In this document: positions 1-64,000 of the stretch, piece by piece
Layout: the number at the start of each line of letters is the position of its first letter
Position numbering within the stretch: the stretch's first letter is position 1
Assembly: GCA_964057225.1 (NCBI GenBank)
Contig: OZ059895.1
Coordinates: forward strand, 21,514,001-21,578,000
DNA: 64,000 nucleotides
Direction of reading: 5' to 3'
Source of the DNA: Auanema rhodensis
Lineage: Eukaryota > Animalia > Nematoda
Translations under genes and position numbers: made by a program
Notes under the pieces: generated by a model
What the model saw: the letters and a program-made list of their open reading frames with translations, nothing else
Databases searched by the model: none
What the model was told of the DNA's origin: nothing

Positions 1-3000
1 CCGAGATATCAACTGATATAAGTTCACACTTATATCCTCGATTTTCACCCTGAGGAATTGATTTTTTCGTTGAATAACATTGTCCATCGTCTTTGCCTTG
101 AAAAAAGGAATCTAAAAACATCTACTTTTGCTAGATTATTTTGAAATTTCTCGAAAAAATTTTTGTCAAAATGTTTTTGGAAGCAATGTTGAGTGTACAT
201 GGAAACTCAACATACACTAATGCATAATTTTTCAAACGATCATAACTAATTTTTGTATTAAGCGTTTCTCAGTGTAGTATAGTGCATTCGATGCGGATTT
301 TTAAGCTGCGTCGATCTGTGTTATCAGATTTGCGCTAGCTTAAAAATGCACCGAGATATCAACTGATATAAGTTCACACTTATATCCTCGATTTTCACCC
401 TGAAGAATTGATTTTTTCGTTGAATAACATTGTCCATCGTCTTTGCCTTAAAAAAAGGAATCTAAAAACATCTACTTTTGCTAAATTATTTTGAAATTTT
501 TCGAAAAAATTTTTGTCAAAATGTTTTTGGAAGCAATGTTGAGTGTACATGGAAACTCAACATACACTAATGCATCATTTTTCAAACGATCATAACTAAT
601 TTTTCTATAAAGCGTTTCTCAATGTAGTATAGTGCATTCGATGCGGATTTTTAAGCTGCGTCGATCTGTGTTATCAGATTTGCGCTAGCTTAAAAATGCA
701 CCGAGATATCAACTGATATAAGTTCACACTTATATCCTCGATTTTCACCCTGAAGAATTAATTTTTTCGTTGAATAACATTGTCTATCGTCTTTGCCTTA
801 AAAAAAGGAATCTAAAAACATCTACTTTTTGATAAATTATTTTAAAATTTTTCGAAAAAATTTTTGTCAAAATGTTTTTGGAAGCAATGTTGAGTGTACA
901 TGGAAACTCAACATACACTAATGCATAATTTTTCAAACGATCATAACTAATTTTTGTATTAAGCGTTTCTCAGTGTAGTATAGTGCATTCGATGCGGATT
1001 TTTAAGCTGCGTCGATCTGTGTTATCAGATTTGCGCTAGCTTAAAAATGCACCGAGATATCAACTGATATAAGTTCACACTTATATCCTCGATTTTCACC
1101 CTGAAGAATTGATTTTTTCGTTGAATAACATTGTCCATCGTCTTTGCCTTGAAAAAAGGAATCTAAAAACATCTACTTTTGCTAGATTATTTTGAAATTT
1201 CTCGAAAAAATTTTTGTCAAAATGTTTTTGGAAGCAATGTTGAGTGTACATGGAAACTCAACATACACTAATGCATCATTTTTCAAACGATCATAACTAA
1301 TTTTTCTATAAAGCGTTTCTCAATGTAGTATAGTGCATTCGATGCGGATTTTTAAGCTGCGTCGATCTGTGTTATCAGATTTGCGCTAGCTTAAAAATGC
1401 ACCGAGATATCAACTGATATAAGTTCACACTTATATCCTCGATTTTCACCCTGAAGAATTAATTTTTTCGTTGAATAACATTGTCCATCGTCTTTGCCTT
1501 AAAAAAAGGAATCTAAAAACATCTACTTTTTGATGAATTATTTTAAAATTTTTCGAAAAAATTTTTGTCAAAATGTTTTTGGAAGCAATGTTGAGTGTAC
1601 ATGGAAACTCAACATACACTAATGCATAATTTTTCAAACGATCATAACTAATTTTTGTATTAAGCGTTTCTCAATGTAGTATAGTGCATTCGATGCGGAT
1701 TTTTAAGCTGCGTCGATCTGTGTTATCAGATTTGCGCTAGCTTAAAAATGCACCGAGATATCAACTGATATAAGTTCACACTTATATCCTCGATTTTCAC
1801 CCTGAAGAATTAATTTTTTCGTTGAATAACATTGTCCATCGTCTTTGCCTTAAAAAAAGGAATCTAAAAACATCTACTTTTTGATAAATTATTTTAAAAT
1901 TTTTCGAAAAAATTTTTGTCAAAATGTTTTTGGAAGCAATGTTGAGTGTACATGGAAACTCAACATACACTAATGCATAATTTTTCAAACGATCATAACT
2001 AATTTTTGTATTAAGCGTTTCTCAATGTAGTATAGTGCATTCGATGCGGATTTTTGAGCTGCGTCGATCTGTGTTATCAGATTTGCGCTAGCTTAAAAAT
2101 GCACCGAGATATCAACTGATATAAGTTCACACTTATATCCTCGATTTTCACCCTGAAGAATTAATTTTTTCGTTGAATAACAATGTCCATCGTCTTTGCC
2201 TTGAAAAAAGGAATCTAAAAACATCTACTTTTTGCTAAATTATATTGAAATTTTTCGAAAAAATTTTTGTCAAAATGTTTTTGGAAGCAATGTTGAGTGT
2301 ACATGGAAACTCAACATACACTAATGCATCATTTTTCAAACGATCATAACTAATTTTTCTATAAAGCGTTTCTCAATGTAGTATAGTGCATTCGATGCGG
2401 ATTTTTAAGCTGCGTCGATCTGTGTTATCAGATTTGCGCTAGCTTAAAAATGCACCGAGATATCAACTGATATAAGTTCACACTTATATCCTCGATTTTC
2501 ACCCTGAAGAATTAATTTTTTCGTTGAATAACATTGTCCATCGTCTTTGCCTTAAAAAAAGGAATCTAAAAACATCTACTTTTTGATAAATTATTTTAAA
2601 ATTTTTCGAAAAAATTTTTGTCAAAATGTTTTTGGAAGCAATGTTGAGTGTACATGGAAACTCAACATACACTAATGCATAATTTTTCAAACGATCATAA
2701 CTAATTTTTGTATTAAGCGTTTCTCAATGTAGTATAGTGCATCCGATGCGGATTTTTAAGCTGCGTCGATCTGTGTTATCAGATTTGCGCTAGCTTAAAA
2801 ATGCACCGAGATATCAACTGATATAAGTTCACACTTATATCCTCGATTTTCACCCTGAAGAATTAATTTTTTCGTTGAATAACATTGTCCATCGTCTTTG
2901 CCTTAAAAAAAGGAATCTAAAAACATCTACTTTTTGATAAATTATTTTAAAATTTTTCGAAAAAATTTTTGTCAAAATGTTTTTGGAAGCAATGTTGAGT

Positions 3001-6000
3001 GTACATGGAAACTCAACATACACTAATGCATAATTTTTCAAACGATCATAACTAATTTTTGTATTAAGCGTTTCTCAATGTAGTATAGTGCATTCGATGC
3101 GGATTTTTGAGCTGCGTCGATCTGTGTTATCAGATTTGCGCTAGCTTAAAAATGCACCGAGATATCAACTGATATAAGTTCACACTTATATCCTCGATTT
3201 TCACCCTGAAGAATTAATTTTTTCGTTGAATAACAATGTCCATCGTCTTTGCCTTGAAAAAAGGAATCTAAAAACATCTACTTTTTGCTAAATTATATTG
3301 AAATTTTTCGAAAAAATTTTTGTCAAAATGTTTTTGGAAGCAATGTTGAGTGTACATGGAAACTCAACATACACTAATGCATCATTTTTCAAACGATCAT
3401 AACTAATTTTTCTATAAAGCGTTTCTCAATGTAGTATAGTGCATTCGATGCGGATTTTTAAGCTGCGTCGATCTGTGTTATCAGATTTGCGCTAGCTTAA
3501 AAATGCACCGAGATATCAACTGATATAAGTTCACACTTATATCCTCGATTTTCACCCTGAGGAATTGATTTTTTCGTTGAATAACATTGTCCATCGTCTT
3601 TGCCTTGAAAAAAGGAATCTAAAAACATCTACTTTTGCTAGATTATTTTGAAATTTCTCGAAAAAATTTTTGTCAAAATGTTTTTGGAAGCAATGTTGAG
3701 TGTACATGGAAACTCAACATACACTAATGCATAATTTTTCAAACGATCATAACTAATTTTTGTATTAAGCGTTTCTCAGTGTAGTATAGTGCATTCGATG
3801 CGGATTTTTAAGCTGCGTCGATCTGTGTTATCAGATTTGCGCTAGCTTAAAAATGCACCGAGATATCAACTGATATAAGTTCACACTTATATCCTCGATT
3901 TTCACCCTGAAGAATTGATTTTTTCGTTGAATAACATTGTCCATCGTCTTTGCCTTAAAAAAAGGAATCTAAAAACATCTACTTTTGCTAAATTATTTTG
4001 AAATTTTTCGAAAAAATTTTTGTCAAAATGTTTTTGGAAGCAATGTTGAGTGTACATGGAAACTCAACATACACTAATGCATCATTTTTCAAACGATCAT
4101 AACTAATTTTTCTATAAAGCGTTTCTCAATGTAGTATAGTGCATTCGATGCGGATTTTTAAGCTGCGTCGATCTGTGTTATCAGATTTGCGCTAGCTTAA
4201 AAATGCACCGAGATATCAACTGATATAAGTTCACACTTATATCCTCGATTTTCACCCTGAAGAATTAATTTTTTCGTTGAATAACATTGTCTATCGTCTT
4301 TGCCTTAAAAAAAGGAATCTAAAAACATCTACTTTTTGATAAATTATTTTAAAATTTTTCGAAAAAATTTTTGTCAAAATGTTTTTGGAAGCAATGTTGA
4401 GTGTACATGGAAACTCAACATACACTAATGCATAATTTTTCAAACGATCATAACTAATTTTTGTATTAAGCGTTTCTCAGTGTAGTATAGTGCATTCGAT
4501 GCGGATTTTTAAGCTGCGTCGATCTGTGTTATCAGATTTGCGCTAGCTTAAAAATGCACCGAGATATCAACTGATATAAGTTCACACTTATATCCTCGAT
4601 TTTCACCCTGAAGAATTGATTTTTTCGTTGAATAACATTGTCCATCGTCTTTGCCTTGAAAAAAGGAATCTAAAAACATCTACTTTTGCTAGATTATTTT
4701 GAAATTTCTCGAAAAAATTTTTGTCAAAATGTTTTTGGAAGCAATGTTGAGTGTACATGGAAACTCAACATACACTAATGCATCATTTTTCAAACGATCA
4801 TAACTAATTTTTCTATAAAGCGTTTCTCAATGTAGTATAGTGCATTCGATGCGGATTTTTAAGCTGCGTCGATCTGTGTTATCAGATTTGCGCTAGCTTA
4901 AAAATGCACCGAGATATCAACTGATATAAGTTCACACTTATATCCTCGATTTTCACCCTGAAGAATTAATTTTTTCGTTGAATAACATTGTCCATCGTCT
5001 TTGCCTTAAAAAAAGGAATCTAAAAACATCTACTTTTTGATGAATTATTTTAAAATTTTTCGAAAAAATTTTTGTCAAAATGTTTTTGGAAGCAATGTTG
5101 AGTGTACATGGAAACTCAACATACACTAATGCATAATTTTTCAAACGATCATAACTAATTTTTGTATTAAGCGTTTCTCAATGTAGTATAGTGCATTCGA
5201 TGCGGATTTTTAAGCTGCGTCGATCTGTGTTATCAGATTTGCGCTAGCTTAAAAATGCACCGAGATATCAACTGATATAAGTTCACACTTATATCCTCGA
5301 TTTTCACCCTGAAGAATTAATTTTTTCGTTGAATAACATTGTCCATCGTCTTTGCCTTAAAAAAAGGAATCTAAAAACATCTACTTTTTGATAAATTATT
5401 TTAAAATTTTTCGAAAAAATTTTTGTCAAAATGTTTTTGGAAGCAATGTTGAGTGTACATGGAAACTCAACATACACTAATGCATAATTTTTCAAACGAT
5501 CATAACTAATTTTTGTATTAAGCGTTTCTCAATGTAGTATAGTGCATTCGATGCGGATTTTTGAGCTGCGTCGATCTGTGTTATCAGATTTGCGCTAGCT
5601 TAAAAATGCACCGAGATATCAACTGATATAAGTTCACACTTATATCCTCGATTTTCACCCTGAAGAATTAATTTTTTCGTTGAATAACAATGTCCATCGT
5701 CTTTGCCTTGAAAAAAGGAATCTAAAAACATCTACTTTTTGCTAAATTATATTGAAATTTTTCGAAAAAATTTTTGTCAAAATGTTTTTGGAAGCAATGT
5801 TGAGTGTACATGGAAACTCAACATACACTAATGCATCATTTTTCAAACGATCATAACTAATTTTTCTATAAAGCGTTTCTCAATGTAGTATAGTGCATTC
5901 GATGCGGATTTTTAAGCTGCGTCGATCTGTGTTATCAGATTTGCGCTAGCTTAAAAATGCACCGAGATATCAACTGATATAAGTTCACACTTATATCCTC

Positions 6001-6951
6001 GATTTTCACCCTGAAGAATTAATTTTTTCGTTGAATAACATTGTCCATCGTCTTTGCCTTAAAAAAAGGAATCTAAAAACATCTACTTTTTGATAAATTA
6101 TTTTAAAATTTTTCGAAAAAATTTTTGTCAAAATGTTTTTGGAAGCAATGTTGAGTGTACATGGAAACTCAACATACACTAATGCATAATTTTTCAAACG
6201 ATCATAACTAATTTTTGTATTAAGCGTTTCTCAATGTAGTATAGTGCATCCGATGCGGATTTTTAAGCTGCGTCGATCTGTGTTATCAGATTTGCGCTAG
6301 CTTAAAAATGCACCGAGATATCAACTGATATAAGTTCACACTTATATCCTCGATTTTCACCCTGAAGAATTAATTTTTTCGTTGAATAACATTGTCCATC
6401 GTCTTTGCCTTAAAAAAAGGAATCTAAAAACATCTACTTTTTGATAAATTATTTTAAAATTTTTCGAAAAAATTTTTGTCAAAATGTTTTTGGAAGCAAT
6501 GTTGAGTGTACATGGAAACTCAACATACACTAATGCATAATTTTTCAAACGATCATAACTAATTTTTGTATTAAGCGTTTCTCAATGTAGTATAGTGCAT
6601 TCGATGCGGATTTTTGAGCTGCGTCGATCTGTGTTATCAGATTTGCGCTAGCTTAAAAATGCACCGAGATATCAACTGATATAAGTTCACACTTATATCC
6701 TCGATTTTCACCCTGAAGAATTAATTTTTTCGTTGAATAACAATGTCCATCGTCTTTGCCTTGAAAAAAGGAATCTAAAAACATCTACTTTTTGCTAAAT
6801 TATATTGAAATTTTTCGAAAAAATTTTTGTCAAAATGTTTTTGGAAGCAATGTTGAGTGTACATGGAAACTCAACATACACTAATGCATCATTTTTCAAA
6901 CGATCATAACTAATTTTTCTATAAAGCGTTTCTCAATGTAGTATAGTGCAT
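1..6951 (+). repeat. 10-monomer (3507-bp) higher-order duplication within the satellite
   Basis: Rare SNPs recur at +3507: 785/4292 (TGTCTATC) and 2743/6250 (GCATCCG). ORF-track positions 1446, 1797, 2499, 2850 recur at 4953, 5304, 6006, 6357. Confidence 0.9.
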
Positions 6952-9900
6952 CCGATGCGGATTTTTAAGCTGCGTCGATCTGTGTTATCAGATTTGCGCT
7001 AGCTTAAAAATGCACCGAGATATCAACTGATATAAGTTCACACTTATATCCTCGATTTTCACCCTGAAGAATTAATTTTTTCGTTGAATAACATTGTCCA
7101 TCGTCTTTGCCTTAAAAAAAGGAATCTAAAAACATCTACTTTTTGATAAATTATTTTAAAATTTTTCGAAAAAATTTTTGTCAAAATGTTTTTGGAAGCA
7201 ATGTTGAGTGTACATGGAAACTCAACATACACTAATGCATAATTTTTCAAACGATCATAACTAATTTTTGTATTAAGCGTTTCTCAATGTAGTATAGTGC
7301 ATTCGATGCGGATTTTTGAGCTGCGTCGATCTGTGTTATCAGATTTGCGCTAGCTTAAAAATGCACCGAGATATCAACTGATATAAGTTCACACTTATAT
7401 CCTCGATTTTCACCCTGAAGAATTAATTTTTTCGTTGAATAACAATGTCCATCGTCTTTGCCTTGAAAAAAGGAATCTAAAAACATCTACTTTTTGCTAA
7501 ATTATATTGAAATTTTTCGAAAAAATTTTTGTCAAAATGTTTTTGGAAGCAATGTTGAGTGTACATGGAAACTCAACATACACTAATGCATCATTTTTCA
7601 AACGATCATAACTAATTTTTCTATAAAGCGTTTCTCAATGTAGTATAGTGCATTCGATGCGGATTTTTAAGCTGCGTCGATCTGTGTTATCAGATTTGCG
7701 CTAGCTTAAAAATGCACCGAGATATCAACTGATATAAGTTCACACTTATATCCTCGATTTTCACCCTGAGGAATTGATTTTTTCGTTGAATAACATTGTC
7801 CATCGTCTTTGCCTTGAAAAAAGGAATCTAAAAACATCTACTTTTGCTAGATTATTTTGAAATTTCTCGAAAAAATTTTTGTCAAAATGTTTTTGGAAGC
7901 AATGTTGAGTGTACATGGAAACTCAACATACACTAATGCATCATTTTTCAAACGATCATAACTAATTTTTCTATAAAGCGTTTCTCAATGTAGTATAGTG
8001 CATTCGATGCGGATTTTTAAGCTGCGTCGATCTGTGTTATCAGATTTGCGCTAGCTTAAAAATGCACCGAGATATCAACTGATATAAGTTCACACTTATA
8101 TCCTCGATTTTCACCCTGAAGAATTAATTTTTTCGTTGAATAACATTGTCCATCGTCTTTGCCTTAAAAAAAGGAATCTAAAAACATCTACTTTTTGATA
8201 AATTATTTTAAAATTTTTCGAAAAAATTTTTGTCAAAATGTTTTTGGAAGCAATGTTGAGTGTACATGGAAACTCAACATACACTAATGCATAATTTTTC
8301 AAACGATCATAACTAATTTTTGTATTAAGCGTTTCTCAATGTAGTATAGTGCATTCGATGCGGATTTTTGAGCTGCGTCGATCTGTGTTATCAGATTTGC
8401 GCTAGCTTAAAAATGCACCGAGATATCAACTGATATAAGTTCACACTTATATCCTCGATTTTCACCCTGAAGAATTAATTTTTTCGTTGAATAACATTGT
8501 CCATCGTCTTTGCCTTGAAAAAAGGAATCTAAAAACATCTACTTTTTGCTAAATTATATTGAAATTTTTCGAAAAAATTTTTGTCAAAATGTTTTTGGAA
8601 GCAATGTTGAGTGTACATGGAAACTCAACATACACTAATGCATCATTTTTCAAACGATCATAACTAATTTTTCTATAAAGCGTTTCTCAATGTAGTATAG
8701 TGCATTCGATGCGGATTTTTAAGCTGCGTCGATCTGTGTTATCAGATTTGCGCTAGCTTAAAAATGCACCGAGATATCAACTGATATAAGTTCACACTTA
8801 TATCCTCGATTTTCAACCTGAAGAATTAATTTTTTCGTTGAATAACATTGTCCATCGTCTTTGCCTTGAAAAAAGGAATCTAAAAACATCTACTTTTTGC
8901 TAAATTATATTGAAATTTTTCGAAAAAATTTTTGTCAAAATGTTTTTGGAAGCAATGTTGAGTGTACATGGAAACTCAACATACACTAATGCATCATTTT
9001 TCAAACGATCATAACTAATTTTTCTATAAAGCGTTTCTCAATGTAGTATAGTGCATTCGATGCGGATTTTTAAGCTGCGTCGATCTGTGTTCTCAGATTT
9101 GCGCTAGCTTAAAAATGCACCGAGATATCAACTGATATAAGTTCACACTTATATCCTCGATTTTCACCCTGAAGAATTAATTTTTTCGTTGAATAACATT
9201 GTCCATCGTCTTTGCCTTAAAAAAAGGAATCTAAAAACATCTACTTGTGCTAGATTATTTTGAAATTTCTCGAAAAAATTTTTGTCAAAATGTTTTTGGA
9301 AGCAATGTTGAGTGTACATGGAAACTCAACATACACTAATGCATCATTTTTCAAACGATCATAACTAATTTTTCTATAAAGCGTTTCTCAATGTAGTATA
9401 GTGCATTCGATGCGGATTTTTAAGCTGCGTCGATCTGTGTTCTCAGATTTGCGCTAGCTTAAAAATGCACCGAGATATCAACTGATATAAGTTCACACTT
9501 ATATCCTCGATTTTCACCCTGAAGAATTAATTTTTTCGTTGAATAACATTGTCCATCGTCTTTGCCTTAAAAAAAGGAATCTAAAAACATCTACTTGTGC
9601 TAGATTATTTTGAAATTTCTCGAAAAAATTTTTGTCAAAATGTTTTTGAAAGCAATGTTGAGTGTACATGGAAACTCAACATACACTAATGCATAATTTT
9701 TCAAACGATCATAACTAATTTTTGTATTAAGCGTTTCTCAGTGTAGTACAGTGCATTCGATGCGGATTTTTAAGCTGCGTCGATCTGTGTTATCAGATTT
9801 GCGCTAGCTTAAAAATGCACCGAGATATCAACTGAAATAAGTTCACACTTATATCCTCGATTTTCACCCTGAAGAATTAATTTTTTCGTTGAATAACATT

Positions 9901-12900
9901 GTCCATCGTCTTTGCCTTAAAAAAAGGAATCTAAAAACATCTACTTTTTGATAAATTATTTTAAAATTTTTCGAAAAAATTTTTGTCAAAATGTTTTTGG
10001 AAGCAATGTTGAGTGTACATGGAAACTCAACATACACTAATGCATAATTTTTCAAACGATCATAACTAATTTTTGTATTAAGCGTTTCTCAATGTAGTAT
10101 AGTGCATTCGATGCGGATTTTTAAGCTGCGTCGATCTGTGTTATCAGATTTGCGCTAGCTTAAAAATGCACCGAGATATCAACTGATATAAGTTCACACT
10201 TATATCCTCGATTTTCAACCTGAAGAATTAATTTTTTCGTTGAATAACATTGTCCATCGTCTTTGCCTTGAAGAAAGGAATCTAAAAACATCTACTTTTT
10301 GCTAAATTATATTGAAATTTTTCGAAAAAATTTTTGTCAAAATGTTTTTGGAAGCAATGTTGAGTGTACATGGAAACTCAACATACACTAATGCATCATT
10401 TTTCAAACGATCATAACTAATTTTTCTATAAAGCGTTTCTCAATGTAGTATAGTGCATTCGATGCGGATTTTTAAGCTGCGTCGATCTGTGTTCTCAGAT
10501 TTGCGCTAGCTTAAAAATGCACCGAGATATCAACTGATATAAGTTCACACTTATATCCTCGATTTTCACCCTGAAGAATTAATTTTTTCGTTGAATAACA
10601 TTGTCCATCGTCTTTGCCTTAAAAAAAGGAATCTAAAAACATCTACTTGTGCTAGATTATTTTGAAATTTCTCGAAAAAATTTTTGTCAAAATGTTTTTG
10701 GAAGCAATGTTGAGTGTACATGGAAACTCAACATACACTAATGCATCATTTTTCAAACGATCATAACTAATTTTTCTATAAAGCGTTTCTCAATGTAGTA
10801 TAGTGCATTCGATGCGGATTTTTAAGCTGCGTCGATCTGTGTTATCAGATTTGCGCTAGCTTAAAAATGCACCAAGATATCAACTGATATAAGTTCACAC
10901 TTATATCCTCGATTTTCACCCTGAAGAATTAATTTTTTCGTTGAATAACATTGTCCATCGTCTTTGCCTTAAAAAAAGTAATCTAAAAACATCTACTTTT
11001 TGATAAATTATTTTAAAACTTTTCGAAAAAATTTTTGTCAAAATGTTTTTGGAAGCAATGTTGAGTGTACATGGAAACTCAACATACACTAATGCATAAT
11101 TTTTCAAACGATCATAACTAATTTTTGTATTAAGCGTTTCTCAGTGTAGTATAGTGCATTCGATGCGGATTTTTAAGCTGCGTCGATCTGTGTTATCAGA
11201 TTTGCGCTAGCTTAAAAATGCACCGAGATATCAACTGATATAAGTTCACACTTATATCCTCGATTTTCACCCTGAAGAATTAATTTTTTCGTTGAATAAC
11301 ATTGTCCATCGTCTTTGCCTTGAAAAAAGGAATCTAAAAACATCTACTTTTGCTAGATTATTTTGAAATTTTTCGAAAAAATTTTTGTCAAAATGTTTTT
11401 GGAAGCAATGTTGAGTGTACATGGAAACTCAACATACACTAATGCATAATTTTTCAAACGATCATAACTAATTTTTGTATTAAGCGTTTCTCAATGTAGT
11501 ATAGTGCATTCGATGCGGATTTTTAAGCTGCGTCGATCTGTGTTATCAGATTTGCGCTAGCTTAAAAATGCACCGAGATATCAACTGATATAAGTTCACA
11601 CTTATATCCTCGATTTTCAACCTGAAGAATTAATTTTTTCGTTGAATAACATTGTCCATCGTCTTTGCCTTGAAAAAAGGAATCTAAAAACATCTACTTT
11701 TTGCTAAATTATATTGAAATTTTTCGAAAAAATTTTTGTCAAAATGTTTTTGGAAGCAATGTTGAGTGTACATGGAAACTCAACATACACTAATGCATCA
11801 TTTTTCAAACGATCATAACTAATTTTTCTATAAAGCGTTTCTCAATGTAGTATAGTGCATTCGATGCGGATTTTTAAGCTGCGTCGATCTGTGTTATCAG
11901 ATTTGCGCTAGCTTAAAAATGCACCGAGATATCAACTGATATAAGTTCACACTTATATCCTCGATTTTCAACCTGAAGAATTAATTTTTTCGTTGAATAA
12001 CATTGTCCATCGTCTTTGCCTTGAAAAAAGGAATCTATAAACATCTACTTTTGCTAGATTATTTTGAAATTTCTCGAAAAAATTTTTGTCAAAATGTTTT
12101 TGCAAGCAATGTTGAGTGTACATGGAAACTCAACATACACTAATGCATCATTTTTCAAACGATCATAACTAATTTTTCTATAAAGCGTTTCTCAATGTAG
12201 TATAGTGCATTCGATGCGGATTTTTAAGCTGCGTCGATCTGTGTTATCAGATTTGCGCTAGCTTAAAAATGCACCGAGATATCAACTGATATAAGTTCAC
12301 ACTTATATCCTCGATTTTCACCCTGAAGAATTGATTTTTTCGTTGAATAACATTGTCCATCGTCTTTGCCTTGAAAAAAGGAATCTAAAAACATCTACTT
12401 TTGCTGGATTATTCTGAAATTTCTCGAAAAAATTTTTGTCAAAATGTTTTTGGAAGCAATGTTGAGTGTACATGGAAACTCAACATACACTAATGCATAA
12501 TTTTTCAAACGATCATAACTAATTTTTGTATTAAGCGTTTCTCAATGTAGTATAGTGCATTCGATGCGGATTTTTAAGCTGCGTCGATCTGTGTTATCAG
12601 ATTTGCGCTAGCTTAAAAATGCACCGAGATATCAACTGATATAAGTTCACACTTATATCCTCGATTTTCACCCTGAAGAATTGATTTTTTCGTTGAATAA
12701 CATTGTCCATCGTCTTTGCCTTGAAAAAAGGAATCTAAAAACATCTACTTTTGCTAGATTATTTTGAAATTTCTCGAAAAAATTTTTGTCAAAATGTTTT
12801 TGGAAGCAATGTTGAGTGTACATGGAAACTCAACATACACTAATGCATCATTTTTCAAACGATCATAACTAATTTTTCTATAAAGCGTTTCTCAATGTAG

Positions 12901-15900
12901 TATAGTGCATTCGATGCGGATTTTTAAGCTGCGTCGATCTGTGTTATCAGATTTGCGCTAGCTTAAAAATGCACCGAGATATCAACTGATATAAGTTCAC
13001 ACTTATATCCTCGATTTTCACCCTGAAGAATTAATTTTTTCGTTGAATAACATTGTCCATCGTCTTTGCCTTAAAAAAAGGAATCTAAAAACATCTACTT
13101 TTTGATAAATTATTTTAAAATTTTTCGAAAAAATTTTTGTCAAAATGTTTTTGGAAGCAATGTTGAGTGTACATGGAAACTCAACATACACTAATGCATA
13201 TTTTTTCAAACGATCATAACTAATTTTTGTATTAAGCGTTTCTCAATGTAGTATAGTGCATTCGATGCGGATTTTTAAGCTGCGTCGATCTGTGTGATCA
13301 GATTTGCGCTAGCTTAAAATTGCACCGAGATATCAACTGATATAAGTTCACACTTATATCCTCGATTTTCACCCTGAAGAATTAATTTTTTCGTTGAATA
13401 ACATTGTCCATCGTCTTTGCCTTAAAAAAAGGAATCTAAAAACATCTACTTTTTGATAAATTATTTTAAAATTTTTCGAAAAAATTTTTGTCAAAATGGT
13501 TTTGGAAGCAATGTTGAGTGTACATGGAAACTCAACATACACTAATGCATAATTTTTCAAACGATCATAACTAATTTTTGTATTAAGCGTTTCTCAATGT
13601 AGTATAGTGCATTCGATGCGGATTTTTAAGCTGCGTCGATCTGTGTTATCAGATTTGCGCTAGCTTAAAAATGCACCGAGATATCAACTGATATAAGTTC
13701 ACACTTATATCCTCGATTTTCACCCTGAAGAATTAATTTTTTCGTTGAATAACAATGTCCATCGTCTTTGCCTTGAAAAAAGGAATCTAAAAACATCTAC
13801 TTTTTGCTAAATTATATTGAAATTTTTCGAAAAAATTTTTGTCAAAATGTTTTTGGAAGCAATGTTGAGTGTACATGGAAACTCAACATACACTAATGCA
13901 TCATTTTTCAAACGATCATAACTAATTTTTCTATAAAGCGTTTCTCAATGTAGTATAGTGCATTCGATGCGGATTTTTAAGCTGCGTCGATCTGTGTTAT
14001 CAGATTTGCGCTAGCTTAAAAATGCACCGAGATATCAACTGATATAAGTTCTTACTTATATCCTCGATTTTCACCCTGAAGAATTGATTTTTTCGTTGAA
14101 TAACATTGTCCATCGTCTTTGCCTTAAAAAAAGGAATCTAAAAACATCTACTTTTTGCTAAATTATATTGAAATTTCTCGAAAAAATTTTTGTCAAAATG
14201 TTTTTGGAAGCAATGTTGAGTGTACATGGAAACTCAACATACACTAATGCATCATTTTTCAAACGATCATAACTAATTTTTCTATAAAGCGTTTTTCAAT
14301 GTAGTATAGTGCATTCGATGCGGATTTTTAAGCTGCGTCGATCTGTGTTATCAGATTTGCGCTAGCTTAAAAATGCACCGAGATATCAACTGATATAAGT
14401 TCACACTTATATCCTCGATTTTCACCCTGAAGAATTAATTTTTTCGTTGAATAACAATGTCCATCGTCTTTGCCTTGAAAAAAGGAATCTAAAAACATCT
14501 ACTTTTTGCTAAATTATATTGAAATTTTTCGAAAAAATTTTTGTCAAAATGTTTTTGGAAGCAATGTTGAGTGTACATGGAAACTCAACATACACTAATG
14601 CATCATTTTTCAAACGATCATAACTAATTTTTCTATAAAGCGTTTCTCAATGTAGTATAGTGCATTCGATGCGGATTTTTAAGCTGCGTCGATCTGTGTT
14701 ATCAGATTTGCGCTAGCTTAAAAACGCACCGAGATATCAACTGATATAAGTTCTTACTTATATCCTCGATTTTCACCCTGAAGAATTGATTTTTTCGTTG
14801 AATAACATTGTCCATCGTCTTTGCCTTAAAAAAAGGAATCTAAAAACATCTACTTTTGCTAGATTATTTTAAAATTTCTCGAAAAAATTTTTGTCAAAAT
14901 GTTTTTGGAAGCAATATTGAGTGTACATGGAAACTCAACATACACTAATGCATCATTTTTCAAACGATCATAACTAATTTTTCTATAAAGCGTTTCTCAA
15001 TGTAGTATAGTGCATTCGATGCGGATTTTTAAGCTGCGTCGATCTGTGTTATCAGATTTGCGCTAGCTTAAAAATGCACCGAGATATCAACTGATATAAG
15101 TTCACACTTATATCCTCGATTTTCACCCTGAAGAATTGATTTTTTCGTTGAATAACATTGTCCATCGTCTTTGCCTTGAAAAAAGGAATCTAAAAACATC
15201 TACTTTTGCTAGATTATTTTGAAATTTCTCGAAAAAATTTTTGTCAAAATGTTTTTGGAAGCAATGTTGAGTGTACATGGAAACTCAACATACACTAATG
15301 CATCATTTTTCAAACGATCATAACTAATTTTTGTATTAAGCGTTTCTCAGTGTAGTATAGTGCATTCGATGCGGATTTTTAAGCTGCGTCGATCTGTGTT
15401 ATCAGATTTGCGCTAGCTTAAAAATGCACCGAGATATCAACTGATATAAGTTCACACTTATATCCTCGATTTTCACCCTGAAGAATTGATTTTTTCGTTG
15501 AATAACATTGTCCATCGTCTTTGCCTTGAAAAAAGGAATCTAAAAACATCTACTTTTGCTAGATTATTTTGAAATTTCTCGAAAAAATTTTTGTCAAAAT
15601 GTTTTTGGAAGCAATGTTGAGTGTACATGGAAACTCAACATACACTAATGCATCATTTTTCAAACGATCATAACTAATTTTTCTATAAAGCGTTTCTCAA
15701 TGTAGTATAGTGCATTCGATGCGGATTTTTAAGCTGCGTCGATCTGTGTTATCAGATTTGCGCTAGCTTAAAAATGCACCGAGATATCAACTGATATAAG
15801 TTCACACTTATATCCTCGATTTTCACCCTGAAGAATTAATTTTTTCGTTGAATAACATTGTCCATCGTCTTTGCCTTAAAAAAAGGAATCTAAAAACATC

Positions 15901-18900
15901 TACTTTTTGATAAATTATTTTAAAATTTTTCGAAAAAATTTTTGTCAAAATGTTTTTGGAAGCAATGTTGAGTGTACATGGAAACTCAACATACACTAAT
16001 GCATCATTTTTCAAACGATCATAACTAATTTTTCTATAAAGCGTTTCTCAATGTAGTATAGTGCATTCGATGCGGATTTTTAAGCTGCGTCGATCTGTGT
16101 TATCAGATTTGCGCTAGCTTAAAAATGCACCGAGATATCAACTGATATAAGTTCACACTTATATCCTCGATTTTCACCCTGAAGAATTGATTTTTTCGTT
16201 GAATAACATTGTCCATCGTCTTTGCCTTGAAAAAAGGAATCTAAAAACATCTACTTTTGCTAGATTATTTTGAAATTTCTCGAAAAAATTTTTGTCAAAA
16301 TGTTTTTGGAAGCAATGTTGAGTGTACATGGAAACTCAACATACACTAATGCATCATTTTTCAAACGATCATAACTAATTTTTCTATAAAGCGTTTCTCA
16401 ATGTAGTATAGTGCATTCGATGCGGATTTTTAAGCTGCGTCGATCTGTGTTATCAGATTTGCGCTAGCTTAAAAATGCACCGAGATATCAACTGATATAA
16501 GTTCACACTTATATCCTCGATTTTCACCCTGAAGAATTAATTTTTTCGTTGAATAACATTGTCCATCGTCTTTGCCTTAAAAAAAAAAATCTAAAAACAT
16601 CTACTTTTTGATAAATTATTTTAAAATTTTTCGAAAAAATTTTTGTCAAAATGTTTTTGGAAGCAATGTTGAGTGTACATGGAAACTCAACATACACTAA
16701 TGCATAATTTTTCAAACGATCATAACTAATTTTTGTATTAAGCGTTTCTCAGTGTAGTATAGTGCATTCGATGCGGATTTTTAAGCTGCGTCGATCTGTG
16801 TTATCAGATTTGCGCTAGCTTAAAAATGCACCGAGATATCAACTGATATAAGTTCACACTTATATCCTCGATTTTCACCCTGAAGAATTGATTTTTTCGT
16901 TGAATAACATTGTCCATCGTCTTTGCCTTGAAAAAAGGAATCTAAAAACATCTACTTTTGCTAGATTATTTTGAAATTTCTCGAAAAAATTTTTGTCAAA
17001 ATGTTTTTGGAAGCAATGTTGAGTGTACATGGAAACTCAACATACACTAATGCATCATTTTTCAAACGATCATAACTAATTTTTCTATAAAGCGTTTCTC
17101 AATGTAGTATAGTGCATTCGATGCGGATTTTTAAGCTGCGTCGATCTGTGTTATCAGATTTGCGCTAGCTTAAAAATGCACCGAGATATCAACTGATATA
17201 AGTTCACACTTATATCCTCGATTTTCACCCTGAAGAATTAATTTTTTCGTTGAATAACATTGTCCATCGTCTTTGCCTTAAAAAAAGGAATCTAAAAACA
17301 TCTACTTTTTGATGAATTATTTTAAAATTTTTCGAAAAAATTTTTGTCAAAATGTTTTTGGAAGCAATGTTGAGTGTACATGGAAACTCAACATACACTA
17401 ATGCATAATTTTTCAAACGATCATAACTAATTTTTGTATTAAGCGTTTCTCAATGTAGTATAGTGCATTCGATGCGGATTTTTAAGCTGCGTCGATCTGT
17501 GTTATCAGATTCGCGCTAGCTTAAAAATGCACCGAGATATCAACTGATATAAGTTCACACTTATATCCTCGATTTTCACCCTGAAGAATTAATTTTTTCG
17601 TTGAATAACATTGTCCATCGTCTTTGCCTTAAAAAAAGAAATCTAAAAACATCTACTTTTTGATGAATTATTTTAAAATTTTTCGAAAAAATTTTTGTCA
17701 AAATGTTTTTGGAAGCAATGTTGAGTGTACATGGAAACTCAACATACACTAATGCATAATTTTTCAAACGATCATAACTAATTTTTGTATTAAGCGTTTC
17801 TCAATGTAGTATAGTGCATTCGATGCGGATTTTTAAGCTGCGTCGATCTGTGTTATCAGATTCGCGCTAGCTTAAAAATGCACCGAGATATCAACTGATA
17901 TAAGTTCACACTTATATCCTCGATTTTCACCCTGAAGAATTAATTTTTTCGTTGAATAACATTGTCCATCGTCTTTGCCTTAAAAAAAGGAATCTAAAAA
18001 CATCTACTTTTTGATAAATTATTTTAAAATTTTTCGAAAAAATTTTTGTCAAAATGTTTTTGGAAGCAATGTTGAGTGTACATGGAAACTCAACATACAC
18101 TAATGCATAATTTTTCAAACGATCATAACTAATTTTTGTATTAAGCGTTTCTCAATGTAGTATAGTGCATTCGATGCGGATTTTTGAGCTGCGTTGATCT
18201 GTGTTATCAGATTTGCGCTAGCTTAAAAATGCACCGAGATATCAACTGATATAAGTTCACACTTATATCCTCTATTTTCACCCTGAAGAATTAATTTTTT
18301 CGTTGAATAACAATGTCCATCGTCTTTGCCTTGAAAAAAGGAATCTAAAAACATCTACTTTTTGCTAAATTATATTGAAATTTTTCGAAAAAATTTTTGT
18401 CAAAATGTTTTTGGAAGCAATGTTGAGTGTACATGGAAACTCAACATACACTAATGCATCATTTTTCAAACGATCATAACTAATTTTTCTATAAAGCGTT
18501 TCTCAATGTAGTATAGTGCATTCGATGCGGATTTTTAAGCTGCGTCGATCTGTGTTATCAGATTTGCGCTAGCTTAAAAATGCACCGAGATATCAACTGA
18601 TATAAGTTCACACTTATATCCTCGATTTTCACCCTGAGGAATTGATTTTTTCGTTGAATAACATTGTCCATCGTCTTTGCCTTGAAAAAAGGAATCTAAA
18701 AACATCTACTTTTGCTAGATTATTTTGAAATTTCTCGAAAAAATTTTTGTCAAAATGTTTTTGGAAGCAATGTTGAGTGTACATGGAAACTCAACATACA
18801 CTAATGCATAATTTTTCAAACGATCATAACTAATTTTTGTATTAAGCGTTTCTCAATGTAGTATAGTGCATTCGATGCGGATTTTTGAGCTGCGTTGATC

Positions 18901-21900
18901 TGTGTTATCAGATTTGCGCTAGCTTAAAAATGCACCGAGATATCAACTGATATAAGTTCACACTTATATCCTCTATTTTCACCCTGAAGAATTAATTTTT
19001 TCGTTGAATAACAATGTCCATCGTCTTTGCCTTGAAAAAAGGAATCTAAAAACATCTACTTTTTGCTAAATTATATTGAAATTTTTCGAAAAAATTTTTG
19101 TCAAAATGTTTTTGGAAGCAATGTTGAGTGTACATGGAAACTCAACATACACTAATGCATCATTTTTCAAACGATCATAACTAATTTTTCTATAAAGCGT
19201 TTCTCAATGTAGTATAGTGCATTCGATGCGGATTTTTAAGCTGCGTCGATCTGTGTTATCAGATTTGCGCTAGCTTAAAAATGCACCGAGATATCAACTG
19301 ATATAAGTTCACACTTATATCCTCGATTTTCACCCTGAGGAATTGATTTTTTCGTTGAATAACATTGTCCATCGTCTTTGCCTTGAAAAAAGGAATCTAA
19401 AAACATCTACTTTTGCTAGATTATTTTGAAATTTCTCGAAAAATTTTTTGTCAAAATGTTTTTGGAAGCAATGTTGAGTGTACATGGAAACTCAACATAC
19501 ACTAATGCATAATTTTTCAAACGATCATAACTAATTTTTGTATTAAGCGTTTCTCAATGTAGTATAGTGCATTCGATGCGGATTTTTAAGCTGCGTCGAT
19601 CTGTGTTATCAGATTTGCGCTAGCTTAAAAATGCACCGAGATATCAACTGATATAAGTTCACACTTATATCCTCGATTTTCACCCTGAGGAATTGATTTT
19701 TTCGTTGAATAACAATGTCCATCGTCTTTGCCTTGAAAAAAGGAATCTAAAAACATCTACTTTTGCTAGATTATTTTGAAATTTCTCGAAAAAATTTTTG
19801 TCAAAATGTTTTTGGAAGCAATGTTGAGTGTACATGGAAACTCAACATACACTAATGCATAATTTTTCAAACGATCATAACTAATTTTTGTATTAAGCGT
19901 TTCTCAATGTAGTATAGTGCATTCGATGCGGATTTTTGAGCTGCGTTGATCTGTGTTATCAGATTTGCGCTAGCTTAAAAATGCACCGAGATATCAACTG
20001 ATATAAGTTCACACTTATATCCTCGATTTTCACCCTGAAGAATTAATTTTTTCGTTGAATAACATTGTCCATCGTCTTTGCCTTGAAAAAAGGAATCTAA
20101 AAACATCTACTTTTTGCTAAATTATATTGAAATTTTTCGAAAAAATTTTTGTCAAAATGTTTTTGGAAGCAATGTTGAGTGTACATGGAAACTCAACATA
20201 CACTAATGCATCATTTTTCAAACGATCATAACTAATTTTTCTATAAAGCGTTTCTCAATGTAGTATAGTGCATTCGATGCGGATTTTTAAGCTGCGTCGA
20301 TCTGTGTTATCAGATTTGCGCTAGCTTAAAAATGCACCGAGATATCAACTGATATAAGTTCACACTTATATCCTCGATTTTCACCCTGAGGAATTGATTT
20401 TTTCGTTGAATAACATTGTCCATCGTCTTTGCCTTGAAAAAAGGAATCTAAAAACATCTACTTTTGCTAGATTATTTTGAAATTTCTCGAAAAATTTTTT
20501 GTCAAAATGTTTTTGGAAGCAATGTTGAGTGTACATGGAAACTCAACATACACTAATGCATAATTTTTCAAACGATCATAACTAATTTTTGTATTAAGCG
20601 TTTCTCAATGTAGTATAGTGCATTCGATGCGGATTTTTAAGCTGCGTCGATCTGTGTTATCAGATTTGCGCTAGCTTAAAAATGCACCGAGATATCAACT
20701 GATATAAGTTCACACTTATATCCTCTATTTTCACCCTGAAGAATTAATTTTTTCGTTGAATAACAATGTCCATCGTCTTTGCCTTGAAAAAAGGAATCTA
20801 AAAACATCTACTTTTTGCTAAATTATATTGAAATTTTTCGAAAAAATTTTTGTCAAAATGTTTTTGGAAGCAATGTTGAGTGTACATGGAAACTCAACAT
20901 ACACTAATGCATAATTTTTCAAACGATCATAACTAATTTTTGTATTAAGCGTTTCTCAATGTAGTATAGTGCATTCGATGCGGATTTTTAAGCTGCGTCG
21001 ATCTGTGTTATCAGATTTGCGCTAGCTTAAAAATGCACCGAGATATCAACTGATATAAGTTCACACTTATATCCTCGATTTTCACCCTGAAGAATTAATT
21101 TTTTCGTTGAATAACATTGTCCATCGTCTTTGCCTTAAAAAAAGGAATCTAAAAACATCTACTTTTTGATAAATTATTTTAAAATTTTTCGAAAAAATTT
21201 TTGTCAAAATGTTTTTGGAAGCAATGTTGAGTGTACATGGAAACTCAACATACACTAATGCATAATTTTTCAAACGATCATAACTAATTTTTGTATTAAG
21301 CGTTTCTCAGTGTAGTATAGTGCATTCGATGCGGATTTTTAAGCTGCGTCGATCTGTGTTATCAGATTTGCGCTAGCTTAAAAATGCACCGAGATATCAA
21401 CTGATATAAGTTCACACTTATATCCTCGATTTTCACCCTGAAGAATTGATTTTTTCGTTGAATAACATTGTCCATCGTCTTTGCCTTGAAAAAAGGAATC
21501 TAAAAACATCTACTTTTGCTAGATTATTTTGAAATTTCTCGAAAAAATTTTTGTCAAAATGTTTTTGGAAGCAATGTTGAGTGTACATGGAAACTCAACA
21601 TACACTAATGCATCATTTTTCAAACGATCATAACTAATTTTTGTATTAAGCGTTTCTCAGTGTAGTATAGTGCATTCGATGCGGATTTTTAAGCTGCGTC
21701 GATCTGTGTTATCAGATTTGCGCTAGCTTAAAAATGCACCGAGATATCAACTGATATAAGTTCACACTTATATCCTCGATTTTCACCCTGAAGAATTGAT
21801 TTTTTCGTTGAATAACATTGTCCATCGTCTTTGCCTTGAAAAAAGGAATCTAAAAACATCTACTTTTGCTAGATTATTTTGAAATTTCTCGAAAAAATTT

Positions 21901-24900
21901 TTGTCAAAATGTTTTTGGAAGCAATGTTGAGTGTACATGGAAACTCAACATACACTAATGCATCATTTTTCAAACGATCATAACTAATTTTTCTATAAAG
22001 CGTTTCTCAATGTAGTATAGTGCATTCTATGCGGATTTTTAAGCTGCGTCGATCTGTGTTATCAGATTTGCGCTAGCTTAAAAATGCACCGAGATATCAA
22101 CTGATATAAGTTCACACTTATATCCTCGATTTTCACCCTGAAGAATTAATTTTTTCGTTGAATAACATTGTCCATCGTCTTTGCCTTAAAAAAAGGAATC
22201 TAAAAACATCTACTTTTTGATAAATTATTTTAAAATTTTTCGAAAAAATTTTTGTCAAAATGTTTTTGGAAGCAATGTTGAGTGTACATGGAAACTCAAC
22301 ATACACTAATGCATAATTTTTCAAACGATCATAACTAATTTTTGTATTAAGCGTTTCTCAGTGTAGTATAGTGCATTCGATGCGGATTTTTAAGCTGCGT
22401 CGATCTGTGTTATCAGATTTGCGCTAGCTTAAAAATGCACCGAGATATCAACTGATATAAGTTCACACTTATATCCTCGATTTTCACCCTGAAGAATTGA
22501 TTTTTTCGTTGAATAACATTGTCCATCGTCTTTGCCTTGAAAAAAGGAATCTAAAAACATCTACTTTTGCTAGATTATTTTGAAATTTCTCGAAAAAATT
22601 TTTGTCAAAATGTTTTTGGAAGCAATGTTGAGTGTACATGGAAACTCAACATACACTAATGCATCATTTTTCAAACGATCATAACTAATTTTTCTATAAA
22701 GCGTTTCTCAATGTAGTATAGTGCATTCGATGCGGATTTTTAAGCTGCGTCGATCTGTGTTATCAGATTTGCGCTAGCTTAAAAATGCACCGAGATATCA
22801 ACTGATATAAGTTCACACTTATATCCTCGATTTTCACCCTGAAGAATTGATTTTTTCGTTGAATAACATTGTCCATCGTCTTTGCCTTGAAAAAAGGAAT
22901 CTAAAAACATCTACTTTTGCTAGATTATTTTGAAATTTCTCGAAAAAATTTTTGTCAAAATGTTTTTGGAAGCAATGTTGAGTGTACATGGAAACTCAAC
23001 ATACACTAATGCATCATTTTTCAAACGATCATAACTAATTTTTCTATAAAGCGTTTCTCAATGTAGTATAGTGCATTCGATGCGGATTTTTAAGCTGCGT
23101 CGATCTGTGTTATCAGATTTGCGCTAGCTTAAAAATGCACCGAGATATCAACTGATATAAGTTCACACTTATATCCTCGATTTTCACCCTGAAGAATTAA
23201 TTTTTTCGTTGAATAACATTGTCCATCGTCTTTGCCTTAAAAAAAGGAATCTAAAAACATCTACTTTTTGATGAATTATTTTAAAATTTTTCGAAAAAAT
23301 TTTTGTCAAAATGTTTTTGGAAGCAATGTTGAGTGTACATGGAAACTCAACATACACTAATGCATAATTTTTCAAACGATCATAACTAATTTTTGTATTA
23401 AGCGTTTCTCAATGTAATATAGTGCATTCGATGCGGATTTTTAAGCTGCGTCGATCTGTGTTATCAGATTCGCGCTAGCTTAAAAATGCACCGAGATATC
23501 AACTGATATAAGTTCACACTTATATCCTCGATTTTCACCCTGAAGAATTAATTTTTTCGTTGAATAACATTGTCCATCGTCTTTGCCTTAAAAAAAAGGA
23601 ATCTAAAAACATCTACTTTTTGATAAATTATTTTAAAATTTTTCGAAAAAATTTTTGTCAAAATGTTTTTGGAAGCAATGTTGAGTGTACATGGAAACTC
23701 AACATACACTAATGCATAATTTTTCAAACGATCATAACTAATTTTTGTATTAAGCGTTTCTCAATGTAGTATAGTGCATTCGATGCGGATTTTTGAGCTG
23801 CGTTGATCTGTGTTATCAGATTTGCGCTAGCTTAAAAATGCACCGAGATATCAACTGATATAAGTTCACACTTATATCCTCTATTTTCACCCTGAAGAAT
23901 TAATTTTTTCGTTGAATAACAATGTCCATCGTCTTTGCCTTGAAAAAAGGAATCTAAAAACATCTACTTTTTGCTAAATTATATTGAAATTTTTCGAAAA
24001 AATTTTTGTCAAAATGTTTTTGGAAGCAATGTTGAGTGTACATGGAAACTCAACATACACTAATGCATCATTTTTCAAACGATCATAACTAATTTTTCTA
24101 TAAAGCGTTTCTCAATGTAGTATAGTGCATTCGATGCGGATTTTTAAGCTGCGTCGATCTGTGTTATCAGATTTGCGCTAGCTTAAAAATGCACCGAGAT
24201 ATCAACTGATATAAGTTCACACTTATATCCTCGATTTTCACCCTGAGGAATTGATTTTTTCGTTGAATAACATTGTCCATCGTCTTTGCCTTGAAAAAAG
24301 GAATCTAAAAACATCTACTTTTGCTAGATTATTTTGAAATTTCTCGAAAAAATTTTTGTCAAAATGTTTTTGGAAGCAATGTTGAGTGTACATGGAAACT
24401 CAACATACACTAATGCATCATTTTTCAAACGATCATAACTAATTTTTCTATAAAGCGTTTCTCAATGTAGTATAGTGCATTCGATGCGGATTTTTAAGCT
24501 GCGTCGATCTGTGTTATCAGATTTGCGCTAGCTTAAAAATGCACCGAGATATCAACTGATATAAGTTCACACTTATATCCTCGATTTTCACCCTGAGGAA
24601 TTGATTTTTTCGTTGAATAACATTGTCCATCGTCTTTGCCTTGAAAAAAGGAATCTAAAAACATCTACTTTTGCTAGATTATTTTGAAATTTCTCGAAAA
24701 AATTTTTGTCAAAATGTTTTTGGAAGCAATGTTGAGTGTACATGGAAACTCAACATACACTAATGCATCATTTTTCAAACGATCATAACTAATTTTTCTA
24801 TAAAGCGTTTCTCAATGTAGTATAGTGCATTCGATGCGGATTTTTAAGCTGCGTCGATCTGTGTTATCAGATTTGCGCTAGCTTAAAAATGCACCGAGAT

Positions 24901-27900
24901 ATCAACTGATATAAGTTCACACTTATATCCTCGATTTTCACCCTGAGGAATTGATTTTTTCGTTGAATAACATTGTCCATCGTCTTTGCCTTGAAAAAAG
25001 GAATCTAAAAACATCTACTTTTGCTAGATTATTTTGAAATTTCTCGAAAAAATTTTTGTCAAAATGTTTTTGGAAGCAATGTTGAGTGTACATGGAAACT
25101 CAACATACACTAATGCATCATTTTTCAAACGATCATAACTAATTTTTCTATAAAGCGTTTCTCAATGTAGTATAGTGCATTCGATGCGGATTTTTAAGCT
25201 GCGTCGATCTGTGTTATCAGATTTGCGCTAGCTTAAAAATGCACCGAGATATCAACTGATATAAGTTCACACTTATGTCCTCGATTTTCAACCTGAAGAA
25301 TTAATTTTTTCGTTGAATAACATTGTCCATCGTCTTTGCCTTGAAAAAAGGAATCTAAAAACATCTACTTTTGCTAGATTATTTTGAAATTTCTCGAAAA
25401 AATTTTTGTCAAAATGTTTTTGGAAGCAATGTTGAGTGTACATGGAAACTCAACATACACTAATACATCATTTTTCAAACGATCATAACTAATTTTTCTA
25501 TAAAGCGTTTCTCAATGTAGTATAGTGCATTCGATGCGGATTTTTAAGCTGCGTCGATCTGTGTTATCAGATTTGCGCTAGCTTAAAAATGCACCGAGAT
25601 ATCAACTGATAAAAGTTCACACTTATATCCTCGATTTTCACCCTGAAGAATTAATTTTTTCGTTGAATAACATTGTCCATCGTCTTTGCCTTAAAAAAAG
25701 GAATCTAAAAACATCTACTTTTTGATGAATTATTTTAAAATTTTTCGAAAAAATTTTTGTCAAAATGTTTTTGGAAGCAATGTTGAGTGTACATGGAAAC
25801 TCAACATACACTAATGCATAATTTTTCAAACGATCATAACTAATTTTTGTATTAAGCGTTTCTCAATGTAGTATAGTGCATTCGATGCGGATTTTTAAGC
25901 TGCGTCGATCTGTGTTATCAGATTCGCGCTAGCTTAAAAATGCACCGAGATATCAACTGATATAAGTTCACACTTATATCCTCGATTTTCACCCTGAAGA
26001 ATTAATTTTTTCGTTGAATAACATTGTCCATCGTCTTTGCCTTAAAAAAAGGAATCTAAAAACATCTACTTTTTGATAAATTATTCTAAAATTTTTCGAA
26101 AAAATTTTTGTCAAAATGTTTTTGGAAGCAATGTTGAGTGTACATGGAAACTCAACATACACTAATGCATAATTTTTCAAACGATCATAACTAATTTTTG
26201 TATTAAGCGTTTCTCAATGTAGTATAGTGCATTCGATGCGGATTTTTGAGCTGCGTCGATCTGTGTTATCAGATTTGCGCTAGCTTAAAAATGCACCGAG
26301 ATATCAACTGATATAAGTTCACACTTATATCCTCTATTTTCACCCTGAAGAATTAATTTTTTCGTTGAATAACAATGTCCATCGTCTTTGCCTTGAAAAA
26401 AGGAATCTAAAAACATCTACTTTTTGCTAAATTATATTGAAATTTTTCGAAAAAATTTTTGTCAAAATGTTTTTGGAAGCAATGTTGAGTGTACATGGAA
26501 ACTCAACATACACTAATGCATCATTTTTCAAACGATCATAACTAATTTTTCTATAAAGCGTTTCTCAATGTAGTATAGTGCATTCGATGCGGATTTTTAA
26601 GCTGCGTCGATCTGTGTTATCAGATTTGCGCTAGCTTAAAAATGCACCGAGATATCAACTGATATAAGTTCACACTTATATCCTCGATTTTCACCCTGAG
26701 GAATTGATTTTTTCGTTGAATAACATTGTCCATCGTCTTTGCCTTGAAAAAAGGAATCTAAAAACATCTACTTTTGCTAGATTATTTTGAAATTTCTCGA
26801 AAAAATTTTTGTCAAAATGTTTTTGGAAGCAATGTTGAGTGTACATGGAAACTCAACATACACTAATGCATCATTTTTCAAACGATCATAACTAATTTTT
26901 CTATAAAGCGTTTCTCAATGTAGTATAGTGCATTCGATGCGGATTTTTAAGCTGCGTCGATCTGTGTTCTCAGATTTGCGCTAGCTTAAAAATGCACCGA
27001 GATATCAACTGATATAAGTTCACACTTATATCCTCTATTTTCACCCTGAAGAATTAATTTTTTCGTTGAATAACAATGTCCATCGTCTTTGCCTTGAAAA
27101 AAGGAATCTAAAAACATCTACTTTTTGCTAAATTATATTGAAATTTTTCGAAAAAATTTTTGTCAAAATGTTTTTGGAAGCAATGTTGAGTGTACATGGA
27201 AACTCAACATACACTAATGCATCATTTTTCAAACGATCATAACTAATTTTTCTATAAAGCGTTTCTCAATGTAGTATAGTGCATTCGATGCGGATTTTTA
27301 AGCTGCGTCGATCTGTGTTCTCAGATTTGCGCTAGCTTAAAAATGCACCGAGATATCAACTGATAAAAGTTCACACTTATATCCTCGATTTTCACCCTGA
27401 AGAATTAATTTTTTCGTTGAATAACATTGTCCATCGTCTTTGCCTTAAAAAAAGGAATCTAAAAACATCTACTTTTTGATGAATTATTTTAAAATTTTTC
27501 GAAAAAATTTTTGTCAAAATGTTTTTGGAAGCAATGTTGAGTGTACATGGAAACTCAACATACACTAATGCATAATTTTTCAAACGATCATAACTAATTT
27601 TTGTATTAAGCGTTTCTCAATGTAGTATAGTGCATTCGATGCGGATTTTTAAGCTGCGTCGATCTGTGTTATCAGATTCGCGCTAGCTTGAAAATGCACC
27701 GAGATATCAACTGATATAAGTTCACACTTATATCCTCGATTTTCACCCTGAAGAATTAATTTTTTCGTTGAATAACATTGTCCATCGTCTTTGCCTTAAA
27801 AAAAGGAATCTAAAAACATCTACTTTTTGATAAATTATTCTAAAATTTTTCGAAAAAATTTTTGTCAAAATGTTTTTGGAAGCAATGTTGAGTGTACATG

Positions 27901-30900
27901 GAAACTCAACATACACTAATGCATAATTTTTCAAACGATCATAACTAATTTTTGTATTAAGCGTTTCTCAATGTAGTATAGTGCATTCGATGCGGATTTT
28001 TGAGCTGCGTCGATCTGTGTTATCAGATTTGCGCTAGCTTAAAAATGCACCGAGATATCAACTGATATAAGTTCACACTTATATCCTCTATTTTCACCCT
28101 GAAGAATTAATTTTTTCGTTGAATAACAATGTCCATCGTCTTTGCCTTGAAAAAAGGAATCTAAAAACATCTACTTTTTGCTAAATTATATTGAAATTTT
28201 TCGAAAAAATTTTTGTCAAAATGTTTTTGGAAGCAATGTTGAGTGTACATGGAAACTCAACATACACTAATGCATCATTTTTCAAACGATCATAACTAAT
28301 TTTTCTATAAAGCGTTTCTCAATGTAGTATAGTGCATTCGATGCGGATTTTTAAGCTGCGTCGATCTGTGTTATCAGATTTGCGCTAGCTTAAAAATGCA
28401 CCGAGATATCAACTGATATAAGTTCACACTTATATCCTCGATTTTCACCCTGAGGAATTGATTTTTTCGTTGAATAACATTGTCCATCGTCTTTGCCTTG
28501 AAAAAAGGAATCTAAAAACATCTACTTTTGCTAGATTATTTTGAAATTTCTCGAAAAAATTTTTGTCAAAATGTTTTTGGAAGCAATGTTGAGTGTACAT
28601 GGAAACTCAACATACACTAATGCATCATTTTTCAAACGATCATAACTAATTTTTCTATAAAGCGTTTCTCAATGTAGTATAGTGCATTCGATGCGGATTT
28701 TTAAGCTGCGTCGATCTGTGTTCTCAGATTTGCGCTAGCTTAAAAATGCACCGAGATATCAACTGATATAAGTTCACACTTATATCCTCTATTTTCACCC
28801 TGAAGAATTAATTTTTTCGTTGAATAACAATGTCCATCGTCTTTGCCTTGAAAAAAGGAATCTAAAAACATCTACTTTTTGCTAAATTATATTGAAATTT
28901 TTCGAAAAAATTTTTGTCAAAATGTTTTTGGAAGCAATGTTGAGTGTACATGGAAACTCAACATACACTAATGCATCATTTTTCAAACGATCATAACTAA
29001 TTTTTCTATAAAGCGTTTCTCAATGTAGTATAGTGCATTCGATGCGGATTTTTAAGCTGCGTCGATCTGTGTTCTCAGATTTGCGCTAGCTTAAAAATGC
29101 ACCGAGATATCAACTGATATAAGTTCACACTTATATCCTCGATTTTCACCCTGAAGAATTAATTTTTTCGTTGAATAACATTGTCCATCGTCTTTGCCTT
29201 GAAAAAAGGAATCTAAAAACATCTACTTTTTGCTAAATTATATTGAAATTTTTCGAAAAAATTTTTGTCAAAATGTTTTTGGAAGCAATGTTGAGTGTAC
29301 ATGGAAACTCAACATACACTAATGCATCATTTTTCAAACGATCATAACTAATTTTTCTATAAAGCGTTTCTCAATGTAGTATAGTGCATTCGATGCGGAT
29401 TTTTAAGCTGCGTCGATCTGTGTTATCAGATTTGCGCTAGCTTAAAAATGCACCGAGATATCAACTGATATAAGTTCACACTTATATCCTCGATTTTCAC
29501 CCTGAGGAATTGATTTTTTCGTTGAATAACATTGTCCATCGTCTTTGCCTTGAAAAAAGGAATCTAAAAACATCTACTTTTGCTAGATTATTTTGAAATT
29601 TCTCGAAAAAATTTTTGTCAAAATGTTTTTGGAAGCAATGTTGAGTGTACATGGAAACTCAACATACACTAATGCATCATTTTTCAAACGATCATAACTA
29701 ATTTTTCTATAAAGCGTTTCTCAATGTAGTATAGTGCATTCGATGCGGATTTTTAAGCTGCGTCGATCTGTGTTATCAGATTTGCGCTAGCTTAAAAATG
29801 CACCGAGATATCAACTGATATAAGTTCACACTTATATCCTCGATTTTCAACCTGAAGAATTAATTTTTTCGTTGAATAACATTGTCCATCGTCTTTGCCT
29901 TGAAAAAAGGAATCTAAAAACATCTACTTTTTGCTAAATTATATTGAAATTTTTCGAAAAAATTTTTGTCAAAATGTTTTTGGAAGCAATGTTGAGTGTA
30001 CATGGAAACTCAACATACACTAATGCATCATTTTTCAAACGATCATAACTAATTTTTCTATAAAGCGTTTCTCAATGTAGTATAGTGCATTCGATGCGGA
30101 TTTTTAAGCTGCGTCGATCTGTGTTATCAGATTTGCGCTAGCTTAAAAATGCACCGAGATATCAACTGATATAAGTTCACACTTATATCCTCGATTTTCA
30201 ACCTGAAGAATTAATTTTTTCGTTGAATAACATTGTCCATCGTCTTTGTCTTGAAAAAAGGAATCTAAAAACATCTACTTTTTGCTAAATTATATTGAAA
30301 TTTTTCGAAAAAATTTTTGTCAAAATGTTTTTGGAAGCAATGTTGAGTGTACATGGAAACTCAACATACACTAATGCATCATTTTTCAAACGATCATAAC
30401 TAATTTTTCTATGAAGCGTTTCTCAATGTAGTATAGTGCATTCGATGCGGATTTTTAAGCTGCGTCGATCTGTGTTCTCAGATTTGCGCTAGCTTAAAAA
30501 TGCACCGAGATATCAACTGATATAAGTTCACACTTATATCCTCGATTTTCACCCTGAAGAATTAATTTTTTCGTTGAATAACATTGTCCATCGTCTTTGC
30601 CTTGAAAAAAGGAATCTAAAAACATCTACTTTTGCTAGATTATTTTGAAATTTTTCGAAAAAATTTTTGTCAAAATGTTTTTGGAAGCAATGTTGAGTGT
30701 ACATGGAAACTCAACATACACTAATGCATAATTTTTCAAACGATCATAACTAATTTTTGTATTAAGCGTTTCTCAATGTAGTATAGTGCATTCGATGCGG
30801 ATTTTTAAGCTGCGTCGATCTGTGTTATCAGATTTGCGCTAGCTTAAAAATGCACCGAGATATCAACTGATATAAGTTCACACTTATATCCTCGATTTTC

Positions 30901-33900
30901 ACCCTGAAGAATTAATTTTTTCGTTGAATAACATTGTCCATCGTCTTTGCCTTGAAAAAAGGAATCTAAAAACATCTACTTTTTGCTAAATTATATTGAA
31001 ATTTTTCGAAAAAATTTTTGTCAAAATGTTTTTGGAAGCAATGTTGAGTGTACATGGAAACTCAACATACACTAATGCATCATTTTTCAAACGATCATAA
31101 CTAATTTTTCTATAAAGCGTTTCTCAATGTAGTATAGTGCATTCGATGCGGATTTTTAAGCTGCGTCGATCTGTGTTATCAGATTTGCGCTAGCTTAAAA
31201 ATGCACCGAGATATCAACTGATATAAGTTCACACTTATATCCTCGATTTTCACCCTGAGGAATTGATTTTTTCGTTGAATAACATTGTCCATCGTCTTTG
31301 CCTTGAAAAAAGGAATCTAAAAACATCTACTTTTGCTAGATTATTTTGAAATTTCTCGAAAAAATTTTTGTCAAAATGTTTTTGGAAGCAATGTTGAGTG
31401 TACATGGAAACTCAACATACACTAATGCATCATTTTTCAAACGATCATAACTAATTTTTCTATAAAGCGTTTCTCAATGTAGTATAGTGCATTCAATGCG
31501 GATTTTTAAGCTGCGTCGATCTGTGTTCTTAGATTTGCGCTAGCTTAAAAATGCACCGAGATATCAACTGATATAAGTTCACACTTATATCCTCGATTTT
31601 CACCCTGAAGAATTAATTTTTTCGTTGAATAACATTGTCCATCGTCTTTGCCTTAAAAAAAGGAATCTAAAAACATCTACTTTTTGCTAAATTATATTGA
31701 AATTTTTCGAAAAAATTTTTGTCAAAATGTTTTTGGAAGCAATGTTGAGTGTACATGGAAACTCAACATACACTAATGCATCATTTTTCAAACGATCATA
31801 ACTAATTTTTCTATAAAGCGTTTCTCAATGTAGTATAGTGCATTCGATGCGGATTTTTAAGCTGCGTCGATCTGTGTTCTCAGATTTGCGCTAGCTTAAA
31901 AATGCACCGAGATATCAACTGATATAAGTTCACACTTATATCCTCGATTTTCACCCTGAAGAATTAATTTTTTCGTTGAATAACATTGTCCATCGTCTTT
32001 GCCTTAAAAAAAGGAATCTAAAAACATCTACTTGTGCTAGATTATTTTGAAATTTCTCGAAAAAATTTTTGTCAAAATGTTTTTGAAAGCAATGTTGAGT
32101 GTACATGGAAACTCAACATACACTAATGCATAATTTTTCAAACGATCATAACTAATTTTTGTATTAAGCGTTTCTCAGTGTAGTACAGTGCATTCGATGC
32201 GGATTTTTAAGCTGCGTCGATCTGTGTTATCAGATTTGCGCTAGCTTAAAAATGCACCGAGATATCAACTGAAATAAGTTCACACTTATATCCTCGATTT
32301 TCACCCTGAAGAATTAATTTTTTCGTTGAATAACATTGTCCATCGTCTTTGCCTTAAAAAAAGGAATCTAAAAACATCTACTTTTTGATAAATTATTTTA
32401 AAATTTTTCGAAAAAATTTTTGTCAAAATGTTTTTGGAAGCAATGTTGAGTGTACATGGAAACTCAACATACACTAATGCATAATTTTTCAAACGATCAT
32501 AACTAATTTTTGTATTAAGCGTTTCTCAATGTAGTATAGTGCATTCGATGCGGATTTTTAAGCTGCGTCGATCTGTGTTATCAGATTTGCGCTAGCTTAA
32601 AAATGCACCGAGATATCAACTGATATAAGTTCACACTTATATCCTCGATTTTCACCCTGAAGAATTAATTTTTTCGTTGAATAACATTGTCCATCGTCTT
32701 TGCCTTAAAAAAAGGAATCTAAAAACATCTACTTTTTGCTAAATTATATTGAAATTTTTCGAAAAAATTTTTGTCAAAATGTTTTTGGAAGCAATGTTGA
32801 GTGTACATGGAAACTCAACATACACTAATGCATCATTTTTCAAACGATCATAACTAATTTTTCTATAAAGCGTTTCTCAATGTAGTATAGTGCATTCGAT
32901 GCGGATTTTTAAGCTGCGTCGATCTGTGTTCTCAGATTTGCGCTAGCTTAAAAATGCACCGAGATATCAACTGATATAAGTTCACACTTATATCCTCGAT
33001 TTTCACCCTGAAGAATTAATTTTTTCGTTGAATAACATTGTCCATCGTCTTTGCCTTAAAAAAAGGAATCTAAAAACATCTACTTGTGCTAGATTATTTT
33101 GAAATTTCTCGAAAAAATTTTTGTCAAAATGTTTTTGGAAGCAATGTTGAGTGTACATGGAAACTCAACATACACTAATGCATCATTTTTCAAACGATCA
33201 TAACTAATTTTTCTATAAAGCGTTTCTCAATGTAGTATAGTGCATTCGATGCGGATTTTTAAGCTGCGTCGATCTGTGTTATCAGATTTGCGCTAGCTTA
33301 AAAATGCACCGAGATATCAACTGATATAAGTTCACACTTATATCCTCGATTTTCACCCTGAGGAATTGATTTTTTCGTTGAATAACATTGTCCATCGTCT
33401 TTGCCTTGAAAAAAGGAATCTAAAAACATCTACTTTTGCTAGATTATTTTGAAATTTCTCGAAAAAATTTTTGTCAAAATGTTTTTGGAAGCAATGTTGA
33501 GTGTACATGGAAACTCAACATACACTAATGCATCATTTTTCAAACGATCATAACTAATTTTTCTATAAAGCGTTTCTCAATGTAGTATAGTGCATTCGAT
33601 GCGGATTTTTAAGCTGCGTCGATCTGTGTTCTCAGATTTGCGCTAGCTTAAAAATGCACCGAGATATCAACTGATATAAGTTCACACTTATATCCTCGAT
33701 TTTCACCCTGAAGAATTAATTTTTTCGTTGAATAACATTGTCCATCGTCTTTGCCTTGAAAAAAGGAATCTAAAAACATCTACTTTTTGCTAAATTATAT
33801 TGAAATTTTTCGAAAAAATTTTTGTCAAAATGTTTTTGGAAGCAATGTTGAGTGTACATGGAAACTCAACATACACTAATGCATAATTTTTCAAACGATC

Positions 33901-36900
33901 ATAACTAATTTTTGTATTAAGCGTTTCTCAGTGTAGTATAGTGCATTCGATGCGGATTTTTAAGCTGCGTCGATCTGTGTTATCAGATTTGCGCTAGCTT
34001 AAAAATGCACCGAGATATCAACTGATATAAGTTCACACTTATATCCTCGATTTTCACCCTGAAGAATTAATTTTTTCGTTGAATAACATTGTCCATCGTC
34101 TTTGCCTTGAAAAAAGGAATCTAAAAACATCTACTTTTGCTAGATTATTTTGAAATTTCTCGAAAAAATTTTTGTCAAAATGTTTTTGGAAGCAATGTTG
34201 AGTGTACATGGAAACTCAACATACACTAATGCATCATTTTTCAAACGATCATAACTAATTTTTCTATAAAGCGTTTCTCAATGTAGTATAGTGCATTCGA
34301 TGCGGATTTTTAAGCTGCGTCGATCTGTGTTATCAGATTTGCGCTAGCTTAAAAATGCACCGAGATATCAACTGATATAAGTTCACACTTATATCCTCGA
34401 TTTTCACCCTGAGGAATTGATTTTTTCGTTGAATAACATTGTCCATCGTCTTTGCCTTGAAAAAAGGAATCTAAAAACATCTACTTTTGCTAGATTATTT
34501 TGAAATTTCTCGAAAAAATTTTTGTCAAAATGTTTTTGGAAGCAATGTTGAGTGTACATGGAAACTCAACATACACTAATGCATCATTTTTCAAACGATC
34601 ATAACTAATTTTTCTATAAAGCGTTTCTCAATGTAGTATAGTGCATTCGATGCGGATTTTTAAGCTGCGTCGATCTGTGTTCTCAGATTTGCGCTAGCTT
34701 AAAAATGCACCGAGATATCAACTGATATAAGTTCACACTTATATCCTCGATTTTCACCCTGAAGAATTAATTTTTTCGTTGAATAACATTGTCCATCGTC
34801 TTTGCCTTGAAAAAAGGAATCTAAAAACATCTACTTTTTGCTAAATTATATTGAAATTTTTCGAAAAAATTTTTGTCAAAATGTTTTTGGAAGCAATGTT
34901 GAGTGTACATGGAAACTCAACATACACTAATGCATAATTTTTCAAACGATCATAACTAATTTTTGTATTAAGCGTTTCTCAGTGTAGTATAGTGCATTCG
35001 ATGCGGATTTTTAAGCTGCGTCGATCTGTGTTATCAGATTTGCGCTAGCTTAAAAATGCACCGAGATATCAACTGATATAAGTTCACACTTATATCCTCG
35101 ATTTTCACCCTGAAGAATTAATTTTTTCGTTGAATAACATTGTCCATCGTCTTTGCCTTGAAAAAAGGAATCTAAAAACATCTACTTTTGCTAGATTATT
35201 TTGAAATTTTTCGAAAAAATTTTTGTCAAAATGTTTTTGGAAGCAATGTTGAGTGTACATGGAAACTCAACATACACTAATGCATAATTTTTCAAACGAT
35301 CATAACTAATTTTTGTATTAAGCGTTTCTCAATGTAGTATAGTGCATTCGATGCGGATTTTTAAGCTGCGTCGATCTGTGTTATCAGATTTGCGCTAGCT
35401 TAAAAATGCACCGAGATATCAACTGATATAAGTTCACACTTATATCCTCGATTTTCAACCTGAAGAATTAATTTTTTCGTTGAATAACATTGTCCATCGT
35501 CTTTGCCTTGAAAAAAGGAATCTAAAAACATCTACTTTTTGCTAAATTATATTGAAATTTTTCGAAAAAATTTTTGTCAAAATGTTTTTGGAAGCAATGT
35601 TGAGTGTACATGGAAACTCAACATACACTAATGCATCATTTTTCAAACGATCATAACTAATTTTTCTATAAAGCGTTTCTCAATGTAGTATAGTGCATTC
35701 GATGCGGATTTTTAAGCTGCGTCGATCTGTGTTCTCAGATTTGCGCTAGCTTAAAAATGCACCGAGATATCAACTGATATAAGTTCACACTTATATCCTC
35801 GATTTTCACCCTGAAGAATTAATTTTTTCGTTGAATAACATTGTCCATCGTCTTTGCCTTAAAAAAAGGAATCTAAAAACATCTACTTGTGCTAGATTAT
35901 TTTGAAATTTCTCGAAAAAATTTTTGTCAAAATGTTTTTGGAAGCAATGTTGAGTGTACATGGAAACTCAACATACACTAATGCATCATTTTTCAAACGA
36001 TCATAACTAATTTCTCTATTAAGCGTTTCTCAATGTAGTATAGTGCATTCGATGCGGATTTTTAAGCTGCGTCGATCTGTGTTATCAGATTTGCGCTAGC
36101 TTAAAAATGCACCGAGATATCAACTGATATAAGTTCACACTTATATCCTCGATTTTCACCCTGAAGAATTAATTTTTTCGTTGAATAACATTGTCCATCG
36201 TCTTTGCCTTGAAAAAAGGAATCTAAAAACATCTACTTTTGCTAGATTATTTTGAAATTTCTCGAAAAAATTTTTGTCAAAATGTTTTTGGAAGCAATGT
36301 TGAGTGTACATGGAAACTCAACATACACTAATGCATCATTTTTCAAACGATCATAACTAATTTTTCTATAAAGCGTTTCTCAATGTAGTATAGTGCATTC
36401 GATGCGGATTTTTAAGCTGCGTCGATCTGTGTTATCAGATTTGCGCTAGCTTAAAAATGCACCGAGATATCAACTGATATAAGTTCACACTTATATCCTC
36501 GATTTTCACCCTGAGGAATTGATTTTTTCGTTGAATAACATTGTCCATCGTCTTTGCCTTGAAAAAAGGAATCTAAAAACATCTACTTTTGCTAGATTAT
36601 TTTGAAATTTCTCGAAAAAATTTTTGTCAAAATGTTTTTGGAAGCAATGTTGAGTGTACATGGAAACTCAACATACACTAATGCATCATTTTTCAAACGA
36701 TCATAACTAATTTTTCTATAAAGCGTTTCTCAATGTAGTATAGTGCATTCGATGCGGATTTTTAAGCTGCGTCGATCTGTGTTCTCAGATTTGCGCTAGC
36801 TTAAAAATGCACCGAGATATCAACTGATATAAGTTCACACTTATATCCTCGATTTTCACCCTGAAGAATTAATTTTTTCGTTGAATAACATTGTCCATCG

Positions 36901-39900
36901 TCTTTGCCTTGAAAAAAGGAATCTAAAAACATCTACTTTTTGCTAAATTATATTGAAATTTTTCGAAAAAATTTTTGTCAAAATGTTTTTGGAAGCAATG
37001 TTGAGTGTACATGGAAACTCAACATACACTAATGCATAATTTTTCAAACGATCATAACTAATTTTTGTATTAAGCGTTTCTCAGTGTAGTATAGTGCATT
37101 CGATGCGGATTTTTAAGCTGCGTCGATCTGTGTTATCAGATTTGCGCTAGCTTAAAAATGCACCGAGATATCAACTGATATAAGTTCACACTTATATCCT
37201 CGATTTTCACCCTGAAGAATTAATTTTTTCGTTGAATAACATTGTCCATCGTCTTTGCCTTGAAAAAAGGAATCTAAAAACATCTACTTTTGCTAGATTA
37301 TTTTGAAATTTTTCGAAAAAATTTTTGTCAAAATGTTTTTGGAAGCAATGTTGAGTGTACATGGAAACTCAACATACACTAATGCATAATTTTTCAAACG
37401 ATCATAACTAATTTTTGTATTAAGCGTTTCTCAATGTAGTATAGTGCATTCGATGCGGATTTTTAAGCTGCGTCGATCTGTGTTATCAGATTTGCGCTAG
37501 CTTAAAAATGCACCGAGATATCAACTGATATAAGTTCACACTTATATCCTCGATTTTCAACCTGAAGAATTAATTTTTTCGTTGAATAACATTGTCCATC
37601 GTCTTTGCCTTGAAAAAAGGAATCTAAAAACATCTACTTTTTGCTAAATTATATTGAAATTTTTCGAAAAAATTTTTGTCAAAATGTTTTTGGAAGCAAT
37701 GTTGAGTGTACATGGAAACTCAACATACACTAATGCATCATTTTTCAAACGATCATAACTAATTTTTCTATAAAGCGTTTCTCAATGTAGTATAGTGCAT
37801 TCGATGCGGATTTTTAAGCTGCGTCGATCTGTGTTCTCAGATTTGCGCTAGCTTAAAAATGCACCGAGATATCAACTGATATAAGTTCACACTTATATCC
37901 TCGATTTTCACCCTGAAGAATTAATTTTTTCGTTGAATAACATTGTCCATCGTCTTTGCCTTAAAAAAAGGAATCTAAAAACATCTACTTGTGCTAGATT
38001 ATTTTGAAATTTCTCGAAAAAATTTTTGTCAAAATGTTTTTGGAAGCAATGTTGAGTGTACATGGAAACTCAACATACACTAATGCATCATTTTTCAAAC
38101 GATCATAACTAATTTCTCTATTAAGCGTTTCTCAATGTAGTATAGTGCATTCGATGCGGATTTTTAAGCTGCGTCGATCTGTGTTATCAGATTTGCGCTA
38201 GCTTAAAAATGCACCGAGATATCAACTGATATAAGTTCACACTTATATCCTCGATTTTCACCCTGAAGAATTGATTTTTTCGTTGAATAACATTGTCCAT
38301 CGTCTTTGCCTCGAAAAAAGGAATCTAAAAACATCTACTTTTGCTAGATTATTTTGAAATTTCTCGAAAAAATTTTTGTCAAAATGTTTTTGGAAGCAAT
38401 GTTGAGTGTACATGGAAACTCAACATACACTAATGCATCTTTTTTCAAACGATCATAACTAATTTTTGTATTAAGCGTTTCTCAGTGTAATTAAGTGCAT
38501 TCGATGCGGATTTTTAAGCTGCGTCGATCTGTGTTATCAGATTTGCGCTAGCTTAAAAATGCACCGAGATATCAACTGATATAAGTTCACACTTATATCC
38601 TCGATTTTCACCCTGAAGAATTGATTTTTTCGTTGAATAACATTGTCCATCGTCTTTGCCTTAAAAAAAGGAATCTAAAAACATCTACTTTTGCTAGATT
38701 ATTTTGAAATTTCTCGAAAAAATTTTTGTCAAAATGTTTTTGGAAGCAATGTTGAGTGTACATGGAAACTCAACATACACTAATGCATCATTTTTCAAAC
38801 GATCATAACTAATTTTTCTATAAAGCGTTTCTCAATGTAGTATAGTGCATTCGATGCGGATTTTTAAGCTGCGTCGATCTGTGTTATCAGATTTGCGCTA
38901 GCTTAAAAATGCACCGAGATATCAACTGATATAAGTTCACACTTATATCCTCGATTTTCACCCTGAAGAATTAATTTTTTCGTTGAATAACATTGTCCAT
39001 CGTCTTTGCCTTAAAAAAAGGAATCTAAAAACATCTACTTTTTGATGAATTATTTTGAAATTTTTCGAAAAAATTTTTGTCAAAATGTTTTTGGAAGCAA
39101 TGTTGAGTGTACATGGAAACTCAACATACACTAATGCATAATTTTTCAAACGATCATAACTAATTTTTGTATTAAGCGTTTCTCAATGTAGTATAGTGCA
39201 TTCGATGCGGATTTTTAAGCTGCGTCGATCTGTGTTATCAGATTTGCGCTAGCTTAAAAATGCACCGAGATATCAACTGATATAAGTTCACACTTATATC
39301 CTCGATTTTCACCCTGAAGAATTAATTTTTTCGTTGAATAACATTGTCCATCGTCTTTGCCTTAAAAAAAGGAATCTAAAAACATCTACTTGTGCTAGAT
39401 TATTTTGAAATTTCTCGAAAAAATTTTTGTCAAAATGTTTTTGAAAGCAATGTTGAGTGTACATGGAAACTCAACATACACTAATGCATAATTTTTCAAA
39501 CGATCATAACTAATTTTTGTATTAAGCGTTTCTCAGTGTAGTACAGTGCATTCGATGCGGATTTTTAAGCTGCGTCGATCTGTGTTATCAGATTTGCGCT
39601 AGCTTAAAAATGCACCGAGATATCAACTGAAATAAGTTCACACTTATATCCTCGATTTTCACCCTGAAGAATTAATTTTTTCGTTGAATAACATTGTCCA
39701 TCGTCTTTGCCTTAAAAAAAGGAATCTAAAAACATCTACTTTTTGATAAATTATTTTAAAATTTTTCGAAAAAATTTTTGTCAAAATGTTTTTGGAAGCA
39801 ATGTTGAGTGTACATGGAAACTCAACATACACTAATGCATAATTTTTCAAACGATCATAACTAATTTTTGTATTAAGCGTTTCTCAATGTAGTATAGTGC

Positions 39901-42900
39901 ATTCGATGCGGATTTTTAAGCTGCGTCGATCTGTGTTATCAGATTTGCGCTAGCTTAAAAATGCACCGAGATATCAACTGATATAAGTTCACACTTATAT
40001 CCTCGATTTTCACCCTGAAGAATTAATTTTTTCGTTGAATAACATTGTCCATCGTCTTTGCCTTAAAAAAAGGAATCTAAAAACATCTACTTTTTGCTAA
40101 ATTATATTGAAATTTTTCGAAAAAATTTTTGTCAAAATGTTTTTGGAAGCAATGTTGAGTGTACATGGAAACTCAACATACACTAATGCATCATTTTTCA
40201 AACGATCATAACTAATTTTTCTATAAAGCGTTTCTCAATGTAGTATAGTGCATTCGATGCGGATTTTTAAGCTGCGTCGATCTGTGTTCTCAGATTTGCG
40301 CTAGCTTAAAAATGCACCGAGATATCAACTGATATAAGTTCACACTTATATCCTCGATTTTCACCCTGAAGAATTAATTTTTTCGTTGAATAACATTGTC
40401 CATCGTCTTTGCCTTAAAAAAAGGAATCTAAAAACATCTACTTGTGCTAGATTATTTTGAAATTTCTCGAAAAAATTTTTGTCAAAATGTTTTTGGAAGC
40501 AATGTTGAGTGTACATGGAAACTCAACATACACTAATGCATCATTTTTCAAACGATCATAACTAATTTTTCTATAAAGCGTTTCTCAATGTAGTATAGTG
40601 CATTCGATGCGGATTTTTAAGCTGCGTCGATCTGTGTTATCAGATTTGCGCTAGCTTAAAAATGCACCGAGATATCAACTGATATAAGTTCACACTTATA
40701 TCCTCGATTTTCACCCTGAGGAATTGATTTTTTCGTTGAATAACATTGTCCATCGTCTTTGCCTTGAAAAAAGGAATCTAAAAACATCTACTTTTGCTAG
40801 ATTATTTTGAAATTTCTCGAAAAAATTTTTGTCAAAATGTTTTTGGAAGCAATGTTGAGTGTACATGGAAACTCAACATACACTAATGCATCATTTTTCA
40901 AACGATCATAACTAATTTTTCTATAAAGCGTTTCTCAATGTAGTATAGTGCATTCGATGCGGATTTTTAAGCTGCGTCGATCTGTGTTCTCAGATTTGCG
41001 CTAGCTTAAAAATGCACCGAGATATCAACTGATATAAGTTCACACTTATATCCTCGATTTTCACCCTGAAGAATTAATTTTTTCGTTGAATAACATTGTC
41101 CATCGTCTTTGCCTTGAAAAAAGGAATCTAAAAACATCTACTTTTTGCTAAATTATATTGAAATTTTTCGAAAAAATTTTTGTCAAAATGTTTTTGGAAG
41201 CAATGTTGAGTGTACATGGAAACTCAACATACACTAATGCATAATTTTTCAAACGATCATAACTAATTTTTGTATTAAGCGTTTCTCAGTGTAGTATAGT
41301 GCATTCGATGCGGATTTTTAAGCTGCGTCGATCTGTGTTATCAGATTTGCGCTAGCTTAAAAATGCACCGAGATATCAACTGATATAAGTTCACACTTAT
41401 ATCCTCGATTTTCACCCTGAAGAATTAATTTTTTCGTTGAATAACATTGTCCATCGTCTTTGCCTTGAAAAAAGGAATCTAAAAACATCTACTTTTGCTA
41501 GATTATTTTGAAATTTTTCGAAAAAATTTTTGTCAAAATGTTTTTGGAAGCAATGTTGAGTGTACATGGAAACTCAACATACACTAATGCATAATTTTTC
41601 AAACGATCATAACTAATTTTTGTATTAAGCGTTTCTCAATGTAGTATAGTGCATTCGATGCGGATTTTTAAGCTGCGTCGATCTGTGTTATCAGATTTGC
41701 GCTAGCTTAAAAATGCACCGAGATATCAACTGATATAAGTTCACACTTATATCCTCGATTTTCAACCTGAAGAATTAATTTTTTCGTTGAATAACATTGT
41801 CCATCGTCTTTGCCTTGAAAAAAGGAATCTAAAAACATCTACTTTTTGCTAAATTATATTGAAATTTTTCGAAAAAATTTTTGTCAAAATGTTTTTGGAA
41901 GCAATGTTGAGTGTACATGGAAACTCAACATACACTAATGCATCATTTTTCAAACGATCATAACTAATTTTTCTATAAAGCGTTTCTCAATGTAGTATAG
42001 TGCATTCGATGCGGATTTTTAAGCTGCGTCGATCTGTGTTCTCAGATTTGCGCTAGCTTAAAAATGCACCGAGATATCAACTGATATAAGTTCACACTTA
42101 TATCCTCGATTTTCACCCTGAAGAATTAATTTTTTCGTTGAATAACATTGTCCATCGTCTTTGCCTTAAAAAAAGGAATCTAAAAACATCTACTTGTGCT
42201 AGATTATTTTGAAATTTCTCGAAAAAATTTTTGTCAAAATGTTTTTGGAAGCAATGTTGAGTGTACATGGAAACTCAACATACACTAATGCATCATTTTT
42301 CAAACGATCATAACTAATTTCTCTATTAAGCGTTTCTCAATGTAGTATAGTGCATTCGATGCGGATTTTTAAGCTGCGTCGATCTGTGTTATCAGATTTG
42401 CGCTAGCTTAAAAATGCACCGAGATATCAACTGATATAAGTTCACACTTATATCCTCGATTTTCACCCTGAAGAATTGATTTTTTCGTTGAATAACATTG
42501 TCCATCGTCTTTGCCTTGAAAAAAGGAATCTAAAAACATCTACTTTTGCTAGATTATTTTGAAATTTCTCGAAAAAATTTTTGTCAAAATGTTTTTGGAA
42601 GCAATGTTGAGTGTACATGGAAACTCAACATACACTAATGCATCTTTTTTCAAACGATCATAACTAATTTTTGTATTAAGCGTTTCTCAGTGTAGTTAAG
42701 TGCATTCGATGCGGATTTTTAAGCTGCGTCGATCTGTGTTATCAGATTTGCGCTAGCTTAAAAATGCACCGAGATATCAACTGATATAAGTTCACACTTA
42801 TATCCTCGATTTTCACCCTGAAGAATTGATTTTTTCGTTGAATAACATTGTCCATCGTCTTTGCCTTAAAAAAAGGAATCTAAAAACATCTACTTTTGCT

Positions 42901-45900
42901 AGATTATTTTGAAATTTCTCGAAAAAATTTTTGTCAAAATGTTTTTGGAAGCAATGTTGAGTGTACATGGAAACTCAACATACACTAATGCATCATTTTT
43001 CAAACGATCATAACTAATTTTTCTATAAAGCGTTTCTCAATGTAGTATAGTGCATTCGATGCGGATTTTTAAGCTGCGTCGATCTGTGTTATCAGATTTG
43101 CGCTAGCTTAAAAATGCACCGAGATATCAACTGATATAAGTTCACACTTATATCCTCGATTTTCACCCTGAAGAATTAATTTTTTCGTTGAATAACATTG
43201 TCCATCGTCTTTGCCTTAAAAAAAGGAATCTAAAAACATCTACTTTTTGATGAATTATTTTGAAATTTTTCGAAAAAATTTTTGTCAAAATGTTTTTGGA
43301 AGCAATGTTGAGTGTACATGGAAACTCAACATACACTAATGCATAATTTTTCAAACGATCATAACTAATTTTTGTATTAAGCGTTTCTCAATGTAGTATA
43401 GTGCATTCGATGCGGATTTTTAAGCTGCGTCGATCTGTGTTATCAGATTTGCGCTAGCTTAAAAATGCACCGAGATATCAACTGATATAAGTTCACACTT
43501 ATATCCTCGATTTTCACCCTGAAGAATTAATTTTTTCGTTGAATAACATTGTCCATCGTCTTTGCCTTGAAAAAAGGAATCTAAAAACATCTACTTTTGC
43601 TAGATTATTTTGAAATTTTTCGAAAAAATTTTTGTCAAAATGTTTTTGGAAGCAATGTTGAGTGTACATGGAAACTCAACATACACTAATGCATAATTTT
43701 TCAAACGATCATAACTAATTTTTGTATTAAGCGTTTCTCAATGTAGTATAGTGCATTCGATGCGGATTTTTAAGCTGCGTCGATCTGTGTTATCAGATTT
43801 GCGCTAGCTTAAAAATGCACCGAGATATCAACTGATATAAGTTCACACTTATATCCTCGATTTTCAACCTGAAGAATTAATTTTTTCGTTGAATAACATT
43901 GTCCATCGTCTTTGCCTTGAAAAAAGGAATCTAAAAACATCTACTTTTTGCTAAATTATATTGAAATTTTTCGAAAAAATTTTTGTCAAAATGTTTTTGG
44001 AAGCAATGTTGAGTGTACATGGAAACTCAACATACACTAATGCATCATTTTTCAAACGATCATAACTAATTTTTCTTTAAAGCGTTTCTCAATGTAGTAT
44101 AGTGCATTCGATGCGGATTTTTAAGCTGCGTCGATCTGTGTTCTCAGATTTGCGCTAGCTTAAAAATGCACCGAGATATCAACTGATATAAGTTCACACT
44201 TATATCCTCGATTTTCACCCTGAAGAATTAATTTTTTCGTTGAATAACATTGTCCATCGTCTTTGCCTTAAAAAAAGGAATCTAAAAACATCTACTTGTG
44301 CTAGATTATTTTGAAATTTCTCGAAAAAATTTTTGTCAAAATGTTTTTGGAAGCAATGTTGAGTGTACATGGAAACTCAACATACACTAATGCATCATTT
44401 TTCAAACGATCATAACTAATTTCTCTATAAAGCGTTTCTCAATGTAGTATAGTGCATTCGATGCGGATTTTTAAGCTGCGTCGATCTGTGTTATCAGATT
44501 TGCGCTAGCTTAAAAATGCACCGAGATATCAACTGATATAAGTTCACACTTATATCCTCGATTTTCACCCTGAAGAATTGATTTTTTCGTTGAATAACAT
44601 TGTCCATCGTCTTTGCCTTGAAAAAAGGAATCTAAAAACATCTACTTTTGCTAGATTATTTTGAAATTTCTCGAAAAAATTTTTGTCAAAATGTTTTTGG
44701 AAGCAATGTTGAGTGTACATGGAAACTCAACATACACTAATGCATCTTTTTTCAAACGATCATAACTAATTTTTGTATTAAGCGTTTCTCAGTGTAGTTA
44801 AGTGCATTCGATGCGGATTTTTAAGCTGCGTCGATCTGTGTTATCAGATTTGCGCTAGCTTAAAAATGCACCGAGATATCAACTGATATAAGTTCACACT
44901 TATATCCTCGATTTTCACCCTGAAGAATTGATTTTTTCGTTGAATAACATTGTCCATCGTCTTTGCCTTAAAAAAAGGAATCTAAAAACATCTACTTTTG
45001 CTAGATTATTTTGAAATTTCTCGAAAAAATTTTTGTCAAAATGTTTTTGGAAGCAATGTTGAGTGTACATGGAAACTCAACATACACTAATGCATCATTT
45101 TTCAAACGATCATAACTAATTTTTCTATAAAGCGTTTCTCAATGTAGTATAGTGCATTCGATGCGGATTTTTAAGCTGCGTCGATCTGTGTTATCAGATT
45201 TGCGCTAGCTTAAAAATGCACCGAGATATCAACTGATATAAGTTCACACTTATATCCTCGATTTTCACCCTGAAGAATTAATTTTTTCGTTGAATAACAT
45301 TGTCCATCGTCTTTGCCTTAAAAAAAGGAATCTAAAAACATCTACTTTTTGATGAATTATTTTGAAATTTTTCGAAAAAATTTTTGTCAAAATGTTTTTG
45401 GAAGCAATGTTGAGTGTACATGGAAACTCAACATACACTAATGCATAATTTTTCAAACGATCATAACTAATTTTTGTATTAAGCGTTTCTCAATGTAGTA
45501 TAGTGCATTCGATGCGGATTTTTAAGCTGCGTCGATCTGTGTTATCAGATTTGCGCTAGCTTAAAAATGCACCGAGATATCAACTGATATAAGTTCACAC
45601 TTATATCCTCGATTTTCACCCTGAAGAATTAATTTTTTCGTTGAATAACATTGTCCATCGTCTTTGCCTTGAAAAAAGGAATCTAAAAACATCTACTTTT
45701 GCTAGATTATTTTGAAATTTCTCGAAAAAATTTTTGTCAAAATGTTTTTGGAAGCAATGTTGAGTGTACATGGAAACTCAACATACACTAATGCATCATT
45801 TTTCAAACGATCATATCTAATTTTTCTATAAAGCGTTTCTCAATGTAGTATAGTGCATTCGATGCGGATTTTTAAGCTGCGTCGATCTGTGTTATCAGAT

Positions 45901-48900
45901 TTGCGCTAGCTTAAAAATTCACCGAGATATCAACTGATATAAGTTCACACTTATATCCTCGATTTTCACCCTGAAGAATTGATTTTTTCGTTGAATAACA
46001 TTGTCCATCGTCTTTGCCTTGAAAAAAGGAATCTAAAAACATCTACTTTTGCTAGATTATTTTGAAATTTCTCGAAAAAATTTTTGTCAAAATGTTTTTG
46101 GAAGCAATGTTGAGTGTACATGGAAACTCAACATACACTAATGCATCATTTTTCAAACGATCATAACTAATTTTTCTATAAAGCGTTTCTCAATGTAGTA
46201 TAGTGCATTCGATGCGGATTTTTAAGCTGCGTCGATCTGTGTTATCAGATTTGCGCTAGCTTAAAAATGCACCGAGATATCAACTGATATAAGTTCACAC
46301 TTATATCCTCGATTTTCACCCTGAAGAATTAATTTTTTCGTTGAATAACATTGTCCATCGTCTTTGCCTTAAAAAAAGGAATCTAAAAACATCTACTTTT
46401 TGATAAATTATTTTAAAATTTTTCGAAAAAATTTTTGTCAAAATGTTTTTGGAAGCAATGTTGAGTGTACATGGAAACTCAACATACACTAATGCATAAT
46501 TTTTCAAACGATCATAACTAATTTTTGTATTAAGCGTTTCTCAGTGTAGTATAGTGCATTCGATGCGGATTTTTAAGCTGCGTCGATCTGTGTTATCAGA
46601 TTTGCGCTAGCTTAAAAATGCACCGAGATATCAACTGATATAAGTTCACACTTATATCCTCGATTTTCACCCTGAAGAATTGATTTTTTCGTTGAATAAC
46701 ATTGTCCATCGTCTTTGCCTTGAAAAAAGGAATCTAAAAACATCTACTTTTGCTAGATTATTTTGAAATTTCTCGAAAAAATTTTTGTCAAAATGTTTTT
46801 GGAAGCAATGTTGAGTGTACATGGAAACTCAACATACACTAATGCATCATTTTTCAAACGATCATAACTAATTTTTCTATAAAGCGTTTCTCAATGTAGT
46901 ATAGTGCATTCGATGCGGATTTTTAAGCTGCGTCGATCTGTGTTATCAGATTTGCGCTAGCTTAAAAATGCACCGAGATATCAACTGATATAAGTTCACA
47001 CTTATATCCTCGATTTTCACCCTGAAGAATTAATTTTTTCGTTGAATAACATTGTCCATCGTCTTTGCCTTAAAAAAAGGAATCTAAAAACATCTACTTT
47101 TTGATAAATTATTTTAAAATTTTTCGAAAAAATTTTTGTCAAAATGTTTTTGGAAGCAATGTTGAGTGTACATGGAAACTCAACATACACTAATGCATAA
47201 TTTTTCAAACGAACATAACTAATTTTTGTATTAAGCGTTTCTCAGTGTAGTATAGTGCATTCGATGCGGATTTTTAAGCTGCGTCGATCTGTGTTATCAG
47301 ATTTGCGCTAGCTTAAAAATGCACCGAGATATCAACTGATATAAGTTCACACTTATATCCTCGATTTTCACCCTGAAGAATTGATTTTTTCGTTGAATAA
47401 CATTGTCCATCGTCTTTGCCTTGAAAAAAGGAATCTAAAAACATCTACTTTTGCTAGATTATTTTGAAATTTCTCGAAAAAATTTTTGTCAAAATGTTTT
47501 TGGAAGCAATGTTGAGTGTACATGGAAACTCAACATACACTAATGCATCATTTTTCAAACGATCATAACTAATTTTTGTATTAAGCGTTTCTCAATGTAG
47601 TATAGTGCATTCGATGCGGATTTTTGAGCTGCGTCGATCTGTGTTATCAGATTTGCGCTAGCTTAAAAATGCACCGAGATATCAACTGATATAAGTTCAC
47701 ACTTATATCCTCGATTTTCACCCTGAAGAATTAATTTTTTCGTTGAATAACATTGTCCATCGTCTTTGCCTTAAAAAAAGGAATCTAAAAACATCTACTT
47801 TTTGATAAATTATTTTAAAATTTTTCGAAAAAATTTTTGTCAAAATGTTTTTGGAAGCAATGTTGAGTGTACATGGGAACTCAACATACACTAATGCATA
47901 ATTTTTCAAACGAACATAACTAATTTTTGTATTAAGCGTTTCTCAGTGTAGTATAGTGCATTCGATGCGGATTTTTAAGCTGCGTCGATCTGTGTTATCA
48001 GATTTGCGCTAGCTTAAAAATGCACCGAGATATCAACTGATATAAGTTCACACTTATATCCTCGATTTTCACCCTGAAGAATTGATTTTTTCGTTGAATA
48101 ACATTGTCCATCGTCTTTGCCTTGAAAAATGGAATCTAAAAACATCTACTTTTGCTAGATTATTTTGAAATTTCTCGAAAAAATTTTTGTCAAAATGTTT
48201 TTGGAAGCAATGTTGAGTGTACATGGAAACTCAACATACACTAATGCATCATTTTTCAAACGATCATAACTAATTTTTGTATTAAGCGTTTCTCAGTGTA
48301 GTATAGTGCATTCGATGCGGATTTTTAAGCTGCGTCGATCTGTGTTATCAGATTTGCGCTAGCTTAAAAATGCACCGAGATATCAACTGATATAAGTTCA
48401 CACTTATATCCTCGATTTTCACCCTGAAGAATTAATTTTTTCGTTGAATAACATTGTCCATCGTCTTTGCCTTAAAAAAAGGAATCTAAAAACATCTACT
48501 TTTGCTAGATTATTTTGAAATTTCTCGAAAAAATTTTTGTCAAAATGTTTTTGGAAGCAATGTTGAGTGTACATGGAAACTCAACATACACTAATGCATA
48601 ATTTTTCAAACGATCATAACTAATTTTTGTATTAAGCGTTTCTCAATGTAGTATAGTGCATTCGATGCGGATTTTTAAGCTGCGTCGATCTGTGTTATCA
48701 GATTTGCGCTAGCTTAAAAATGCACCGAGATATCAACTGATATAAGTTCACACTTATATCCTCGATTTTCACCCTGAAGAATTAATTTTTTCGTTGAATA
48801 ACATTGTCCATCGTCTTTGCCTTGAAAAAAGGAATCTAAAAACATCTACTTTTGCTAGATTATTTTGAAATTTCTCGAAAAAATTTTTGTCAAAATGTTT

Positions 48901-51900
48901 TTGGAAGCAATGTTGAGTGTACATGGAAACTCAACATACACTAATGCATCATTTTTCAAACGATCATATCTAATTTTTCTATAAAGCGTTTCTCAATGTA
49001 GTATAGTGCATTCGATGCGGATTTTTAAGCTGCGTCGATCTGTGTTATCAGATTTGCGCTAGCTTAAAAATGCACCGAGATATCAACTGATATAAGTTAA
49101 CACTTATATCCTCGATTTTCACCCTGAAGAATTGATTTTTTCGTTGAATAACATTGTCCATCGTCTTTGCCTTGAAAAAAGGAATCTAAAAACATCTACT
49201 TTTGCTAGATTATTTTGAAATTTCTCGAAAAAATTTTTGTCAAAATGTTTTTGGAAGCAATGTTGAGTGAACATGGAAACTCAACATACACTAATGCATC
49301 ATTTTTCAAACGATCATAACTAATTTTTCTATAAAGCGTTTCTCAATGTAGTATAGTGCATTCGATGCGGATTTTTAAGCTGCGTCGATCTGTGTTATCA
49401 GATTTGCGCTAGCTTAAAAATGCACCGAGATATCAACTGATATAAGTTCACACTTATATCCTCGATTTTCACCCTGAAGAATTAATTTTTTCGTTGAATA
49501 ACATTGTCCATCGTCTTTGCCTTAAAAAAAGGAATCTAAAAACATCTACTTTTTGATAAATTATTTTAAAATTTTTCGAAAAAATTTTTGTCAAAATGTT
49601 TTTGGAAGCAATGTTGAGTGTACATGGAAACTCAACATACACTAATGCATAATTTTTCAAACGATCATAACTAATTTTTGTATTAAGCGTTTCTCAGTGT
49701 AGTATAGTGCATTCGATGCGGATTTTTAAGCTGCGGCGATCTGTGTTATCAGATTTGCGCTAGCTTAAAAATGCACCGAGATATCAACTGATATAAGTTC
49801 ACACTTATATCCTCGATTTTCACCCTGAAGAATTGATTTTTTCGTTGAATAACATTGTCCATCGTCTTTGCCTCGAAAAAAGGAATCTAAAAACATCTAC
49901 TTTTGCTAGATTATTTTGAAATTTCTCGAAAAAATTTTTGTCAAAATGTTTTTGGAAGCAATGTTGAGTGTACATGGAAACTCAACATACACTAATGCAT
50001 CATTTTTCAAACGATCATAACTAATTTTTCTATAAAGCGTTTCTCAATGTAGTATAGTGCATTCGATGCGGATTTTTAAGCTGCGTCGATCTGTGTTATC
50101 AGATTTGCGCTAGCTTAAAAATGCACCGAGATATCAACTGATATAAGTTCACACTTATATCCTCGATTTTCACCCTGAAGAATCAATTTTTTCGTTGAAT
50201 AACATTGTCCATCGTCTTTGCCTTAAAAAAAGGAATCTAAAAACATCTACTTTTTGATAAATTATTTTAAAATTTTTCGAAAAAATTTTTGTCAAAATGT
50301 TTTTGGAAGCAATGTTGAGTGTACATGGAAACTCAACATACACTAATGCATAATTTTTCAAACGAACATAACTAATTTTTGTATTAAGCGTTTCTCAGTG
50401 TAGTATAGTGCATTCGATGCGGATTTTTAAGCTGCGTCGATCTGTGTTATCAGATTTGCGCTAGCTTAAAAATGCACCGAGATATCAACTGATATAAGTT
50501 CACACTTATATCCTCGATTTTCACCCTGAAGAATTGATTTTTTCGTTGAATAACATTGTCCATCGTCTTTGCCTTGAAAAAAGGAATCTAAAAACATCTA
50601 CTTTTGCTAGATTATTTTGAAATTTCTCGAAAAAATTTTTGTCAAAATGTTTTTGGAAGCAATGTTGAGTGTACATGGAAACTCAACATACACTAATGCA
50701 TCATTTTTCAAACGATCATAACTAATTTTTGTATTAAGCGTTTCTCAGTGTAGTATAGTGCATTCGATGCGGATTTTTAAGCTGCGTCGATCTGTGTTAT
50801 CAGATTTGCGCTAGCTTAAAAATGCACCGAGATATCAACTGATATAAGTTCACACTTATATCCTCGATTTTCACCCTGAAGAATTGATTTTTTCGTTGAA
50901 TAACATTGTCCATCGTCTTTGCCTTGAAAAAAGGAATCTAAAAACATCTACTTTTGCTAGATTATTTTGAAATTTCTCGAAAAAATTTTTGTCAAAATGT
51001 TTTTGGAAGCAATGTTGAGTGTACATGGAAACTCAACATACACTAATGCATCATTTTTCAAACGATCATAACTAATTTTTCTATAAAGCGTTTCTCAATG
51101 TAGTATAGTGCATTCGATGCGGATTTTTAAGCTGCGTCGATCTGTGTTATCAGATTTGCGCTAGCTTAAAAATGCACCGAGATATCAACTGATATAAGTT
51201 CACACTTATATCCTCGATTTTCACCCTGAAGAATTAATTTTTTCGTTGAATAACATTGTCCATCGTCTTTGCCTTGAAAAAAGGAATCTAAAAACATCTA
51301 CTTTTGCTAGATTATTTTGAAATTTCTCGAAAAAATTTTTGTCAAAATGTTTTTGGAAGCAATGTTGAGTGTACATGGAAACTCAACATACACTAATGCA
51401 TCATTTTTCAAACGATCATAACTAATTTTTCTATAAAGCGTTTCTCAATGTAGTATAGTGCATTCGATGCGGATTTTTAAGCTGCGTCGATCTGTGTTAT
51501 CAGATTTGCGCTAGCTTAAAAATGCACCGAGATATCAACTGATATAAGTTCACACTTATATCCTCGATTTTCACCCTGAAGAATTGATTTTTTCGTTGAA
51601 TAACATTGTCCATCGTCTTTGCCTTGAAAAAAGGAATCTAAAAACATCTACTTTTGCTAGATTATTTTAAAATTTTTCGAAAAAATTTTTGTCAAAATGT
51701 TTTTGGAAGCAATGTTGAGTGTACATGGAAACTCAACATACACTAATGCATCATTTTTCAAACGATCATAACTAATTTTTCTATAAAGCGTTTCTCAATG
51801 TAGTATAGTGCATTCGATGCGGATTTTTAAGCTGCGTCGATCTGTGTTATCAGATTTGCGCTAGCTTAAAAATGCACCGAGATATCAACTGATATAAGTT

Positions 51901-54900
51901 CACACTTATATCCTCGATTTTCACCCTGAAGAATTAATTTTTTCGTTGAATAACATTGTCCATCGTCTTTGCCTTGAAAAAAGGAATCTAAAAACATCTA
52001 CTTTTGCTAGATTATTTTGAAATTTCTCGAAAAAATTTTTGTCAAAATGTTTTTGGAAGCAATGTTGAGTGTACATGGAAACTCAACATACACTAATGCA
52101 TCATTTTTCAAACGATCATAACTAATTTTTCTATAAAGCGTTTCTCAATGTAGTATAGTGCATTCGATGCGGATTTTTAAGCTGCGTCGATCTGTGTTAT
52201 CAGATTTGCGCTAGCTTAAAAATGCACCGAGATATCAACTGATATAAGTTCACACTTATATCCTCGATTTTCACCCTGAAGAATTGATTTTTTCGTTGAA
52301 TAACATTGTCCATCGTCTTTGCCTTGAAAAAAGGAATCTAAAAACATCTACTTTTGCTAGATTATTTTGAAATTTCTCGAAAAAATTTTTGTGAAAATGT
52401 TTTTGGAAGCAATGTTGAGTGTACATGGAAACTCAACATACACTAATGCATCATTTTTCAAACGATCATAACTAATTTTTGTATTAAGCGTTTCTCAGTG
52501 TAGTATAGTGCATTCGATGCGGATTTTTAAGCTGCGTCGATCTGTGTTATCAGATTTGCGCTAGCTTAAAAATGCACCGAGATATCAACTGATATAAGTT
52601 CACACTTATATCCTCGATTTTCACCCTGAAGAATTGATTTTTTCGTTGAATAACATTGTCCATCGTCTTTGCCTTGAAAAAAGGAATCTAAAAACATCTA
52701 CTTTTGCTAGATTATTTTGAAATTTCTCGAAAAAATTTTTGTCAAAATGTTTTTGGAAGCAATGTTGAGTGTACATGGAAACTCAACATACACTAATGCA
52801 TCATTTTTCAAACGATCATAACTAATTTTTCTATAAAGCGTTTCTCAATGTAGTATAGTGCATTCGATGCGGATTTTTAAGCTGCGTCGATCTGTGTTAT
52901 CAGATTTGCGCTAGCTTAAAAATGCACCGAGATATCAACTGATATAAGTTCACACTTATATCCTCGATTTTCACCCTGAAGAATTAATTTTTTCGTTGAA
53001 TAACATTGTCCATCGTCTTTGCCTTGAAAAAAGGAATCTAAAAACATCTACTTTTGCTAGATTATTTTGAAATTTCTCGAAAAAATTTTTGTCAAAATGT
53101 TTTTGGAAGCAATGTTGAGTGTACATGGAAACTCAACATACACTAATGCATCATTTTTCAAACGATCATAACTAATTTTTCTATAAAGCGTTTCTCAATG
53201 TAGTATAGTGCATTCGATGCGGATTTTTAAGCTGCGTCGATCTGTGTTATCAGATTTGCGCTAGCTTAAAAATGCACCGAGATATCAACTGATATAAGTT
53301 CACACTTATATCCTCGATTTTCACCCTGAAGAATTGATTTTTTCGTTGAATAACATTGTCCATCGTCTTTGCCTTGAAAAAAGGAATCTAAAAACATCTA
53401 CTTTTGCTAGATTATTTTAAAATTTTTCGAAAAAATTTTTGTCAAAATGTTTTTGGAAGCAATGTTGAGTGTACATGGAAACTCAACATACACTAATGCA
53501 TCATTTTTCAAACGATCATAACTAATTTTTCTATAAAGCGTTTCTCAATGTAGTATAGTGCATTCGATGCGGATTTTTATGCTGCGTCGATCTGTGTTAT
53601 CAGATTTGCGCTAGCTTAAAAATGCACCGAGATATCAACTGATATAAGTTCACACTTATATCCTCGATTTTCACCCTGAAGAATTAATTTTTTCGTTGAA
53701 TAACATTGTCCATCGTCTTTGCCTTGAAAAAAGGAATCTAAAAACATCTACTTTTGCTAGATTATTTTGAAATTTCTCGAAAAAATTTTTGTCAAAATGT
53801 TTTTGGAAGCAATGTTGAGTGTACATGGAAACTCAACATACACTAATGCATCATTTTTCAAACGATCATAACTAATTTTTCTATAAAGCGTTTCTCAATG
53901 TAGTATAGTGCATTCGATGCGGATTTTTAAGCTGCGTCGATCTGTGTTATCAGATTTGCGCTAGCTTAAAAATGCACCGAGATATCAACTGATATAAGTT
54001 CACACTTATATCCTCGATTTTCACCCTGAAGAATTGATTTTTTCGTTGAATAACATTGTCCATCGTCTTTGCCTTGAAAAAAGGAATCTAAAAACATCTA
54101 CTTTTGCTAGATTATTTTGAAATTTCTCGAAAAAATTTTTGTCAAAATGTTTTTGGAAGCAATGTTGAGTGTACATGGAAACTCAACATACACTAATGCA
54201 TCATTTTTCAAACGATCATAACTAATTTTTGTATTAAGCGTTTCTCAGTGTAGTATAGTGCATTCGATGCGGATTTTTAAGCTGCGTCGATCTGTGTTAT
54301 CAGATTTGCGCTAGCTTAAAAATGCACCGAGATATCAACTGATATAAGTTCACACTTATATCCTCGATTTTCACCCTGAAGAATTGATTTTTTCGTTGAA
54401 TAACATTGTCCATCGTCTTTGCCTTGAAAAAAGGAATCTAAAAACATCTACTTTTGCTAGATTATTTTGAAATTTCTCGAAAAAATTTTTGTCAAAATGT
54501 TTTTGGAAGCAATGTTGAGTGTACATGGAAACTCAACATACACTAATGCATCATTTTTCAAACGATCATAACTAATTTTTCTATAAAGCGTTTCTCAATG
54601 TAGTATAGTGCATTCGATGCGGATTTTTAAGCTGCGTCGATCTGTGTTATCAGATTTGCGCTAGCTTAAAAATGCACCGAGATATCAACTGATATAAGTT
54701 CACACTTATATCCTCGATTTTCACCCTGAAGAATTAATTTTTTCGTTGAATAACATTGTCCATCGTCTTTGCCTTAAAAAAAGGAATCTAAAAACATCTA
54801 CTTTTTGATAAATTATTTTAAAATTTTTCGAAAAAATTTTTGTCAAAATGTTTTTGGAAGCAATGTTGAGTGTACATGGAAACTCAACATACACTAATGC

Positions 54901-57047
54901 ATAATTTTTCAAACGATCATAACTAATTTTTGTATTAAGCGTTTCTCAGTGTAGTATAGTGCATTCGATGCGGATTTTTAAGCTGCGTCGATCTGTGTTA
55001 TCAGATTTGCGCTAGCTTGCAAATGCACCGAGATATCAACTGATATAAGTTCACACTTATATCCTCGATTTTCACCCTGAAGAATTGATTTTTTCGTTGA
55101 ATAACATTGTCCATCGTCTTTGCTTTGAAAAAAGGAATCTAAAAACATCTACTTTCGCTAGATTATTTTGAAATTTCTCGAAAAAATTTTTGTCAAAATA
55201 TTTTTGGAAGCAATGTTGAGTGTACATGGAAACTCAACATACACTAATGCATCATTTTTCAAACAATCATAACTAATTTTTGTATTAAGCGTTTCTCAGT
55301 GTAGTATAGTGCATTCGATGCGGATTTTTAAGCTGCGTCGATCTGTGTTATCAGATTTGCGCTAGCTTGAAAATGCACCGAGATATCAACTGATATAAGT
55401 TCACACTTATATCCTCGATTTTCACCCTGAAGAATTGATTTTTTCGTTGAATAACATTGTCCATCGTCTTTGCCTTGAAAAAAGGAATCTAAAAACATCT
55501 ACTTTCGCTAGATTATTTTGAAATTTCTCGAAAAAATTTTTGTCAAAATGTTTTTGGAAGCAATGTTGAGTGTACATGGAAACTCAACATACACTAATGC
55601 ATCATTTTTCAAACGATCATAACTAATTTTTGTATTAAGCGTTTCTCAGTGTAGTATAGTGCATTCGATGCGGATTTTTGAGCTGCGTCGATCTGTGTTA
55701 TCAGATTTGCGCTAGCTTAAAAATGCACCGAGATATCAACTGATATAAGTTCACACTTATATCCTCGATTTTCACCCTGAAGAATTAATTTTTTCGTTGA
55801 ATAACAATGTCCATCGTCTTTGCCTTGAAAAAAGGAATCTAAAAACATCTACTTTTTGCTAAATTATATTGAAATTTTTCGAAAAAATTTTTGTCAAAAT
55901 GTTTTTGGAAGCAATGTTGAGTGTACATGGAAACTCAACATACACTAATGCATCATTTTTCAAACGATCATAACTAATTTTTCTATAAAGCGTTTCTCAA
56001 TGTAGTATAGTGCATTCGATGCGGATTTTTAAGCTGCGTCGATCTGTGTTATCAGATTTGCGCTAGCTTAAAAATGCACCGAGATATCAACTGATATAAG
56101 TTCACACTTATATCCTCGATTTTCACCCTGAGGAATTGATTTTTTCGTTGAATAACATTGTCCATCGTCTTTGCCTTGAAAAAAGGAATCTAAAAACATC
56201 TACTTTTGCTAGATTATTTTGAAATTTCTCGAAAAAATTTTTGTCAAAATGTTTTTGGAAGCAATGTTGAGTGTACATGGAAACTCAACATACACTAATG
56301 CATCATTTTTCAAACGATCATAACTAATTTTTCTATAAAGCGTTTCTCAATGTAGTATAGTGCATTCGATGCGGATTTTTAAGCTGCGTCGATCTGTGTT
56401 ATCAGATTTGCGCTAGCTTAAAAATGCACCGAGATATCAACTGATATAAGTTCACACTTATATCCTCGATTTTCACCCTGAAGAATAGATTTTTTCGTTG
56501 AATAACATTGTCCATCGTCTTTGCCTTGGAAAAATGAATCTAAAAACATCTACTTTTGCTAGATTATTTTGAAATTTCTCGAAAAAATTTTTGTCAAAAT
56601 GTTTTTGGAAGCAATGTTGAGTGTACATGGAAACTCAACATACACTAATGCATCATTTTTCAAACGATCATAACTAATTTTTCTATAAAGCGTTTCTCAA
56701 TGTAGTATAGTGCATTCGATGCGGATTTTTAAGCTGCGTCGATCTGTGTTATCAGATTTGCGCTAGCTTAAAAATGCACCGAGATATCAACTGATATAAG
56801 TTCACACTTATATCCTCGATTTTCACCCTGAGGAATTGATTTTTTCGTTGAATAACATTGTCCATCGTCTTTGCCTTGAAAAAAGGAATCTAAAAACATC
56901 TACTTTTGCTAGATTATTTTGAAATTTCTCGAAAAAATTTTTGTCAAAATGTTTTTGGAAGCAATGTTGAGTGTACATGGAAACTCAACATACACTAATG
57001 CATCATTTTTCAAACGATCATAACTAATTTTTCTATAAAGCGTTTCT
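1..57047 (+). repeat. Satellite DNA tandem array, 350/351-bp monomer, 162 full monomers + 269-bp partial
   Basis: Monomer start CCGAGATATCAACTGATATAAG recurs at 1, 351, 701, 1052 ... 56779. Monomers differ by a few SNPs and a 1-bp T-run indel. The array ends at ...AAAGCGTTTCT (57047), where the next base departs from the consensus (G instead of C). Confidence 0.99.
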
Positions 57048-57982
57048 GACTATCGACTGAAGCACCCTTGTTACAGGAGTGCACAACCATCCGTAGAAAT
57101 GTTAGCGTTACCCGAATGGAACCTGGGACAGTGCATGTTCACAGTACGACGAGTTAATAACCTATGATATTACCCTGTTGTTTCCCGGAGGTCTTTCTAC
57201 TTCAAGTTACCAGCTTACTGTTCTTACCCAGATGTTCGCCACATCCATTCAGCTGATTCAGAATTATCTACTATAAGAGTAAACTCAAATAGAATAGTCT
57301 CGCAAAGACACATCCACCGATCTTCCTGGTGGAGATTCATCGAAGTTAATTTTTCCCGAAGGAACTTAAATGGGCTTTAATTACTCTATCAGTTCCTAAT
57401 ACAGCACTACGTTGGATTCTCTCCAAGAGGTAGATAGTTTCATCATGACTTATAGTAGGAAGTCTTTTCAAGTGCTCAAGAGAGCTCTCAGTTACTTCAC
57501 CACCACACCCTACCACAACAGGTACCACATGCACAGTTGAACCATACATGTTCTGTAACTCCCGAGCCAAAGATAACCCTGGAGGATACGGTAGCACATG
57601 TGTGTCAGATAAGCACGAATTTACCGCGTATTTATTATACTTACGACTGATGTTTTCATCTATCCTGGTAATCCAAGATATGCCAATCTCAATAATATAT
57701 ATTGCTTTCCTCGAAGAATCATGGTAAACAATATCTGGTCTATAATGATCCAGCTTATTTGGGGTATCGAAGTACCTGTCCCACCATATCGTCTTGTCAC
57801 CGTTCGTTTGTACTACCGGAACTTTCTGAGTATGATGTATCGTTTGGAAACCAAACTTTTTACAGAGCCAATAATAGATATTTCGAGCCGCGCTATTATG
57901 TCTGTCTAACATTAAGGTTGGGCGAAATTGCGGACAGCATGAAACAACATGTTCCGGAGTTTCTCTAGGAGCAGAACAAAGT
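57048..57982 (-). mobile_element. 5'-truncated inverted copy (935 bp) of the same retrotransposon, equivalent to 62005-62939
   Basis: Reverse complement of 62005-62939; mirror coordinates sum to 119987 (e.g. stop codons at 57346 and 62641). The match ends at ...CAGAACAAAGT (57982), inside the codons for the CRLC motif. Confidence 0.98.
57346..57982 (-). pseudogene. C-terminal fragment of the retrotransposon ORF (partial knuckle + endonuclease domain; 188-aa ORF from internal Met at 57912)
   Basis: The 188-aa translation is identical to the last 188 aa of the 1270-aa ORF. It lacks RT and the N-terminus. Confidence 0.9.
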
Positions 57983-58003
57983 TTTTTTTTTCAAACAAAT
58001 TCC

Positions 58004-58074
58004 GGGAACTCACAGTCTTGACCTTCACGTGGTGGTTCCCGAGGATTACACTTTGTGTAAGAGCTAACGAAGGC
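58004..58074 (+). ncRNA. HDV-like self-cleaving ribozyme at the element 5' end; predicted cleavage between 58003 and 58004
   Basis: P1 GGGAACT(58004-10)/GGTTCCC(58034-40). P2 GTCTTG(58015-20)/C[G]AAGGC(58068-74, one bulge). P3 ACC(58021-23)/GGT(58031-33). L3 TTCACGT. P1.1 TC/GA(58041-42). P4 TTACAC-TTT-GTGTAA. J4/2 GCTAA with catalytic C58064. The order of elements matches the HDV double pseudoknot. Confidence 0.88.
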
Positions 58075-58828
58075 AACAAACGTGTTTCACGTATGTCGTA
58101 GGGCTTGCTGGTGTCAGTAACCCCTGCTAGTTAAGAATTATGGCAGCATTCCGATTCGGTATCCGTTAGTTTTTAAAAGTTTCGAAAACTTATAGTAGGA
58201 ATGTTTGGAATTGGACGGTGAAGGTGTTCACGGAGAGATGTTCGATATTCTAAAGATTATATAAATTGTCATTTGGCAGCGAAACCACTGATGATAAATA
58301 TACGAACAGAGATAGACATTAACGCCTTTGTCTGGAATAAGAGGTTTTAGCCCTCTGACCGGGGAATTGCAATTTAATAGAAATTGAAGTTGTCACTGTT
58401 TACACAGCGGCAGAGCACCTCTTGATGATATATGTGGTAAGAGGAATTGGAGCAAATCAATGTGATCTACTAGGTTCAGTTTGTGGATTTGATATTTCTT
58501 CGACTTTTAAAAATTTTGATTCAACACGCTCAGCCACTTTGTGGTTTGCCTCTGAGACCATAAGAGGTTCTCTCTTATTGGTAATCTAGTTGAATCTCTT
58601 CCAGCTTGATTGATGAGTTACAAAAGTGTCCCAAAAAAGTAACAGTCAATAGGGACATGCTTTAGGTCAAAGCTGCGGGAGCGTAGGGCACGTTCCCAGG
58701 GTCGAATTCTATTTAGAATATCCCCTACGTCCCGGTCAAAGGATCGAATGGTGAGAGCCTATAGGGAGGCTGTACGTGGTTTCATTAAAGGTTAGAGCTG
58801 CCTTGTCACCACGGGAATATAAACGCTT

Positions 58829-61800
58829 ATGAAGAGATATTCCTCTAGACCTGTAGCCGCTCAGGAAAAAAGCGGGGTCCGACTACCTAATGTCGATGCC
58901 GTCACACCGCAGTTGCCTGATGGAAATGAAAGCCCCGTTGAGGGTGAAGTTTCAATAACTGTGGGTAGGGAACTTGCTGGTCAAGTTCGAGACACGAGGT
59001 GGAGCACGCAGGAAGATATTGTTCTCTGGAGTCTAACTGAGACATATCGCTCAAGGGACGTCAAAGTTTCTTGGATAACTGTGAGTGAAGCCTGGAATGT
59101 CGAAGTTAATAGCGATGGTGTGAAAAAACGCACCAAGGGGGCTTTGTCCTCTCGGTACTCTTCGTTAAAGAAGATTGGAGGTCCTGTTTCCATGCCTTCG
59201 GGTTGTACCGTTGCAAGGGGTGAACCATCATGTGTTGATGAAAGTAGTGAAAGTAGTCCGGAGATTAGTATACTCACTCCGGACGCCAATAATATTCGGG
59301 AGGCTATGTGTCTTAGTACCTTACCCTCCTTAGGTTCTATAACTTTAGTTGGAGACGACCTTGACACAATTGAACATTCAATTGAGCCTGAAGTTGAGGT
59401 TGAATCTGGCTTATTAGATAATGATATTGTTGTGAACGCAGATTGCGAACGAATATGTGAAGAGGTGAGAGAAGGAGGGAGAGAAGAGAGAGAGAATAGG
59501 GGCAGCGAGGGAAATGACTCGTGCGATATTGAACAAGAAAGAGAATTCCGCAAGGTTTTTAATGACATTATGGTTCGAAATCGCTGCAAGTATACGAGAA
59601 AAATCCCTAGTAAGGTGAATCGAAAAATTCCCGATAGACTTATGCATTTAGCGAATGAGGTTGTGCTACACGCTGTAAACATGCTGAAAAGTTTCGAAGC
59701 TGTAAACTGTGCTGTGTATGCTGCATCTGTAGCGGTCACGACGGTGATAAAGTCTGAGTGCTTGGAGGCGGAAATTACTCGTGAATGGTTTGAAAAGAAT
59801 GAAGAGAAGCAAAAAGTGATCCGTCAAGAGCTTGGTTGGATAGCCCAGGAATTACGGCGACGTGATCTAAAAGTGAATCCTACAAGGCGACAAGTGGTGA
59901 TTTTGCGTTTCTTAAAAAAGGTTGGAAAACCTACGGAATCAAACCTGCAACGTAGATATGAATGTCTAGTGGAGAGATTAAATAATCTTAAAACGATGAA
60001 GGACGCACGATCTGCGGAAATAAAAAGGCGCAAACTTCGGAAACTTGGTGCTAAGCGAGTCGTTGAAGATGAACCTGAATTGTCTGCAAACCCTGATGCC
60101 AATGCTACACTGCAGTATTGGAAGAACATTGTTGGAGTTGAGAGAAAGTTTAAAGCATTGCCCATTCTCAGACAATGGGGTGAGCATGCGAAAAATGTCA
60201 CGAGTAACTCCTCCTCAGTGTGTGTTTGGACAGAAAGTTGGAGAGAGGTGATGAGTAAGACCAAACCTTGGAAAGCGCCAGGGCCTGATGGAATACGAGC
60301 TTTTTGGTGGAAGGCTTTGCCGGCTGCTAATCAGTTTCTTTCTACATGGACTTGTAAAATGCTGGAAGGATTGGAAATATTTCCAGAATGGGTAGCCCGC
60401 GGGAGAATTGTGATGATTCCCAAAGGCAATGGCGCCTCAGATCCTAAGGATCAAAGGCCGATAGCGTGCTTGAATATAGCCGCCAAGTGTCTAACTGCAA
60501 TGTTAGCTAAAAAGATTAAGCCAGCCCTTGACTTGGTTATTCCTAGTGAACAAAGAGCTTTAAAAGAAAAAGAATGGGGTGTAACCCATGCGAGAGTACT
60601 TGACGCCACTGTGTTAGCTGATTTTCGCTTTGGAAAAAGTGGAAAGCAACTACACTGTGCGTGGATAGATTATTCGAAAGCCTTTGATTCGGTGCCCCAT
60701 GGTTACATCATATGGCTTTTAGCCAAATGTGGGATTTGCGCCAACTACAGGAATCTCTATAGTAAATCTCTGAGAGCTCTTACTTATCAGTATGAAGTGA
60801 GAGGGAAGTTCGTGAGTGTTAAGAGTGGACCATTAAAGGTTAAATGTGGGATTCCACAGGGTGATACGTTGTCTCCACTATTGTTTTGTCTAGCTGTTTC
60901 ACCAATATCATATCTATTAAGAAACGAAAGCGGTTACCGTGTAAGTCACGGCGCGAGCAGTAAGGGGCCTGCTAAATTAAGTATATCACACATATATTAT
61001 GTTGATGACTTAAAACTTTATGCTTCTTCGCGAAGTATATTGTTTAAAAACATAAGGTCTGTGCGGAAACTCTCTAAAGCTATTAATTTAGATCTTAATC
61101 CCAAAAAATGTGCTACCATACATTTGGGAACTCAGTCAGGATTGGGCTGTGACGAAATCCCGATCTTATCTAGTGCGTATAAATACTTAGGGATTGAACA
61201 AGCTAGTGTAGATTGTGCGGACAAAGCTTTAGAGAGAGTAGAGAGAACGTTGCTGGGTCGATTGGAGAAACTGTGGGAAAGTGAGCTTACTCATCATGAG
61301 AAAGTTCATTACTATAATACTGCGATAATTCCCGCCTTCACATTTGTCGTTCAGAATATGTTCGTCAATGAGGGCCAAAGATCGAAGACTGAGTCCATTC
61401 TCAAGTGGAGCAGGGAGACTGACATGAAAGTGCGTACGGTTTTAGTGAAGACTAAAGCTCGTTATCGTACTTGTAATGCTGGTCGTTTGTACCTACCCCC
61501 TGAAGATTTGGGTCTTGGTTTGAAATCACTCGAGGAGATGGTGGAAAATGCCTTTATATATGCTTATGCGTATGTCGCCACTACCCCCTCACTGCAGTTT
61601 TCCTATAGTCTATTCGAGAGACACAGCAAGCGTGGCAAAAAGACCATTGTTTCAGCTTTCAATAAAGTTATAGATCGTTATGTGATAACAGTTGAAAGAC
61701 ACTGTGAAAGAGCGATACCATCACTTATTATTAATGGGAACACGTTCGAAGGTCCCAGGGATGCGGCTCGAGCCATGATATCAGTACTGTGTGATCAAAG

Positions 61801-62641
61801 GAGAACGCAGAGGCTTGAAAACTGGTTAAGTAAAAGCGCAGCATCGATGGTATATGGCGTAGCAAATATTAATATTAGTATGTCAGGTTTATGGTTAGAA
61901 AAAGGATTGGTAAATAGCAAGACGGTGCGTAACATACTTGCTTTGCAGGAGTTCCAGCTCATTACTCGGTCCCATGTGGCGTCCGGTACTTGTGCGGGAT
62001 GTAGACTTTGTTCTGCTCCTAGAGAAACTCCGGAACATGTTGTTTCATGCTGTCCGCAATTTCGCCCAACCTTAATGTTAGACAGACATAATAGCGCGGC
62101 TCGAAATATCTATTATTGGCTCTGTAAAAAGTTTGGTTTCCAAACGATACATCATACTCAGAAAGTTCCGGTAGTACAAACGAACGGTGACAAGACGATA
62201 TGGTGGGACAGGTACTTCGATACCCCAAATAAGCTGGATCATTATAGACCAGATATTGTTTACCATGATTCTTCGAGGAAAGCAATATATATTATTGAGA
62301 TTGGCATATCTTGGATTACCAGGATAGATGAAAACATCAGTCGTAAGTATAATAAATACGCGGTAAATTCGTGCTTATCTGACACACATGTGCTACCGTA
62401 TCCTCCAGGGTTATCTTTGGCTCGGGAGTTACAGAACATGTATGGTTCAACTGTGCATGTGGTACCTGTTGTGGTAGGGTGTGGTGGTGAAGTAACTGAG
62501 AGCTCTCTTGAGCACTTGAAAAGACTTCCTACTATAAGTCATGATGAAACTATCTACCTCTTGGAGAGAATCCAACGTAGTGCTGTATTAGGAACTGATA
62601 GAGTAATTAAAGCCCATTTAAGTTCCTTCGGGAAAAATTAA
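58829..62641 (+). CDS. 1270-aa retrotransposon protein: Myb/SANT-like domain, reverse transcriptase, CCHC zinc knuckle, PD-(D/E)xK-type restriction-like endonuclease
   Basis: RT motifs KAPGPDGI (60272), RPIACLN, WIDYSKAFDSVPH, GIPQGDTLSPLLF, HIYYVDDLKLYA (YVDD at 60998-61009), YKYLGI, RLYLPPEDLGLGL. Knuckle CRLCSAPRETPEHVVSCC (62000-62053), then RHN. Endonuclease RPDIVYHD...IYIIEIGI...RKYNKY (from 62246). No internal stops. Confidence 0.97.
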   Translation: MKRYSSRPVAAQEKSGVRLPNVDAVTPQLPDGNESPVEGEVSITVGRELAGQVRDTRWSTQEDIVLWSLTETYRSRDVKVSWITVSEAWNVEVNSDGVKKRTKGALSSRYSSLKKIGGPVSMPSGCTVARGEPSCVDESSESSPEISILTPDANNIREAMCLSTLPSLGSITLVGDDLDTIEHSIEPEVEVESGLLDNDIVVNADCERICEEVREGGREERENRGSEGNDSCDIEQEREFRKVFNDIMVRNRCKYTRKIPSKVNRKIPDRLMHLANEVVLHAVNMLKSFEAVNCAVYAASVAVTTVIKSECLEAEITREWFEKNEEKQKVIRQELGWIAQELRRRDLKVNPTRRQVVILRFLKKVGKPTESNLQRRYECLVERLNNLKTMKDARSAEIKRRKLRKLGAKRVVEDEPELSANPDANATLQYWKNIVGVERKFKALPILRQWGEHAKNVTSNSSSVCVWTESWREVMSKTKPWKAPGPDGIRAFWWKALPAANQFLSTWTCKMLEGLEIFPEWVARGRIVMIPKGNGASDPKDQRPIACLNIAAKCLTAMLAKKIKPALDLVIPSEQRALKEKEWGVTHARVLDATVLADFRFGKSGKQLHCAWIDYSKAFDSVPHGYIIWLLAKCGICANYRNLYSKSLRALTYQYEVRGKFVSVKSGPLKVKCGIPQGDTLSPLLFCLAVSPISYLLRNESGYRVSHGASSKGPAKLSISHIYYVDDLKLYASSRSILFKNIRSVRKLSKAINLDLNPKKCATIHLGTQSGLGCDEIPILSSAYKYLGIEQASVDCADKALERVERTLLGRLEKLWESELTHHEKVHYYNTAIIPAFTFVVQNMFVNEGQRSKTESILKWSRETDMKVRTVLVKTKARYRTCNAGRLYLPPEDLGLGLKSLEEMVENAFIYAYAYVATTPSLQFSYSLFERHSKRGKKTIVSAFNKVIDRYVITVERHCERAIPSLIINGNTFEGPRDAARAMISVLCDQRRTQRLENWLSKSAASMVYGVANINISMSGLWLEKGLVNSKTVRNILALQEFQLITRSHVASGTCAGCRLCSAPRETPEHVVSCCPQFRPTLMLDRHNSAARNIYYWLCKKFGFQTIHHTQKVPVVQTNGDKTIWWDRYFDTPNKLDHYRPDIVYHDSSRKAIYIIEIGISWITRIDENISRKYNKYAVNSCLSDTHVLPYPPGLSLARELQNMYGSTVHVVPVVVGCGGEVTESSLEHLKRLPTISHDETIYLLERIQRSAVLGTDRVIKAHLSSFGKN
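58997..59173 (+). other. Putative N-terminal Myb/SANT-like DNA-binding domain (aa ~57-115)
   Basis: RWSTQEDIVLWSL...VSWITVSEAWN...KRTKGALSSRYSSLKK matches the Myb repeat pattern W-(S/T)-x-x-E-D-x-x-L ... W ... R-T ... R-(W/Y). Confidence 0.7.
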
Positions 62642-62939
62642 CTTCGATGAATCTCCACCAGGAAGATCGGTGGATGTGTCTTTGCGAGACTATTCTATTT
62701 GAGTTTACTCTTATAGTAGATAATTCTGAATCAGCTGAATGGATGTGGCGAACATCTGGGTAAGAACAGTAAGCTGGTAACTTGAAGTAGAAAGACCTCC
62801 GGGAAACAACAGGGTAATATCATAGGTTATTAACTCGTCGTACTGTGAACATGCACTGTCCCAGGTTCCATTCGGGTAACGCTAACATTTCTACGGATGG
62901 TTGTGCACTCCTGTAACAAGGGTGCTTCAGTCGATAGTC
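62642..62939 (+). other. Element 3' UTR with several stem-loops and no poly(A) or simple-repeat tail
   Basis: Lies between the stop codon and the satellite junction. Hairpins: TCCACC..GGTGGA, GATGT-GGCGA-ACATC, GCACTC..GGGTGC. Ends ...CTTCAGTCGATAGTC|AGAAACG. Confidence 0.75.
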
Positions 62940-64000
62940 AGAAACGCTTTATAGAAAAATTAGTTATGATCGTTTGAAAAATGATGCATTAGTGTATGTT
63001 GAGTTTCCATGTACACTCAACATTGCTTCCAAAAACATTTTGACAAAAATTTTTTCGAGAAATTTCAAAATAATCTAGCAAAAGTAGATGTTTTTAGATT
63101 CCTTTTTTCAAGGCAAAGACGATGGACAATGTTATTCAACGAAAAAATCAATTCCTCAGGGTGAAAATCGAGGATATAAGTGTGAACTTATATCAGTTGA
63201 TATCTCGGTGCATTTTTAAGCTAGCGCAAATCTGATAACACAGATCGACGCAGCTTAAAAATCCGCATCGAATGCACTATACTACATTGAGAAACGCTTT
63301 ATAGAAAAATTAGTTATGATCGTTTGAAAAATGATGCATTAGTGTATGTTGAGTTTCCATGTACACTCAACATTGCTTCCAAAAACATTTTGACAAAAAT
63401 TTTTTCGAGAAATTTCAAAATAATCTAGCAAAAGTAGATGTTTTTAGATTCATTTTTCCAAGGCAAAGACGATGGACAATGTTATTCAACGAAAAAATCT
63501 ATTCTTCAGGGTGAAAATCGAGGATATAAGTGTGAACTTATATCAGTTGATATCTCGGTGCATTTTTAAGCTAGCGCAAATCTGATAACACAGATCGACG
63601 CAGCTTAAAAATCCGCATCGAATGCACTATACTACATTGAGAAACGCTTTATAGAAAAATTAGTTATGATCGTTTGAAAAATGATGCATTAGTGTATGTT
63701 GAGTTTCCATGTACACTCAACATTGCTTCCAAAAACATTTTGACAAAAATTTTTTCGAGAAATTTCAAAATAATCTAGCAAAAGTAGATGTTTTTAGATT
63801 CCTTTTTTCAAGGCAAAGACGATGGACAATGTTATTCAACGAAAAAATCAATTCCTCAGGGTGAAAATCGAGGATATAAGTGTGAACTTATATCAGTTGA
63901 TATCTCGGTGCATTTTTAAGCTAGCGCAAATCTGATAACACAGATCGACGCAGCTTAAAAATCCGCATCGAATGCACTATACTACATTGAGAAACGCTTT
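62940..64000 (-). repeat. Same 350-bp satellite in inverted orientation (about 3 monomers, runs off window end)
   Basis: AGAAACGCTTTATAGAAAAATTAGTTATGATCG... at 62940 is the reverse complement of the monomer from position 269 backwards, and it repeats every 350 bp (62940, 63290, 63640). Confidence 0.99.

Follow-up and report, generated by a model that had tools for sequence, protein, structure and literature searches.

A very abundant 350-bp satellite of the nematode Auanema rhodensis contains a full-length, 28S-rDNA-specific non-LTR retrotransposon joined head-to-head to a copy of its own 3′ end. The outcome is a reversed patch of about 10 kb within an otherwise co-directional array. On balance, we think it probable that joining of the element's 5′ end failed, that the completed cDNA folded back on itself and was copied across its 3′ junction into flanking satellite, and that a second fold-back restored the polarity of the array.

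Anatomy of the reversed patch

An inverted-repeat search of the window, i.e., the whole 64,000-nucleotide stretch of DNA analysed here, identified two arms, 55987-57982 and 62005-64000, of 1,996 nt each; these are 100% complementary and limited only by the window's end. The anatomy described in an earlier, sequence-only reading of this DNA is confirmed, and every feature reported there is present. The forward array, Sat(+), terminates in GCGTTTCT at 57047 and is followed by an antisense copy of the 3′-terminal 935 bp of the element (57048-57982, minus strand), identified from the complementary arms and by reading the sequence as the mirror of 62005-62939. Then comes a 21-nt filler (T9 plus CAAACAAATTCC; 57983-58003), and after it the complete element of 4,936 bp (58004-62939, plus strand), which begins with the usual GGGAAC and whose last 935 bp, from 62005 onwards, belong to the right mirror arm in both the inverted-repeat search and the mirror comparison. 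Reversed satellite opens with AGAAACGC at 62940, directly after the element's 3′ end. Because one array ends in GCGTTTCT and the other starts with AGAAACGC, both 3′ junctions (57047/57048 and 62939/62940) are at one identical satellite nucleotide, as had been claimed. The other half of the target site (CAATGTAG) is indeed missing from both.

The junction at the filler, J1, thus runs from antisense element position 62005 through the filler to the element's 5′ end, with both 3′ junctions at the nick site, and has the form of a snap-back 5′ junction. Comparison of 5′ flanks showed that the filler is absent from all other element copies, which align from query position 20-22. It includes a 10-nt match to satellite 42 nt upstream of the nick site; a derivation from 28S rDNA and an assignment to the element itself were both rejected. 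Microhomology at J1 does not exceed one base, the word that spans it is unique in the genome, and the contig has no Ns or gaps at the locus.

An ungapped comparison extended the perfect mirror beyond the window to 3,548 bp per arm (54435-57982 and 62005-65552). The satellite part of the left arm, A, comprises the last 2,613 bp of forward satellite (54435-57047, plus strand) and ends at the nick site, immediately after GCGTTTCT. Its perfect inverted copy, A′, occupies 62940-64000 on the minus strand and continues past the window to 65552 (L031:1552). At this point the reversed satellite becomes an inverted copy of the other flank. That is, its distal 2,424 bp, B′ (L031:1553-3976), mirror segment B of the right flank (L031:4814-7237) with one mismatch, across an 837-bp spacer, S (L031:3977-4813). 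A′ and B′ abut seamlessly, and the crossover between them falls somewhere in a stretch of 19 bp that both share, 65534-65552. After 5,037 bp in reverse, the satellite resumes its forward direction at junction J2, L031:3976/3977 (67976/67977), and keeps it for 73 kb. The patch is therefore a mosaic bounded by two fold-back inversions with spacers. At J1 the arms measure 3,548 nt, the spacer 4,022 and the filler 21 nt; at J2 the arms measure 2,424 nt (the one mismatch included) and the spacer 837, and the microhomology is 1 nt. These are the only two orientation switches in 184 kb of array.

Two expectations of the sequence-only reading fail beyond position 64000: a large inverted duplication, since the perfect mirror ends at 3,548 nt per arm, and a lasting flip of satellite orientation, since forward polarity returns at 67976/67977. 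A breakage-fusion-bridge event, or any large inverted duplication with distal loss, was rejected on the length of the mirror, the 73 kb of forward satellite and the presence of a local variant cluster on both sides. Simple inversion and staggered-break inversion were rejected as well, because the duplicated arms do not occupy the two ends of the inverted block.

Two variant words mark the locus. CCTTGGAAAAATG occurs only at 56524 and at its mirror position 63451 in the 184 kb searched. GAATAGAT occurs once on the left side, at 56483, four times within 4.3 kb of the right flank (68382, 70484, 70834 and 72235), and twice more in that flank's mirror copy. A rare variant monomer had been seen in both flanks and not noticed elsewhere in the array; CCTTGGAAAAATG agrees with this, whereas GAATAGAT recurs. 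Since GAATAGAT is otherwise absent from the 184 kb, this variant cluster, with members to the left and right of the insertion, indicates that the same locus was rejoined, and not a distant one. Segment A is unique in the 184 kb, where its best other direct copy is 98.85% identical, so the perfect mirror is not a chance resemblance. The arms are 100% identical over 3,548 nt, unique variant monomer included, B′ differs from B at one position in 2,424 nt, and the next-best paralogs reach 98.7-98.9%; the mirror copies are recent.

We attach next to no probability to two independent, opposite insertions at the same satellite site followed by recombination, or to L1-style twin priming. A site-specific endonuclease would produce identical 3′ junctions every time, as independent insertions demand, but the two flanks repeat, in opposite orientation, a single unique stretch of 2.6 kb with a variant seen nowhere else, and the arms are 100% identical through it. 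An early end of the mirror together with a common variant monomer had been proposed as the sign of independent insertions. The mirror does end early, its length being about 7.5 monomers. The variant monomer, however, is unique, and this uniqueness, along with the switch of the mirror to a copy of the other flank, argues against that origin. Twin priming leaves co-directional flanks and duplicates neither the 3′ end nor the flank. It was rejected, because here both are duplicated, the flanks are inverted and a target-site duplication is absent.

The element and its off-target site

The element carries an intact 1,270-aa ORF (58829-62641, plus strand) without a stop codon, which differs by 1-2 aa from the closest rDNA copies and comprises a Myb-like N-terminus, a reverse transcriptase, a CCHC zinc knuckle and a restriction-like endonuclease. 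RVT_1 is its sole Pfam family (E=4.5e-25); the Pfam search gave no Exo_endo_phos match that would mark an APE-type endonuclease. Its best PDB relatives by sequence are R2 proteins (E=1e-21), and a phmmer search of the C-terminal 231 aa against the PDB gave no match. The AF2 model of the C-terminus has a pLDDT of 81.8, and a fold search with this model returned R2 structures as its seven best matches (E <= 0.001), with E=9e-9 to 3e-5 and TM 0.55-0.61; the first of these is the R2 endonuclease region (E=9e-9, TM 0.61), and PD-(D/E)xK cap-snatching nucleases follow. The C..C..H..C, RH, RPDI and K..Y columns are invariant in five homologues. Judged from the model, the C-terminus qualifies as a predicted CCHC zinc knuckle plus PD-(D/E)xK restriction-like endonuclease. 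The element classifies as an RLE-type non-LTR retrotransposon of the R2 superclade, with R4 as its putative clade. A search for contigs encoding the exact ORF product gave none, the protein atlas and homologue searches returned no name or taxon informative for clade assignment, and Rfam (56500-63500, E<=0.1) gave no family match, HDV-like ribozymes included. At the element's 5′ end, which is uniform across at least 10 copies, a GGGAAC/GTTCCC pairing is visible by eye.

The genome contains 25 3′ ends of this element, and only the two at this locus are outside rDNA loci, a further point against independent insertions. Of the remaining 23, 22 were read and all are in rDNA, with the same junction, ...GATAGTC/AGTGACGCGC; one, C8:12607276, is unread. 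LSU rRNA adjoins other element copies, and the insertion site follows the R2 site at a distance of 25 bp and precedes the R1 site, which fits what we take to be the R4 position, midway between R1 and R2. Canonical full-length rDNA copies have a 16-bp target-site duplication. The satellite copy is 99.4-99.8% identical to nine full-length rDNA copies (98.5% to a further one, L011) and shares its 5′ and 3′ ends with at least 10. Truncation at the 5′ end is common among the copies, whose 5′ junctions are variable and can carry filler of a similar kind, e.g., 17 nt in L002.

The view of the element as satellite-linked is therefore not borne out: it is 28S-rDNA-specific, and the satellite is the only non-rDNA site found. 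A satellite-targeting element was rejected because the genome offers about 98,000 copies of the satellite site (~97,900-98,000) and a single insertion event has occurred there. At the satellite 3′ junction, six of the first eight downstream bases match the rDNA target, as does an AATGC block upstream. In sequence terms the site is a weak look-alike of the rDNA target, and insertion was likely initiated by endonuclease cleavage.

A second, scrambled head-to-head arrangement of the element, with a palindrome centre of 1.3 kb, was observed in the misassembly-prone rDNA. Its breakpoints are at internal element positions, with 8- and 4-nt microhomology, and are typical of template switching, unlike those of target-primed reverse transcription (TPRT).

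Origin of the two fold-back junctions

We infer the following order of events, together with the polymerases involved and the route to the 4,022-bp spacer orientation. The R2/R4-like element would have nicked the weak look-alike of its rDNA target in one 350-bp satellite monomer, and TPRT primed by the 3′OH of GCGTTTCT would have produced full-length cDNA plus the 21-nt filler. The cDNA end would then have failed to join upstream target DNA; instead, its 3′ end would have folded onto its own strand at 62005, which is 935 nt short of the 3′ junction, and extension would have carried it past that junction and through 2.6 kb of the adjoining satellite. With its satellite polarity reversed, the strand so made could rejoin the other break end only via a second inversion. 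This may have been supplied by 2.4 kb of right flank copied in inverted form, the 837-bp loop being sized like a resection tract, and the two reversed pieces may have joined by satellite homology. Modulo 350, the target would have lost at least 81 bp, or 97 if the expected 16-bp overlap is counted.

Both breakpoints are of the free-end type. J1 is located exactly at the full-length 5′ end plus filler, and this 5′ end is that of at least 10 other copies; the breakpoint at the upstream target end is a free end too. If the spacer is flipped on paper, the locus becomes an ordinary full-length antisense insertion, and exactly where the cDNA end should meet the upstream target end there are 5,972 bp of additional inverted DNA. 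The two inverted segments thus begin at a shared boundary, a pattern that marks two ends left unjoined. The 5′ 4 kb of the cDNA form one of the two loops, and from this both the initiating lesion and the polarity of the first end can be read.

The snap-back at 62005 with extension into satellite, which had been proposed from the window, therefore stands in that the arms are identical through the 3′ junction into unique satellite and the 5′ end is exact. It does not account directly for the assembled orientation, because simple extension would not place the full-length copy next to the mirrored flank. One more step is needed: the perfect 3.5-kb arms might have recombined and so turned the 4,022-bp spacer into its observed orientation, or a hairpin might have been replicated or processed. 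Moreover, the element copy has four private substitutions and one indel relative to all rDNA copies, none of them inside the arms; such changes in the element but not in the arms would call for RT errors, an unsampled source copy or homogenisation of the arms.

The same private substitutions can be read as if the duplication were younger than the insertion. That is, a complete, ordinary insertion may have come first, and a later, unrelated break or template switch may have made the double fold-back patch, its breakpoint falling by chance at the element's 5′ junction. The template-switch-like breakpoints of the rDNA arrangement would suit this course of events. We nonetheless hold it unlikely, because it requires a break precisely at the boundary between filler and target, against a low background of orientation switches: the two found in 184 kb both belong to this locus.

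The spacer orientation would arise directly, with no further step, if both sister chromatids had been cut at the target, or the end extended by TPRT had been replicated, so that a 935-nt cDNA on one copy was tethered head-to-head to a full-length one on its counterpart, and the resulting palindrome was resolved by recombination with a folded-back reciprocal end. This corresponds to model 2 of PMC11702581 and to the L1 model of PMC7058536, and truncated cDNAs would be in keeping with the many 5′-truncated copies of the element. Nevertheless, such a course requires two cDNAs and a chromosome-scale palindromic intermediate, while the chromosome was restored locally, with a phase loss of less than one monomer and arms of only 3.5 and 2.4 kb, and the 73 kb of forward satellite show no large duplication or terminal loss. 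It appears distinctly improbable.

There is, finally, a small but by no means negligible chance that the locus is an assembly or library artefact, in which chimeric long reads, such as fold-back reads or the inverted chimeras that arise when a small animal's DNA undergoes whole-genome amplification, became part of the contig and the true locus is a plain insertion or something else. Chimeric reads could have entered because reads are not uniquely placeable in satellite. Amplification chimeras are fold-backs with kilobase-scale spacers and 0-1 nt of microhomology, and the junctions here resemble them in both respects; in addition, the second head-to-head arrangement occurs in rDNA, where misassembly is a known hazard. 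Read-level evidence was sought in Logan contigs of four public runs (X1, X2, X4 and X10), using 6,000 letters (57001-63000) as the query. Among the pieces listed, none spans J1 or a satellite/element junction in any of these independent runs. Loose contig ends at 57047 and 62940 proved to be uninterrupted satellite or rDNA junction. The missing contigs lend the junctions no support, and are no refutation either. One low-depth X10 contig was seen to stop at 57999 and continue into sequence absent from this genome. Against an artefact, a random chimera would have to hit the boundary between filler and upstream target exactly, on both strands, a coincidence of roughly one in thousands. Simple template-complement fold-back reads produce palindromes with zero spacer, not spacers of 4,022 and 837 bp. 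In a contig free of Ns and gaps, three junctions would all have to be false in one path.

Known fold-back systems and meaning of the locus

By analogy, the locus fits junction types already known from work on R2 and human L1. Snap-back 5′ junctions formed after full-length cDNA synthesis are documented for R2 proteins in human cells (PMC11371274; PMC11331408). R2-protein insertion by PRINT (Zhang et al. 2024, PMC11371274; PMC11331408) shares with our case a precise 3′ junction and an RT of R2 type that is coupled to a restriction-like endonuclease, and its snap-back products likewise fuse target DNA to antisense element sequence. PRINT events, however, are somatic, defined by short reads and located at the true rDNA target in cultured cells, whereas ours is a fixed or assembled germline structure in off-target satellite. 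Also in contrast to PRINT, the snap-back tract here would extend over 3.5 kb, through the 3′ junction into host DNA, and closure would have needed a second inverted copy, that of the other flank.

L1-mediated foldback inversions in tumours and in cells that express L1 (Rodriguez-Martin et al. 2020, PMC7058536; Mendez-Dorantes et al. 2024 preprint, PMC11702581) have in common with this locus a cDNA insert at the foldback junction and a pair of closely spaced breakpoints that share one orientation. Foldback is possible at the reciprocal end as well, with a spacer that represents the resection tract (PMC7058536; PMC11702581), and hairpins formed by self-annealing of the TPRT-extended cDNA 3′ end have been proposed for them (PMC11702581). 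L1, however, uses an APE-type endonuclease and the present element a restriction-like one, and L1 events lead to large copy-number gains, isochromosomes or breakage-fusion-bridge cycles, whereas the array in our case regains its polarity after 10 kb, and beyond it the chromosome runs on as normal. With R4, from Ascaris and other nematodes, and with R2, the element shares a single ORF with RT, CCHC and RLE, the lack of a poly(A) tail, a fixed 28S 3′ junction, variable 5′ junctions and frequent 5′ truncation; its site lies between those of R2 and R1.

A general retrotransposon-linked route to satellite strand switches, as the sequence-only reading had suggested, is not supported. We think it very doubtful that the double fold-back patches and strand switches throughout this nematode's satellites are repeatedly set off by failed 5′-end joining on the part of this element's endonuclease and RT, whether or not the cDNA is retained. 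If they were, the present locus would be the one case in which the cDNA was left behind as proof, in parallel to the foldbacks associated with L1 ORF2p that carry no insertion.

If the assembly is right, the locus would be a base-resolved, heritable example of the rescue of unfinished TPRT, for which the examples to date are confined to short-read junction classes from engineered R2 insertion and copy-number scars of L1 in tumours. It would indicate that a snap-back tract can extend kilobases past the 3′ junction into host DNA, and that reversed polarity in a tandem array forces a second inversion, with a small reversed patch as the result, not a chromosome-scale duplication. It would also document that an R-element specific for rDNA has acted off target, at a degenerate site, which bears on the use of R2-type proteins for gene insertion. 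For satellite fold-back patches, it would provide a dated, polarised reference case.

Structure of the insertion and extent of the inversion

In the 181-Mb assembly, the window (C3:21,514,001-21,578,000) carries a forward satellite with a 350-bp monomer (plus strand), which by sequence reading and array scan extends 20 kb or more to the left of the window and ends at 57047. Next come the 935 terminal 3′ bases of a retrotransposon in antisense (57048-57982, minus strand) and, after 21 nt of filler (57983-58003), the entire element (58004-62939, plus strand); from 62940 the satellite is reversed (minus strand). The head-to-head pairing of a full-length element with a 935-bp 3′ fragment, recognized in the sequence-only reading, is borne out: in an inverted-repeat search the complementary arms are 100% identical up to the window edge. 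Its description of the junctions is likewise accurate, in that both element 3′ ends (...GATAGTC) adjoin the same satellite nucleotide, while the other half of the satellite site, CAATGTAG, is absent from both.

With 100 kb of rightward and 20 kb of leftward sequence added to the window, the analysis covered 184 kb. In an ungapped comparison, each arm mirrors the other perfectly over exactly 3,548 nt (54435-57982 versus 62005-65552), beyond which identity falls to ordinary inter-monomer divergence; arms this short contradict the large inverted duplication proposed previously. Nor is satellite orientation flipped for good, as had been claimed. The reversed satellite is only 5,037 bp long (62940-67976), and at junction J2 (67976/67977; L031:3976/3977 in the stretch right of the window) it adjoins forward satellite directly, with 1 nt of microhomology; forward satellite then runs on for 73 kb. 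Following the mirror past 64000, as the reading had suggested, also revealed a second mirrored tract. Within the reversed block, the distal 2,424 bp (B′, 65553-67976, minus strand) match a right-flank stretch (B, 68814-71237, plus strand) in inverted orientation with a single mismatch; in the mirror comparison an 837-bp spacer lies between B′ and B.

The left-arm and right-flank source stretches are unique, with next-best direct paralogs at 98.85% and 98.7%, respectively. The switch from the left-flank mirror to the right-flank mirror occurs in register, inside a 19-bp window (65534-65552), and we therefore interpret it as a homologous join. A rare variant monomer had been reported on both flanks and had not been noticed elsewhere in the array. 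Across the 184 kb, this exclusivity holds for CCTTGGAAAAATG, found in the left arm and its mirror only, but not for GAATAGAT, which is present at one left-hand position (56483) and at four on the right, all within 4.3 kb, and otherwise only in mirror copies in the reversed block and in one chance non-satellite match (141143). Because GAATAGAT lies on both sides of the insertion, we conclude that the event took place between two flanks that were already neighbours. The right flank resumes 81 nt (modulo 350) past the nick site, i.e., the satellite position where both element 3′ ends join. Breakage-fusion-bridge, an alternative raised earlier, is contradicted by the shortness of the arms, the return to forward polarity and the unique flank that both sides share in identical form, and so are twin priming and two independent insertions.

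An LTR retrotransposon resides in the same array, at about 140,700-148,400 (window numbering; L039/L040, farther right). Its 1,294-aa ORF (L040:18-3899) carries RVT_1, RNase H, integrase zinc-binding and rve domains, and its co-directional flanks provide an internal control, in which ordinary insertion did not flip the array.

An rDNA element at a satellite site

In a genome search, the central 4 kb of the element had some 25 further matches, almost all of them on C8 and spaced 11.5 kb apart, with no other copy on C3. The flanks of these copies are eukaryotic LSU rRNA. The 3′ junction ...GATAGTC/AGTGACGCGC was found in 22 of the 22 ends read at rDNA loci, and the canonical full-length rDNA copies have a common 5′ end and are flanked by a 16-bp target-site duplication. 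The element 3′ end occurs 25 times in the genome, and only two occurrences, both in the window, lie outside the rDNA loci (of the rDNA-locus ends, all but C8:12607276 were read). In rDNA the element inserts 25 bp downstream of the R2 site, a position that presumably fits nematode R4. The 1,270-aa ORF carries RVT_1, and its closest solved proteins are R2; the C-terminal CCHC/RPD/K motifs are conserved, and the predicted model of that region (pLDDT 82) has as its best structural matches seven R2 structures, in the corresponding region.

The satellite site shares with the rDNA target six of the first eight downstream bases and an AATGC block upstream. There are ~97,900 such sites genome-wide; a 26-nt word across the nick site occurs 50,623 times in forward and 47,272 in reverse orientation, and these counts imply that this single satellite makes up about one-fifth of the assembly, or roughly 34 Mb. 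The satellite insertion is an off-target accident; with one insertion among ~97,900 sites, a satellite-targeting element is ruled out.

The ORF of this copy is intact. Relative to every rDNA copy, the satellite copy has four private transitions (58807, 59743, 60604 and 60768; C, G, C and C versus T, A, T and T) and one private 1-nt indel in the T-run at 58514-58517. One of these changes alters the protein (F647S), none falls within the duplicated arms, and the rDNA alleles also appear in contigs from public runs of several related organisms. The private changes may reflect reverse-transcription errors, RNA editing or descent from an unsampled source copy; alternatively, they may reflect age, with homogenisation having masked it in the arms.

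Among full-length rDNA copies the 5′ junctions vary: one has a 17-nt filler and an upstream 28S deletion (L002:1452-1502), and two join other 28S regions (L008, L011). Three 5′-truncated copies (L018, L019, L023) have a common 3′ flank, in which 28S ends after 13 nt and unrelated sequence follows, suggesting a duplicated rearranged unit.

Origin of the locus

When the 4,022-bp spacer that separates the perfect arms is inverted on paper, forward satellite is followed by the antisense full-length element, the filler and 5,972 bp of extra sequence, and then by forward satellite again. The extra sequence consists of 935 bp of the element in sense orientation, the left-flank mirror and the right-flank mirror; that is, the extra inverted DNA lies exactly between the cDNA 3′ end and the upstream target end. 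Both inverted tracts start at that one boundary, a hallmark of two ends left unjoined. The most likely origin is thus a failure of the final step of target-primed reverse transcription, followed by cDNA snap-back. The cDNA end, complete with filler, would have annealed back to its own strand at a point 935 nt from the 3′ junction and served as primer; the filler at J1, the antisense-fragment/filler junction (57982/57983), resembles those at other 5′ junctions of the element. The new strand would have been extended through the 3′ junction into the resected flank and, now reversed in satellite polarity, could have paired with the other break end only in the inverted sense. Either this pairing or a separate folding-back of the resected reciprocal end, through an 837-nt loop, may have given the second mirror tract, and satellite homology would have closed the gap.

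A cDNA snap-back at 62005 had been proposed from the sequence alone. The signature of unjoined ends favors it, as do precedents for each of its parts: R2 proteins in human cells produce a 'snap-back' class of 5′ junctions, often after full-length cDNA synthesis (PMC11371274; PMC11331408), and L1 foldback junctions with cDNA inserts have been described, as have hairpin and sister-end models and foldback of the reciprocal end (PMC7058536; PMC11702581). However, the assembled isomer, in which the full-length copy adjoins the mirrored flank, differs from the direct product of simple snap-back extension and would require one further step. Recombination between the 3.5-kb perfect inverted arms could have flipped the spacer, a hairpin could have replicated into either isomer, or the hairpin could have opened on the old strand. 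Two cDNAs and a sister-chromatid route would explain the isomer directly, but this requires more events and seems to us quite improbable.

It is conceivable that an unrelated double fold-back followed the insertion. The rDNA locus C8:12,455,509-12,462,440 is also head-to-head, with breakpoints internal to the element and microhomologies of 8 and 4 nt; at the satellite locus, however, the break would have to fall exactly at the filler/target boundary. This second head-to-head arrangement (L022, L026, L017 and L025 merged, plus L024 and L012) has inverted 28S flanks and consists of an antisense fragment (element positions 3470-4935) that a 292-bp sense piece (3074-3365) connects to a sense copy (2096-4935, with a 3037-3703 deletion); together with its flank, this sense copy matches the right-hand neighbour in inverted orientation at 99.96% identity.

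The structure of the locus rests on the assembly, unverified at the read level. Fold-backs with spacers resemble amplification chimeras, the exact ORF protein has no match in public assemblies, and among the pieces listed from Logan contigs of four public runs none crosses J1 or a satellite/element junction. A random chimera, however, is unlikely to coincide with the exact 5′ end of the element, and we consider an assembly or library artefact unlikely. In run X10 (organism D), a low-depth contig matches 57801-57999, ending inside the filler, and continues for at least 255 nt past 57999 into CGTTGTGCATTTTTTTC..., sequence absent from this genome.

Snap-back junctions and retrotransposon-bridged foldbacks are already known. 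What would be new is their combination here: a natural germline setting, an off-target rDNA element of the RLE type, a kilobase-scale run through the 3′ junction, and a compensating second inversion.
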